A stretch of DNA of 64,000 nt from Promethearchaeia archaeon (GCA_029856125.1 JAHQWJ010000107.1:69038-133037); one strand, 5' to 3'; positions 1 through 64,000 are shown, counted from the first letter of the stretch. Translations and numbers: made by a program. Notes: a model not told the origin generated them from the sequence alone.

Positions 1-1
1 A

Positions 2-643
2 TTTGCAGCTTTAGAACTTGCTAAAAAGATGGGGATAGAAGAACCTTCAGTAGCATATCATGTGTCTTTAGATAAGGGATACACTTATTTCGTGTTATAT
101 GGAATTTTTAAACATTCGATTGATTATACTAAGATAAAAGTGGAATCTATAGAAGTTGAAGTGATGACGATTAAAGAAATAAATGATTTCATTAAAACCG
201 AACTAAAACGAAAATTGGTTGTTATTGGCGCTACAACTGGGACTGATGCACATACGGTAGGAATCGATGCGATTATGAACATGAAAGGATTTGCTGGGCA
301 TTATGGTCTCGAGCGATATGATATGATTGAAGCTTATAATCTAGGTAGTCAAGTATCGAACGAAACATTCGTAAAAAAAGCAATAGAATTAAAAGCTGAC
401 GTACTTCTTGTTTCTCAAACTGTAACGCAGAAAGATATCCATGTGAGAAATTTAACCAACCTTGTCGATCTACTGGAAGCTGAAGAGATAAGAGATAAAA
501 TCGTTTTAGTGTGTGGTGGTCCAAGAATCTCGAATGAACTTGCTAAAGAATTAGGATTTGACGCTGGCTTTGGCCCTAACACTTTTTCTGAGAATGTAGC
601 AAGTTATTTTGTGAAAGAAATTTATAATCGAAAATCTAAATGA
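2..643 (+). CDS. kamE: Lysine 5,6-aminomutase beta subunit (B12-binding), 5'-truncated by window edge
   Basis: Frame is open from base 2 (FAALELAKKMGIEEP...); DAHTVG cobalamin motif, PLP-lysine segment NMKGFAGHYGLERY, Rossmann B12 domain (SQTVTQ, CGGPRI). Confidence 0.88.
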   Translation, partial: FAALELAKKMGIEEPSVAYHVSLDKGYTYFVLYGIFKHSIDYTKIKVESIEVEVMTIKEINDFIKTELKRKLVVIGATTGTDAHTVGIDAIMNMKGFAGHYGLERYDMIEAYNLGSQVSNETFVKKAIELKADVLLVSQTVTQKDIHVRNLTNLVDLLEAEEIRDKIVLVCGGPRISNELAKELGFDAGFGPNTFSENVASYFVKEIYNRKSK

Positions 644-658
644 AAGACAAACGCGATT

Positions 659-1432
659 ATGCCTCGATCAAGCGCTTATTCAGATGATGATTGGAAAAAC
701 ATTACACCTCATGTACCGCCGGGATATGATAAAAAGGCTTATAATTTGATTTACGATCATCATTCTCACACATACTTCAGTGATGGAGTACTTACAATTA
801 AGCAAAATGTTGAATGGCATATTGCTATGGGGTTCAACGCATTAACGATAACTGATCATAACAATATGCGGCATTTAGAAAAAATTAATAATGTTAAGGA
901 AGAATATCTTGAAAAGGATATTCTTATAACAAGTGGAATCGAATGGACAACTACGAGGATTCATTTAAATTTTTTAGGTGTCTCAAAGTGGGATACTAGA
1001 ATTCCTTATAAACCCAAAGATGAAAAGATTATTGATGCAATTAACAAGGTTCACGATCAAGGTGGTATAGTTGTCTGTAATCATATTCCATGGAGTGTAA
1101 AAGAAGCTAAATATAAAAATCATCCAACCCGAGAAACCCTATTGGAATGGGGAATTGATTATATTGAGATTGTAAATGACGATTCTCAACCGGAAAATGT
1201 TTTCGATCAAGAATCCTATGATTTTTGTATGGAACATAAGGGAGAAATTGGAATGCTTACTGGTACAGATATGCATAAACCAGATGGATTATTAAGTGGG
1301 GGCATTCATGGCTGGACGTTATTAGACCTTAAAGAATTTACCGAAGAAGCGTTATTAAAAGAATTAAGAAAGAAAAAAACTAAAATTTTCTATTCTAAAA
1401 AGCCTTATTTAGATCCAGGTATTCATAAATAG
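659..1432 (+). CDS. PHP-domain metallo-phosphoesterase
   Basis: HSHTYFSDG, ITDHN, GIEW, NHIPW, GTDMH metal-binding motifs. Confidence 0.8.
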   Translation: MPRSSAYSDDDWKNITPHVPPGYDKKAYNLIYDHHSHTYFSDGVLTIKQNVEWHIAMGFNALTITDHNNMRHLEKINNVKEEYLEKDILITSGIEWTTTRIHLNFLGVSKWDTRIPYKPKDEKIIDAINKVHDQGGIVVCNHIPWSVKEAKYKNHPTRETLLEWGIDYIEIVNDDSQPENVFDQESYDFCMEHKGEIGMLTGTDMHKPDGLLSGGIHGWTLLDLKEFTEEALLKELRKKKTKIFYSKKPYLDPGIHK

Positions 1433-1453
1433 CGATTTTTAATCCTCTAAAAA

Positions 1454-1759
1454 CTAGTAAATAAGGAAATATAACCAAAGGAGCGTAGAAACTAAAGCAG
1501 ATGTTCCCCAGAATAGAATTTTATAAACCTCTAAGATATCTTGAGTTAATCTCTCGTCTTGAAGATCATAGTTTGGAAAAACATCGTATATATTTTCGCG
1601 TTCTATAATTTCATATACCTTTTCCATCTCGATTTCTTTGTAATTTTCTTCAGGTTCTTCAAAATAGAAATCTTCTTCATAAATTTTAAATTTTTTTTCT
1701 GAGATCACTTTCTTTTCACTCCTTTTTCTTTTTTTTTCTTTTTTTTCTTCAATTCTCAT
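1454..1759 (-). CDS. Small hypothetical protein with C-terminal transmembrane helix
   Basis: Charged N-terminus, hydrophobic C-terminus ILFWGTSALVSTLLWLYFLIY; fills the gap between neighbours. Confidence 0.55.
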   Translation of the reverse strand: MRIEEKKEKKRKRSEKKVISEKKFKIYEEDFYFEEPEENYKEIEMEKVYEIIERENIYDVFPNYDLQDERLTQDILEVYKILFWGTSALVSTLLWLYFLIY

Positions 1760-1852
1760 GAACTTTCATGAGTTTTGAAGTATCTATATTATATTTAGTA
1801 AACTAACTATTTAAAGGTTCTTCATATTTTATGAAACTTCACTTAATATGAA
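1748..1852. promoter_or_regulatory. Four TTCA-N7-TGAA palindromic boxes (1748-1762, 1765-1779, 1821-1835, 1838-1852), putative operators
   Basis: Two pairs, each with 17-bp spacing, in the divergent region upstream of the first regulator pair; same motif at 4706-4815. Confidence 0.7.
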
Positions 1853-1885
1853 AAGTTTAAAAATCTTAAAAACTATCTAGAACTA

Positions 1886-2401
1886 ATGAATTCAAACCAA
1901 GCGCAAGATCACGATTTTAGATTTAAAGGAAAAATCAAAGACTACGAAAAAACTCTTATCAGATTCTTTGTAGATATAGGTAAAAACAAGGATACGCCTT
2001 CGAAGGTTCAAGAAATTCTTGGATATTTAATTATTCATAATAAACTTACTCAATCTAATTTGAAAGAGTTAACTGGCTATTCTACGGGCACAATTTCTTT
2101 AACACTAGGTAATTTAATTAAACTTGGCGTTGTTCAAAAGGAAAGAATAGTATTGAGCAATAAGTATCAATATTCATTAACCGGTGACCTCCCTCAATTA
2201 ATTGAAAGAACTAGTGAGGTTTCTTCTGAGCACTTTACTATCATTTCAAAATTTTTAGGCGATAAATTAAACGAATTGGATGAATTTAGGGATAAAGAAG
2301 GATACACTAATCTTCACACTCAAATAAATGTGTTATTAGGTGGGTTTAACAAGGTTTTAAAAATTGCTTCGTCCATGACTGAAGCGTTTAGCGAAGATTG
2401 A
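1886..2401 (+). CDS. GbsR/MarR-like winged-helix transcriptional regulator (A1)
   Basis: ILGYLIIH-KLTQSNLKELTGYSTGTISLTLGNL wHTH followed by long dimerisation helices. Confidence 0.75.
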   Translation: MNSNQAQDHDFRFKGKIKDYEKTLIRFFVDIGKNKDTPSKVQEILGYLIIHNKLTQSNLKELTGYSTGTISLTLGNLIKLGVVQKERIVLSNKYQYSLTGDLPQLIERTSEVSSEHFTIISKFLGDKLNELDEFRDKEGYTNLHTQINVLLGGFNKVLKIASSMTEAFSED

Positions 2402-2428
2402 TAATTGAAAAAATGGAGGTAAAACGAA

Positions 2429-2923
2429 TTGGATGATAAAGAGCCTTATGACCGAAATGTTAGAAAAATTGAGAAAGAAATCGTTGATTATTTAATTCAA
2501 TCTCCATTGTATTCTACTCGAAATGAAATTACTTCAAGAATATTGCTTTACATAATATTTCGAAAAGAAATTTCCCAAAATATTCTCAAAAATCTCACTG
2601 GTTATTCCTCTGGGAAAATCTCGGAAGAATTAAATAACCTTGTAGACTCTGGAATGATTATTAGAAAAAAAATCCCTGGTATTCGTAAAAAAGTTTATAC
2701 ATTTGAATCGGTTGATCAAATTTCTACCACTAGAGTTAAGAATATTATTACAGCTCTGCTAAAATGGGAAGGCGAACTCGACAAAATGAAAAATGAAATG
2801 GAAACAAATCGTAGTAAACTAGAAAAAATGAATGGATACAGTAATATTTTGAAGGTCATAGATTTCTATCTACCAGCGATTAAACTATATGAAAAATTTG
2901 CTGATAGTTTGAAAATTAAATAA
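2429..2923 (+). CDS. GbsR/MarR-like winged-helix transcriptional regulator (A2)
   Basis: ISQNILKNLTGYSSGKISEELNNLV wHTH, wing IPGIRKKVY; TTG start after GGAGGT. Confidence 0.75.
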   Translation: MDDKEPYDRNVRKIEKEIVDYLIQSPLYSTRNEITSRILLYIIFRKEISQNILKNLTGYSSGKISEELNNLVDSGMIIRKKIPGIRKKVYTFESVDQISTTRVKNIITALLKWEGELDKMKNEMETNRSKLEKMNGYSNILKVIDFYLPAIKLYEKFADSLKIK

Positions 2924-2930
2924 AAAAAAA

Positions 2931-3746
2931 TTAAACGGGAATGTCTCGCTTATTAAAAATAAGCACTGATAAACCTACCATACAAGCTGAATATCCCGTT
3001 AGAATTAAAATGTTTAGGAATACATTATCCCACACATGGTTTACGAGTAGATTTGAAGTTTCGAAATAGTAAAAGATACTCGCAAATCTCATGCCATGTA
3101 TTGCTTCGGGAAATGCATCCCAAAATATTCCTACAATGTAAAAAAATATTGTAACCGCAAAGCTTAAGGTAAGTGCTCGCCTGGGGCGGAGAAATGTTGA
3201 AAAGAGTAGCGATGTGCTAATCAAAGCAACTAAAAATACAAAAAGCCAAAGGAAAACAGCAAATATCTCGTTAAAGTATACTTCGCTAGGAGCGATAGTT
3301 GGAAAGGCAAAGACACCAATAAGAACTCCAAGACTTGAAATGGCAACAATGATAAAAGCGGTTATGACATGGCGTATATATTTACCTACTACAAATTTCC
3401 AGCGCTTAATAGGTTTTGATAAAATAATGTCAATCGTTTTATCTTCGATTTCTTTTGGAATATCTTGCGCTGCTTTTATTATAAAGTAAAAACCAAAATA
3501 AAACCAAGACATTGAGAACAGATATACGTTTATAAATCCTCCAAATGTTGTTAAAGCAATGTACTCACCTACCATTTGTACGATAGCTTCAGGATAGCTT
3601 GCAAGTAAGGCTTCCATATCTTCAAAGAGCGTAGGATCGTAGATAGCCATGAATGCTAGAAAAAATAATCCAAAACATAATGCCAGAATTAAAATTCCCT
3701 TAATGTTATATCTTATCTCCTTTAAAAAAGTGTGCATTAGCTTCAA
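2931..3746 (-). CDS. ABC-2 type transporter permease
   Basis: About six TM helices; EIEDKTIDIILSKPIKRWKFVVGK motif and C-terminal FNKRDI. Confidence 0.85.
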   Translation of the reverse strand: MKLMHTFLKEIRYNIKGILILALCFGLFFLAFMAIYDPTLFEDMEALLASYPEAIVQMVGEYIALTTFGGFINVYLFSMSWFYFGFYFIIKAAQDIPKEIEDKTIDIILSKPIKRWKFVVGKYIRHVITAFIIVAISSLGVLIGVFAFPTIAPSEVYFNEIFAVFLWLFVFLVALISTSLLFSTFLRPRRALTLSFAVTIFFYIVGIFWDAFPEAIHGMRFASIFYYFETSNLLVNHVWDNVFLNILILTGYSACMVGLSVLIFNKRDIPV

Positions 3747-4699
3747 ACGATTTCGCCTCCTTTTGAATTAGAATCCTTATAATATTCCAGAAATATATTA
3801 TCTAATGTTGAGTGTGTAATGTTAAAGTCTGTAATAGGCATTCCGGCCCATTTATTTTTACTTAAATATGGTAATATGTCGCGAGATTGGGTATAAGAGA
3901 GTAGAAATTCAATCCTCTTTTGGTATTTTTGTTTTACAATAGCGTCAGGAAAATCTGATGATAAAAATGAATTAAATTCCAGCAAGCTTTTATTATTTTC
4001 AAAATCTAATTCAATTCGTTTCAAACTTTTTTTCTTAAGCTCCTGAACATTGGAAACATCTACAATTTTGCCATTTTTAATAATAGCAACTCGATCGCAA
4101 AATTTTTCTATTTCTGGAAGCACGTGGCTAGATACAAACACAGTGCAATTAGATTCTTCTTGGCGCTCAGCAATTATCCTATAAAATTCTGATTGCATTA
4201 AAGGATCAAGACCAGAAGTAGGTTCATCCATAATTAATATATCAAATTTACCCATTAAGGCGGTCAAAACGCCTACTTTCTGTTTGTTTCCTTTACTGAG
4301 CACGCCCATTTTCCTATCCATTTCAATTTCAAGTCTTTCCGTGACATCTTTGATGAATTTCCAGTCGATTTCTATGTCAAATAGTTTAGCAAAATATGTA
4401 ATCAATTGTTCTGCTGTCATATATTTATAAAGACCTAATTCTCCTGGCAGGTATCCAATTTGGTTCCTAATTTTAACATCTTTTTTCGGGTTAATTTCTT
4501 CGCCATTGATCGTAGTTATTCCGCTGTCGGGATTAAGAAAACCCAAAATGCATCTAATAGTCGTCGTCTTTCCTGCTCCGTTCGGTCCCAAAAACCCAAA
4601 TCTTGCTCCTTTTGGAACTTTAAGCGAAATGCCGTCAACGGCTTTGATTTTTCCTTTGTTATAATATTTTTTTAAATCTTTTATTTCGATCGCGTTCAT
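3743..4699 (-). CDS. ABC transporter ATP-binding subunit
   Basis: Walker A GPNGAGKTT, signature LSKGNKQK, Walker B LIMDEP, H-loop SSH; overlaps permease start. Confidence 0.95.
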   Translation of the reverse strand: MNAIEIKDLKKYYNKGKIKAVDGISLKVPKGARFGFLGPNGAGKTTTIRCILGFLNPDSGITTINGEEINPKKDVKIRNQIGYLPGELGLYKYMTAEQLITYFAKLFDIEIDWKFIKDVTERLEIEMDRKMGVLSKGNKQKVGVLTALMGKFDILIMDEPTSGLDPLMQSEFYRIIAERQEESNCTVFVSSHVLPEIEKFCDRVAIIKNGKIVDVSNVQELKKKSLKRIELDFENNKSLLEFNSFLSSDFPDAIVKQKYQKRIEFLLSYTQSRDILPYLSKNKWAGMPITDFNITHSTLDNIFLEYYKDSNSKGGEIV

Positions 4700-4705
4700 T
4701 TTTTT

Positions 4706-4815
4706 TTCACATTTTTTGAAAAATGTATTCTTACCATAATACTAAATATTTTTTAGATATATAAATGTTTTCATTTATAGTGAAAATGAAACAGCCAAAA
4801 TTCATGTAATTTGAA
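4706..4815. promoter_or_regulatory. Three TTCA-N7-TGAA boxes (4706-4720, 4770-4784, 4801-4815) around a minus-strand TATA box (4758-4765)
   Basis: Same palindrome as 1748-1852; lies in the divergent promoter between the ABC operon and the second regulator pair. Confidence 0.7.
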
Positions 4816-4892
4816 AACACTTAAAAACAAGTAATCCCATGTTATATGTAAGGATTATAAATTTACGTGGCAAGATTTCATACCCACTATCA

Positions 4893-5663
4893 ATGAAAAC
4901 CAATTCAGAAAAATTTAAACATATTTTAGAATTAACGGAAGCCTTAACTCAAGAATTTTTGAGCCAAAATAAAAGCAGAAATATTAATTACCTAAAAGAA
5001 AAAATTAAAGATTTCCTCACTAATCCTTTATGGAACAATGATACTTTACATCAATTAAAAAGAAATATTAAAGAACTCGATGTTAGCGATGACGAAGCTA
5101 ACACTTTATGGAAAGCAATGGAAGAAACATTTGATCTCTGTTATGCTCATCATTTGAAAAGTAAATCACATATATATGAAGGGAAAGTTAGAGTTTATGA
5201 AAAGAGATTAATAGAAATTCTGGTAGATGCTGGGAAAGTTAAGGGTCAAAGTGCTGTTTTTGGTTCAATTATAGGCTATTTACTACTTCATGAAAGCCTA
5301 ACTCAGGCACAACTTAAAGAATTAACAGGATTTTCAAAGGGGGCTATCTCTCAGAGTTTAAAATTGTTATCGAGTTCTCCTGCAATAAAAAAAGAACCAA
5401 TAGAAGGAGAACGTGAATATGTCTACGCTTTAGGGGTTAGTATGGCAGATATTGCTAATAATATTGGATCTTATAAATCTGAATCTAATGAGCTCGCAAT
5501 TAAATTCTTCCAAGGTAAGATTCAAGAATTAAACAAAAATAAATATAAAAATGGTTATGCTATTCTCTCAAAAAGAGTAACTGAAATGATAAACTTTTTT
5601 GAATACAATGTGGAAGTGTTAGAAAAAATTAAAGAATCAAGTTTTATAAAAGAGCTGAAGTAA
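4893..5663 (+). CDS. GbsR/MarR-like regulator (B1) with ~85-aa N-terminal helical extension; start may be 4839
   Basis: IIGYLLLHESLTQAQLKELTGFSKGAISQSLK wHTH; paralogue of 1886-2401. Confidence 0.7.
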   Translation: MKTNSEKFKHILELTEALTQEFLSQNKSRNINYLKEKIKDFLTNPLWNNDTLHQLKRNIKELDVSDDEANTLWKAMEETFDLCYAHHLKSKSHIYEGKVRVYEKRLIEILVDAGKVKGQSAVFGSIIGYLLLHESLTQAQLKELTGFSKGAISQSLKLLSSSPAIKKEPIEGEREYVYALGVSMADIANNIGSYKSESNELAIKFFQGKIQELNKNKYKNGYAILSKRVTEMINFFEYNVEVLEKIKESSFIKELK

Positions 5664-6179
5664 TTGACTACAATCGAAGAATTTGACGATGATATAATAG
5701 CGATTGAAAAGGATATCTTTAAATTCCTAATGTCCTACTCTCTTTTTATAGGGCAAAAAAATACTTTCACGACAATTAAGATTTATTTTATTACTAGAAA
5801 ATCCTTAACTCAAGAAAAATTACAAGAATTAACAGGATTCTCGCGAGGAACGATATCGCAAGAATTAAAAAAATTAATTTCTATGGCTCTTATCGAAAAG
5901 ACTAATGTTTCTAACACTGGCGAAATTACTTATTTAATGAAAAATCCCATTATAGCTTTTGTTCATTCATTTAGTAACCTTATGAATGATATCTCAAAAT
6001 TTGCTTATAAAATTGATGCTCTCAAAGATGATATTGAAAAAGAGAAGGATTTGATAGAAGATTTGCATGGTTTTGACAAAATTTATCAGCTAGTCAATGT
6101 TCTGGCGAATTCCATCCCCTTTTCTCTCGAATTGGTAAAAACGATCCAAAAAGAATTAGCACTTTATCAAGACGAATGA
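5664..6179 (+). CDS. GbsR/MarR-like regulator (B2)
   Basis: LTQEKLQELTGFSRGTISQELKKL wHTH; abuts B1 stop; paralogue of 2429-2923. Confidence 0.75.
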   Translation: MTTIEEFDDDIIAIEKDIFKFLMSYSLFIGQKNTFTTIKIYFITRKSLTQEKLQELTGFSRGTISQELKKLISMALIEKTNVSNTGEITYLMKNPIIAFVHSFSNLMNDISKFAYKIDALKDDIEKEKDLIEDLHGFDKIYQLVNVLANSIPFSLELVKTIQKELALYQDE

Positions 6180-6247
6180 TAAAGTTATAAATAAGTTTCG
6201 AAATTTAATCAATAAAAATATTCAAAATTAAAAGTGTAATTTAAATT

Positions 6248-7840
6248 TTGGAAAAAAATCTTCGATGGGATTTCCCATATCCTTCTAGAAGGATGCCCGT
6301 GTTAGCAGAAAATATTGTCTCTACATCTCAACCTCTTGCCTGCCAAGCGGGACTAAGCATGCTAAAAAAGGGAGGAAATGCCATAGATGCTGCCATAGCA
6401 ACTGCGATAACTCTTACTGTAGTCGAACCAGTTAACAATGGTATTGGAAGCGACGCATTTGCAATCGTGTTTAACGGAAAAGAATTAAAAGGGTTAAACG
6501 CTTCTGGTAAATCTCCTACTACTTGGACAGTAGATCATTTTTCTAAATATAAAACCATGCCCCTTTTGGGATGGGATTCAGTGACAATTCCTGGGGCGGT
6601 TTCAGCTTGGGTTGCCCTCTCAAAAAAATATGGACAATTAAACTTTAAAGATTTATTTGAGCCCGCAATTCAATATGCCGAGAAAGGATATATAGTTTCT
6701 CCTATTACCGCAAAAGTGTGGAAACAACTAGCTGTAATGTATAAGAAGAATAAGTTTCCAGAGTTTCACGAGACTTTTCTTCCTACTGGGAGAGCTCCTA
6801 AACCTGGTGAAATTTTTAAAAATCCAGATCAAGCAGTTACTTTAAGAAAAATCGCAGAAACAGAAGGAGAATCTTTTTATAGCGGAGAATTGGCAAAAAA
6901 AATCGTAGATCACGCTACTAACACTGGTGGAATGATAACACTTGAGGATTTAGAAAACCACGAAGCAACTTGGGAAAAGACAATAACTATGGAATATAAG
7001 GGTTTAACTTTGCATGAATTACCTCCTAACGGTCAAGGCCTAGCTGCGCTCATAATGCTAGGGATATTAAAAAACTTTGATTTAAGTCAATTTGAGCCTG
7101 ACTCTCCGCAATCGATACACTTACAAATAGAAGCGATGAAGTTAGCTTTTTCCGATGCATATCGCTATATTTCTGATAAAGATTATTTAGAATTTAACTC
7201 CTCTCTTATTCTTAATTCAAATTATTTAAAAAAAAGAGCAGAATTAATCGATCCAAGTAAAGCACGAAATTATCGTTATGGTAATCCTCAATCAGGAGAT
7301 ACGGTCTATTTAACAACTGCAGATGCGAATGGTATGATGGTTTCATATATTCAATCAAACTATCTAGGATTTGGGTCTGGAATAGTAATACCTAATACTG
7401 GGATCAGTCTTCAAAATAGAGGTAACGGATTCAATTTAAATGTAGGGCATCCAAATCAAGTTGGTCCGAGTAAACGTCCATATCACACAATAATCCCTGC
7501 ATTCGTAACTCAAAAGGAAGTTCCAGTAATGAGTTTTGGTGTCATGGGGGGTTCAATGCAACCCCAGGGTCATGCTCAAATGATGATTAGAATTTTTGAA
7601 TATCAACAAAACCCTCAAGCAGCAATCGATGCACCAAGGTGGCGAATAATGCAGGGACAGCAAGTAAACCTTGAACCGAGTTTTAACAGAGAATCAAAAA
7701 TGCAATTGGAAAATTTGGGGCACCATGTTTATAATGGGCATTATTTTGAATTTGGGGGCGCTCAAATTATATATAAACTTGATGATGGGTACTTAGCTGC
7801 CTCGGATCCTAGAAAAGATGGACAAGCAGTGGGATTTTAG
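6248..7840 (+). CDS. ggt: Gamma-glutamyltransferase family protein (Ntn hydrolase)
   Basis: GGNAIDAA, GIGSDAF, nucleophile segment GDTVYLT, KRPYHTIIP, GVMGGSMQPQG, SDPRKDG. Confidence 0.9.
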   Translation: MEKNLRWDFPYPSRRMPVLAENIVSTSQPLACQAGLSMLKKGGNAIDAAIATAITLTVVEPVNNGIGSDAFAIVFNGKELKGLNASGKSPTTWTVDHFSKYKTMPLLGWDSVTIPGAVSAWVALSKKYGQLNFKDLFEPAIQYAEKGYIVSPITAKVWKQLAVMYKKNKFPEFHETFLPTGRAPKPGEIFKNPDQAVTLRKIAETEGESFYSGELAKKIVDHATNTGGMITLEDLENHEATWEKTITMEYKGLTLHELPPNGQGLAALIMLGILKNFDLSQFEPDSPQSIHLQIEAMKLAFSDAYRYISDKDYLEFNSSLILNSNYLKKRAELIDPSKARNYRYGNPQSGDTVYLTTADANGMMVSYIQSNYLGFGSGIVIPNTGISLQNRGNGFNLNVGHPNQVGPSKRPYHTIIPAFVTQKEVPVMSFGVMGGSMQPQGHAQMMIRIFEYQQNPQAAIDAPRWRIMQGQQVNLEPSFNRESKMQLENLGHHVYNGHYFEFGGAQIIYKLDDGYLAASDPRKDGQAVGF

Positions 7841-7841
7841 G

Positions 7842-8750
7842 TTATATATCTCGAAATTCAAAAGCAGAAAAAATTTGTTTTATAATTTCTTTTTCGTGGA
7901 CATCAAGCCATTTAGAATAAGTATATTGTAAGGTTTTTCCTATGGAATAAACTTTTGGATGCCATAATGGATTATAAGGCAACAATTCAATCTTTTTAAT
8001 TCCTAAATTCTCTAAATAATTCGCCCATTGATTAAGATTTTTGTCATTGAGGGTAATTTTAGGAATTAATGGAATACGGGGCAATATCTCAACTGATTTT
8101 GATTCTAATAAAGCAGTAAAATTTTCGAAAATCTTTTTGTTTGAGACTCCGCAGTATTTCATGTGAAGCTTTTCATCAAAGATTTTCAAATCAAAATAAA
8201 TTAGATCGATAAAGGGAAGGATACGCTCGAAAAAAGTCTCTTTATTAAACAAACCACATGTTTCTAAACATACGTGTATGTTATTAGATTTAGCTTGTTT
8301 AAGGAATGAATGGAGAAATGGCATCTGATAGGTTGCCTCTCCACCTGAAAGAGTTATTCCTCCATTTGAATTTTCAAAAAATGGCTTGTCGATTAAAATT
8401 GTATCAAGTAGTTCCTTAACTGTAAAAAAAGTCCCCACAAACTTCAGAGCTTTAGTCTTACATTGCGAGATACATTCTCCGCAGTAAGTGCATTTTTCGA
8501 TTACTAAAGGATAATTTAACGAAAAATTAATAGCATCTTCAGGACAAGTCTCAACACAATCGTAGCAGGCTAGGCAATCCTCAGGACTATAAGATATCTC
8601 TTGTTTTAATTGTATACATTCAGGATTTTGGCACCAAATGCAAGATAAAGGGCATCCTTTAAAGAATATAACTGTTCGAATACCGGGACCATCATCTAAT
8701 GAATTTCTTTTAAGATTAGTTATAAATCCTTTCATTCCTAAATCAAGCAT
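7842..8750 (-). CDS. Glycyl-radical enzyme activating enzyme (radical SAM with 2x[4Fe-4S] insert)
   Basis: DGPGIRT, CPLSCIWCQNPE (CxxxCxxC), ferredoxin motifs CLACYDCVETCP and CTYCGECISQC, SGGE. Confidence 0.93.
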   Translation of the reverse strand: MLDLGMKGFITNLKRNSLDDGPGIRTVIFFKGCPLSCIWCQNPECIQLKQEISYSPEDCLACYDCVETCPEDAINFSLNYPLVIEKCTYCGECISQCKTKALKFVGTFFTVKELLDTILIDKPFFENSNGGITLSGGEATYQMPFLHSFLKQAKSNNIHVCLETCGLFNKETFFERILPFIDLIYFDLKIFDEKLHMKYCGVSNKKIFENFTALLESKSVEILPRIPLIPKITLNDKNLNQWANYLENLGIKKIELLPYNPLWHPKVYSIGKTLQYTYSKWLDVHEKEIIKQIFSAFEFRDI

Positions 8751-8773
8751 GTTATAAAGAGATTAGATATTAA

Positions 8774-11752
8774 TTAATGAGTGTGAAATTCCGTTCTACT
8801 AATTAGTTCAAGTTGGAGTTCTTTATTTAAATCGACAAAATAGGCGTTATATCCCGAAATTCTGACCATTAACCATTGATAATTTTCAGGTTGAACCATT
8901 GCATCCTTTAAAGTATCGGATGATACGACATTGAATTGCATCTGCATACCACCTAAATCAAAGTAGCTCTGAGTATATCCTCGAAAGTAGTTGATTGTTT
9001 CTTCATGAGTATCTTTAGGATCGGGTACTAATTTAACGTTAAAAGCAAGATTATTGGGCATTTTTTCGCTGTCCAATGCAGCCACCGCTCTTATATTCTC
9101 AATTAAAACATCTCTATCACTTGGAACAGGGGTCAACCCTGGCGTGAACGGTTTATAGGCTTTTCTCCCATTCGGTAAAGCTCCAGAAACATTGCCGAAA
9201 GCAACGTGATTGCTCATACTCCAAAATCCTACTAGATATTTACCCCCACGATAATTATCAAACGAATAAAAATCGTCATACACGTAATCTATAATCTCTT
9301 GGCCTAATTGAATCGTTTGTGAGTCATCAGTTCCAAACTTTGGTATTGATTTTATTCTTTTTAACAATAATTCCCCTTCTGGAGATGAAAAATTATTTTT
9401 TACATGATCATTAAAAACACTAAAATCAATTTCTTTTTTATCGTATACCAATGTTTTAACAACATTCAATGTATCAATAATATCAGCAAGTCCAATCATT
9501 GCTACACCTGAAGTGTTGTAAATTGCACCTCCATCCACTAAATCAATCCCTTTATCCATTGGTCCATCAAATAACGAACTTAATAAAGGTGATGGATGTA
9601 AAGTTTGATGTGCTCTTCCTAAAAGATTATTATATTCTACGCTTTTTTCAATCATAAAGTGAAGTTGTTGTTTGAAAGCGTTCAGAAAATCATTATTGTT
9701 TTTAAAATCACCAACTTCACCAGTATTTGGGCCAAATCTCTTATGATTACTAACAACAGGATGAAACCCATTATTGAGTGTCATTTCCATAGCAGCAATT
9801 GTATTAAACATCATGCAATTGGTATGACCAAAATGTTTTCCACAAATAGTTGGCTCAACACAGCCAGTTGCTGCCCATGTCCTTGCATCTTCCAGTTTTA
9901 TTCCAACTTTTGTCAGAGCATTAATCATTTGGATATCGTTATGAATTGAAGGCGTGGCATATGTATTTATATTAACCTCAAGGATTCGATCCAAATATTC
10001 TTTTGAATTCACTCCCGGATAGTAACGAGCATTTAAATTTGGATCTCTCAAGGTTAGCATTTCTGTTACTTTTAAAATTATAAATGTCATATCACAAACT
10101 GCAGATTTACCATCTTTATCAACACCGCCAACTGTCAGAGCAAAATCTTGGCTACTCCCCCCGAATAGATAATTTCCAACATCTGGAACTAAAGGAGCTT
10201 GATCTGAAACACGGAGAAAGAAACATCCCATTAATTCTATTGCTTTCTTAATATACTCTTCTTTCTGCTTATCTGATGTGATTTTTTCCATATCACTTTC
10301 AAAATATGGTTGTAACCAATGATCTAAACGACCAAGTGACAATCCCATATGAGCATTCTCTTGAGTTAGTGCAATCCACATTATCCAAATTGAGATGATT
10401 GCTTCTTCAAGGGTTTTAGGGGCTTCAGCAGGTACTTTCAACAATAGTTGTCCTAAGTGAAGTAATTCCTGTTTTCTCATCTTCAGCATTTCTGAAGCAT
10501 TTTGTTCATCGATTGTATCTGCTTTATGTGCTGCTTCATTTGCTAAATTTGCTGTATAATTTAAAACACCAGTTAACGCTAATTGGATTCCTTTATAGAA
10601 ATCTTCTTTTTTTGAATCAGTTGTTTCTTTTTCTTTAGAGGCAGCTTCATTCAATAACTTATTTATACCAGTTTTTAAAAAATCGGGAAATCCAGGGATG
10701 GTGTGGGAAATAGCTTGAGTTTTCCACATGAAATAAAATACAAAATGTTCATCCATTTGTTGAGATAAGGGATTACCATTTTTTGTTCTAACATATTCTC
10801 TAATATTTCTATCCATCCAAAAAGGAAAAACCTCATCATCTAAAATATCAATAGCTTCTTGATCTATTAGATGGGGATTTAATTCGCGATTATCAATCGA
10901 ATAAAGTTCCGGCCAGAAAATCATTGCCCCAAATTCTGGATATATCATTGTACCTAATCTTTTTGTGGTTGAAGTACCTGGTAAATAATCCCACTCTTGA
11001 ATTATAGGCATCTTATGAGAAAGAAGATAGTTGACTATTTTCCCCATTTTTAAGCCAGGATGATCATTATTCCCATCTTCTGGCGTATAGCCTTCTCTTT
11101 TACAAATTTCGGTAATTAATTTAGATCTTTCTGGGCAAACTTCAAGATTAGAAACTGAACGTATATATTTCAAATAGTTTAATCTTTTAAAATCCTTTAA
11201 CTGATATTTTCCCAAGTAAAGATCTTCTAAGTATTTCACATTATCAGTTTTATAATTAAGTATAGTATTCTTCATATGTTCTGTTCCGGACGAGAAATCT
11301 TCAAATTGTACAAATGGAATAGTCTCTTCTTTTTGGATATTCTGAATTCGTTGATCGTAAGCGTCTTTATGTTTTAACAAAACATATGTCATTAAAAAGA
11401 AGAATTTAGTCATTTGACTCATGTTTCCAATCGTATGTAGTTTATTTTTCAAAAGCATATTAACAATTTCTTCAGGTTTACTTCGAGGGAGTTTCCCCAA
11501 ATCTTTTACTTTTTTATATTTTAAGGTGAGGGTTGGGTTTTCGATAGTATCTTTAATAACTTCGATATTTCCATTATTAAAAATTATTGAGACGCTTTGA
11601 TTCTCATCTTCTTCAGCTGTAAAAAGTAATCTTGCGTTAAAAACAAAATTAGTTGCTTGGTTATAAATTTCTTTTTTATATTCTGGATTATCATCAATCA
11701 TCTGTTTAAGTAAACTAAAAACATTTGCAATTTTGCTTCTTACTTTCGCCAT
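8774..11752 (-). CDS. Glycyl radical enzyme (eliminase-type GCVE loop) with N-terminal SCP2-like domain
   Basis: Gly loop VRISGYN, Cys loop ATGCVEP, SLGRLD, GGMQMQFNV; first ~125 aa follow the SCP2 pattern (PTLTLKY...NMLLKNKLHTIGNMSQMTKF). Confidence 0.88.
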   Translation of the reverse strand: MAKVRSKIANVFSLLKQMIDDNPEYKKEIYNQATNFVFNARLLFTAEEDENQSVSIIFNNGNIEVIKDTIENPTLTLKYKKVKDLGKLPRSKPEEIVNMLLKNKLHTIGNMSQMTKFFFLMTYVLLKHKDAYDQRIQNIQKEETIPFVQFEDFSSGTEHMKNTILNYKTDNVKYLEDLYLGKYQLKDFKRLNYLKYIRSVSNLEVCPERSKLITEICKREGYTPEDGNNDHPGLKMGKIVNYLLSHKMPIIQEWDYLPGTSTTKRLGTMIYPEFGAMIFWPELYSIDNRELNPHLIDQEAIDILDDEVFPFWMDRNIREYVRTKNGNPLSQQMDEHFVFYFMWKTQAISHTIPGFPDFLKTGINKLLNEAASKEKETTDSKKEDFYKGIQLALTGVLNYTANLANEAAHKADTIDEQNASEMLKMRKQELLHLGQLLLKVPAEAPKTLEEAIISIWIMWIALTQENAHMGLSLGRLDHWLQPYFESDMEKITSDKQKEEYIKKAIELMGCFFLRVSDQAPLVPDVGNYLFGGSSQDFALTVGGVDKDGKSAVCDMTFIILKVTEMLTLRDPNLNARYYPGVNSKEYLDRILEVNINTYATPSIHNDIQMINALTKVGIKLEDARTWAATGCVEPTICGKHFGHTNCMMFNTIAAMEMTLNNGFHPVVSNHKRFGPNTGEVGDFKNNNDFLNAFKQQLHFMIEKSVEYNNLLGRAHQTLHPSPLLSSLFDGPMDKGIDLVDGGAIYNTSGVAMIGLADIIDTLNVVKTLVYDKKEIDFSVFNDHVKNNFSSPEGELLLKRIKSIPKFGTDDSQTIQLGQEIIDYVYDDFYSFDNYRGGKYLVGFWSMSNHVAFGNVSGALPNGRKAYKPFTPGLTPVPSDRDVLIENIRAVAALDSEKMPNNLAFNVKLVPDPKDTHEETINYFRGYTQSYFDLGGMQMQFNVVSSDTLKDAMVQPENYQWLMVRISGYNAYFVDLNKELQLELISRTEFHTH

Positions 11753-12002
11753 GTAATTTTACACTTAATTTTTTTATATTTATTTTTATATAAATTTTTT
11801 AATCTAATAAAATTGATCAAGAAATTAAAGTTTCGCTCTCTCTTAATTCTATGTAAGATATGTTAATCTTTCTTCTAATTTATTGCATTAGTTATACCCA
11901 CACATTTCCCAATATTATCTAACAGTAACATAAAAACTCTTTATTCAAAAAATAATATATATTTACTTTCATACTAATAAATAAAACCAATAGTGAAATT
12001 TT

Positions 12003-13262
12003 ATGCCAAATTCAAAAGATTATATGGAAATGGATGACAAATACTGCGCTCATAACTATCATCCTATTCCCGTTGTTATTTCAAAGGCAGAAGGAGTATG
12101 GGTTTACGATCCGGAAGGAAAAAAATATTTAGATTGTTTATCTGCCTATTCCTCTCAAAACGCGGGCCATTGCCATCCCGAAATTGTAAAAGCTTTAAAA
12201 GAGCAAGCCGATAAAGTCACTTTAACATCTCGTGCTTTTTATAACGATGTGATGGGCCCTTTTTTAAAAAAGCTATGCGAAGTTGTAGGACCGCATATCA
12301 ACGATCCAAAAAATTCCGGAATCATGGCACTACCTATGAACACTGGAACTGAAGCAGTGTCTACTGGTCTGAAAGTTGCTAGAGCTTGGGGTTATATTAA
12401 AAAGAAAATTCCTAAAAACGAAGCCAAAATTATAATCTGCAGAGACAACTTTCATGGGAGATCAATCACTATTGCGGGTTTTAGTACAGATATTGAGGCT
12501 GTAAGATACTACGGTAACTTTGGTCCTTACACTCCCGGTTTTGTTACGATCCCTTATGGGGATGCTGATGAATTAGAAAATAGCATTTTAGAAATCGGTG
12601 CTGAAACCGTAGCTGCGTTTCTATTCGAACCTATTCAAGGAGAAGCTGGAGTTAAAGTACCTCCAGAAGGTTTCATTAGAAAAGTTAGAGAAATATGCAC
12701 AAAATACAATGTTCTAATGATCGCTGATGAGATTCAAACAGGTTTCGGAAGAACAGGAGAATTATTTGCTTGTGATCACGAAAATGTGAAACCTGACGCT
12801 ATTTTACTTGGAAAAGCGTTAGGTGGAGGCGTTTATCCCGTTTCTGCCGTAGTTACTACACGAGATATTATTGGTCCGGATGTAATAAAACCTGGAACTC
12901 ACGGAAGCACATTTGGTGGAAACCCTTTAGCATCAGCTGTCGCTTTAAAATCTTTAGAAGTTCATATTGACGATCATTTAGCACAACGGTCCAAAGAATT
13001 TGGAACCTATTTCTTAAACGGTCTTAGTAATATAGCAGAAAAGAAGACTATAGTGCCGATAAAAGAAGTTAGAGGTAAAGGATTGTTGATGGCGATCGAG
13101 TTTGAATCAGATGCTAGACACATAGTAGAATTATTTAAAGATAACGGTGTGTTAGCTAAACATACTCATTCTACTACGATTCGTTTTGCCCCACCGTTAA
13201 TTATAACTAAGGATCAAATCGATTGGGCTCTTAAAATTATCGAAGACGTTTTAGTTATTTAA
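12003..13262 (+). CDS. rocD: Ornithine--oxo-acid aminotransferase (class III PLP)
   Basis: AHNYHPIP, LSAYSS, FHGRS, EPIQGEAGV, DEIQTGFGRTG, GKALGGG, HGSTFGGNP. Confidence 0.9.
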   Translation: MPNSKDYMEMDDKYCAHNYHPIPVVISKAEGVWVYDPEGKKYLDCLSAYSSQNAGHCHPEIVKALKEQADKVTLTSRAFYNDVMGPFLKKLCEVVGPHINDPKNSGIMALPMNTGTEAVSTGLKVARAWGYIKKKIPKNEAKIIICRDNFHGRSITIAGFSTDIEAVRYYGNFGPYTPGFVTIPYGDADELENSILEIGAETVAAFLFEPIQGEAGVKVPPEGFIRKVREICTKYNVLMIADEIQTGFGRTGELFACDHENVKPDAILLGKALGGGVYPVSAVVTTRDIIGPDVIKPGTHGSTFGGNPLASAVALKSLEVHIDDHLAQRSKEFGTYFLNGLSNIAEKKTIVPIKEVRGKGLLMAIEFESDARHIVELFKDNGVLAKHTHSTTIRFAPPLIITKDQIDWALKIIEDVLVI

Positions 13263-13301
13263 TGAATTCGGCTTTCTCATATCTCTTTTTTCCAGTTAGC
13301 A

Positions 13302-14489
13302 TTAAATAATTAAAAACACACCGTATAAACCAAGCAATAGTATAAAAGATATGAAAATCGGTTTGCCTAAGACTTTTGCAACTTTTATAAAATCTGTTTT
13401 AAAATATTCTGTACTATAGGCAACGCAAGGATGAAGCGGAGTAATTAGATATCCTAAAAAAATTGAAGTGTAAATAAAGATGAAATCAAGCAATGGCATG
13501 ATTGGAACTGTAAATTGTGCTAAATAAATGGGGAGTAAAATTGAAATGGGTAATTGGATACGTCCCGTTCCGAACCCAAGAAGAAAGCCGATTAATATAA
13601 GAAGAAAAACTGATAAATCTACGCTAGCAATTTCCTCAGGAGCACCAGAAAGAACAAACACCTCTAAAAATATAAACATCGAAAAAATAATTAATGGAAA
13701 ACGCCAAATTTTCATCTTTTTTGAAATGGGTTTTACACTTGAAACTTTCATTTTCCCAAATTTTAGCGCCAGCCAAATACTAATAATGAGACCAAGAAGA
13801 AGGAATAATTCTGGAACAAAGAAATTAAAAAATGTCCTTCCAACAAAATCGAAAACTGGGGCAATAAGAATTGGTAATAAATTGAGAAACGCTCGTTTAA
13901 GATCCCTTTCTCCTTGTTCTGTATAAGGAGACACATTCCTAACCAGCATAATGTATCCTATTACCCACATTACAATTAAACCAGGTAATAGCCCAAGAAC
14001 AAGTATATAGAGGTTTATGTTAGTGATTTTACTGGCTATGATCAAAGCAGAAGATATTGGATAAATCATAATCAACATATGTCTATACCATACATTGATT
14101 GAGACCTTGATATTCGCATCCTCTTCAGAATCTATCTGCTGTACAATAGGAGCGGACATTAATGCACCCCCGGGCACCGGTAATAATCCAAATAACGCCG
14201 GTATCATCATAAGAGAAGATTTCCTTGAAATTCGCATTTTTTGAATCATCTCCATCATTAACCCAGACTCTTCCATTATTCCTCCTAAGATAGGAATAAG
14301 TATCATAATAATGATTAAGGCTATTATCGATAGATCTGTTAACACATTGATTAAAGATTGCAAAAAATCAACTCCCGCCAAAATTGCAAAACCTAACGCT
14401 CCCAAAGTTAGTACAATCCCTAATTCATACTTAGAAAGTGCCATAACTATACCAATTATTATGATAAAACTTAACCAGGCGGGTAACAT
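13302..14489 (-). CDS. DUF401-like (ion-transporter superfamily) membrane protein
   Basis: Polytopic; PALFGLLPVPGGALMSAP, NVWYRH, GYLITPLHPC motifs. Confidence 0.75.
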   Translation of the reverse strand: MLPAWLSFIIIIGIVMALSKYELGIVLTLGALGFAILAGVDFLQSLINVLTDLSIIALIIIMILIPILGGIMEESGLMMEMIQKMRISRKSSLMMIPALFGLLPVPGGALMSAPIVQQIDSEEDANIKVSINVWYRHMLIMIYPISSALIIASKITNINLYILVLGLLPGLIVMWVIGYIMLVRNVSPYTEQGERDLKRAFLNLLPILIAPVFDFVGRTFFNFFVPELFLLLGLIISIWLALKFGKMKVSSVKPISKKMKIWRFPLIIFSMFIFLEVFVLSGAPEEIASVDLSVFLLILIGFLLGFGTGRIQLPISILLPIYLAQFTVPIMPLLDFIFIYTSIFLGYLITPLHPCVAYSTEYFKTDFIKVAKVLGKPIFISFILLLGLYGVFLII

Positions 14490-14584
14490 ATCTTTGAACG
14501 TGAGTGATTTTGATAATTCTACAATTCTATTCTTAGAAAAATAAAGGAATCAATATTTATTTTCTTATAATAAAACGTAAGAAT

Positions 14585-15499
14585 TTAACTAGTTTCAATA
14601 TAAAAATGCGTTCCTGCTTTACCCTCTAATGCATCTTTTATTTTTTCAATTGATGTAATAATCGCTCGCTCGCCACCAGATTCCAAGAAGTTAATAACTG
14701 CTTGAATTTTAGGACCCATACTTCCGGGAGGAAAATGACCTTGCTTTAAATAATTTTTAGCATCCAAGGTTGATACCTTATCCAGATATTTATAATCAAC
14801 TCTTCCAAAGTTTAAAGCGACTCTTTCTACATCTGTAGCAATTATTAGGATATCTGCACTTATCTGTTCTCCTAATTTTGCACTGGCTAAATCTTTGTCT
14901 ATTACAGCTTCAACCCCTTGAAAACGAGTCCCTTCTTTAATTACGGGAACTCCACCACCACCACATGATATAACGATAAAATTCTCCTGCATTAACTTCT
15001 TAATTTCTCGAGATTGTACTATCCTTATTGGTTTTGGTGATGGGACCACGCGTCTCCATCCTTTTGAAGTTTTCACATATCCTGGACGCTTTCTTTTGTA
15101 TGCCGGCCCAATTGGTTTTGTAGGGTGAGTAAACGCTTTATCGTTAGGGTCAACTTCAACATAAGTTAAAACTGTTAAGAAAAATTTTTCCAGATCAGTA
15201 CCAAGTCGCATTAATTCTTCATCGAGGGTAGATTCAATTAAAAAACCTATTTGTCCTTGAGTTTCAGCAACTAATATCTGCAAAGGCATTCTTGTAATCT
15301 CATCCGACGCTTCTTGTTGTAGAAGTAGTGCGCCTACTTGAGGGCCATTACCATGAGTAATAATAATGTTGTATTTTTCTGACAATTTAGCAATCTGCTT
15401 TATAGGTGCTTGTAAGTTATTAATCATCTGTTCGGGCGTTCCTCTTTCTCCCGGTTTTATGAGAGCATTTCCTCCAAGTGCAACAATTAGCGTTTTCAT
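14585..15499 (-). CDS. arcC: Carbamate kinase
   Basis: ALGGNAL, THGNGPQVG, PTKPIG, WRRVVPSP, EAVIDKD, GSMGPK. Confidence 0.95.
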   Translation of the reverse strand: MKTLIVALGGNALIKPGERGTPEQMINNLQAPIKQIAKLSEKYNIIITHGNGPQVGALLLQQEASDEITRMPLQILVAETQGQIGFLIESTLDEELMRLGTDLEKFFLTVLTYVEVDPNDKAFTHPTKPIGPAYKRKRPGYVKTSKGWRRVVPSPKPIRIVQSREIKKLMQENFIVISCGGGGVPVIKEGTRFQGVEAVIDKDLASAKLGEQISADILIIATDVERVALNFGRVDYKYLDKVSTLDAKNYLKQGHFPPGSMGPKIQAVINFLESGGERAIITSIEKIKDALEGKAGTHFYIETS

Positions 15500-15622
15500 T
15501 AAAGAGAACCTTTACAACAAACGATATAAAAGCAAATGAAAAATAATAATATTTTACTTCTTATTTAAAGCTTTTCTCTTCAATGTGGTACAATATCAAT
15601 CATCAAATGAAAAGGAAAAATT

Positions 15623-16555
15623 TTAAAATTTATCTCGTAAAAAGAGCATAATCCCTTTTTGGCCATGCAATCTGTTTTCTGCCTGATCGAATACAATCGA
15701 TTGAGGTCCATCTATAACTTCAGCAGTTTGTTCATAACCTCGTTTGGCTGGCAAGCAGTTCATAAAAATTGCGTCTGGTTTCGCAGTTTCCATTATCTGT
15801 GAGTTGACTTGGAATGGTATGAAAATTTTCCGTCGTTCTTCTTCCTTTTCAACAGGAATACCATAAGACATCCACGAGTCTGTGTATAGTACATCTGAGT
15901 CTTTCGCAGCTTTAAAGGCATCATGAATTACATTTATATGTGCACCCGTTTCTTTTGATATTTGAGAGACTTCATCAAGTACTTCTTGTTCAGGTGTATA
16001 TTCAGATCCAACAGGGCAAGCAACATCTAAGGTCAAACCAAAAATGGCAGCAATCCGCATTAAATCGTAAGTTACATTATTATACGCGTCTCCGAAATAA
16101 CTAATTTTAAGATTATCCAATCGTCCTTTTTTCTCTTTTATAGTTAAGAAATCTCCCATCATTTGGCATGGATGCGCAAAATCGTCAAGCATGTTGATTA
16201 CCGGTACTTCCGCGTGTTGAGCTAAATCCCTAACATCTTGTCGCTTAAACACTCTTGCGGCTATCAAGTTAACGAATCTTGAGGCGGTCTTTGCAGTATC
16301 GTGAATATTTTCTTTCTTGCCAAGAGGAGAATCCTTTATTGAATAAAAAATAGCGTGACCTCCTAATTGTTGCATCCCTACTTCAAAGGAGATTCTTGTT
16401 CTTAAGGAAGGCTTTGCAAATATCATTAAAAGCGTTTCTCCTTTAAGCGTGGAATCAAAAATGTGGGGATTTTGTTTAATCTCTAAAGCTTTATTGATTA
16501 TTTTCTTGATTTCCGCCTTCGAAAGGTCAGAAATTTTTAATAAATGTCGAACCAT
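15623..16555 (-). CDS. arcB: Ornithine carbamoyltransferase (probably catabolic; SLRT/MNCLP variant)
   Basis: FAKPSLRTR, HPCQ, DSWMSYG, FMNCLP, QAENRLH; adjacent to carbamate kinase. Confidence 0.92.
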   Translation of the reverse strand: MVRHLLKISDLSKAEIKKIINKALEIKQNPHIFDSTLKGETLLMIFAKPSLRTRISFEVGMQQLGGHAIFYSIKDSPLGKKENIHDTAKTASRFVNLIAARVFKRQDVRDLAQHAEVPVINMLDDFAHPCQMMGDFLTIKEKKGRLDNLKISYFGDAYNNVTYDLMRIAAIFGLTLDVACPVGSEYTPEQEVLDEVSQISKETGAHINVIHDAFKAAKDSDVLYTDSWMSYGIPVEKEEERRKIFIPFQVNSQIMETAKPDAIFMNCLPAKRGYEQTAEVIDGPQSIVFDQAENRLHGQKGIMLFLRDKF

Positions 16556-16595
16556 TTTAACATCAATGAATTTATTAGATAATACTTTATATTTT

Positions 16596-17762
16596 TTACT
16601 TTAAATCTTCTATTTTATGGTTATCGCGACTGTAAGCAAGTTCTCTTAACATTTCTTCATCTTTTGAATTTAGTTTTTCTGTAATTTCACGACTTAGGAG
16701 TTCCCCGAGTCCAGGACCAAGCATGAAACCCTGACCACACATACCAACTGCGTTAATGTAACCTTCAATATCGTCGATTCTACCAATTATGGGGTTTCCG
16801 TCTGGAGTCATAGGATATAATCCTCTCCAGGTCCTTCTAATTTTGATGTTTTTTAAACGCGGCAGTAAATTAACCATTCTTTTTGAGATTTGTGGTAAGA
16901 ACGAGCTAGTTTCGCGACGATCAATACCGGGAATGTTAGGTTCTGGCGTAAGACAAAATATAATCTTACCCTCTTTATTTTGATAGAAATAATAATTTTT
17001 TGAGTTTCCAAACTTCTCATCTGTAGCAGGTTTAATATCAATAACCATTGTAGAAAAGAATTTTTTAACGGGTTCGGTAATCCCTGCCTCATGGCTTTCT
17101 GGAACAACAGGTAAATCAATATTTAGCATGTTACCAATATCTTTAGCGTGAGCTCCTGCTGCATTAATTATTGTTTGAGTTTTATATTCTGCTTTATTGG
17201 TTTTTACGCCTGTGATTTTTTTATTTTTTGTAGCGATATCAATTACTTCTTCGCTAAAGTTATATTCTGCTCCAAATTCCTTTGATTTACGATAAAACGC
17301 ATGAAGGGCTAATAAAGGAGATGAATTTCCATCTTCAGGGCTATATGTGCCACCTAATAAATTATCACTATTTATTCCAGGAACCAAGTCTTTAATTTTA
17401 TCTGCATTTACATAATCAATATTTAATCCAAATTCCTTTTGTTGTCGAACCGTATTTTTTAACATTTGTTCGTGTTCGTTAGTAAACGCTAGAAAACAAT
17501 AACCACCTTGTTCCCACCAAATATCGTTTCCATACAATTCTTTCCAAGAAGCAAAAATTTCTATTGATCTTTGGCATAGCCAAATCTTGCTTTTAAGTGA
17601 ATGAGTTGCTCTAATACCCCCTATTGCGTGTTTATTATCGCCCTGAGCAACTGAAGGTAAACTATCAAGAACAAGCGTTTTAAGTCCAACTTTTGCCGTA
17701 GCTAAAGCAGTTGGGACGCCGATACTTCCAGCTCCTATAATGATAACGTCGTACTCCACCAA
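16596..17762 (-). CDS. FAD-dependent amino-acid/amine dehydrogenase, L-proline dehydrogenase/sarcosine oxidase beta-like
   Basis: IIGAGSIG FAD fold, NAAGAHA, WRGLYPMTPDG, GMCGQGFMLGP. Confidence 0.8.
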   Translation of the reverse strand: MVEYDVIIIGAGSIGVPTALATAKVGLKTLVLDSLPSVAQGDNKHAIGGIRATHSLKSKIWLCQRSIEIFASWKELYGNDIWWEQGGYCFLAFTNEHEQMLKNTVRQQKEFGLNIDYVNADKIKDLVPGINSDNLLGGTYSPEDGNSSPLLALHAFYRKSKEFGAEYNFSEEVIDIATKNKKITGVKTNKAEYKTQTIINAAGAHAKDIGNMLNIDLPVVPESHEAGITEPVKKFFSTMVIDIKPATDEKFGNSKNYYFYQNKEGKIIFCLTPEPNIPGIDRRETSSFLPQISKRMVNLLPRLKNIKIRRTWRGLYPMTPDGNPIIGRIDDIEGYINAVGMCGQGFMLGPGLGELLSREITEKLNSKDEEMLRELAYSRDNHKIEDLK

Positions 17763-17764
17763 AA

Positions 17765-19849
17765 CTATTTACCTCCTTTCTTTGTTTTTATTCCGGCGAA
17801 AGCACCCATAGGAACTTCTACAAACAACGGTCTTTTTGTGCCGGGGGTAATTTCTTCTTGTTTTATCCCTTCTTCTCGGAAAATTCTATTAATTAGCGAA
17901 GTACAAGTTTTTCCTCCACAAGCTCCCATCCCAGCCTTAGTTAATGCTTTCAATTCGTTAAAATCATGTACTCCATAACGAATCCATTTTCGTATCTCCC
18001 CTACCGAAACTCTTTCGCATCTACACACGATAATATCGTCATCGGTGTAAGGTTGCTGATAGAGGTCCATTGCCTCGGTATAACCTGATTTTATTAGTTT
18101 AATGCCAATTGCAGTCTTAGCAATTTCTGAAGGCAACTTAACTGAAACTAATTGAGTTTTAGGAAATTCTTTAAGAAATCTTGCTCGAGTCACTTCAAAC
18201 TCTCCTAAATCTCCCTCGTTACTAGCCACCATGACTGTTCGACCAACTTCCATCTTTTCAGAAGTTAATTCTAAAGGAAAAGTAACTACTGGAGATTCTT
18301 TATCTTTTCTATAGTCAATTAAGGTGATAGCTAATCCCGGACAAACCGCTACGCATTTTCCACAGCCTATACAATCTTCGTCGTCGACAAAATATGGTAA
18401 TTGAGTAATCAAGTCGTCAACTGTCTTGATTTGCTCCTGAGGACACACACTCGTACAAGGATTGCACGGTATTTCTTGATTACAATGAAATAGTGGAAAG
18501 ATACCTTCTTCCCTTCCTATCACTTCCGTATGAACAGGATCTGGAGGTTTTGCTTTCATTATATTAGCAAAATCTTCTAACTCTTCAAGATTCTCCGTAA
18601 TTGGAACTCCAATTTCTTTTAAGATTTTTAGCGCTTCAATTTTGCCGGTAAAAATTGCTGCAGAAGCTTCAGCTATTTCTTGGGCGTCACCCGCAATCCA
18701 TACTTTCATATGATATTGTTGCGCTTTATGGTAAAACTCATCTACAGGATCTAATCCAACTGCGATTAATAGAGTATCACAAGCAAATGTTCTTTCGGAG
18801 CCGGGTTCAATATCCCAGCTATCTGTAAGCTTCCCAATAGTAATGGATTCAAGTTTATCTTGCCCGTTTGCGGATATCACCGTATGGTTCGTATAAATAG
18901 GAACACCTAACCACTTTAATTTGTCTTCGTGAACTTTATATCCCCCACATTGGGATAAAGCTTCAACTAAACCTACAACATTTATCCCAGCTTGTATCGC
19001 GTGATATCCTGCTATTAACCCGACATTACCTCCTCCAACAATGAATACATTTTCCGCTGCTTTTATCACATCTCGATTTACTAAAGTTTGAAAAGCACCA
19101 GCGCCATACACTCCAGGAAGCGTGTTACCGGGAAAGACGAGCATCTTTTCTCTCGCGCCAGTTGCAATTAATAAGTACTTAGGTTTAATTAAAATATATT
19201 CGTCCGCGTCTTTTATAATACCAACTAATCCATCACTAAAAATTGCTAAAACTATGCTATTAACCCAAATCTTTACAGATTTAAGGTTGGATACTATATC
19301 ACCAAGTATGTTTCCTATCTCTATACCGCGTGTGCCCGCATATACATCTTCTTGAGAACCAAAAAATTTATGAGTCTGAAGGACTAATTTTCCACCTAAT
19401 CTTAATTTATCGTCCACTAAAATAACATCAATATTATTTTCTCCTAAAACTTTTGTAGCAGATAGTCCTGCAGGTCCACCACCTATTACGAGAACATCAG
19501 TATTTGTTATATTTATATCTTTAATTTCAACATGGTCATCTTCCATGGGTAATTCTGGTAGACCATTACAACTCTCGATTGTCATACCTTCAGTTAAAAG
19601 CGTCATACAAGCTTTAACTGACACTCCATCGACTATTACATTACATTGAGAGCATTGACCATTTGCGCAAAAAATTCCTTGAGGACTTCGATCTTTGACA
19701 TGATGGCCGAAAACTTTGATATTGTTTAGAAATAGAGCAGAAGATATAACCATTCCCGTAAATCCAATTAATGATTTTCCATCAAATGTAAATTCAATTT
19801 CTTTCTTTTTATCTATGTCTATAATCGGGTGGTTATTTATAAACTCCAT
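17765..19849 (-). CDS. Multidomain flavo/Fe-S oxidoreductase, proline dehydrogenase/sarcosine oxidase alpha-like
   Basis: N-terminal 2Fe-2S (CANGQCSQC), GGGPAG and GGGNVG nucleotide folds, ferredoxin motifs CNPCTSVCP and CIGCGKCVAVCP, C-terminal BFD-like CRCE...GMGACGGKTC. Confidence 0.8.
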   Translation of the reverse strand: MEFINNHPIIDIDKKKEIEFTFDGKSLIGFTGMVISSALFLNNIKVFGHHVKDRSPQGIFCANGQCSQCNVIVDGVSVKACMTLLTEGMTIESCNGLPELPMEDDHVEIKDINITNTDVLVIGGGPAGLSATKVLGENNIDVILVDDKLRLGGKLVLQTHKFFGSQEDVYAGTRGIEIGNILGDIVSNLKSVKIWVNSIVLAIFSDGLVGIIKDADEYILIKPKYLLIATGAREKMLVFPGNTLPGVYGAGAFQTLVNRDVIKAAENVFIVGGGNVGLIAGYHAIQAGINVVGLVEALSQCGGYKVHEDKLKWLGVPIYTNHTVISANGQDKLESITIGKLTDSWDIEPGSERTFACDTLLIAVGLDPVDEFYHKAQQYHMKVWIAGDAQEIAEASAAIFTGKIEALKILKEIGVPITENLEELEDFANIMKAKPPDPVHTEVIGREEGIFPLFHCNQEIPCNPCTSVCPQEQIKTVDDLITQLPYFVDDEDCIGCGKCVAVCPGLAITLIDYRKDKESPVVTFPLELTSEKMEVGRTVMVASNEGDLGEFEVTRARFLKEFPKTQLVSVKLPSEIAKTAIGIKLIKSGYTEAMDLYQQPYTDDDIIVCRCERVSVGEIRKWIRYGVHDFNELKALTKAGMGACGGKTCTSLINRIFREEGIKQEEITPGTKRPLFVEVPMGAFAGIKTKKGGK

Positions 19850-19965
19850 CTGGAATTTATTATAAGGATTAATAATTTATATTGATTTTTATCAAAATAA
19901 AAAATAGAATTAAAAAGCATTCCGTCCATGATGTGCCCAGAAAATAGTTATAAAATCTCTTCCGT

Positions 19966-21777
19966 TCAAGGAGATTTGACATCTTCAATGAATTGATATG
20001 ATTGATGCCTGAAATAAGTGTTATATAACCTTGCATAATAACCATTTCTTCGCATTAAACTTTCATGATTACCTTCTTCAACGATTTTTCCATGGTCTAA
20101 TACAATTATGCGATCAACATTTCTTACAGTTGTCAGCCTATGAGCAATAACGATTGTAGATCTTCCTTGCATTACTTTTTCCATTGCTTCTTGAATTTGA
20201 AGCTCCGTAAAAGGATCTACAGATGCTGTTGCCTCATCTAGTATTAATATCGATGGATTTTGTAACAATACCCTTGCAAATACGATTAATTGCCGTTGAC
20301 CCATTGAAAGAACTTTTCCTCTTTCTAGAATAAATGTTTTCAATCCATTATCAAGATTTTTTATCCATTCCATACCACCTGACCGTTCTAAAGCCCTTAT
20401 TACATCTTCATGAGAAGCCTCTGGTGAACCGTATTTAACGTTGTTTTCAATCGTATCCGCCCAGAGGAATGGAACTTGTGGTATAAAACCAACAGATCTC
20501 CTAAATTCCGAAAGTGAAATATCACGTATACTATGTCCATCTATTCGCACATCTCCTGATTGAAACTCATATAAGCGGAGCAAAATTTTAGTCAGACTTG
20601 ATTTTCCAGCTCCAGTGTGACCTACAATCGCAACGGTTTCTCCTGGTTGGATTACTAAATTGAAATCCTTGAAAATAGGTTTATCAGGCACATATTCGAA
20701 TCCTAAATTATCAAATTCTATTCTGCCTTTTATTGAATCCAAAACATAACCTCCTTGTTTAATATAGGATTGAGAATCTTGAAGAGCAAAGATTCTTTCT
20801 GCAGCTGATAAACCATCTTGAAATTGAGCCCAAAAACCTGCAATTTGAAGTATAGGCGAGAACATAAGGAGCGAACTCTGAAGAAATAAATAAATATCCG
20901 AACCACTTAACTCTCCTTGGAGAATTAAATTACCTCCAAAAAATATTAATAAAGCATAGAGAACTGCTACGAGAATATCTAAGCTCGGAAAAAGAATTGA
21001 TAAGTATAAAGCTCTACTCATATTTACTTTGTAAGATTGCTTATTTATTGCTTGAAAATTATCGTATTGACTTTTTTCTTGACGAAAACTTTTGATGATT
21101 TGAATTCCTGCCATTGATTCCTGTACGAAGGCATTTACTTGTGCTAAGGAACGTTGGCCATATACTGATTTTCTTCTTGTTATTTTTCTAAAAGATAAAG
21201 TAAATGCAAAAACAAAAGGTACGATTATCATAAATACTCCAGTTAACAAGGGGCTTACAATAATCATCGGAATGAATACAATCATAAATATTAGGAAAGA
21301 AGAAATTAATTCTGTAAACATAGTAACTGATCCACCAAACTTTGCTCCGTCTGAGTTTATTCTACTCACAATTCTGCCCGTTGGATATTTATCGAAGAAC
21401 GATAAATCTTGCTCAAGAACTCTTAGATTAGTTTGTCTACGTAAATTATAACAAACTCCATATACCATTCGGTTTCCTGTGCGTCTGTTCACATAATTAA
21501 AAAGGTATCCTAATGAATTTAATATTAAAGTGTTAATTATAAAAAAGATTAAAATAAGGGGATCTGATTGCGTCTCTAATTGCTTAATAATTAAACTCAT
21601 AAGATACGGAGTTAATCCATAAGTTATTGAAGAAAGGCAAATAAAAGTAATTATAATTGTCATAGAACGCCTATATGGTTTAAACAGTTTCAAAATTCTT
21701 GAAAATAATTCTCTATCAGAGTAGATTCTGTCGTAACCTTCTTCACCTAGTCCAAAATAACCAATTTTTGGAGACAT
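19966..21777 (-). CDS. ABC exporter, fused permease/ATPase (heterodimer subunit)
   Basis: TMD plus GHTGAGKS, LSMGQRQ, ILDEAT, AHRL. Confidence 0.92.
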   Translation of the reverse strand: MSPKIGYFGLGEEGYDRIYSDRELFSRILKLFKPYRRSMTIIITFICLSSITYGLTPYLMSLIIKQLETQSDPLILIFFIINTLILNSLGYLFNYVNRRTGNRMVYGVCYNLRRQTNLRVLEQDLSFFDKYPTGRIVSRINSDGAKFGGSVTMFTELISSFLIFMIVFIPMIIVSPLLTGVFMIIVPFVFAFTLSFRKITRRKSVYGQRSLAQVNAFVQESMAGIQIIKSFRQEKSQYDNFQAINKQSYKVNMSRALYLSILFPSLDILVAVLYALLIFFGGNLILQGELSGSDIYLFLQSSLLMFSPILQIAGFWAQFQDGLSAAERIFALQDSQSYIKQGGYVLDSIKGRIEFDNLGFEYVPDKPIFKDFNLVIQPGETVAIVGHTGAGKSSLTKILLRLYEFQSGDVRIDGHSIRDISLSEFRRSVGFIPQVPFLWADTIENNVKYGSPEASHEDVIRALERSGGMEWIKNLDNGLKTFILERGKVLSMGQRQLIVFARVLLQNPSILILDEATASVDPFTELQIQEAMEKVMQGRSTIVIAHRLTTVRNVDRIIVLDHGKIVEEGNHESLMRRNGYYARLYNTYFRHQSYQFIEDVKSP

Positions 21778-21782
21778 TCTAA

Positions 21783-23621
21783 TTAGGCACCTCCCAAAAG
21801 CTCATCTAAGGTTTTGTCAAATCGTTTAATGAAGATTTTTTGATACTCTTTTGAATTTTTAAGTAAATATTCGTGCGATCCTTGATTGACAATCTCACCT
21901 TGACTTAACACTATTATTAAGTCTGCCCATCTAATCTGGGAAAGCCTATGTGTTATGATAAAGGTAGTTCTTCCGTGTAGAACCCTGAAAATAGCCTTTT
22001 GAATCCTTTCCTCAGTCTCTGAGTCTATTGAGGAGCTAGAATCATCCAAAACTAATATTTTTGGGTCTGTGAGGAAAGCTCGGGCAATTGCAATTCGTTG
22101 GCGTTCTCCGCCACTTAATTGTACTCCTCTTTCACCAACCTCTGTATTGTACTGATTAGGTAAATCTTCTATAAATTCATGAGCCTGCGCCTCTCTTGCG
22201 ACGTTTATTACTTGTTCCTTTGTGGAATCTCGCCCAAAGGTAATGTTATCTAAAATTGAATCTGAAAAGATAAAAATATCCTGTTCAATATAAGCTATTT
22301 GGTCGCGAAGAGACTGAAGAGAATACTTTCTAATATCTATCCCGTCAATTAAAATTCGACCCTTATCGACATCATATAACCTTGAAATCATTTTCGTAAG
22401 CGTAGTCTTTCCAGAACCTGTTGTACCTACGATTGCTATAGTCTGTCCTTCCGATACTTCAAAATTTATATTTTTGAGAACTTTGTTTTGAGTACCTGGA
22501 TAAGAAAATGATACATTCTCAAACTTTAGAGCACCTTCAATATTTTTAGTTATAGCATCATCAGCATCGTAAATTTCTGAACTTTGATTCATAATTTCTA
22601 AAAGCCTATTTCCTCCCACAATTGCTTCTTTTGCCATAAAGAATGACTTTATTGAAGCGTTGACAGGAAACCGCAATCGCAATAGTAAACCTATTACCCC
22701 TAATATATCACCAACGGTCAGAATACCGGCTCTATTATAAAGCACGCCAATAGTTAGACCTATAGTAATTGTAACTGAGAGGAGCAATATAGGTAAATAC
22801 TTTGCTTGTATATCGCCTTGTTCAATACCTATATCTCGATAACTCAAAGCACTATCTTTATATTTCTCAATGCTATTTTCTTCCTGAGACATTGATTTCA
22901 CTATTTCAATCCCGCTCAAGGATTCATTTAGAATAGTGTTCATAGAACCAAAAGCAATGCGCCTAAGTACCGTTGAAGGAGTTAAACGTCCAAGAAATCT
23001 GCGAAGATATAATATAAAGATAACACTAAATATCAATGGAATTAATACTAATTCTAGGCGATAGGTAGAACCAATAAAATATATAGGAACGATTAGGTTG
23101 ATTCCTGCATTTATAATCATACCTATCGCAGGAGAAATTAAAAAATTCAAATATCTTACGTCATTAGTAGCCCGAGCCATTATGTCTCCTATTCTTTGTT
23201 TATCATGAAATGATTGACTTTTGCCTAGCAAACTTAAATAGAATTCTCTGCGTACGTCTCTCTCAATTCTCTGAGCAACAATTTCCCGAAATGTTCTTGC
23301 TAACACTCCCGAAATAGGACTTCCCAATCCGATAAACAATACCAAAAAAGTATAGCTAACAACTTGAGATGATTGGGCCGTAGGGAAAACATCAATAGCT
23401 TTTCCGATTATGACATAAATGAACGAAGCTAAATAAGACGAAATTATCATCAGAACGAAGAATAATATCATAAAATACTTGTTAGATTTATAAAAAATGT
23501 GTTTAACCAACCAAGATTTTATTCCTTTTTGTCTGGTTTTTAAAAAGTCATCATTCTCAAATATAAATTCTGATTTTGCACTACTGGGTTGTGGTTTCTG
23601 AGATTTTAAGGCTAGATTCAC
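21783..23621 (-). CDS. ABC exporter, fused permease/ATPase (heterodimer subunit, degenerate Walker B)
   Basis: TMD plus GTTGSGKT, LSGGERQ, VLDDSSS. Confidence 0.92.
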   Translation of the reverse strand: MNLALKSQKPQPSSAKSEFIFENDDFLKTRQKGIKSWLVKHIFYKSNKYFMILFFVLMIISSYLASFIYVIIGKAIDVFPTAQSSQVVSYTFLVLFIGLGSPISGVLARTFREIVAQRIERDVRREFYLSLLGKSQSFHDKQRIGDIMARATNDVRYLNFLISPAIGMIINAGINLIVPIYFIGSTYRLELVLIPLIFSVIFILYLRRFLGRLTPSTVLRRIAFGSMNTILNESLSGIEIVKSMSQEENSIEKYKDSALSYRDIGIEQGDIQAKYLPILLLSVTITIGLTIGVLYNRAGILTVGDILGVIGLLLRLRFPVNASIKSFFMAKEAIVGGNRLLEIMNQSSEIYDADDAITKNIEGALKFENVSFSYPGTQNKVLKNINFEVSEGQTIAIVGTTGSGKTTLTKMISRLYDVDKGRILIDGIDIRKYSLQSLRDQIAYIEQDIFIFSDSILDNITFGRDSTKEQVINVAREAQAHEFIEDLPNQYNTEVGERGVQLSGGERQRIAIARAFLTDPKILVLDDSSSSIDSETEERIQKAIFRVLHGRTTFIITHRLSQIRWADLIIVLSQGEIVNQGSHEYLLKNSKEYQKIFIKRFDKTLDELLGGA

Positions 23622-23746
23622 TTCATTAGGTAGTAGTTTTATTTTAAAAAACGGTGATAAAATATAATTATAAAAATAGTTGGTAATTTTTTATTTTTTC
23701 TAAAAAAATTAAGTAAAGTATGAGGAAAATAAATTTTAATATTAGT

Positions 23747-25927
23747 TTATTGATAAGGAGTTATAATATCAATTATTTTATGAAAATCTATTCCTAACTT
23801 TTTTGCAGTCTCTATAGTAGGGCAACCGTTTTTACTCCAACCTCGTTCAATGTAAACCGCATCCTGGAGTTTTTTATACTGTTCTTCTCGATGCTCACGG
23901 AGTATTTTGATTTTTTCTCCAGTAGATTTACCCATAATATCGATCTTCATCTCTTTTAACTGATTATCATATCTCTCTGCTCGACTTTCGTATTCAAGCG
24001 GAGTGACAGGTCCAACAGCCCTATATGGTAAATTAGAATCGTGTTCTCGAAGACCTTTACCCTGTCTGATGTTAAATATTCTTTGAAAGGTATACACTCG
24101 TTCAGACATCAAGAGGAGATCGTCTATTGTAGATTCGCGACCAGTCACCGCTGAAAAATATTGTGTATACCATTTTACGTGATCAGGAATTTTAGCGCGG
24201 ACTAGTTCTCCCGTTTTAGGATCTTTGATAGGGTAATCTGCCTGACTCGTTGGTTGGATGTCGTTCCAGGGCAGCTTGCATAAACCGCATAAACTAAACC
24301 AAGTTCTCCATATTGGGAAATACTGTAGAGCTTTAGCTTTATCCTTAAATGTTGGAATCGAATTTCGAATAACATCGTCAAAAATAAGCCAAGCTTCGTC
24401 GTGTTGTGGACCTTTGTTTGCTAATCCATACCCACATTGTTGTGCTAACGATTCTTTGGTTACATATTCAGAAAATTCTAAACCCTTGTGTTCCATGCCG
24501 ATATCCTGCACAAATTGTGGATCTGCCCCATAGTTTTCGACAAAATATTTTTTCATATATTTTATACCTTTTCCAACGATAATTCCAAAGCCTTCACCCT
24601 TAGCCATTTGATGAATTAATTCAACCGCAGCCTCAACACTTCCGAAATTTAAATCCAAACCTCCAGTTCTTTCTTTATTTAAAATACCCGCTTCATAACA
24701 CTCCATAACGAAGGCTATCCCTGTACCTACTGAAATAGTATCTAATCCGTAAGTATCGCAATAGAAATTTACTTCTAAAACCCATTTTGGGTCCCATACG
24801 CCCCAGTTTGAGCCACAACCAGCTATAGTCTCGTATTCTGGACCGTCAACAATTAATTTTTGTCCTTTAAAAGGACCCGTTCGAACTTCATATCCATCTG
24901 AATAGTGAGAACAGCTCACAGTGCATCCAATCCAACAACCGTCTCCTCCCTCTTTTCCAGAGTATATCTCCCTCATTATTTCTCTACTATACGGGATATC
25001 TTTTCCACTAATTTCTTTATGTCTTCCGAATCGAAAATTTTCTGTTGGTAAAAGGTCAGTAACATTCATAATATCGGGAAGATGCCCCGTTCCAACTCTG
25101 CGCATTTCATTCTGGACAGGATCAAGTTTAATTATTTCTTGAGTATGTGCTATCCCTATTTTTCTAGCTTCTTCTAAATTAGCGGGATTATTCGATCCAA
25201 CGGAAACTTTTGGAGAACGACACACCAAAGCTTTAATGTTTTTATCAGCAAAAACGGTCCCAATTCCCCCTCGTCCAGCCTGTTTGCTTGATGCCCATTT
25301 ACGACCCGGAACGTACCACGAGAAGTTTAATAACCCCCAATTCGTATGATTAGCCGCAGGGCCAGTACTTACGATGGAAACTCGTTGTTTTTCACGATCA
25401 TCTTGTGCGTATACTTCAGTAAGTTGCTGGGTCAATTCGTGAGAATACTTTGATAATTCTTCAGATGCTTCAATGGTTTTGATTTGGATAACGCCTTCAA
25501 CGCCATCAATGTACACAATAACTTCTTGTTGAGACTTCCCTTGAATTTCAAGCGCATCGAACCCTGAGAATTTTAAATACGGCCCGAAATATCCCCCCAC
25601 ATTTGAATCTACGATAATATCTGTTAAGGGTGATATTGTTGTAACTATAGATTTTCCCGATCCTGGGTAAAAGATATTTCCTCCTAATGGTCCTGAAGAG
25701 ATGCATATTTCGTTTTCAGGATCGTTCCACTTTACTATTTTATCTTGCGGGAGTCCATTCCACATAAGCCAAAGATCGAAACCTTTCCCTCCAATAAAAT
25801 TCTCTTTCATTCCATCGGTAACTGGCTTTATCTGAATCTCGCTATTGGTAAGATTAATGTAGAGTGTTCTGTTAGTATACCCTTTTTGGACTTCGTGGAG
25901 TTCATAGTTCTTTTCTGCCAAAATCAT
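23747..25927 (-). CDS. Aldehyde:ferredoxin oxidoreductase (tungstopterin) family
   Basis: DSNVGGYFG, AGRGGIG, CWIGCTVSC, GPEYET, DTYGLD motifs. Confidence 0.9.
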   Translation of the reverse strand: MILAEKNYELHEVQKGYTNRTLYINLTNSEIQIKPVTDGMKENFIGGKGFDLWLMWNGLPQDKIVKWNDPENEICISSGPLGGNIFYPGSGKSIVTTISPLTDIIVDSNVGGYFGPYLKFSGFDALEIQGKSQQEVIVYIDGVEGVIQIKTIEASEELSKYSHELTQQLTEVYAQDDREKQRVSIVSTGPAANHTNWGLLNFSWYVPGRKWASSKQAGRGGIGTVFADKNIKALVCRSPKVSVGSNNPANLEEARKIGIAHTQEIIKLDPVQNEMRRVGTGHLPDIMNVTDLLPTENFRFGRHKEISGKDIPYSREIMREIYSGKEGGDGCWIGCTVSCSHYSDGYEVRTGPFKGQKLIVDGPEYETIAGCGSNWGVWDPKWVLEVNFYCDTYGLDTISVGTGIAFVMECYEAGILNKERTGGLDLNFGSVEAAVELIHQMAKGEGFGIIVGKGIKYMKKYFVENYGADPQFVQDIGMEHKGLEFSEYVTKESLAQQCGYGLANKGPQHDEAWLIFDDVIRNSIPTFKDKAKALQYFPIWRTWFSLCGLCKLPWNDIQPTSQADYPIKDPKTGELVRAKIPDHVKWYTQYFSAVTGRESTIDDLLLMSERVYTFQRIFNIRQGKGLREHDSNLPYRAVGPVTPLEYESRAERYDNQLKEMKIDIMGKSTGEKIKILREHREEQYKKLQDAVYIERGWSKNGCPTIETAKKLGIDFHKIIDIITPYQ

Positions 25928-26092
25928 AGAATTTCACTCAATTAAATTTTAATTATTATATTAAAAACATGACTTTAAATTATGGATGATTTAATGAGAC
26001 TTTAGAATTAAATATTATTTAAATGGATTTAAAATTGTAATTTAAAAAAAATTAATAGGTTCTTAAGTTGCTTTGATATGTTTAGTGTTGTT

Positions 26093-26656
26093 TTAAATCT
26101 GACTAGCTAACTCTTTAGTCCATTTACGAATCTCATCCCAATTTCTTGAATCGTAAACTCCTGGCTCTGTTTCTTTAATTCCTGCCGGGATGAAATTTTC
26201 TCTTTCTGCGTCTAAGAATTTTCTATAAATTTTACCCATCTGATTATAATCCCAGATACCTCCAAACATAGTCATTGAGATTGGATTCAAATCATACTTA
26301 GAAGCTTTATCTTCAAGATATTTTTTAGTAATTCTAATAATTTCATCATGTTCTCCTTTATATTCCATGAGTGCTCGCGCTCCTGAAGACACGAAGAGTG
26401 CCACTTTCTTTTTCTTGAGCTCAATGCTAAACTTGTTTAAAAATGCTTTAGCTTTACTCGTCCACATTTCCATTTTCATTCCACTTCCAATTATAACAAG
26501 TTCAAATTTTGAGATATCTTTGACCTTCTCTTCTTTGAGATTTACAACTTTTACCTCAAATCCTTCGCCTTGAAGAACTTTGGATATTTCTTCTGCGGTA
26601 CTAGTTGTCGCTCCATAACGAGTACCATATGCAATCAATATTTTGGTTTTTTCCAT
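26093..26656 (-). CDS. Flavodoxin-domain protein (HemG-like)
   Basis: YGTRYGAT FMN loop, DSRNWDEIRKW C-terminal motif. Confidence 0.8.
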   Translation of the reverse strand: MEKTKILIAYGTRYGATTSTAEEISKVLQGEGFEVKVVNLKEEKVKDISKFELVIIGSGMKMEMWTSKAKAFLNKFSIELKKKKVALFVSSGARALMEYKGEHDEIIRITKKYLEDKASKYDLNPISMTMFGGIWDYNQMGKIYRKFLDAERENFIPAGIKETEPGVYDSRNWDEIRKWTKELASQI

Positions 26657-26674
26657 TTTTTTATCTTCCTTCAA

Positions 26675-27337
26675 TTAATTTTTTCTAGCTAATCCTTGTA
26701 ATAACACGTCAATTGAGTGTTGAAGATATCCCTCAGCAGTGATGCCATATGTTTCTAAGAGTAATTGATTTACGGGAGATAGATGAACTATATCCTCAAT
26801 GGTAGAACCCAAGAACATTACTGTCTGTATTGGATCCAAGTCCTTTCTTATTGTACCATCGTTAATTCCCAAACTGACAGCATTCGTTAACATATCAAGT
26901 AATTCTTTTTTTAATACAATATATTCCTCTGCGTTTTCAATTTCTGTATCGTCATTCTCGTCGTTTTGAAGCATTTTCATAAAACGAGGGACTCTCGCTG
27001 AAAGATTAAGACGATAATAGTCTGAGTGAATTTGTGAGTAATCAAAGTAAGCCCGAATTATACTCATTAATTTTCCTAACCCAGTAGTCTCGCTTTTTTC
27101 AGCATTTTTAAATGTATCCCTAAGGATAACCACACCTTCTATTACTACAGCAAAATATAACGAAGGTTTATTTTTAAAATACAAATAGAGCGTCGTTTTA
27201 GAAAGCTCTAGATCTCCAGCGATATCATCCATGGAAACCTCATCATAACTCTTTTTAAAAAACCTATTTTCAGCAGCTTTAAGTATATCGTTACGACGTT
27301 GTAATTTTTCGCGTTCTCTTCTAGATAATTTGGAAAT
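26675..27337 (-). CDS. TetR/AcrR family regulator; probable ATT start at 27337
   Basis: Frame extends upstream of ATG 27232 as ISKLSRREREKLQRRNDILKAAENRFFKKSYDEVSMDDIA, completing the TetR HTH; GGTGA 6 nt before ATT; in-frame TGA at 27344-27346. Confidence 0.8.
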   Translation of the reverse strand: MSKLSRREREKLQRRNDILKAAENRFFKKSYDEVSMDDIAGDLELSKTTLYLYFKNKPSLYFAVVIEGVVILRDTFKNAEKSETTGLGKLMSIIRAYFDYSQIHSDYYRLNLSARVPRFMKMLQNDENDDTEIENAEEYIVLKKELLDMLTNAVSLGINDGTIRKDLDPIQTVMFLGSTIEDIVHLSPVNQLLLETYGITAEGYLQHSIDVLLQGLARKN

Positions 27338-27398
27338 CTTAATTCACCAATTTCAGCTTAATTATTCATTTAATGTTATTACAAGTCATTTATTAAGT

Positions 27399-27462
27399 TT
27401 ACTAATAGTAATTATCTTACCATTAGTAAGTTACCTACTATAAGTAATTTTGTCTATATAAA
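27399..27462 (-). promoter_or_regulatory. Three 13-bp TTAC-N5-GTAA-type palindromes at 18-bp spacing (27399, 27417, 27435) downstream of TATA box 27455-27462
   Basis: TTACTAATAGTAA, TTACCATTAGTAA, CTACTATAAGTAA read directly upstream of the TetR gene. Confidence 0.7.
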
Positions 27463-27561
27463 TTTAGCGTTCTAAAATTGAATAAATTGAGATAAAATGA
27501 CTAAAAAAGAGGCACTTGTAATGATTTTAAATAGCCCCTTAAATTAAATCAAAAAAGAAAT

Positions 27562-28902
27562 TTACTTCAGATTCTTCTCAATAAATTTATCTAAGGCTTC
27601 TTCAATTGTCGGGCTTTTAACAGCTTCTATATCGTAAGAAACCCTAATAATAGGTTTATTGCTATTAATTAATTTTTCAAGGTCGATCGGGCTGCCATCA
27701 ATTATAAGTTCACATTCTGCTTTATTGAGCGTTTCTTCCATGTCTTTAATTTGTTGGTCGTTGTATCCCATAGCTGGAACTATCTGTGTGATCTGTGGAA
27801 ATTCTTCAAATACCTTTTTCATAGTACCTACAATATATGGTTTAGGATCTATAATTATTGCGCCACTGTTGGTTGCTGCGACAAAACCTGCTCCGTAAGA
27901 CATACTACCATGGGTCAAAGTTGGCCCATCTTCTACAACAATTACTTTTTTGCCCTTTAAATCGGGATTACCTTCGACAGTTACAACCGAATTTGTATAT
28001 ATTTTTGTTGCGTCAGGATTTAATTTGTTTAAGTTATTCTCAACGATTTTTACGTCTTCTGGTTTAGCGTTATTCATTTTATTTACAACAAATGCGTCAG
28101 CAGATCGGGCATTTACTTCGCCGGGATGATACTTCATCTCGTGCCCCGGTCTTAATGGGTCTACAACGACGAAAAGTAAATCTGGAACGTAAAACGATAA
28201 TTCATTGTTTCCACCGTCAAATATGATTACATCTGCTTCTTTTTCCGCCTCTCTAACAATTTTTTCGTAATCTACTCCAGAATAAATCACAAGTCCTTGC
28301 TCAATGTAAGGTTCGTATTCCTCTCGTTCTTCAATTGTACAATCGTATTTATCTAAATCCTCGTACTTCTCAAAACGCATGACATTTTGCTTTATTAAAT
28401 CTCCATAGGGCATTGGTTCTCTTACTGCTACAACCTTATAACCCTTACTCATTAAATACCTGTAGGTTGCTCTAGAAACTTGACTTTTACCGCATCCAGT
28501 TCTAACTGCACATATAGCTACAACTGGTTTATTAGATTTTATTTGGGTAAACTTTCCAGAAATTAATCTATAATTTGCCCCAGCAGATAACACGCGAGAG
28601 CCTTTATGCATTAATTCATCGTGCGAAACATCAGAATACGCAAACACTACCTCATCTATTTGATGAAGTATGATAATTTCTTCAAGGTGTTCTTCCGGAA
28701 GCATTGGGATACCTTTTGGATATAGTTTTCCTGCTAATTCTGCCGGATATTTTCTTTCTGCCCCCTCAATTGTGCCTACATTCTGCTCTCCAGCGATAGT
28801 GAATGCGATAACCTCGTATTCTTCGTTGTCTCTAAAGACTGTGTTAAACACGTGAAAATCCATCCCTAAAGCGCCAATAATAACAACTTTCTTTTTCTGC
28901 AT
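27562..28902 (-). CDS. P-loop protein of the cyclic-2,3-DPG-synthetase-like 'predicted GTPase' family; candidate arginine synthetase (ArcE-like)
   Basis: GALGMDFHVFN, YPAELAGKLYPKGIP, AVRTGCGKS, TIEEREEYEP, VEDGPTLTHG; likely start ATG 28902. Confidence 0.7.
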   Translation of the reverse strand: MQKKKVVIIGALGMDFHVFNTVFRDNEEYEVIAFTIAGEQNVGTIEGAERKYPAELAGKLYPKGIPMLPEEHLEEIIILHQIDEVVFAYSDVSHDELMHKGSRVLSAGANYRLISGKFTQIKSNKPVVAICAVRTGCGKSQVSRATYRYLMSKGYKVVAVREPMPYGDLIKQNVMRFEKYEDLDKYDCTIEEREEYEPYIEQGLVIYSGVDYEKIVREAEKEADVIIFDGGNNELSFYVPDLLFVVVDPLRPGHEMKYHPGEVNARSADAFVVNKMNNAKPEDVKIVENNLNKLNPDATKIYTNSVVTVEGNPDLKGKKVIVVEDGPTLTHGSMSYGAGFVAATNSGAIIIDPKPYIVGTMKKVFEEFPQITQIVPAMGYNDQQIKDMEETLNKAECELIIDGSPIDLEKLINSNKPIIRVSYDIEAVKSPTIEEALDKFIEKNLK

Positions 28903-29123
28903 AGTTAGAAACCATTCTAATAGTATTCCTTTTATTCTTATTATTATAAATTGGGGATATATAATAATAGTTATTGATAGTCTTACGGGAATGACAACCC
29001 ACTCCCTAATCTTTATATCTCGCAAAAAAAGCAGTTATATATTTACCGATTTATTCCATATAATATCATTTTTGGTTAAAAGTATAAAAAATAGATCGTA
29101 TGAAAAACAAGGAGCTTACTTAA

Positions 29124-30566
29124 ATGAAAAAGAATGCGGATGTAGATACAAGCTCAAAACAAGTTGAATACGAGGAACATGTTCCGCTTAAATCTAAATT
29201 TGGTGTTGGATTTGCTAATATGGGAAGTTCATTCATGTCGGCAATTGGATTAGGAACGATAGATGTGTATTATCTTAAAGTATACGGTGCTAATCCGTCG
29301 CTCTTAGCTTTGTCTTGGTTATTATTCATAGTATGGAACATGATAAACGATCCTATCATTGGCATCCTTGAAGAGAGGACTAAAACAAGATGGGGCCGAA
29401 GAATCCCATATTTACGGTTTGGTGCCATCCCATACGCTTTATCGTTCATTTTGGTGTGGTTTCCATTCATGCAAGGAGAGTTTGGTCTTTTTCTCAATCA
29501 TTTATTGATGCTGTTTGTATTTGACACTTTTTTCAGTATGACGGGTCTTATTACATTTGGTTTACCAGCTGAAATGGCGGTAACAGCAAAAGAAAGAAAT
29601 AAAATTAACTTGTTTACCGTGGCTTTTGGATCAGTTGGAATGATATCGCGATGGATTATGGAACCTTTGTTTTTATCAGGCGATCATCCAAATCAACTTG
29701 TTTTTCAAATCGTAGTTACCATATTTGGTATTATATCCGGCTTGCTTATCTTTTCTAGCAGTTATTTAATTAAAGAAAGGCTTTACACACAAAAAGAAGA
29801 GGCTTTTGGGTTTATTAAGAGTATAACTGAAACGCTAAAAAATAAGCCTTTTTTGATAATAGAAGTCAGCATATTTTTCATGACTATCATATCTGAGATG
29901 CTATTTAACGGATTTATCTACTTGTTTGATTACGTTTTTATTTTTAGCGAACTTACAATTTTCTTTTTTCTTCCCGCTTTAATCGTTTTAATAGTGCTAG
30001 GAATTTGGGCGAATAGCAAGATTGGAGCATGGGGGCTCAAGAAAGTGATGATCTTAGGAGGGTTAATAGCATTGATTGGTTATTTAATGACTTTTTTCAT
30101 TGGATTAGCAATGAACTCAAAAATTCCGTTTGAAATTGGTTCGTTTGGGATAGCCTTCATAGGTGTGGGTTTGTTAATGTTCTTGGTGAATCAATCGCCG
30201 CTCATGGGAGAGGCTATAGATAATGATGAGATTCGAACGGGTAAAAGAAGGGAAACTACGTACTCAGGAGTAAATGCTCTTATCACCAAACCCGCAGTAT
30301 CAATTAGTCACTCTCTATTATTAGGAATAATTGGACTATTCGGATATCAACAAGGTGTCGATGTGTCAAATCAACCAGCGACGGTTGCCACGGGAGTTAT
30401 AATTGCATTAACGATCGTACCTATTATATGCATCTTCATTGTTGTTATCTCATTATATTTTAATCCTCTTGAGGGGAAGGAATGGCAAATAAAAAAACGA
30501 CACTTACAAGAAGTGCATAGGCAAAAAGAGAAAGAATATATAAAAGGATTAAAGAAAAAAGTTTAA
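29124..30566 (+). CDS. MFS glycoside-pentoside-hexuronide (GPH/MelB-like) transporter
   Basis: WNMINDPIIG...TKTRWGRRIPY, IDNDEIRTGKRRE; about 12 TM. Confidence 0.88.
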   Translation: MKKNADVDTSSKQVEYEEHVPLKSKFGVGFANMGSSFMSAIGLGTIDVYYLKVYGANPSLLALSWLLFIVWNMINDPIIGILEERTKTRWGRRIPYLRFGAIPYALSFILVWFPFMQGEFGLFLNHLLMLFVFDTFFSMTGLITFGLPAEMAVTAKERNKINLFTVAFGSVGMISRWIMEPLFLSGDHPNQLVFQIVVTIFGIISGLLIFSSSYLIKERLYTQKEEAFGFIKSITETLKNKPFLIIEVSIFFMTIISEMLFNGFIYLFDYVFIFSELTIFFFLPALIVLIVLGIWANSKIGAWGLKKVMILGGLIALIGYLMTFFIGLAMNSKIPFEIGSFGIAFIGVGLLMFLVNQSPLMGEAIDNDEIRTGKRRETTYSGVNALITKPAVSISHSLLLGIIGLFGYQQGVDVSNQPATVATGVIIALTIVPIICIFIVVISLYFNPLEGKEWQIKKRHLQEVHRQKEKEYIKGLKKKV

Positions 30567-30583
30567 TATAAAATTATTATTTC

Positions 30584-31747
30584 CTATAGATACAAATCAG
30601 CAAAATCCATATATCTATCCCAATCATATAAAGATAATTTATGACCTCCTTGCCGAATATGGTAACCTATCGTGTTCATTATAGGCTCATTAATTTTGGG
30701 AAGTATTTCAGCACCCAATCCTGTTTTCCCAAACAAATTATATACGGGTCCTGCGTGTTTTGCAGAAAGAAATTCCCCTATAGGATCAGCCCAAAAGTCG
30801 TCTTGTGCACTTCCGATATAAACGGGTCGAGGTGCGATTAAAGCAATAAGCATGTGCTGATCGATAGGAAGATCAAATTCTCTTCTATTAAACTTCTTAA
30901 AGTTTGCGCATAACCAATGAGGAAAACCTTCATTAATCCTCTTAATTGTCTCTCCTCTTTTACTTCGGAATAAAGCAGCGCCACAGCAACCTGAATTATT
31001 TGATATGACCATTGAGAAGCGGTCATCGTTAACTCCCGCCCATAAAGCGGCTTTTCCCATTCGAGAGTGTCCTATAACAGCTATGCGTTTCTGATCGATA
31101 TCCGAATCAAATTCGAAATAATTCATGAGTTGGATTAGCCCCCAAGCCCATGCTCCAATAGTACCCCATTCATTTTCTAAAGGTCGATTTTGTCCTTCTT
31201 TATAAAATAGAGGATGAGCCCCATTTGAAAAATCATCGCTATTAGGATCAAAATCCCCGAATCTTGCTGTTGCGAGCGCATATCCTCTTTGCAATACATG
31301 CTTGAATGGCCAAAGTTTCAATTTCTTGAAACCACGCCACCAATTTGGTAGACCTACAAAAGCAGGGGCAGGTCTTTTTACATTATTGGGTATATATATC
31401 AGTAGCTTAGCGTTAATCTGTTGTCCTCCTCGCTTTAAAGTAATTTTAACTGCCTTTTTTGTTGCTAATCCATCTAAATCATTTTTATCTTCATTTATAA
31501 TGCTGTATTTAGCTTCAACCGCTTCAGTAGGGATTTTACCATACACATTTTCTTCAAATAAGCGTAAGATTTCTGCCCTTCTCTTCTCGATCCATTGGTT
31601 TTTATCGATAACTTCCTCTCCACTTTCAAAAATTAGGGGATTTGGGAGATTATAATCCTTAATCGTATATTGTAGCTTTTTATCAAGAATCCTTGGTTTC
31701 ATATATTTAAGACCGAGATTCAGTACTGTCCTTTTAAGCTTATTCAT
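30584..31747 (-). CDS. CE15 family (glucuronoyl esterase-like) alpha/beta hydrolase
   Basis: GAWAWG, GHSRMGK nucleophile elbow, SGCCGAA, LPIDQHMLIALIAPRP, WADP. Confidence 0.85.
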   Translation of the reverse strand: MNKLKRTVLNLGLKYMKPRILDKKLQYTIKDYNLPNPLIFESGEEVIDKNQWIEKRRAEILRLFEENVYGKIPTEAVEAKYSIINEDKNDLDGLATKKAVKITLKRGGQQINAKLLIYIPNNVKRPAPAFVGLPNWWRGFKKLKLWPFKHVLQRGYALATARFGDFDPNSDDFSNGAHPLFYKEGQNRPLENEWGTIGAWAWGLIQLMNYFEFDSDIDQKRIAVIGHSRMGKAALWAGVNDDRFSMVISNNSGCCGAALFRSKRGETIKRINEGFPHWLCANFKKFNRREFDLPIDQHMLIALIAPRPVYIGSAQDDFWADPIGEFLSAKHAGPVYNLFGKTGLGAEILPKINEPIMNTIGYHIRQGGHKLSLYDWDRYMDFADLYL

Positions 31748-31781
31748 AACAATTTTAGTGTTTTAAAAAAGATTTTAATTT

Positions 31782-33155
31782 TTAGAACTTAGGAATCCAC
31801 TTTGCTTCAGCTTCGAACATTTCTTCAACCATTTCATAGATATGCGTCGTTGAACACATGCTAGCGGTGTTAGGATCGAGTAATATTGCGTGATAAATCT
31901 TCTCTCGATTCATTTCGAGGACGCCTTCAACTGCTGCTTTTTGTACCATGATATTAGAAGTGCACAACGCTTGACATATAGTTGGTAAGACAATTCCTCC
32001 TTGAGGATGTAACCCGTGATTATCGGCAAAAATAGGGACTTCAACGCAGCAGTCTTTAGGAAGATTGGTAATCAAGCTAGCTTCTTTATTAATTACATTT
32101 CCGTTAAATCCAAAAGTTTCGTTTGTTTCCATGGCATTAATGATGAATGGAGCATATTCTCCTGTGGCCACTTTCTTATAGGGAAGTTTTTGCTTTTTTA
32201 ATGCCCTTAGTATGCTTCTCTCGAATCTACCCTGCATTTTAACTTGCGTTAAATAATCGGCGGCTTGCTCTATCTTGCCTGTTAAGCTTCCCTGAAATTT
32301 TTCTAGAAAATCAGGTAATTTGCGATAATAAGGAACGTATTCGCTAGTATGTCGGGTTTCCTCTGTCATGAAATATCCTCCCGCAGCTTTCATCAAGTCT
32401 AAGCGGACTTTGTCGTTCTCTCCTAACTTTGGATTCTCTTTGAGTTTTTTTTTAATTAACGGGTATGCATCATTCCACACGGAATTTGGGTCTTCCGCAT
32501 TTTTATACCATACTTCAAGAAACCAAGCCATGTGGTTAATACCAGCGCAGAGAAAACTAAAATCTTCAGGTTTTACACCAGCCCAACTTCGTAAAATCAT
32601 TGCCGTACCTTGAACCCCGTGACATAGACCTAACGTGGAGTCTGGAACGATCGAGTTGCAATACCAAGTATTCATTGCCATAGGATTGGCGTAATTTAAG
32701 AGTAAAGGCTTAACTCCGTCGTTATTGGCGTTGTATCCGATTTCTTGCATATCTTGCAGAATTGATTTTAAGGCGCTTGTTGCGCGTAGGAAGCGAAAAA
32801 CGCCACCCGGGCCAATTGTATCTCCTACTGCTTGAGAAACGCCATACTTGTAAGGTATTTCGACATCTATCTTAAAGGCATCCAGTCCGCCTACGTGAAT
32901 GGAGTCAATCACATATTTCGCATCTTCGATTGCCTTTTTTTGATTTGTTGTCTTTTCAATTGTAATATCTTTATCATCGAAAAAATCTTCCTTGAACTTT
33001 TTTACATACCGAAACATTAAGTCTAATCTCTCGGCATGAATATCTTCAAGACAAAGAATCGTATCTTCTTGAAGCGCTGGAAACATAAGGAGATCTGTTA
33101 GTAAGTTTTTTCCAAAAACAAGGGAACCTGCTCCAATGAAAGTAATTTTAACCAC
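31782..33155 (-). CDS. Glycoside hydrolase family 4 (alpha-galactosidase/MelA-like)
   Basis: KITFIGAGS NAD fold, GDTIGPGGVFRFLR, NPMAM, GLCHG, AGINH. Confidence 0.9.
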   Translation of the reverse strand: MVKITFIGAGSLVFGKNLLTDLLMFPALQEDTILCLEDIHAERLDLMFRYVKKFKEDFFDDKDITIEKTTNQKKAIEDAKYVIDSIHVGGLDAFKIDVEIPYKYGVSQAVGDTIGPGGVFRFLRATSALKSILQDMQEIGYNANNDGVKPLLLNYANPMAMNTWYCNSIVPDSTLGLCHGVQGTAMILRSWAGVKPEDFSFLCAGINHMAWFLEVWYKNAEDPNSVWNDAYPLIKKKLKENPKLGENDKVRLDLMKAAGGYFMTEETRHTSEYVPYYRKLPDFLEKFQGSLTGKIEQAADYLTQVKMQGRFERSILRALKKQKLPYKKVATGEYAPFIINAMETNETFGFNGNVINKEASLITNLPKDCCVEVPIFADNHGLHPQGGIVLPTICQALCTSNIMVQKAAVEGVLEMNREKIYHAILLDPNTASMCSTTHIYEMVEEMFEAEAKWIPKF

Positions 33156-33301
33156 AATATTGTTTTTAATACGAATAGATTTTTATAACTTTCTTTTGCT
33201 CAAATTCTTGAGAAAATGATGCAAGAGAAGGATTCTTGAATAAAAAAGAAAATAAAAGAAAAAAATATTGCTACCTCCACATAGGAATGTAATAGATTAG
33301 A

Positions 33302-33332
33302 TTTTTCAAAGGAATTTTCATTGAAATCAGAT
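33302..33332 (+). repeat. 31-bp direct repeat, copy 1 (TTTTTCAAAGGAATTTTCATTGAAATCAGAT)
   Basis: Identical to 34570-34600. Confidence 0.9.
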
Positions 33333-33504
33333 GCTGAATTTACCTTTCCATTCGATTCAAGTGATTTGAATTTGTCAATTGTTCCCTTTTGATTTTGAAA
33401 AAATTCTTGTTAAACATAATAAATAAATATTTGAACGGTGCATGCCAAGTTAAACTTACAATATGCAAGAATAAGTAGAAATAAAATAGAGGAATGGAAC
33501 AAGA

Positions 33505-34401
33505 ATGGGAATTATTTACAAATTCTATGAACCTGATAATGATTATGAGCAGATTCAAGCCGATTTATACAATAATGCAATTGGAAAATATGGAACCCCT
33601 GGCAATGCAACAGCCGACCAGATCAAAGAAAGATATAGGATCGAAGGTTTTGATAATAAAGGCGTCCAATATGCATTTTATGATGATAAGCCAATTGCAT
33701 ATATTCAAACAAGGAAAGTAGTCGAAACAAAACAGGTTTACATCGGGTATCCTTGGTCAACAACTGATTGTCCTGAAGAAGTTAAGGATGAGATGTTTAA
33801 AAATATGGTAAATTATCTAAATACACGTGATCCTGAATTTAAAATAGTTTGTGGGGTAATCCAAGATTCCTGGACTGATGTACGGGATTTTTTAAAAAAG
33901 AACAATTGTACTGTAGAAAACGAGTATAAAACTTACTTTTTGGATATTACAAACCTTAGTAAACTCGATAATAGTGGTTATACCTCTAAAATCGGAACTT
34001 CTGATGACGAGGAGGCACTTTTTGAATTATGCATGTCTGAACCCGGTTTCAATAATACCTTTCCAAATGAAGAAGCAGTGAAAATTTTTGTTAAAAATAT
34101 CCTTAAGGAACTTGAAACGATCCTTATTTTCAAAAATGATGAATTAGTATCCTCTGGCGCAGTTCTTTCTTATGAACCAGATAGAAATAATATTATTAAT
34201 ACACGATTTACAGCTACAAGAGATTATAAGTTCGAGTATTGGAAGGCATACGTTATTGAAATAGCTAAAAGATTAATAAAGAAAGGTTTAGATGGAATGA
34301 AATTTACCTTATTTGATCGTCAACCAGAACATTTAGAATTTTATGATAAATATTCTTCAGGTTCTAGGACTGGATTTATATATGCAGTTCCGAAACCTTG
34401 A
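33505..34401 (+). CDS. Hypothetical protein, possibly tandem GNAT-like fold
   Basis: 298-aa ORF with two alpha/beta halves (YAFYDDKPIAYI; LIFKNDELVSSG); no decisive motif. Confidence 0.55.
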   Translation: MGIIYKFYEPDNDYEQIQADLYNNAIGKYGTPGNATADQIKERYRIEGFDNKGVQYAFYDDKPIAYIQTRKVVETKQVYIGYPWSTTDCPEEVKDEMFKNMVNYLNTRDPEFKIVCGVIQDSWTDVRDFLKKNNCTVENEYKTYFLDITNLSKLDNSGYTSKIGTSDDEEALFELCMSEPGFNNTFPNEEAVKIFVKNILKELETILIFKNDELVSSGAVLSYEPDRNNIINTRFTATRDYKFEYWKAYVIEIAKRLIKKGLDGMKFTLFDRQPEHLEFYDKYSSGSRTGFIYAVPKP

Positions 34402-34569
34402 ATGCTTTGAAAAATTTTTCAAAACTCAATAATTTTTCTATTCTTTTTTTTTTCTGTAATAATATCTAAAAATAGTGATGATTAAAAATGGTATAATCAA
34501 ATCAAAATGCTAAATATTCATATCCTTAGTAAAAATCACATTGATTACGGTCTAAAGATTTAAAATTTT

Positions 34570-34600
34570 TTTTTCAAAGGAATTTTCATTGAAATCAGAT
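34570..34600 (+). repeat. 31-bp direct repeat, copy 2
   Basis: Identical to 33302-33332. Confidence 0.9.
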
Positions 34601-34653
34601 TTTTCTTCATGGAGTTAGATCAATAAATCTTAAGAAATATAATGATTAATTTA

Positions 34654-35229
34654 TCAATCTTCGGCTATCGTCCGTGCTATTTTGAGAAAAAGATCAATGA
34701 ACTCATCATCTGAACCAAAAAGATTTCCAAAAACAATGTGACGTCTCATAATTGCCTTAAGTACTTTCTGCATCGTTTTAGCCTTTTCAATACTAATTTT
34801 CTTCCCCGCAAACTTTTCCATCATTTTAAAAGCCTGGAGAAGACTTTTTTGTGTTTCCTTTCTTTTTGCGATATTCTCATTGATTAGTGCTTGAACATCA
34901 TCTGGTCGGGACATAGCTTCTATTTCCATTGCGGTAATGAATGCCTTTTTTTTTTGATTTAGTTCTAAGTTTTTGCGTAACCAAATCCTAGGATCTGCAT
35001 TTGGATCAGCAAGAAATTCTGACATGCCTAATAGTTCACTGTATTTTTCACCCATCGCTAAAACAATCTCCATTTTGCCTCTTGGAAAATGATGGTAAAG
35101 AGTTCCAACGCTAATTCCTACTTCTTTTGCAATACCTCGAGCGCTAACATTGACATAACCTTTGTTTTCTATTAGCTCTTCTGTAATATCTAATATCTTT
35201 TCTTTTGTTAATGATAAGTTAACTGGCAT
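34654..35229 (-). CDS. TetR/AcrR family regulator (probably leaderless, start ATG 35229)
   Basis: KEKILDITEELI...SARGIAKEVGISVGTLYHHFP HTH; TATA box 35254-35261 about 25 nt upstream of the ATG. Confidence 0.85.
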   Translation of the reverse strand: MPVNLSLTKEKILDITEELIENKGYVNVSARGIAKEVGISVGTLYHHFPRGKMEIVLAMGEKYSELLGMSEFLADPNADPRIWLRKNLELNQKKKAFITAMEIEAMSRPDDVQALINENIAKRKETQKSLLQAFKMMEKFAGKKISIEKAKTMQKVLKAIMRRHIVFGNLFGSDDEFIDLFLKIARTIAED

Positions 35230-35253
35230 TATATAATATGTAGAACATCTTAG

Positions 35254-35415
35254 TATATAAATATATCGATCGATGTTCGACAATATAAAATAACATTTTA
35301 AAGCTTTAAACTGATTATAATAAAAAAATCTTTAAGAAACTCGATCATTGATCGAAATATTTATATATTGTTTTTTATTTTATAATCTTAGATAATAAAA
35401 TCGATCGATGTTCGA
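35254..35415. promoter_or_regulatory. Divergent promoter: TATA boxes 35254-35261 (-) and 35360-35367 (+), three 15-bp TCGA-N7-TCGA operators (35266, 35341, 35401)
   Basis: TCGATCGATGTTCGA twice and the palindrome TCGATCATTGATCGA between the TetR and acyltransferase genes. Confidence 0.8.
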
Positions 35416-35441
35416 TCGAATAAATTAAAAATTAAAAATAG

Positions 35442-36872
35442 GTGGTAAAAATTACACAAATTGAATCAATACACTATAAAAAATTTGAGAGAATGTTAAA
35501 TTCTTTTGAGAGAAGGTTTTTTAGGGCTCCAAACCAAATAATCTCATTAGTAGCTCGAGTAAAAGGACTAATCTCTGAAGAAGATTTAAGGATTTCATTA
35601 GATAAAGTAAGACAGCAACACCCTTTATTAGGAGTCCGAATTTATCTTGATGAAAATAATGATGCATGGTATACTACAGAAAATGTTCCAGAAAACCAAC
35701 TAAGGATTGTTGAACGAACTTCAGAGAGTGATTGGAATCGAGAGCTTTCGAAAGAGTATGGCATTCGATTTGAATTAGGAACAGGACCTTTAGTTCGATT
35801 TGTATTATTACAATCTGAAGAGATTTCTGAAATTATTATTGTATGTCATCATGTTATTTGCGATGGAACTTCATTGACTATTTTAGCCCGTGATATCTTA
35901 ATGTATTTAGGAGACGCTAATCGAGATGTTCAGGAAATGCAAGAGCCCCCCTTAGCGACCTCTGAAAACTTTCAATCAGAGATTAACCTTGGAAAAGCAA
36001 TGCAGTTTGCGATTAAGAAAATGAATTCTATCTGGGGAAAAGACAAAGTTGTGTTCGATGACGAGGACGAAGATAATCTCTTTAAAGCGTTTTTGGATGC
36101 TTATACTTTTAAAATAATTACTGTGGAATTGAATGAAAATGAAACCTCCTTATTTGTTGAAAAATGTCGGCAAAATGAAGTAACTGTAAATTCTGCTCTA
36201 AATATGGCATTTCTTGCAGCCCATTCTTCAATCCTAAGTCCGTTTAAGGGAGGAAAGCAAAATGTTATGGTTCCTGTGAACACACGCAATCGATATAAGA
36301 AACCTGTTGGTGAAAATTTTGGTCTTTATGTTGCAGGATTTCAATTTAAAATAACCAACAATCCAAAAAAGAATTTCTGGGAAAATGCTAAGATGTTTGA
36401 TAAAGGCCTGAAAGATAACCTCAATATTGATAAAATATTTAAATTTGCGGCTCTTACTGAATTAATCGATCCATCTCTTGTAGATGCTCGGAACTTTAGC
36501 TTCTTCGGTAAAAAAGTACCTTCTGATTATAGTAGATATGAAAAAATTCATGCATTTAGCACTAATGAGAAAAATATCGTTAATAAGAGGGCAAAAAAGC
36601 AAATACCAAAATTGCCAGGACTTGCAATTACAAATCTTGGTCAAATGGATTATCCTACAAAATATGGCTCCTTAGAATTAGATCGATTCATCTTTATTAC
36701 ATCGGCTACTCCATTTATTGAGCTCGTAATTCCTGTGGTGACAGTCGCTGGAAAACTAACTTTTACAATTAATTACTTAGAAGAGACAACGGATACCTCA
36801 ACCATGAAGAAGATCAAGGATAAAGCTCTAGAATATATAGAATTAGCAGAATATAAGGAATCAGCAAATTAA
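35442..36872 (+). CDS. CoA-dependent acyltransferase (condensation domain / PapA5 / alcohol acetyltransferase-like)
   Basis: QHPLL, GPLVRF, catalytic HHVICDG (HHxxxDG), PVNTR, ITNLG. Confidence 0.8.
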   Translation: MVKITQIESIHYKKFERMLNSFERRFFRAPNQIISLVARVKGLISEEDLRISLDKVRQQHPLLGVRIYLDENNDAWYTTENVPENQLRIVERTSESDWNRELSKEYGIRFELGTGPLVRFVLLQSEEISEIIIVCHHVICDGTSLTILARDILMYLGDANRDVQEMQEPPLATSENFQSEINLGKAMQFAIKKMNSIWGKDKVVFDDEDEDNLFKAFLDAYTFKIITVELNENETSLFVEKCRQNEVTVNSALNMAFLAAHSSILSPFKGGKQNVMVPVNTRNRYKKPVGENFGLYVAGFQFKITNNPKKNFWENAKMFDKGLKDNLNIDKIFKFAALTELIDPSLVDARNFSFFGKKVPSDYSRYEKIHAFSTNEKNIVNKRAKKQIPKLPGLAITNLGQMDYPTKYGSLELDRFIFITSATPFIELVIPVVTVAGKLTFTINYLEETTDTSTMKKIKDKALEYIELAEYKESAN

Positions 36873-37005
36873 TCTATTTTCTTTTTATTTCTTCTTTACA
36901 TCTAAATCAAAGAAAATTATAAAAGATAATTTTCACTCTTTTTCTTTATCATATTCAATAGCAACTAAAACAACTAAGCCTTGTAGTTTGAGGGAGGAAT
37001 GAACT

Positions 37006-37503
37006 ATGGTATTTCATGACGCAATGTATGAATACAAAAAACAGCTAAAGAAGGGCGACATTAAAAAGGCGTATAACGGATTGATACAATATTTTAAAAA
37101 CTTGAGATCACATTTTAACGACAAATATCCTGATTTTCTTGTATCGAATAACATCTATCCTGGATACATGGATATAACATATTTTCACTTCTTCCCAAAA
37201 TCATTAAAACCTCGAAAATTGAAAATTGTGATCCTTTTTATTCATGGCACATTTCGATTTGAAGTTTGGCTTGCAGGAAATAATAAAAAAATACAAACAA
37301 AATACTTGGAATTGTTTAACGAAAACAATTGGAAGAAATACCACCTTGCATCAACGACCATAGGCGTTGATTCGATTTTAGATCACATTTTAATTGACAG
37401 CCCCGATTTTCGTGAATTAGACACATTAACAAAACAAATCGAGCGAGGGACCTTGAAATTTATCAAGGATATCGAGACCTTCCTATCTAAACAGGAAACC
37501 TGA
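37006..37503 (+). CDS. Conserved hypothetical protein (DUF7000-like)
   Basis: GGAGG RBS; YPGYMDITYF and FRFEVWLAG motifs recalled from a widespread uncharacterised family. Confidence 0.6.
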   Translation: MVFHDAMYEYKKQLKKGDIKKAYNGLIQYFKNLRSHFNDKYPDFLVSNNIYPGYMDITYFHFFPKSLKPRKLKIVILFIHGTFRFEVWLAGNNKKIQTKYLELFNENNWKKYHLASTTIGVDSILDHILIDSPDFRELDTLTKQIERGTLKFIKDIETFLSKQET

Positions 37504-37611
37504 CTCTGTTGCTTAACCGAACAAGAATTAATATTTTTGATTTAAAACGATTATATTTGAGACCCTTATTAATTCAGCAAAGAAAGTGGATCGAGAATAA
37601 AAAATAAAAAA

Positions 37612-38076
37612 TTATGATTGGATAAAGGAAGTTAATTTAAGTGCAAATTCATCAACTTTAGGTCCGTAACCTTCTTCAGCTGGCCCTTCAATTTTTTGCA
37701 TTCTAACTTCTAAATACTCAGGGCAAATTTCTCCGATACATGTTGCCTTTTTTAATGCTTTTTCCATTTGGTTTTTCTTTTTATCAGCCCATGGAGAGGC
37801 ATGAGTATAAAAAACTGCTACTTTAGGAATTGGCTCCGCTAAAGCATCAGACAATTTCTTAAGAAATTTTCGAATACCCATATCGATCTGAAATGCTACA
37901 AGACGAGCCGCAAGAACTAGTGCGATAGGTTTTTCGCTCCCGATTGCCTTTAGATCAACCTCTTTTACACTTCCTACGTCAACTTCAAAATTAGCTTTTA
38001 GCTTATCGGCCAGTTCATTAGCTAATTTTTCAGAGTTTCCAAACTTAGTATTGTGAATAAACCATATTTTTTCCAT
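37612..38076 (-). CDS. Flavodoxin-like protein
   Basis: HNTKFGNSEKLA N-terminal phosphate loop, VAVFYT, 154-aa alpha/beta size. Confidence 0.7.
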   Translation of the reverse strand: MEKIWFIHNTKFGNSEKLANELADKLKANFEVDVGSVKEVDLKAIGSEKPIALVLAARLVAFQIDMGIRKFLKKLSDALAEPIPKVAVFYTHASPWADKKKNQMEKALKKATCIGEICPEYLEVRMQKIEGPAEEGYGPKVDEFALKLTSFIQS

Positions 38077-38261
38077 TGAATTTTAACCTTCAAATCTAGT
38101 TTTAGATAATAAAAAGGTAAGGAATTAATAAAATATCTATGGTCCAATTTTTATCTCTTAAAAATAGTTTTTTGCAGAAAGATAACGAATAGTCTTATTC
38201 AAAGGATGTATAAATGAAAAAAATTGTGAATTAAAAAAATTGATTAAATTTTCTGAAGTTT

Positions 38262-39452
38262 TTATTGATATCCATTCCACTTTTGCTCAAGGTTAGGATC
38301 TTGAATTGTTTCCGTAACATATTTCGCGTATTCTTCTCCTGTTGCCCCATTATCTCTTCCAGTTAGTACTACCTTCTTCTCGTATAGAGCGCAAACATCC
38401 AGAGCCATCTCTAATTGTTTAGCTTTATCGATATATCCTATATGATTCAAGAGTAATGCCGCTGCTTTGATAATACTCGAAGGATCTGCGTATTGGGCTC
38501 TTCCCTCGTCTACCATTCGTGGAGCAGAACCGTGAATTGCTTCAAACATAGAATATTGTTTTCCAATGTTAGCAGAGCCTGCCGTTCCAACGCCTCCTTG
38601 AATCTGTGCGGCTTCGTCGGTAATGATATCTCCATAAAGGTTCGGCGCCACAAAAACTCTGAATTGGCTTTGTCTTGCGGGATCTACCAATTTAGCAGTC
38701 ATAATGTCGATATACCAATCGTCCCACTTAACTTCTGGGTATTCTTTCGCGATCTCTTCTGCTATCGCAAGGAATCTTCCATCAGTCGCTTTAACTACGT
38801 TGGCTTTTGTCACCACAGTTACTCTATTGATGTTATTCTTCTTAGCGTAATCAAACGCAAGTCGAATTATCCTATCTGCCCCTTGTCTTGTTATAACTTT
38901 GAAATCAATAGAAAGATCTTCAGAAATGTTTAATCCTTGAGATCCAAGTACGTAAGCACCTTCAGTATTTTCTCTGAAAAACATCCAATCTATGTTCTTT
39001 TCAGGGACTTTTACTGGGCGAACGTTTGCAAAAAGATCCAATTCACGTCTCATAGTAACATTAGCACTTTCGATGTTTGGCCATTTATCTCCTTTTCGTG
39101 GAGTCGTAGTAGGCCCTTTGAGTAGGACGTGACATTTCTTTATTTCTACTAATACATCGTCAGGTATTGCTTTCATTACTTTTGCTCTGTTTTCAATAGT
39201 CAAACCTTCGATTACTCTAAGTTCAACACTTCCCTCCTCAACTTCTTCTTTTAGCAAGAATTCCAAAATGGATTGCGCATGTTTTGTAATATACGGGCCA
39301 ATGCCATCACCACCAACGAGACCAATGATAATCGGTTTTATCGTTGTGTAATCGACCCAGTCTCCCGCTCTTTTCATTCGTTCGACTCTTTCTAACTGTT
39401 CTTTTACTAACTTCTCAAAATGGTTTTTTGCGTCTTCAATTCTTTTGTCCAT
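38262..39452 (-). CDS. Isocitrate/isopropylmalate dehydrogenase family, IDH-type substrate motif
   Basis: GDGIGP, SANVTMRRELD (SxNxxxR), RENTEG, PNLYGDIITD, EAIHGSAP. Confidence 0.82.
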   Translation of the reverse strand: MDKRIEDAKNHFEKLVKEQLERVERMKRAGDWVDYTTIKPIIIGLVGGDGIGPYITKHAQSILEFLLKEEVEEGSVELRVIEGLTIENRAKVMKAIPDDVLVEIKKCHVLLKGPTTTPRKGDKWPNIESANVTMRRELDLFANVRPVKVPEKNIDWMFFRENTEGAYVLGSQGLNISEDLSIDFKVITRQGADRIIRLAFDYAKKNNINRVTVVTKANVVKATDGRFLAIAEEIAKEYPEVKWDDWYIDIMTAKLVDPARQSQFRVFVAPNLYGDIITDEAAQIQGGVGTAGSANIGKQYSMFEAIHGSAPRMVDEGRAQYADPSSIIKAAALLLNHIGYIDKAKQLEMALDVCALYEKKVVLTGRDNGATGEEYAKYVTETIQDPNLEQKWNGYQ

Positions 39453-39730
39453 TTTTATTTTTCCCTATTCGTTTATTGATTATTTAAAAAATCATTTTCT
39501 ATGTATGTAATTTCTAATCTCTTAAAAAGTGAACTGATTAATTTTCTCCCACAAGTATCCACGAATTGAATTAAGAACTGCAAGCAATTTCTATTCAATC
39601 GACTAAAAAGAGTTAGGAGTTAGGTATTTTGATGAATCCCGATGTTTAAAATTAAAGAATACCTATAAAAAATTGTTCAAAAAAAGTATGTTAGATTAAA
39701 TTATGATGCTTTTCATTAGGTGAATATAAG

Positions 39731-40498
39731 ATGTTGATACCCATTTTCATTACCTGTTTTGCCATATTCGGTGGAATAATGATTGGAATTTATATGATCA
39801 AATATAAAGGGCTTCCTATTGATGTTTGGAAACCGGGTGCCGCATGGACACGAGCATTTATCTATTTTTGCTTCTGTAACATATTTATTGCTGCTTCTGG
39901 AACGCTTGAACAAATATTTAGTAGATCTTTATTCACTCCGGAGCAAATCTCAAACCCTTATTGGAAGTCATACTTAATTTTCTGCTTTATCTTTGTTTTT
40001 ATAGCATATGCGATTATCTGGCCCAGGAGTACTCTTAAATTCGACCGAAAATATTATCTTGGCTCGGAAATCATATTTGGTATTATTTGGGGTTTTAGTA
40101 CTGGGGGACTTCTTCTTTCATTTTACCACCTTTGGAGTTTGTTAAGTATTCCTCCGTGGGCAATTTATGTTTTAAGCTTTAGTTGCATTGGTGCGTGGCA
40201 GTTTTTCATACACGCGTATTTCTGGGATATTTATGTTAGTCCCGAGCATGACACGCCTAAATCGATTCTCATTAAAACCTTTGCCTGCCACTTACCCAAT
40301 TCACTAATTAGTTTAGGTTTTCTTACTATTTGGAGTAATTATGCTATATTTATCTTTATCTTTATTATAGCATTGACCTCATCAACTATTGCACAAAGAT
40401 TTCCCGCTCCTTGGGCTAAAGGTAACTTTCACGCTCCTATGGTCAAATCTGGAATCTTTGGTTTGCCTTATGGTTCTGGATACGAAGAAAAAAAGTAA
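39731..40498 (+). CDS. Hypothetical integral membrane protein
   Basis: About seven hydrophobic segments; GGTGA RBS. Confidence 0.65.
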   Translation: MLIPIFITCFAIFGGIMIGIYMIKYKGLPIDVWKPGAAWTRAFIYFCFCNIFIAASGTLEQIFSRSLFTPEQISNPYWKSYLIFCFIFVFIAYAIIWPRSTLKFDRKYYLGSEIIFGIIWGFSTGGLLLSFYHLWSLLSIPPWAIYVLSFSCIGAWQFFIHAYFWDIYVSPEHDTPKSILIKTFACHLPNSLISLGFLTIWSNYAIFIFIFIIALTSSTIAQRFPAPWAKGNFHAPMVKSGIFGLPYGSGYEEKK

Positions 40499-40575
40499 TA
40501 TTGATCGAATTGTCCGATTTATTAATTTAAGTTGTAAAAAGAAATAAGTAAAAAATATCTTAGATTATGTTTAAA

Positions 40576-42411
40576 CTAATCTGAGAATAATATTTCATCC
40601 CACGGTTGGCGATATAAGCCAGCTCTTTGGCGTTTCTGATCGAACACATGCCCCATCATTCCAATTGTCCTTCCAAGCACAAAAAGACCGTTTAATGCTT
40701 CACTATGGATTACATCTTCAATTTCTTCTTGAGTAAAATCCAAATTTTCGAGTAAGTCTAAAAAGGTAATTCCAATACATCCGTCTACATTCAAAATCAA
40801 ATTATTTCTTTTGGACGTAGTAAGTTTTTCAACTTCAAGAGCGTAATCAAGATGAAGATGTTTTTCAAAGTTTTTAAGCACAAACTCCTTTAACAATTGA
40901 ACCCTTACATCAGGATTTTGAACTGATTTTATTCTGTGTCCAATTCCTGGGATGTTAATCTGCACTACCTCTTTCATGTAACCCATAAATTCTAATGGAT
41001 TCATTCCTTTTTGTAAAGCTTCTCTGAAATATTTAGCTGCGTTCGAAATTGCTCCACCGAATCTTGGTCCGATTGTGAGGATACCTGAAGCAAGCGAGGA
41101 CATTAAGTCTTTACCTGCGCGTGCGGTAATTATTGCGTTATGAGCACCTGAAACTGCTGGACCGTGGTCAGCCGTCAATTTTATGACTATTTCAATAAAC
41201 TCTTGGGCAAACACTGGTAACTCTTTCTTAAACCATAATAAACCGATTACATATCCTATCGATTTTTTATTTTTAATTATTGTGTCTAATCCGATACCAG
41301 CAAAAGTAGGAACATCTCCTCTGTCATCTGAAATGGTAACCACTACATCAGTGGGTCTTCGAACTTTTCCCAATCGAACAGCTGTGTTATAATCCATTGG
41401 AATTGCTGGTGGTTCAAATTCTTCAATAGGTTGAATCACTCCTTCTTGTTTTAATTTTTCGAAGGTTTTCTTTATTTCTTTGTCCAAATCTTCATATGAG
41501 TCTGGCACTATTGCTCCTGCTTCCTTCAAAGCTCGATTTTTCGCATCTGCAGTCTCTTTCGAGCTGTCAGCCATCGCACCCGCGTGTCCAAATTGTAATC
41601 CCTTAGGTAAAATTTTGGCCGCTGTTCCCGTTACCCAAACTACTATTGGTTTTGTTATTTTTCCGTTATTCAAAGCGTCCACTATCGCATATTCGTCAGT
41701 TCCACCGATCTCTCCTAATGTTACTAACATTTTAATTTTAGGATTTGCTTCGTATCGCATTAAATGATCGATTAATCTCGAACCCGGATATCTATCACCG
41801 CCGATAGCTATGCCTTCATATACACCATCGGTTGTTTGACTTATCATAAAATTCATTTCGTTGCTTAAGCCACCTGATTTTGAAACGAAGCCAACTGAGC
41901 CTGGTCGATATAATTTGGAAAGTGTAATATTTTCTAAAGTTCCTGCTGTATTTCCAATTTTAAAAGCCCCCGCTACAATTCCTCCTACGGTAGCTGGACC
42001 AATAATATTCTTCTTCCTCTCTTCTGCGATTTTTATTAATTCTCGACTTAGTCTTTCAGGAATGCCTTCAGCTATAATAACTACTGTGCGAATTGTATCA
42101 GATTCAAGAGCTTCTTTACTAGTTTCGTACGAGGATCTAAAGGAAGCAAAATTTATCATCACATCAGCGTTAGGGTGTTTTTTCATAGCTAAATCAAGCG
42201 TTTTATAAATAGGTATAACTATTTCTCTATTTCCGAAAAAAACCTTGTGATAACTGATTGCAGCAGTTTGAGTTGGTCTGATTATTGCTGCCACTGAATG
42301 ATTTTCTCTTTTACTCACAAAATCAAAATCAAGCATTCTTTGAATAGGATTTCTCTGAAATCCGTAGATTATTGCTTGAGTATTCCTATTAAAAAGTTCG
42401 TAATCTTCCAT
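40576..42411 (-). CDS. aclA: ATP-citrate lyase large (catalytic) subunit
   Basis: INFASFRS, IGPATVGG, phospho-His QFGHAGA, citryl-CoA lyase domain ADHGPAVSGAHN, IPGIGHRIKS, LILNVDG. Confidence 0.93.
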   Translation of the reverse strand: MEDYELFNRNTQAIIYGFQRNPIQRMLDFDFVSKRENHSVAAIIRPTQTAAISYHKVFFGNREIVIPIYKTLDLAMKKHPNADVMINFASFRSSYETSKEALESDTIRTVVIIAEGIPERLSRELIKIAEERKKNIIGPATVGGIVAGAFKIGNTAGTLENITLSKLYRPGSVGFVSKSGGLSNEMNFMISQTTDGVYEGIAIGGDRYPGSRLIDHLMRYEANPKIKMLVTLGEIGGTDEYAIVDALNNGKITKPIVVWVTGTAAKILPKGLQFGHAGAMADSSKETADAKNRALKEAGAIVPDSYEDLDKEIKKTFEKLKQEGVIQPIEEFEPPAIPMDYNTAVRLGKVRRPTDVVVTISDDRGDVPTFAGIGLDTIIKNKKSIGYVIGLLWFKKELPVFAQEFIEIVIKLTADHGPAVSGAHNAIITARAGKDLMSSLASGILTIGPRFGGAISNAAKYFREALQKGMNPLEFMGYMKEVVQINIPGIGHRIKSVQNPDVRVQLLKEFVLKNFEKHLHLDYALEVEKLTTSKRNNLILNVDGCIGITFLDLLENLDFTQEEIEDVIHSEALNGLFVLGRTIGMMGHVFDQKRQRAGLYRQPWDEILFSD

Positions 42412-42412
42412 T

Positions 42413-43711
42413 TTAAGCCCCTCCCGCTTCTTCTGCTTGTTTAATTAAATCTACGACTCTTGTCATGTGTGTGTATCGATCATATACTTCTATCGGAACT
42501 CCTGTCTCCTCTCCAACTTGTTTCATTAGCTCTAGACCCTGTTTTTCGTTAGGTCCACCTCTTCGCACATAAATTTTAACTTTGGCTTCTTTTAGCTTTT
42601 CAACTGAATTCTTGATGGCACTAACAATTCCAGTAAAAGTAGCTTTTACATCAGTAAAATTAGCAATTCCTCCACCAATTATGAGATATTTTGATCTCCC
42701 CGCGGGGTCAGGAGTTTCTGTTATAAGATCTATGATTGTTTGAGCGTAAATTTCGGTGTATTCCCGTGATGGGTTGCCAGAATATTCTCCGTAATTCCCC
42801 AATTCTTCTCCTAATCCTAAGTCCACAATTGTATCGGTGTAGATAACTGAAGCCCCTCCACCAGCGACCATAGTCCAAACTCGACCGACTGGATTCAATA
42901 TTTTTAATTTGAGGGAAGCACCTGTTTTTTCGTCTAATTCCCGTATATACGCTTCTTTTTCAGACATAACTTGTCCAAAACCAGCTGGAAAATCAATCGG
43001 ATTGTTAGGATTTCCCCACGTATCGGCGTGAAGAAACATAGCAGTATCGTCTAATCTAGCTTTAACATCCAATGGAACCACTTTGTTATCTTGAGTGATT
43101 GCGAAGGGGTTGATTTCAAGAAAAGCAAAATCTTGATCGACAAACACCTGATAAAGTCCCTTAATAAACGGAATTAAAACTCCTTTAGACTCCCCTAAAT
43201 CTGGCATTTTACTCCCTAAATCAAATGAATTAATGTCTATTCCAATAGGCACAGGTATGTGAATGACTTTATCCCAATTTTCTTCCACGAAAATCCCTCC
43301 TTCAAAACTAAAATGAATGACATCTCCATCTCGTTCGTTTGTAATTGAAACATAGTATTCTTTTTCGTGAGGAATGAAAGGTTCTACAAGTAAACGCTTC
43401 AATGCGCCCCTAACATTTCCAATTTCGCAGACCCTATCCAAATTGCTATAACAGAAATCTTTCATTTCATCGCAACTTGCATCTAACAAGAGTAAGTTTG
43501 CCTTCCCTCTTTTTCCAAAAAGCTGGTCAGGTTTAACAACTACTTTTTCTGTATTAATCCAAGGATTTTCAGAGATTGCTTTCTCTAAGTCAGTTTCGCA
43601 GTCTATAATGACTAACTTGTTATGATATTTAAAATCTGGATAATAATTTGGTAATTCGCTCGCTATGAGCTTTTTTGCGTCATACTCATAGATATTTTTT
43701 TGAGCACACAA
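42413..43711 (-). CDS. aclB: ATP-citrate lyase small (ATP-grasp/citrate-binding) subunit
   Basis: VVKPDQLFGKRGK, ASLKLKILNP, WTMVAGGGASV, NYGEYSGNP, GGGIANFTDV, YVRRGGPN. Confidence 0.93.
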   Translation of the reverse strand: MCAQKNIYEYDAKKLIASELPNYYPDFKYHNKLVIIDCETDLEKAISENPWINTEKVVVKPDQLFGKRGKANLLLLDASCDEMKDFCYSNLDRVCEIGNVRGALKRLLVEPFIPHEKEYYVSITNERDGDVIHFSFEGGIFVEENWDKVIHIPVPIGIDINSFDLGSKMPDLGESKGVLIPFIKGLYQVFVDQDFAFLEINPFAITQDNKVVPLDVKARLDDTAMFLHADTWGNPNNPIDFPAGFGQVMSEKEAYIRELDEKTGASLKLKILNPVGRVWTMVAGGGASVIYTDTIVDLGLGEELGNYGEYSGNPSREYTEIYAQTIIDLITETPDPAGRSKYLIIGGGIANFTDVKATFTGIVSAIKNSVEKLKEAKVKIYVRRGGPNEKQGLELMKQVGEETGVPIEVYDRYTHMTRVVDLIKQAEEAGGA

Positions 43712-43991
43712 TTTTCTCTCTTTCCTATATTTTATTTTTAATATTATGTCAAAGATTTATAATAAGTGTAAACTCGTCTTTAATAAAAATTTTACTTACA
43801 TGTTTAATATGGGATTCTTTTCCCTTTTGTATGGCAAATGCTTTAAATTTTTCAAGGATTAGTATGATGTAAATTAAAGGTGATTCGATTTTGAGCTTAA
43901 CTGGGCACTTTATAGATAATAAACAATTAATTTAAATGAACATCATGATAATAATATCCTAAATACTTAGACTAAAAGAAGGATTTCAACA

Positions 43992-45347
43992 TTGCATTAC
44001 GATTTAATTATTATTGGTGCTGGTACTTCTGGTTTTCCATCAGCTAAAATCGCTGCCGGGTATGGAAAGAAAGTTCTTTTGTTAGGCGATGGTGCTTTGG
44101 GTGGAAAATGTATAGAAAATGGTTGTATTCCCGCTAAAGCGATGATATACGCTGCCCATCTGTATAAACTCGCACTTAAAGCGGAAAATTTTGGTGTTGA
44201 AGTAAAAAATACAAAATTGAATTTTAAGAAAGTACTTGAATACACTAATAAATTGGTACGCGACGCAATAGAAGATAATGAAAAACAAATAGCGGAATTT
44301 AAGAATGTTGACTACATAAAGGAAAGGGGACATTGTATAAGCGACTCCTCTGTGGAAGTAGGAAATGAAGTTCATACAACAACCAATATCTTAATCTCTA
44401 CTGGAACAAAACCATTTATTCCTCCCATTGAAGGTATTGACGATGTCGATTATTTAACGCACGAAACTATATTTAATATCGAGGAAATTCCGAAATCAAT
44501 AGTGTTTGTAGGAGGAGGATTTATTTCCTTAGAATTTGCAAATGTATTTAACAGCTTTGGCAGCAAAGTCTACATAATTGATACAAACCCTCTCCCTATC
44601 TTTGCAGCGGATGAAGCAGTATCATCAGCAATAAAAACATATTATGAAGAGGATGGTATAATCTTTTATTCTAATTCGCGCACATCAAAAGTATCTAAAA
44701 TATCAGATAAAATTCTCGTGGAAACAAATAAGGGAGATAAAATCGAAGTAGAAAAAGTCATGCTGTCAACGGGTTTCTTAGCACATACTGAAGGGCTTAA
44801 TTTAGAAGCAGCCGGTGTTGAAACTGATGCGAGGGGAAATATCATCGTTAACGAATTTCTTCAAACTTCTAAACCTAACATTTATGCGATTGGAGATATA
44901 TTGGGTAAAACGCAATTTACTCACATGGCTCTAAGGGAATCCAAAATTGTTATTCATAATATGTTTAACGAAACTAAAATTCCTGTTACTTTTGAAAATA
45001 TACCCTACGCAGTGTTCACAGATCCTCCTATTGGTTCTGTAGGAAAAACGGAGCAACAATTAATAGAGGATAGAGTTGAATACAATGTTGTTCAAACCGT
45101 TTTTCCAAAAAATTCTAGAGCGCATTTAATGAAACTTAAGCGTGGCATCATGAAATTACTCTATAATAACGAGGATCAAATACTAGGGTGCCACATTATT
45201 GGAGAAGGAGCAGATATTTTAATCCATGAAATTGTCCCTCTTATTCATCTACCAAAGGGAATGCAGACTTTTCGAAAGTTAATACACGCACACCCAACTC
45301 TCTCTGAACTGTTTAGAAATTTACAAGAACAGATAGGTTTTTTCTAA
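43992..45347 (+). CDS. Class I pyridine nucleotide-disulfide oxidoreductase (dihydrolipoamide dehydrogenase-like)
   Basis: IGAGTSG, redox disulfide GGKCIENGCIP, GGGFISLE, C-terminal HAHPTLSE. Confidence 0.85.
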   Translation: MHYDLIIIGAGTSGFPSAKIAAGYGKKVLLLGDGALGGKCIENGCIPAKAMIYAAHLYKLALKAENFGVEVKNTKLNFKKVLEYTNKLVRDAIEDNEKQIAEFKNVDYIKERGHCISDSSVEVGNEVHTTTNILISTGTKPFIPPIEGIDDVDYLTHETIFNIEEIPKSIVFVGGGFISLEFANVFNSFGSKVYIIDTNPLPIFAADEAVSSAIKTYYEEDGIIFYSNSRTSKVSKISDKILVETNKGDKIEVEKVMLSTGFLAHTEGLNLEAAGVETDARGNIIVNEFLQTSKPNIYAIGDILGKTQFTHMALRESKIVIHNMFNETKIPVTFENIPYAVFTDPPIGSVGKTEQQLIEDRVEYNVVQTVFPKNSRAHLMKLKRGIMKLLYNNEDQILGCHIIGEGADILIHEIVPLIHLPKGMQTFRKLIHAHPTLSELFRNLQEQIGFF

Positions 45348-45353
45348 CTTATT

Positions 45354-45710
45354 CTAAAGTTTAGTAGTATCAAGATTTTCTAATGGAATCCAACCCATTT
45401 TTCCACTTTCATTTTCAATACTTGCCCATCCACTTTCTATTTCTTTTATTTTGACAAATTCTCCCTTTGATGCTGAGATCTCAAAAGAATTGTAAGCACG
45501 GATGAACTGGAACTCTTCAGATGAATCCTTTACTGGAATAACGAAGGCTTTAGGGGCCCAACCGAAAATTCCATTTTTATTTTTGCAATATAACCATCCT
45601 TCCCATTGAGTAGGTTTTTCTTTACCATTAACAATTTCACCTTTTTCAGCTTGAAAAGGAATCAACACATCTGAATGATGAGATTTAATCACTTTTACTT
45701 TATTTATCAT
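45354..45710 (-). CDS. Tandem SH3-domain protein
   Basis: Two repeats of KGE...GW...G.xGWxP (EGWLYC...GIFGWAP; SGWASI...GKMGWIPLENL). Confidence 0.7.
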   Translation of the reverse strand: MINKVKVIKSHHSDVLIPFQAEKGEIVNGKEKPTQWEGWLYCKNKNGIFGWAPKAFVIPVKDSSEEFQFIRAYNSFEISASKGEFVKIKEIESGWASIENESGKMGWIPLENLDTTKL

Positions 45711-45723
45711 CGTATTTCTTAAT

Positions 45724-46584
45724 TCAATGAAATTCTTTAATCATTTTTGGAACATCCCAGGGAGTATCCGCGATTAAGGCACCTGCCTTTTGAAGAGCTT
45801 TTATCTTACCTTGGGCCGTGCCAAAATCTCCTGAGATAATTGCTCCCGCATGACCCATTCTTTTCCCTTCTGGAGCGCTTTTTCCTGCAATATATGCTAT
45901 TACGGGTTTAGAAACGTGCTCTTTGATGTATTCTGCAGTTTTTTCTTCCTCGTCACTTCCAATTTCTCCTATAAGAACAATGGTTTTAGTTATTGGATCC
46001 TCTGAGTAATACGCTACAGCTTCTTGCATAGGTGTTCCCCTCACAGGGTCTCCGCCTATCCCTATGTATGCTGAAACACCGATATTTTCGTTTCCAACTG
46101 CTTTTGTTATCTCATAAGATAAAGTTCCACTTTTTGAAATTATTGCGACATCTCCGTAATGACACATATTACCGGGCATTATTCCTAATTTAATCTTATC
46201 AGGAATTAACATTCCTGGACTATTTGGACCGATTAAATTTGAACCTTTTTCCTTGGCTTTCTCAACAAGCTTAATCATATCAAACACGGGAACGTTCTCG
46301 GTTATAATAACCGTCATTTTGATCCCCGCATTTAAACTTTCCATGGCTGCTGCTAAAGTAAATCTAGCGGGAACAAAAATAATGCTTGTGTCTGCACTAG
46401 TTTCGTGCGTCACTTCTTTTATTCCGTTAAAAATAGGTATACCGTATACCTCTTGGCCCCCCTTTCCTGGGGTCACACCTGCGACAATATTAGTGCCATA
46501 TTCAACCATTAATTTCGTGTGAAACATCCCTTGCGTTCCCGTGATACCTTGTACAACAACTTTTGAATTTTCGCTAATATACAT
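45724..46584 (-). CDS. sucD: Succinyl-CoA synthetase alpha subunit
   Basis: VQGITGTQG, GVTPGKGG, IGPNSPG, SKSGTLSYE, RMGHAGA; ATG one base after sucC stop. Confidence 0.93.
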   Translation of the reverse strand: MYISENSKVVVQGITGTQGMFHTKLMVEYGTNIVAGVTPGKGGQEVYGIPIFNGIKEVTHETSADTSIIFVPARFTLAAAMESLNAGIKMTVIITENVPVFDMIKLVEKAKEKGSNLIGPNSPGMLIPDKIKLGIMPGNMCHYGDVAIISKSGTLSYEITKAVGNENIGVSAYIGIGGDPVRGTPMQEAVAYYSEDPITKTIVLIGEIGSDEEEKTAEYIKEHVSKPVIAYIAGKSAPEGKRMGHAGAIISGDFGTAQGKIKALQKAGALIADTPWDVPKMIKEFH

Positions 46585-46585
46585 T

Positions 46586-47710
46586 TTATTCACTTAACAC
46601 CTCACCTAATTTTTCTACAGCTTCCATAACGTCTTGAAACGCTTCGATGCCCGTTTCTTTAAGTAAGGCAATTCCTTCTTTCTCTTTGGTTCCAGTTAAT
46701 CGAATAACCATTGGTGGAGCGTCTGAGAAACTGTTTAAAGCTTCAATAATTGCTTGAGCTACTATATCGCAACGCGTTATCCCTCCAAAAATGTTAACTA
46801 AAACCGCTCTTGGTTTTAATTTAAAGATTAACTCTAATGCTTGATATACTCTTTCTTTACTAGCACCCCCCCCAACATCTAAAAAATTCGCAGGTTGTAA
46901 TCCTAATTCAGATAATACATCTAATAAAGCCATAGTAAGCCCAGCTCCATTTGCTAAGATACCGATATCTCCCGATAATTCAACAAAAGAAAATCCGGCC
47001 TGTTTTGAAAGTTTTTCTAGTGCGGTTAATTTTTTTTGCTGCAATTTTTGAACAACTGGTTGCCTAAACGCAGCGTCATCGTCCAAAATCATCTTTCCAT
47101 CTACGGCTACTATTCCCGAAGGAGTTAATACAAGTGGGTTAATTTCTACAAGTTGTGCCTCTAACTTCAAAGCTATATCCCATAATTTCATGAATATTTG
47201 TGAAGCGGTATCAATTTGTTTGCCATTAAATCCCAATTGACGAGCGAATTTACCTGCTAACTCTTCAGATACCCCCTCTTGAAAGGAAAAACTCTCCTTT
47301 ATTATTGCTTCTGGTGTTATTTTAGCAACCTCTTCAATATCAATTCCCCCTTCTTTACTAGCAATTAGATAAAATTGTCTCCCAGAGGCATCTAAAGCTA
47401 TAGAACAATAATACTCGTGTTCTATTGTTACTAGTTCTTCAATAAGGATCGCTTCAACCTGAAACCCAGCTATATTCCTATTAAAATACTCATCACACAG
47501 CGAAATTGCCTCATTTGCGGATTTAGCAATTTTTATTAACCCCGCTTTTTTTCTGCTTCCAATAGCGATTTGTGATTTAACAATAGCTGGAAATGAAAAA
47601 CCCTTAACTTTTTCCTTAACATCTTCGCCCCTTAGAATTAACGTATTCTTAACTAAAGGAATATCAAATGTGCTAAAAATTTCCTTACTCTCGTATTCGA
47701 GCAATCTTAT
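46586..47710 (-). CDS. sucC: Succinyl-CoA synthetase beta subunit; probable ATA start at 47710
   Basis: (M)RLLEYESK, VKSQIAIGSRKKAG, EINPL, NGAGLTM, NFLDVGGG, NIFGGITRC; AAGGAGGT 7 nt before ATA. Confidence 0.92.
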   Translation of the reverse strand: MRLLEYESKEIFSTFDIPLVKNTLILRGEDVKEKVKGFSFPAIVKSQIAIGSRKKAGLIKIAKSANEAISLCDEYFNRNIAGFQVEAILIEELVTIEHEYYCSIALDASGRQFYLIASKEGGIDIEEVAKITPEAIIKESFSFQEGVSEELAGKFARQLGFNGKQIDTASQIFMKLWDIALKLEAQLVEINPLVLTPSGIVAVDGKMILDDDAAFRQPVVQKLQQKKLTALEKLSKQAGFSFVELSGDIGILANGAGLTMALLDVLSELGLQPANFLDVGGGASKERVYQALELIFKLKPRAVLVNIFGGITRCDIVAQAIIEALNSFSDAPPMVIRLTGTKEKEGIALLKETGIEAFQDVMEAVEKLGEVLSE

Positions 47711-47902
47711 GATAATAACCTCCTTGAAAGAAAATTTGGTTGAATCTCATAGAGAACAAGATTAAAATCGCTTAGTCGTTAATAAAACTTATTCTAATAA
47801 TATATAATTTGAAGAAATACTATTTTTTGTGTTTTTTGAGAGGTTATCTTAATATATAATAGAACGAATAAATTAATATCAAGATTAAACTCTGAAAAAA
47901 AG

Positions 47903-49327
47903 ATGAAAACTTCAAATAATGATGTGAATCAGGCTCAGCCTGAAGAACCAAGTCTGATAAAGATGATGATGTTTTCAACTGGATATTTTTTGAATACTTT
48001 TTTAATGATCGCTTTTAATAATTATGTCTGGACGTTCTATGAAGGAGAGCTTGGTTTAATAAGCATAGTATCTTTATGGCCAATATATATGGCAATTGCA
48101 AATACCATATACACAATATGGAGTATGTTGATTAACCCCGTTGTAGGATATCTTACAGATAAACCTTTCAAGTGGACCAAAAAGCGAGGGTTTCATACGC
48201 CATGGATTATTATTGGAGGGATTCCTACAATTGTCCTATTTTTCTTCTTATTTACACCTCCCCAAGTATCAGGGATTGAAAGTGTATTGCCCATTCTAAT
48301 ATATTATATAATTATCGTGTTAGTATATGATATGTCGTATTCTCTTCTTCAAACTCATTCTTTTGGTGCTTTTGCCGCACATTTTAGAGGAGATGCAACG
48401 CGTAGAAAAGGAGGAATATTGACTCAGATTTTTACATTCATAGCAAATTTCTTAGCAATTACAATCTGGTCACTAGTAATTGATCCTGGGAATCCCGTAT
48501 CGTTCACAATCGCTGCGTTTATTAGCATCATTGTACTCTTAATCTCATTTGTGGTATTTATACCTGGATCCAAAGAATCTAAAGTGATAAAAGAGAGATT
48601 TATCGGAGGGTATAACAACTCGGAAAAAATTTCCTTTTTTAAAACTATGAAAATGGGTATAAAACAGAAAAATTTCATGTTGGCTGTATTCTCTTATCTT
48701 ACATTCATGATTGGGTTTGGCCTTATGAGCATGAATACTGTCAACTTTGTTGATGATGTTCTACAAGAAGAGCAATACATAAGAAGTATAGGTTCAATTT
48801 TAATGCTTTTATCTTCTTTTCTAACAATGCCTATATGGGCTCGCTTAGCTAAAAAAATTGGACATTCGAACACTTATGCTATAGGTTTAGCTTCCTACGG
48901 AGTGAGTCTATTATTAAATCTCTTTATTGTGAATGCGTTTCAGTTCTATTTAACAAGCATTTTAAACGGCGTAGCAGGCTCTTTGTTTATGATTATGTTA
49001 TCGCCCGTTTTGGCTGATTGTTACGATGAAATCGCTGTGAAAACAAAAAAACATCACGAGACTACTTTGCTTGGTATTAGAAATTTTTTCGTTCGCACTT
49101 CTGTAATGGTTCAGAGTTTTATAATAGCAATTATTCACGCACTCACATTTTATAACCCAATAAATGCATCTCATCAGCTTAATGCTCTGGTAGGTCTTAG
49201 GGTAATTCAAGGATTAATTCCTTTCATTGTTTGCATTGTGGGTGCAATAATCTTTTATAAATGGTATGATCTGAAAGGTACTAAAAAACAAGAAGTTACT
49301 CGTAAACTTCGGGAATTAGGTTTATAA
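47903..49327 (+). CDS. MFS GPH-family transporter
   Basis: INPVVGYLTD, LAKKIGH, LADCYDE; about 12 TM. Confidence 0.85.
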   Translation: MKTSNNDVNQAQPEEPSLIKMMMFSTGYFLNTFLMIAFNNYVWTFYEGELGLISIVSLWPIYMAIANTIYTIWSMLINPVVGYLTDKPFKWTKKRGFHTPWIIIGGIPTIVLFFFLFTPPQVSGIESVLPILIYYIIIVLVYDMSYSLLQTHSFGAFAAHFRGDATRRKGGILTQIFTFIANFLAITIWSLVIDPGNPVSFTIAAFISIIVLLISFVVFIPGSKESKVIKERFIGGYNNSEKISFFKTMKMGIKQKNFMLAVFSYLTFMIGFGLMSMNTVNFVDDVLQEEQYIRSIGSILMLLSSFLTMPIWARLAKKIGHSNTYAIGLASYGVSLLLNLFIVNAFQFYLTSILNGVAGSLFMIMLSPVLADCYDEIAVKTKKHHETTLLGIRNFFVRTSVMVQSFIIAIIHALTFYNPINASHQLNALVGLRVIQGLIPFIVCIVGAIIFYKWYDLKGTKKQEVTRKLRELGL

Positions 49328-49400
49328 TGTGTATCGAAATTGTATATGAGAAAATAAACCGATGGTAAAAATTATAGATGATCTGAATTCTTTAAGATTA

Positions 49401-50891
49401 TTAGAAAAACAAATTGATTAAGTAAATTGCTAGAAATACAATAAAGAAAAACAATCCACTAACGAGTAAGGGTTTATTGTATGTTCGATATTTTTCGTTA
49501 TCGATACATACTAACTTTGCTCGTTTATCTTCTATACGAGTTTTAAAATTTTTGGTCCTACGCCATTCCATTTTACCAATAGCGAGTTTATCATTATATC
49601 CCTCTAAAGGGCCAATTTCGCATTTCATAATAATTCCCGAAATGTGTTTTTTTTTTCGAATGATATTAGCCCCAGAAGTGAAATTACCCGCCGAAAAAAC
49701 CACTAATTTACAATATGGAATAGATTTATTGCCAATTTTAATATCATCTCGAACCTTCATGATTGGCTGAAGAACATGGGGGTGATGAGCAAAAATTAAA
49801 TCCCATTTGTATTCTTGATTTGCATAAACTTTTCTTTTTTTGGAGTAGAATTTTTTGAGCCATTTAGGTTCTTTTTCTATCCCTGTTAGTAGTGCTTTTG
49901 CATCGTCTTGGAATCTAGTTCGAACATACTTTTCATTTTCGAACCCCCAATGAGGATATAAGATGTTAAATCTATAATTTTGTAGAAAACTAAAAATATA
50001 ATCGTCATCGCCAGTATTTTTCTTATTTTTAGCGATAGGTTTATTATATTTGAAAGTATAGTGCCATGTTTTTTGATTGCTCCATTGTGTAGCACACGAT
50101 ATTAATAGATCGTTGTTATCAGTATGTATAGATGAAACATCCTTTCGTCCGTATACATCGAATATCGGATTTTTCTGAATTGTTCGTAGCGTCTCATCAA
50201 ACATCTTACTACTAAAGTCTTCACTATGATTATTGCTTAGACTTAATAACCATTTCTTTTCTTTTTTTTCCTTGGGGAAAATTTCTTCTAATTCTTCGAG
50301 AATTTTTTCTGTATGGGCTTGTTTTAAAATCGGGCATTTCTCAGAAAATACTCCTTCTAAGTTACCAATTATCATATGAGTGTCCTCAAAAAATTTTTTC
50401 ACATCAGGATGGAATCTAAGATTATAATCATTCATTTTCATAATATCTCCCACAAACCCTATTTTATATATTGGCTCGGTTATATCATTTATGGAAGTTG
50501 TATATTCATCCGCTTGACGCCTAAAAACGTAAGGTCCTGGCAAATAAATCACTCCTTTCTTAATTTTATATCTAAACCCTCTCAGAAATTCCCTCCCAAC
50601 GCTTAAAAGAAGGATGGCCGCTATAAATGAGAAGAAATAGCCCAAAATTCCAATAAACGAGTTCTCGAAGATGCCAAATATAAATAATAGAGGTAGTAAC
50701 AACACTACGATTCCCGGCAACGCTAGATGTTTAATAAAATAATAGAAAGTTTCTCCTCCCTCGTAGGGACTAAATCCCATTTTATCAGCTTCTTTAACCT
50801 CCCTATCCTCCTCGATTATGTCATCTGGTTCGTCATAAAAACCATTTAATGATTCGCCAGTATCCGTTTTTAAATCTATTTTCACAGTCAT
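49401..50891 (-). CDS. Membrane-anchored CapA-family metallophosphoesterase
   Basis: VGDIM, GNLEG, SNNHSEDF, PHWGFE, AHHPHVLQP, SAGNF; two N-terminal and one C-terminal TM. Confidence 0.75.
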   Translation of the reverse strand: MTVKIDLKTDTGESLNGFYDEPDDIIEEDREVKEADKMGFSPYEGGETFYYFIKHLALPGIVVLLLPLLFIFGIFENSFIGILGYFFSFIAAILLLSVGREFLRGFRYKIKKGVIYLPGPYVFRRQADEYTTSINDITEPIYKIGFVGDIMKMNDYNLRFHPDVKKFFEDTHMIIGNLEGVFSEKCPILKQAHTEKILEELEEIFPKEKKEKKWLLSLSNNHSEDFSSKMFDETLRTIQKNPIFDVYGRKDVSSIHTDNNDLLISCATQWSNQKTWHYTFKYNKPIAKNKKNTGDDDYIFSFLQNYRFNILYPHWGFENEKYVRTRFQDDAKALLTGIEKEPKWLKKFYSKKRKVYANQEYKWDLIFAHHPHVLQPIMKVRDDIKIGNKSIPYCKLVVFSAGNFTSGANIIRKKKHISGIIMKCEIGPLEGYNDKLAIGKMEWRRTKNFKTRIEDKRAKLVCIDNEKYRTYNKPLLVSGLFFFIVFLAIYLINLFF

Positions 50892-51121
50892 TTCCAAACC
50901 TCTATTTTCTTAACAAATATCGTTGAATTTATTTTTAATTTTTAGTTGATATCCATTGGATAGGTAGTTATACTTCCAGCTTGCTTAAAAATCTTACTTT
51001 TTTGTAAATAGGCAAAAAACCATGAGAAATCTATGAGTATTGAAGAAATGCATAAAATGGGAAAATTATAAAAAACCTAAACCTATTTTTTAGATAATAA
51101 TATTTTTTAAAGCATGTTCTA

Positions 51122-51589
51122 ATGAAAGTCAATGTGATATATGAGGAAACTCTTCAGATCTCTGTTGTTAAAGCTTTCGAACTCGCAGTGCAATGGTTAA
51201 ATAGTCAACATAAGGCAAAAATTAAAAAATCTACACCTCCTACTTTCATCGAAGCTAAACAGGGGACTATGATGACGAATACCGGTCACGATCCAAATTG
51301 GAAAAAACGTATTCGGATTAATCTATACGATTTAAATAATGGTAAAACTCTGATACGAGTAGAAGCAAGTCCTCTCTCTCGAAATATTTTGAGGGTTGAA
51401 AAACTAAAAAAGTCGTGGTTTGACGGTCTATTTTCCCACCTTTTTATGTTACTTAGGACAATAGAAGAATCTACACCTCCAGCGGTTCTTTCAACAAATA
51501 AGGACGCTAAATTAATATGTTATAATTGTGGAAATAAGATTGATAAAGAAACCAAAATTTGTCCGAATTGTGGAATTGATGTAGCTTAA
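51122..51589 (+). CDS. Hypothetical protein with C-terminal zinc ribbon
   Basis: CYNCG...CPNCG at C-terminus. Confidence 0.7.
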   Translation: MKVNVIYEETLQISVVKAFELAVQWLNSQHKAKIKKSTPPTFIEAKQGTMMTNTGHDPNWKKRIRINLYDLNNGKTLIRVEASPLSRNILRVEKLKKSWFDGLFSHLFMLLRTIEESTPPAVLSTNKDAKLICYNCGNKIDKETKICPNCGIDVA

Positions 51590-51610
51590 AGAGAATATAA
51601 CTGCTTGTTG

Positions 51611-52900
51611 TTAACCAAATTTTCTTAAATCTTCTTTAAGTTGATCCCGAAAGTCAGGATGAGCTATTTTTATCAAACTTTGAGCCCGTTGACGAACAGT
51701 TTTCCCTCTTAAATCAGCAATTCCATACTCAGTTACAATATAATGCACATCGTTACGAGATGTCGTGACACAAGCTCCCTCATAAAGTTGGGACACTATT
51801 CGAGATGTTGTCTTCAGTTTGTTTGTTGATGGAAGTGCGATTATAGACTTTCCCCCTTTAGAAATACTTGAAGCGCGTACAAAATCGACTTGCCCCCCTA
51901 CCCCAGAGAATTGCTGGTATCCCATAGTATCGGCACAAACTTGCCCATATAAATCTACTTGTATAGCAGAATTGATTGAAATGAGTCTCTCAACTTGGCC
52001 AGCTATAGTGATTTTATTAGTATAATCAACGGGGAGCATTACGACATCCGGATTGTTATCAACAAAATCATAAAGTCTTTTGGTCCCCATTAAAAAAGTT
52101 GCGGTAAACTTCCCAGGATTAAGATTATTATATTTATTAGTAATAGCGCCCTTTTCGTAAAGATCAACAACACCATCAGAAAACATTTCAGAATGTATAC
52201 CAAGATCTTTTTTTTCAGTTAGAAATTTTAGTACCGCATCGGGAATTGCGCCAATACCTAATTGGAGATTGGATCTATCTGGTATTAATGAAGCGACATA
52301 AGATCCAATCTTTTCTTCTATTTCCGAGATTTTTGGAAGAGGTATCTCAAGTAATTTGTGATTCGTTTCAACAAGAAAATCTATTTGAGTAATATGGATA
52401 CTAGATCCTTCTGTTCTTGGCATCTGTTTGTTCACCTCAGCTAAAACAATTTTAGCAGACTCTGCCGCTGCCTTGGTGTAGTCAACCGACACCCCAAAAC
52501 TTAGGTTACCATTTTGATCTGGGGGTGACAGCTGGATCAGAGCAACATCTACGGGTAGGATCTTTTCCTTTAACAATCGGGGTATCTCTGAAAAAAATAC
52601 AGGTGTATAATCGGACCTTCCTTCATGAATTGATTTTCGAGTCTTAACCCCAGCAAATAACGAGTTATGTTTGAAATGTTTTTCCATTCCCTTTTGACAA
52701 TACTTCGCCTCACCTAAGGGAACCATATGGACAATCTCTACATTTTCAAGTCGATCTTTTTGTCTTACAAGCTCATTTACTAATATTGTAGGCTCTCCCG
52801 CTGCGTGGCCAAAAATAACACGGTTACCCGATTTAATATGTCTAATAACTTCCTCTTTAGATTTTATTTTAATTTTATATTCCTTTTTCCAATCTCCCAA
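51611..52900 (-). CDS. Acetyl-CoA hydrolase/transferase family (4-hydroxybutyrate CoA-transferase-like)
   Basis: LQLGIGAIP, HSEMFSDG, INSAIQVDLYGQ, SGVGGQVDF, VTEYG; TTG 52900 follows GGTGA (ORF extends to 52912). Confidence 0.88.
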   Translation of the reverse strand: MGDWKKEYKIKIKSKEEVIRHIKSGNRVIFGHAAGEPTILVNELVRQKDRLENVEIVHMVPLGEAKYCQKGMEKHFKHNSLFAGVKTRKSIHEGRSDYTPVFFSEIPRLLKEKILPVDVALIQLSPPDQNGNLSFGVSVDYTKAAAESAKIVLAEVNKQMPRTEGSSIHITQIDFLVETNHKLLEIPLPKISEIEEKIGSYVASLIPDRSNLQLGIGAIPDAVLKFLTEKKDLGIHSEMFSDGVVDLYEKGAITNKYNNLNPGKFTATFLMGTKRLYDFVDNNPDVVMLPVDYTNKITIAGQVERLISINSAIQVDLYGQVCADTMGYQQFSGVGGQVDFVRASSISKGGKSIIALPSTNKLKTTSRIVSQLYEGACVTTSRNDVHYIVTEYGIADLRGKTVRQRAQSLIKIAHPDFRDQLKEDLRKFG

Positions 52901-53028
52901 TTCCAATATCACCAGATTATTTTGCCTACTATTGATAATTTTATTATAAAGTATAAAAAAAGGTTTTTTAATTATAGAATACCGAAAGTAATTTAACCTA
53001 ATATGAAAACATCAAATTTTTGAAAATT

Positions 53029-54771
53029 ATGGTAAATATTGATATGAGAAAAGATGATATTTCGATAGTCCTCTGTGGTGCAGCGGGTCAAGGTGTTCAG
53101 ACCGTAGAAACTTTGCTTACTAAGACTCTGAAGAAATCTGGATTTTTTGTATTTGCAACTCGCGAATATATGAGTAGAGTTAGGGGTGGTGTTAATTCTA
53201 CAACTATTCGGGTTTCTTCTAAATCAGTACGTGCGTTTGTCGATCGAATTGATATATTGATTCCTCTCAGTGAGGAAGCACTCCCTCATCTAAAAGAGAG
53301 GATCTCACCTCAGACACTAATTATCGGAGAGAAAAGGTTTATTGAGGTTCTACCAAACCTCAAAGGCGAAAAAATTGAAATCCCGTTTGAGGAACTGTCT
53401 CAACATATTGGGGGCAAAATTTACTCTAATATAATTGCTCTTGGAGCTATTATGCGGCTATTTAAAGCAGATAACAAAGTGCTCCACGGTTTACTTTCTG
53501 AAAATTTTAAAAGCAAAGGAGAAACAATTATTGAAAACAATATTAAAGCTGCTAATAAAGGGTATGAGACCGCTGATGACTTATTGAAAAACCATATTTT
53601 TAAGGGAGAATTTGAAATTGATAGGGTTCCAGAAGTCGCTAATGATTACATCATAGACGGAAGGCAAGCAATAGGTCTAGGTGCGATTGCTGGAGGATGT
53701 AATTTTGCTTGTTTTTATCCGATGGCACCTTCGACGGGAATAGGCACCTTTTTAGCACAACACGCGCTTGAATTCGGTATGATTGTAGATCAGTCAGAAG
53801 ACGAAATAAGCGTAATCAATAAAGCACTTGGGGCATCTTACGCCGGTGCTCGAGTTTTTATATCAACCGCAGGAGGGGGTTTTTCCTTAATGTCCGAAGG
53901 AATCAGTTTGGCAGGTATGACGGAGTTACCACTTGTAGTGGTAGTAGGAATGCGACCTGGCCCCGCAACTGGAATGCCAACTAGAACCTGCCAAGAAGAT
54001 ATCGATCTTGTGTTATACGCTGGAGCCGGATTTTTTCCGAAAGTAATTTTTGCTCCCGGTTCTATTGAAGACGCTTTTAACCTTACTCAAAAAGCCTTTA
54101 ATATAACTCAAAAATATCACGTACCTGTATTCATTTTACCAGATCAATATCTCATCGACTCCTACTATAATATCAATACTCTAAATATAGACGCTCTCGA
54201 AATTAATAAGAACTTAATTAAAACTGATCCAAGCTACGAGAGGTATAGATTTACGGATAGTGGAATCTCTCCCCGAGGCGTTCCAGGTTATGGTAATGGA
54301 CTCGTCGATGCGGATTCTCACACTCATAACGAATGTGGCGAAATTACTGAGGATCCTATTATACGTAAAAGAACGGTTCAAAAACGATTTAAAAAGTTAG
54401 GTCTTCTAAGAAAAGCGGCAATACCACCCGAATTTATTGGAAGTAAAAATTTTAAGTATTTAATTATTAGCTGGGGGAGTAATTATTATTTAATTAAAGA
54501 AGCTTTAGAAAAACTTAGCAGAGACGATGTAGCGTTCTTATCCTTCAAACAAATTTATCCCGTTCACAGTAGCGTTTTCGAATATCTTATTAAAGCTGAA
54601 GTAAAAATAGCCATCGAACAAAATCCTACTGGTCAATTTGCGAAACTGTTAGAAAATGAAACTCACATCAACATGAATCATAGAATCTTAAAGCACAGTG
54701 GATACACCTTCTCTGTTGAAGAAATATTTGAAAAATTAAAAAAAATAATAGAGGGCGATGAAAATATCTAG
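53029..54771 (+). CDS. korA: 2-oxoacid:ferredoxin oxidoreductase alpha (gamma-alpha fused) subunit; start 53020-53044
   Basis: GAAGQGV, EYMSRVRGG, YPMAPST, SEDEIS, MRPGPATGMPT. Confidence 0.85.
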   Translation: MVNIDMRKDDISIVLCGAAGQGVQTVETLLTKTLKKSGFFVFATREYMSRVRGGVNSTTIRVSSKSVRAFVDRIDILIPLSEEALPHLKERISPQTLIIGEKRFIEVLPNLKGEKIEIPFEELSQHIGGKIYSNIIALGAIMRLFKADNKVLHGLLSENFKSKGETIIENNIKAANKGYETADDLLKNHIFKGEFEIDRVPEVANDYIIDGRQAIGLGAIAGGCNFACFYPMAPSTGIGTFLAQHALEFGMIVDQSEDEISVINKALGASYAGARVFISTAGGGFSLMSEGISLAGMTELPLVVVVGMRPGPATGMPTRTCQEDIDLVLYAGAGFFPKVIFAPGSIEDAFNLTQKAFNITQKYHVPVFILPDQYLIDSYYNINTLNIDALEINKNLIKTDPSYERYRFTDSGISPRGVPGYGNGLVDADSHTHNECGEITEDPIIRKRTVQKRFKKLGLLRKAAIPPEFIGSKNFKYLIISWGSNYYLIKEALEKLSRDDVAFLSFKQIYPVHSSVFEYLIKAEVKIAIEQNPTGQFAKLLENETHINMNHRILKHSGYTFSVEEIFEKLKKIIEGDENI

Positions 54772-55624
54772 TAAAAAATTCGATTTGGACGATGTAGAAA
54801 TATCGTGGTGCCCGGGATGCGGTAATTACAGCGCTTTAAAAGTAATGAAAGAAGCTTTAACAGACTTAGAGATCGAACCGCACGAATTAGTGTTAGTTTC
54901 AGGGATTGGACAAGCGGGAAAGTTTCCGCATTTCATAAAAGCTCAAAGCTATAACGGTTTACACGGTCGGTATCTATCTGCAGCATTGGGGATAAAAGCA
55001 TCTAATCCTGAGCTCATTGTAATAGCAGTAAGCGGTGATGGATGCACGTTAAGTGAAGGAGGCAATCATTTTCTCCATACAATTAGATATAATCCTGATA
55101 TCGTAAATGTTCTTCACAACAATCAAGTCTACGGTTTAACAAAAGGTCAAGCATCGCCGACGAGTCAATTAGGGTTTAAAACAAAAGTTCAAGTATTTGG
55201 TGTTATCAACGAACCTTTCAACGCTCTTGCGGTGGCTATTTCTCTTAACGCGTCCTTCGTAGCAAGAGCTTTTGTAGGTGATATAGACAAGACGAAAGAT
55301 ATATTAAAAGAAGCGATTAACCACAAAGGTTACGCGTTAGTCGATTTATTGTGCCCTTGCGTTACTTTTAATCGCGTAAATACCTTTCAATGGTACAAAG
55401 AAAACAGTTTTTACCTTGACGAAGCTCACGATCCCTTAGATCGAATGAAAGCCATGGAATTAGCGTTAGATACTAATAAACTCGCGTTAGGAATCTTGTA
55501 TAAAAATCCAAGCAGACGCCCGTACAGCGAAAATGTTCGCGTGTATAACGAGGATAAACGCCCTTTATATCAAAGAGATCTAGATAAGAAGAAATTCAAC
55601 CAATTACTTGAAAGCTTTAAATGA
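54758..55624 (+). CDS. korB: 2-oxoacid:ferredoxin oxidoreductase beta (TPP) subunit
   Basis: WCPGCGN, LHGR, SGDG...NNQVYGLTKGQASPT, PCVTFN. Confidence 0.87.
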   Translation: MKISSKKFDLDDVEISWCPGCGNYSALKVMKEALTDLEIEPHELVLVSGIGQAGKFPHFIKAQSYNGLHGRYLSAALGIKASNPELIVIAVSGDGCTLSEGGNHFLHTIRYNPDIVNVLHNNQVYGLTKGQASPTSQLGFKTKVQVFGVINEPFNALAVAISLNASFVARAFVGDIDKTKDILKEAINHKGYALVDLLCPCVTFNRVNTFQWYKENSFYLDEAHDPLDRMKAMELALDTNKLALGILYKNPSRRPYSENVRVYNEDKRPLYQRDLDKKKFNQLLESFK

Positions 55625-55700
55625 AGTTATTCTAGAAACATTTAAGTTTTACATTCTCTTTTTTTCAATTATTTCAAATTAAGAAATTGGGATAGCGAAT

Positions 55701-56603
55701 TTGAGTCATAAAAAAATTCCTGTAATTTTAGATACCGACATAGGGCTAGATATTGACGACACTTGGGCTTTAGGTTTATTGTTAAAATCTCCAGAATTAG
55801 ATGTTAAGTTAATTACAACCTCATCTGACAACACACCGTTGAAAGCAAAGCTAGTTGCTAAATTTCTCGAAAGAGTAGATCGAACAGATATTCCTATAGG
55901 GATTGGACCTCAAGAAAACAGAAAGAAAGGTTGGTTGTATTCTTGGATCAAAGATTTTGAAATTTCTCGATATTCCGGAACTATTCACGAAAACGGTACG
56001 GATGTTCTTTGTTCCGCGATAATAGAATCTCCTGAACCTTTGACACTCATCTCCATTGGACCCTTAGGAACTGTGGCGGGGGCACTTAAAACGAATCCTA
56101 AAATTACCAAGAATTCTCGTTTTGTAGGGATGCACGGTAGTATTCGTAACGGATATTGGGGCACAAATACTCCACATCGGGAGTATAATGTGAAAAAGAA
56201 CATTGAGGCGTGCAGAGAAGTTTTTCAAGCGCCTTGGGAGAAAACCATTACACCGTTGGATACGTGTAGAGATATCGTGCTCTCGGGAGAGCTATTAGAG
56301 CGCGTGAAGGAGTGTGATAATATTTCCGTTAATTTAATAAAAGAACATTTTGAGATATGGAAAAAAAATATCATACCTAAATTGATATTGTCAAAAAAAA
56401 ATAAAACTTCAGTCTTGTTTGACACAGTGGCTATTTATCTAGGTTTTTCCGAGGATTTACTGAATATTGAAGAACTAAAGATTGAAGTCACTGATAGCGG
56501 CTTAACTCAAATTAGTGAAGAAGGAACCTTAGTACGTTGCGCAACCTCGTGGAAAGATCTCGAAGGATTTAAAGAACTTCTAGTTGATCGTCTCACAAAT
56601 TAA
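55701..56603 (+). CDS. Nucleoside hydrolase (IU-NH family)
   Basis: ILDTDIGLDIDD, IGPL, EYN, PLD motifs. Confidence 0.85.
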   Translation: MSHKKIPVILDTDIGLDIDDTWALGLLLKSPELDVKLITTSSDNTPLKAKLVAKFLERVDRTDIPIGIGPQENRKKGWLYSWIKDFEISRYSGTIHENGTDVLCSAIIESPEPLTLISIGPLGTVAGALKTNPKITKNSRFVGMHGSIRNGYWGTNTPHREYNVKKNIEACREVFQAPWEKTITPLDTCRDIVLSGELLERVKECDNISVNLIKEHFEIWKKNIIPKLILSKKNKTSVLFDTVAIYLGFSEDLLNIEELKIEVTDSGLTQISEEGTLVRCATSWKDLEGFKELLVDRLTN

Positions 56604-56723
56604 TGAATTTTACTAATTTGCTAATTAATACTACCTTATACTAACTCCAATTGTTATCTAAGCGTATTTTTTTATAGATTATTAGTAAAATCTTTTTAAT
56701 CTATATAAGAATATTAAATTCTA

Positions 56724-64000: not shown

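What the first reader, a model, noticed from the sequence alone, without database searches (positions are those of the whole stretch)
7842..11752. SCP2 lipid-carrier domain fused to an eliminase-type glycyl radical enzyme, with dedicated activase: candidate anaerobic lipid-cleaving radical system
Seen: the 992-aa GRE is well above the usual ~800 aa. Its first ~125 aa (about 11380-11752) match the sterol-carrier-protein-2 fold pattern, it has an intact RISGY Gly loop and a GCVEP Cys loop, and a ferredoxin-insert activase follows 23 bp downstream. Established: CxE loops mark 1,2-eliminases (CutC, glycerol/propanediol dehydratase, HypD, IslA); PFL has Cys-Cys; fumarate-adding enzymes lack the Glu and need small subunits. 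The residues after the loop (TICGKHFGHTNCMMFN) match none of the characterised enzymes as I recall them. Inference: SCP2 delivers a hydrophobic substrate (e.g. alkyl-glycerol ether, long-chain diol or amino-alcohol, steroid/hopanoid polyol side chain) for O2-independent C-O or C-N elimination. The product aldehyde could be oxidised by an AOR such as 23747-25927. I know of no characterised SCP2-GRE fusion.
Basis: partly seen in the sequence, partly recalled or inferred. Interest (0 to 1): 0.85.

Follow-up and report, generated by a model that had tools for sequence, protein, structure and literature searches.

The report
Radical enzyme fused to lipid-carrier domain
An Asgard archaeon encodes an oxygen-sensitive glycyl radical enzyme of the dehydratase/lyase type with a genuine sterol-carrier (SCP2) domain at its front end; relatives always keep such a module, fused or as a separate gene, so it probably cuts a C-O bond in a greasy molecule without oxygen, but no substrate is known.

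Summary
ORF 8774-11752(-) is a 992-aa glycyl radical enzyme (GRE). Its activase (7842-8750, -) lies 23 bp downstream. Residues 1-127 fold as SCP2: Z 13.1 to human SCP-2L and Z 12.7 to the alkylsulfatase SCP2-like domain.

The catalytic core has the Cys-x-Glu loop (C631, E633). It also has the His (H350) that aligns with the general acid His164 of glycerol dehydratase. It scores far below every curated cut-off for a characterised GRE.

The N-fused family occurs in Asgard archaea and at least seven bacterial phyla, and is monophyletic. Its sister clade encodes the same SCP2 module as a separate ~150-aa gene between GRE and activase. One member of that clade carries it as a C-terminal fusion. The SCP2 module is therefore an ancestral, obligate partner of a whole GRE superclade.

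The best reading is a C-O-cleaving 1,2-eliminase acting on an amphiphilic alcohol, diol or ether, with SCP2 holding the hydrophobic part. The substrate is unknown, and neighbouring genes in the window give no help. I found no paper describing such an enzyme. This scan has noted the same fusion before on other DNA (31 notes, at least 26 genomes). I class it as a new variant of a known kind.

The parts
8774..11752 (-). 992-aa glycyl radical enzyme with N-terminal SCP2 domain (P0001)
   Evidence: ORF and translation. Pfam PFL-like and Gly_radical. Full-length AF2 model has pLDDT 89.3 and pTM 0.91.
11372..11752 (-). SCP2-fold domain, residues 1-127, with no cysteine
   Evidence: AF2 pLDDT above 90. 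Foldseek top hits are all SCP2. VIA-align Z 13.1, 12.7 and 12.1. Profile against PDB sequences gives SCP2 at E 0.0026.
11186..11371 (-). Linker and conserved strap, residues 128-189. It is variable up to about residue 165, followed by the conserved motif D170-x-VKYL...DF(P/K)RL.
   Evidence: Alignment A4. In the full-length model residues 161-190 have no secondary structure but pLDDT 81-93. The linker's net charge is basic in most bacterial members and neutral here.
9194..11140 (-). PFL-like barrel core, residues 205-853
   Evidence: PF02901, E 3.5e-138. The best PDB sequence hit is 2f3o at 337 bits.
10700..10708 (-). S349-H350-T351. H350 aligns with the general acid His164 of glycerol dehydratase.
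   Evidence: phmmer alignments to 1r8w and 6vxc. H350 is kept in 76 of 77 family members. Coordinates verified.
9818..9868 (-). Cys loop, residues 629-645, with C631 and E633. H640, H643 and T644 are family-invariant.
9206..9229 (-). Family signature GFWSMSNH, residues 842-849. W844 aligns with glycerol dehydratase Tyr640.
   Evidence: Invariant or nearly so in 77 members. Absent from the sister clade. Residues 845-853 have low pLDDT.
8834..9145 (-). Glycyl radical domain, residues 870-973. RISGY is at 8849-8863 and the radical site is G967.
   Evidence: PF01228, E 1e-22. Coordinates verified.
7842..8750 (-). GRE-activating radical SAM enzyme, 302 aa. CX3CX2C is at 8631-8654 and the ferredoxin-like insert at 8442-8597.
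   Evidence: TIGR02494 at 281 bits, above the cut-off of 174. Pfam Radical_SAM and Fer4. The activase is adjacent in 63 of 78 related loci.
11753..12002 (.). AT-rich 250-bp region shared with the divergent aminotransferase gene, presumed to hold the promoter
   Evidence: Sequence. No ORF of 30 aa or more. No Rfam match.

Best explanation
A two-gene module encodes a glycyl radical 1,2-eliminase, or the related isomerase type, that works on an amphiphilic substrate.

Proposed mechanism. The activase uses S-adenosylmethionine to place a radical on G967. The radical passes to C631, which takes a hydrogen atom from a carbon that bears a hydroxyl group. E633 deprotonates that hydroxyl, and H350 protonates an oxygen leaving group (OH or OR) on the neighbouring carbon. 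The C-O bond breaks and C631 returns the hydrogen, giving an aldehyde or ketone.

Role of SCP2. The N-terminal SCP2 domain is held on the core by an ordered strap. It binds the hydrophobic part of the substrate, or gates its entry. It thereby does the job that a separately encoded SCP2 protein does in the sister clade.

Shown here:
- the GRE and activase identity;
- the SCP2 fold;
- the Cys-x-Glu and His residues;
- the ancestral and obligate pairing of SCP2 with this GRE superclade.

Inferred:
- the chemistry;
- lipid binding;
- a catabolic or accessory role.

Speculative: the substrate. Candidates are alkylglycerols, archaeol-type ether lipids, monoacylglycerols or diacylglycerols, and long-chain 1,2-diols.
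For: GRE and activase identity.

SCP2 fold:
- Z is 12-13 to lipid-binding SCP2 proteins and to the alkyl-chain-binding domain of alkylsulfatases.
- Z is only 5-6.6 to the non-lipid SCP2-like domains of Eis/GNAT proteins.

Catalytic residues:
- C631/E633 align with C433/E435 of glycerol dehydratase, and H350 with His164.
- The review PMC13450708 states that CXE marks all eliminases and isomerases, and that Glu435 and His164 act in glycerol dehydratase.
- The same His is present in E. coli YbiW and PflD, which cleave a ring ether.
- The pocket motifs are invariant in 77 members from Archaea and Bacteria.

SCP2 pairing:
- The N-domain is detectable in 75 of 76 full-length members.
- The N-fused clade is monophyletic with support 100.
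- The sister clade has the gene order GRE - SCP2 (~150 aa) - activase. One of its members carries a C-terminal SCP2 fusion.
- Together the two clades have support 100.

Context:
- A cognate TetR regulator lies upstream in 12 bacterial loci.
- An AOR gene adjoins the module in 4 loci.
- GDPD with HAD phosphatase, or Zn-phospholipase C, occurs in a few lineages.

Distribution is patchy, at 15 of 27 genomes of the window's genus, which fits an accessory function.
Against: - No lipid binding or activity has been measured.
- The SCP2 fold does not by itself prove lipid binding.
- The conserved pocket is rich in His, Ser, Asn and Asp, so at least the reactive group is polar, and the whole substrate could be small.
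- Neighbouring genes in the window are for amino-acid metabolism: gamma-glutamyltranspeptidase, class-III aminotransferase, ornithine carbamoyltransferase and carbamate kinase.
- Across 78 loci only the activase is conserved.
- The basic linker that might suggest membrane docking is absent in the window's own subclade.
- The position of SCP2 relative to the substrate channel could not be examined.
Confidence: 0.5

Rival explanations
1. The substrate is a small polar metabolite such as a diol, polyol, sugar phosphate or amino alcohol. The SCP2 module is then a structural or regulatory subunit. It would cover a hydrophobic patch, gate the channel or aid activation, like the small subunits of other multisubunit GREs, and would carry no lipid.
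For: - The conserved pocket is polar.
- The window's neighbours are amino-acid genes.
- The same genome has five other small-substrate-type GREs, including a HypD orthologue.
- Small subunits of BSS, MASS and HPAD mainly serve solubility and gating (PMC13450708).
- SCP2-like domains in Eis/GNAT proteins are not known lipid carriers.
Against: - The domain resembles true lipid-binding SCP2 proteins much more closely (Z 12-13) than the Eis type (Z 5-6.6).
- No characterised small-substrate eliminase needs such a module.
- The partner is kept in three architectures across clades with different pockets. That fits a general hydrophobic-tail role.
- TetR regulators and occasional lipid-headgroup hydrolases lie nearby.
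Confidence: 0.22
2. It is a lipid-remodelling or biosynthetic enzyme acting on the cell's own membrane lipids or isoprenoid intermediates, not a catabolic enzyme.
For: - The enzyme is cytoplasmic and has a lipid-carrier domain.
- The linker is basic in most bacterial members, with a mean net charge of +5.8, which could dock on anionic membranes.
- UbiJ-SCP2, a biosynthetic lipid chaperone, is among the best structural hits.
Against: - The gene is variable within one genus (15 of 27 genomes) and present in only 36 of 301 sampled genomes of the phylum.
- The pocket is the same in archaea and bacteria, although their membrane lipids differ.
- Bacterial loci have TetR-type control.
Confidence: 0.1
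3. It is a hydrocarbon-activating X-succinate synthase, as proposed for Asgard PFL2-like GREs and for A. fulgidus PflD, with SCP2 delivering an alkane.
For: - The best PDB sequence hit is A. fulgidus PFL2 (2f3o, 337 bits), whose function is debated between glycerol dehydratase and MASS (PMC13450708).
- Zhang et al. 2021 (PMC8163825) called Asgard homologues Ass/Bss on 29-33% identity.
- A hydrophobic carrier would suit alkanes.
Against: - It scores lower to MasD (200 bits) and BSS (137 bits) than to eliminases (296-316 bits).
- The CXE motif and the His general acid are fully conserved.
- The pocket is polar.
- The window has no room for small subunits: the spacer is 23 nt and the upstream gap holds no ORF of 30 aa or more.
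- No conserved small ORF family was found in 78 loci, although ORFs under 70 aa were not clustered.
Confidence: 0.07
4. It is a pyruvate formate-lyase, as most database names say.
For: Source names such as 'formate acetyltransferase' or 'pyruvate formate lyase family protein'.
Against: - It has Gly-Cys where E. coli PflB has Cys-Cys.
- TIGR01255 scores 112 bits against a cut-off of 994.
- PFL structures score only 80 bits.
Confidence: 0.01

Closest known systems
B12-independent glycerol dehydratase (C. butyricum, PDB 1R8W/1R9D) and GRE 1,2-propanediol dehydratase (5I2A)
   Same: Same PFL2-type barrel, Gly loop, Cys-x-Glu loop and general-acid His (H350 = His164). Both have a long-form activase with a ferredoxin-like insert. 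Scores are 316 and 296 bits.
   Different: - Identity is roughly a quarter to a third (my estimate; no figure was computed).
- GD Asp447 is Asn645 here, His281/Ser282 are Met469/Gly470 (Ala-Gly in most of the family), and Tyr640 is Trp844.
- This family has its own invariant motifs HxxHTN, FWSMSNH and NNxAFNxK.
- It carries an extra 190-residue SCP2-plus-strap N-terminus.
- No microcompartment genes were seen.
Archaeoglobus fulgidus PFL2/PflD (PDB 2F3O)
   Same: Best sequence match among solved structures (337 bits). It is archaeal, of CVE type and of unknown function.
   Different: It is 776 aa with no SCP2 domain. Its pocket residues differ, and it is not a member of the SCP2-associated superclade as far as tested.
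E. coli YbiW and PflD (GRE isomerases that open the ring ether of anhydro-sugar phosphates)
   Same: They have CXE and the same His. They set a precedent for radical beta-cleavage of an ether C-O bond next to a carbinol carbon.
   Different: Their substrates are small sugar phosphates and they have no SCP2 module. In the tree they fall outside the superclade.
SCP2-like domains fused to enzymes: alkylsulfatases SdsA1/Pisa1, MFE-2 SCP-2L, UbiJ
   Same: Same fold, with Z 11-13. In each case it is attached to, or partnered with, an enzyme that handles a long hydrophobic chain.
   Different: Those partners are hydrolases, beta-oxidation enzymes or quinone-biosynthesis proteins. None is a radical enzyme.
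Multisubunit GREs (BSS, MASS, HPAD) with small accessory subunits
   Same: These are GREs that need an extra polypeptide. In the sister clade the SCP2 module is a separate small gene between GRE and activase.
   Different: Those subunits are Fe-S proteins. The SCP2 module of the window protein has no cysteine, and its fold is a lipid carrier.

Membership tests
Glycyl radical enzyme superfamily (PFL-like) | PFL-like barrel domain | tested here: met
   PF02901, E 3.5e-138, residues 205-853
Glycyl radical enzyme superfamily (PFL-like) | C-terminal glycyl radical domain with the RVxG[FWY]-type loop | tested here: met
   PF01228, E 1e-22. RISGY is at residues 964-968 and is kept in 76 of 77 relatives.
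Glycyl radical enzyme superfamily (PFL-like) | Catalytic Cys on the Cys loop | tested here: met
   C631 aligns with Cys433 of glycerol dehydratase and Cys434 of HypD. It is invariant.
Glycyl radical enzyme superfamily (PFL-like) | Cognate radical SAM activase | tested here: met
   TIGR02494 at 281 bits against a cut-off of 174. It lies 23 nt downstream and is adjacent in 63 of 78 loci.
Glycyl radical enzyme superfamily (PFL-like) | Glycyl radical formation and turnover | not testable with these tools
   Needs anaerobic reconstitution and EPR.
GRE 1,2-eliminases / isomerases | Cys-x-Glu motif | tested here: met
   C631-V-E633 is invariant in 77 members. The motif is defined in PMC13450708.
GRE 1,2-eliminases / isomerases | General-acid His at the glycerol dehydratase His164 position (C-O cleaving members) | tested here: met
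   H350 aligns with His164 of 1r8w and with the His of HypD. CutC has Asp at this position. The His is kept in 76 of 77 members.
GRE 1,2-eliminases / isomerases | Membership of a characterised equivalog (HypD, CutC, PflD-type, HpfG, HpsG) | tested here: not met
   NCBIfam scores are 384/1100, 377/1050, 354/1109, 334/1000 and 314/1000. Even the TIGR01774 subfamily scores 479, below its cut-off of 678.
X-succinate synthases | Small beta/gamma subunit genes beside the catalytic subunit | tested here: not met
   In the window the GRE-activase spacer is 23 nt and the upstream 250 bp holds no ORF of 30 aa or more. No recurrent small ORF of 70 aa or more was found in 78 loci.
X-succinate synthases | Closest sequence similarity to BSS/MASS catalytic subunits | tested here: not met
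   137 and 200 bits, against 296-337 bits to eliminase-type structures.
Pyruvate formate-lyase | Adjacent Cys-Cys pair and a TIGR01255-level score | tested here: not met
   G630-C631 aligns where PflB has Cys-Cys. The score is 112 bits against a cut-off of 994.
SCP2 (sterol carrier protein 2) fold | Alpha/beta SCP2 fold covering the whole domain | tested here: met
   Z 13.1, rmsd 2.4 A, 113 of 116 residues. More than 25 SCP2 entries score Z>=9.6. Foldseek probability is 1.0.
SCP2 (sterol carrier protein 2) fold | Pfam PF02036 above its gathering score | tested here: not met
   The window protein has no hit at E<=10. 7 of 25 relatives hit weakly. One stand-alone homologue passes, at 27.2 against 21.3 bits.
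SCP2 (sterol carrier protein 2) fold | Binding of a lipid in the hydrophobic tunnel | not testable with these tools
Needs binding assays or a structure.

The most novel reading that the evidence does not exclude
The SCP2-associated GREs are the missing oxygen-independent ether-lipid lyases. After loss of the head group, the thiyl radical attacks the free carbinol carbon of an alkylglycerol or of archaeol/GDGT-type core lipids. The neighbouring ether oxygen then leaves, as in YbiW/PflD ring-ether opening, releasing the alkyl or isoprenoid alcohol and a C3 carbonyl compound. This would give sediment anaerobes, Asgard archaea included, a way to eat archaeal and bacterial ether lipids.
Probability: 0.12. 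Interest if true: 0.9.

Novelty: new variant of a known kind. Interest (0 to 1): 0.62.

Why it matters
Every characterised glycyl radical eliminase acts on a small water-soluble molecule, and every PFL-like GRE of known function is bacterial (PMC13450708). A GRE superclade that always carries a lipid-carrier module would extend this chemistry to hydrophobic or membrane-derived substrates. It would also give Asgard archaea their first GRE with a testable function.

How ether lipids, long-chain diols and similar sedimentary lipids are degraded without oxygen is an open question. It bears on carbon turnover and on lipid biomarker records. This family is a concrete candidate that can be expressed and assayed.

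The work also cautions against two annotation habits: naming such genes pyruvate formate-lyase, and reading them as alkylsuccinate synthases.

Tried and rejected
- **Pfam on the N-terminus alone.** No SCP2 hit. The fold had to be shown by modelling and profiles.
- **Gene neighbourhood of the N-fused family.** I examined 78 loci by ORF clustering and five Pfam scans. Only the activase is conserved, and a TetR is recurrent. The remaining genes are lineage-specific synteny such as chaperones, ECF transporters and sigma factors. SDR adjacency in 12 loci is about what chance would give.
- **Literature.** I found no paper linking GREs with SCP2 or ether lipids, and nothing on Acididesulfobacillus expression of this gene.
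- **Rfam upstream of the operon.** Nothing found.
- **DUF6765, the commonest partner in the sister clade.**
  - Profile comparison against Zn-phospholipase C-like neighbours gave probability 1.6% over one His/Asp motif, which is inconclusive.
  - There was no PDB sequence hit.
  - The protein atlas was uninformative.
- **Sister-clade partners in the window's genome.** DUF6765, the lipoprotein-like family and Zn-PLC were not found there.
- **Tunnel or interface analysis of the full-length model.** Not possible, because coordinates are not exposed.
- **PFL and X-succinate synthase readings.** Rejected on motifs, scores and missing subunits.


Full report
**What is there.** The minus strand carries a 992-aa ORF (8774-11752). 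After a 23-nt spacer comes a 302-aa ORF (7842-8750).
- The large protein has a PFL-like domain (residues 205-853, E 3.5e-138) and a glycine-radical domain (870-973, E 1e-22).
- The small protein is a GRE activase. TIGR02494 scores 281 bits against a cut-off of 174. It has CX3CX2C (C33/C37/C40) and a Cys-rich ferredoxin-like insert.
- Source names of close homologues show an Asgard (Promethearchaeota/Lokiarchaeia) origin.
- The assembly is 3.69 Mb and 99% complete. It holds six PFL-like GREs, of which only this one is extended.

**The N-terminal domain.** Pfam sees nothing in residues 1-200, so I tested the SCP2 claim in other ways.
- An AlphaFold2 model built on 26 homologues has pLDDT above 90 over residues 1-125. 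It has a long N-terminal helix, a five-stranded sheet and C-terminal helices.
- All significant Foldseek matches in the PDB are SCP2 folds: UbiJ-SCP2, A. fulgidus AF1534, the alkylsulfatase C-terminal domains and rabbit SCP2.
- VIA-align gives Z 13.1 (rmsd 2.4 A, 113 of 116 residues) to human SCP-2L. It gives Z 12.7 to the Pisa1 alkylsulfatase domain, Z 12.1 to mosquito SCP-2 with bound C16 fatty acid, and Z 11.8 to UbiJ.
- The SCP2-like domains of Eis/GNAT acetyltransferases reach only Z 5-6.6.
- A profile of 49 N-domains has four SCP2 proteins as its best PDB sequence hits, the best at E 0.0026.
- 7 of 25 relatives hit Pfam SCP2 weakly.
- The domain has no cysteine.

A variable linker follows the domain. 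After it comes a conserved motif (D170-x-VKYL ... DF(P/K)RL) that the full-length model places in an extended, confident conformation. That model has pLDDT 89.3 and pTM 0.91 overall, and residues 161-190 have pLDDT 81-93 with no secondary structure.

**The catalytic core.** Against solved structures the best scores are:

| Structure | Bits |
|---|---|
| A. fulgidus PFL2 (2f3o) | 337 |
| Glycerol dehydratase | 316 |
| HypD | 314 |
| CutC | 310 |
| MasD | 200 |
| BSS | 137 |
| PFL | 80 |

- Every NCBIfam equivalog is missed by a wide margin, and even the PFL2-3 subfamily model scores below its cut-off.
- For scale, a paralogue in the same genome scores 1029 bits to HypD.
- In the phmmer alignments C631/E633 match Cys433/Glu435 of glycerol dehydratase, and H350 matches His164. 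CutC has Asp at that last position.
- The 2026 review by Imrich et al. (PMC13450708) states that the CXE motif is kept by all GRE eliminases and isomerases. It also states that Glu435 and His164 are the base and acid of glycerol dehydratase.
- The same His is present in E. coli YbiW and PflD, which open a ring ether next to a carbinol carbon.
- Other glycerol-binding positions differ. Asp447 becomes Asn645, His281/Ser282 become Met469/Gly470, and Tyr640 becomes Trp844.
- Across 77 family members the pocket motifs are invariant or nearly so: SHT349-351, FGGSS530-534, D536, TGCVEPT, H640, H643, T644, GFWSMSNH842-849 and NNxAFNxK900-907.

This points to one well-defined, polar reactive group that is shared from Asgard archaea to spirochaetes.

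**The family.** A scan of one genome per species returned 80 full-length relatives. They come from Promethearchaeota, Hermod- and Sigynarchaeota, Bacillota, Chloroflexota, Thermodesulfobacteriota, Myxococcota, Spirochaetota, Actinomycetota and others.
- The N-domain is BLASTP-detectable in 75 of 76 of them.
- They form one clade (SH-aLRT 100). All 19 Asgard sequences form a single subclade (support 99).
- Within the phylum the N-domain was found in 36 of 301 sampled genomes and in 15 of 27 genomes of the window's genus. The gene is therefore accessory.
- The protein atlas lists about 28 clusters of roughly 980-aa proteins with generic PFL names. SCP2 is annotated on 15% of one of them.

**The decisive addition: the SCP2 module is an obligate partner.** A profile search with the N-domain against 1.84 billion representatives found 618 clusters. 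Among them are many 140-180-aa proteins that end just after the last SCP2 helix, some of which hit Pfam SCP2. Earlier notes of this scan suggested that the module can be a separate gene, and I tested that.
- A metagenome scan with these stand-alone proteins gave 80 loci. Where the contig is long enough, the usual order is GRE (~810-830 aa) - SCP2 (~150 aa) - activase.
- One GRE (L128, 969 aa) carries the module at its C-terminus. It is 51% identical to a stand-alone protein and matches the window's N-domain at E 1.7e-9.
- In a joint tree the N-fused clade (support 100) and the split/C-fused clade (support 99) are sisters (support 100). They stand apart from the genome's other GREs and from E. 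coli PflD, YbiW and PflB.
- The split enzymes keep GCVE and mostly SHT. They lack HxxHTN, FWSMSNH and NNxAFN, so their pockets differ.

The module is therefore ancestral to a superclade and is retained whatever the head-group pocket.

**Context.** In the window the neighbours are:
- a gamma-glutamyltranspeptidase (convergent);
- a class-III aminotransferase (divergent);
- DUF401;
- carbamate kinase;
- ornithine carbamoyltransferase;
- an FAD oxidoreductase.

These are not lipid genes. The AOR at 23747-25927 is real but unlinked.

Across 78 N-fused loci only the activase is conserved (63 loci). One TetR family lies directly upstream in 12 bacterial loci. An AOR adjoins the module in 4 loci from at least two subclades. 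GDPD with HAD phosphatase, or Zn-phospholipase C, occurs in single lineages.

In the sister clade the recurrent partners are DUF6765 (21 loci) and a lipoprotein-like family without a Pfam match (26 loci). A link of DUF6765 to phospholipase C stayed inconclusive.

**Reading.** The module most likely encodes a C-O-cleaving radical eliminase or isomerase whose substrate has a polar, hydroxyl-bearing reactive end and a hydrophobic part held by SCP2.

The chemistry rests on conserved residues and published mechanisms. The hydrophobic substrate rests on two things: the fold's closeness to true lipid carriers, and the obligate pairing. Both are inferences, and the substrate is unknown.

Two lesser points also bear on the reading. 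The YbiW/PflD precedent makes ether cleavage as plausible as dehydration. The basic linker of bacterial members (mean net charge +5.8) hints at membrane docking, but it is neutral in the window's subclade.

**Rivals.**
- A small polar substrate with a purely structural SCP2 subunit (0.22).
- Lipid remodelling rather than catabolism (0.10).
- An X-succinate synthase, as proposed for Asgard homologues by Zhang et al. 2021 (PMC8163825) (0.07). This is disfavoured by CXE plus His, the polar pocket, the lower similarity and the lack of small subunits.
- PFL (0.01).

**Novelty.** I found no paper describing a GRE with an SCP2 module. The 2026 review notes that all characterised PFL-like GREs are bacterial and that archaeal ones are unassigned. 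The fusion is visible in automatic annotation: one NCBI name calls a relative an 'SCP2 sterol-binding domain-containing protein'. This scan has also flagged it many times on other DNA. It is a new variant of a known kind, and it is experimentally tractable.

Noticed in passing
L090-L169 (metagenome loci), e.g. L152:1-13116, L139, L096: A sister clade of GREs has the SCP2 module as a separate ~150-aa gene between GRE and activase. Recurrent partners are DUF6765 (21 loci) and a family without a Pfam match (26 loci). That family occurs as one ~820-aa protein or two ~315-aa proteins, and its N-terminus looks like a lipoprotein signal.
   Followed up: partly
L128:5490-8399 (+): A 969-aa GRE carries the SCP2-like domain at its C-terminus (residues 838-969). 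This is a third architecture of the same pairing. P0266 shows the same junction.
   Followed up: yes
Own genome: L001-L004, L006 (G000 contigs C148, C84, C9, C27, C44): The genome has five further GREs, each with a GCxE loop. L001 is a clear HypD (trans-4-hydroxy-L-proline dehydratase) orthologue, at 1029 bits to 6vxc. The other four are unassigned.
   Followed up: partly
L044 and L079 (Chloroflexota); own locus L006: In two Chloroflexota loci the SCP2-GRE/activase pair sits beside a second GRE/activase pair (838 aa). Its orthologue in the window's genome is the 833-aa GRE of L006, which has a GCLEN loop.
   Followed up: no
L047 and L084: Two SCP2-fused GRE genes lie in tandem in one locus. 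Several Asgard genomes also hold two copies (G135, G186, G300).
   Followed up: no
window 12003-17762: A cluster of amino-acid catabolism genes lies next to the module: class-III aminotransferase, DUF401 membrane protein, carbamate kinase, ornithine carbamoyltransferase and an FAD-dependent oxidoreductase. A gamma-glutamyltranspeptidase at 6248-7840 ends 1 nt from the activase gene.
   Followed up: partly
window 23747-25927 (-): A 726-aa aldehyde:ferredoxin oxidoreductase family protein (1aor, 178 bits). It is longer than the ~605-aa reference enzymes.
   Followed up: partly
window 9194-9218 (residues 845-853): The invariant SMSNHVAFG stretch is the least confident part of the full-length model (pLDDT below 50). 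It may be a mobile active-site loop.
   Followed up: no
L007:8331-9911 and L011:2410-3982: In the closest relatives, an EamA-type transporter fused to an AsnC-like ligand domain and a stand-alone 80-aa AsnC-like protein lie directly upstream of the GRE. Both are missing from the window.
   Followed up: no
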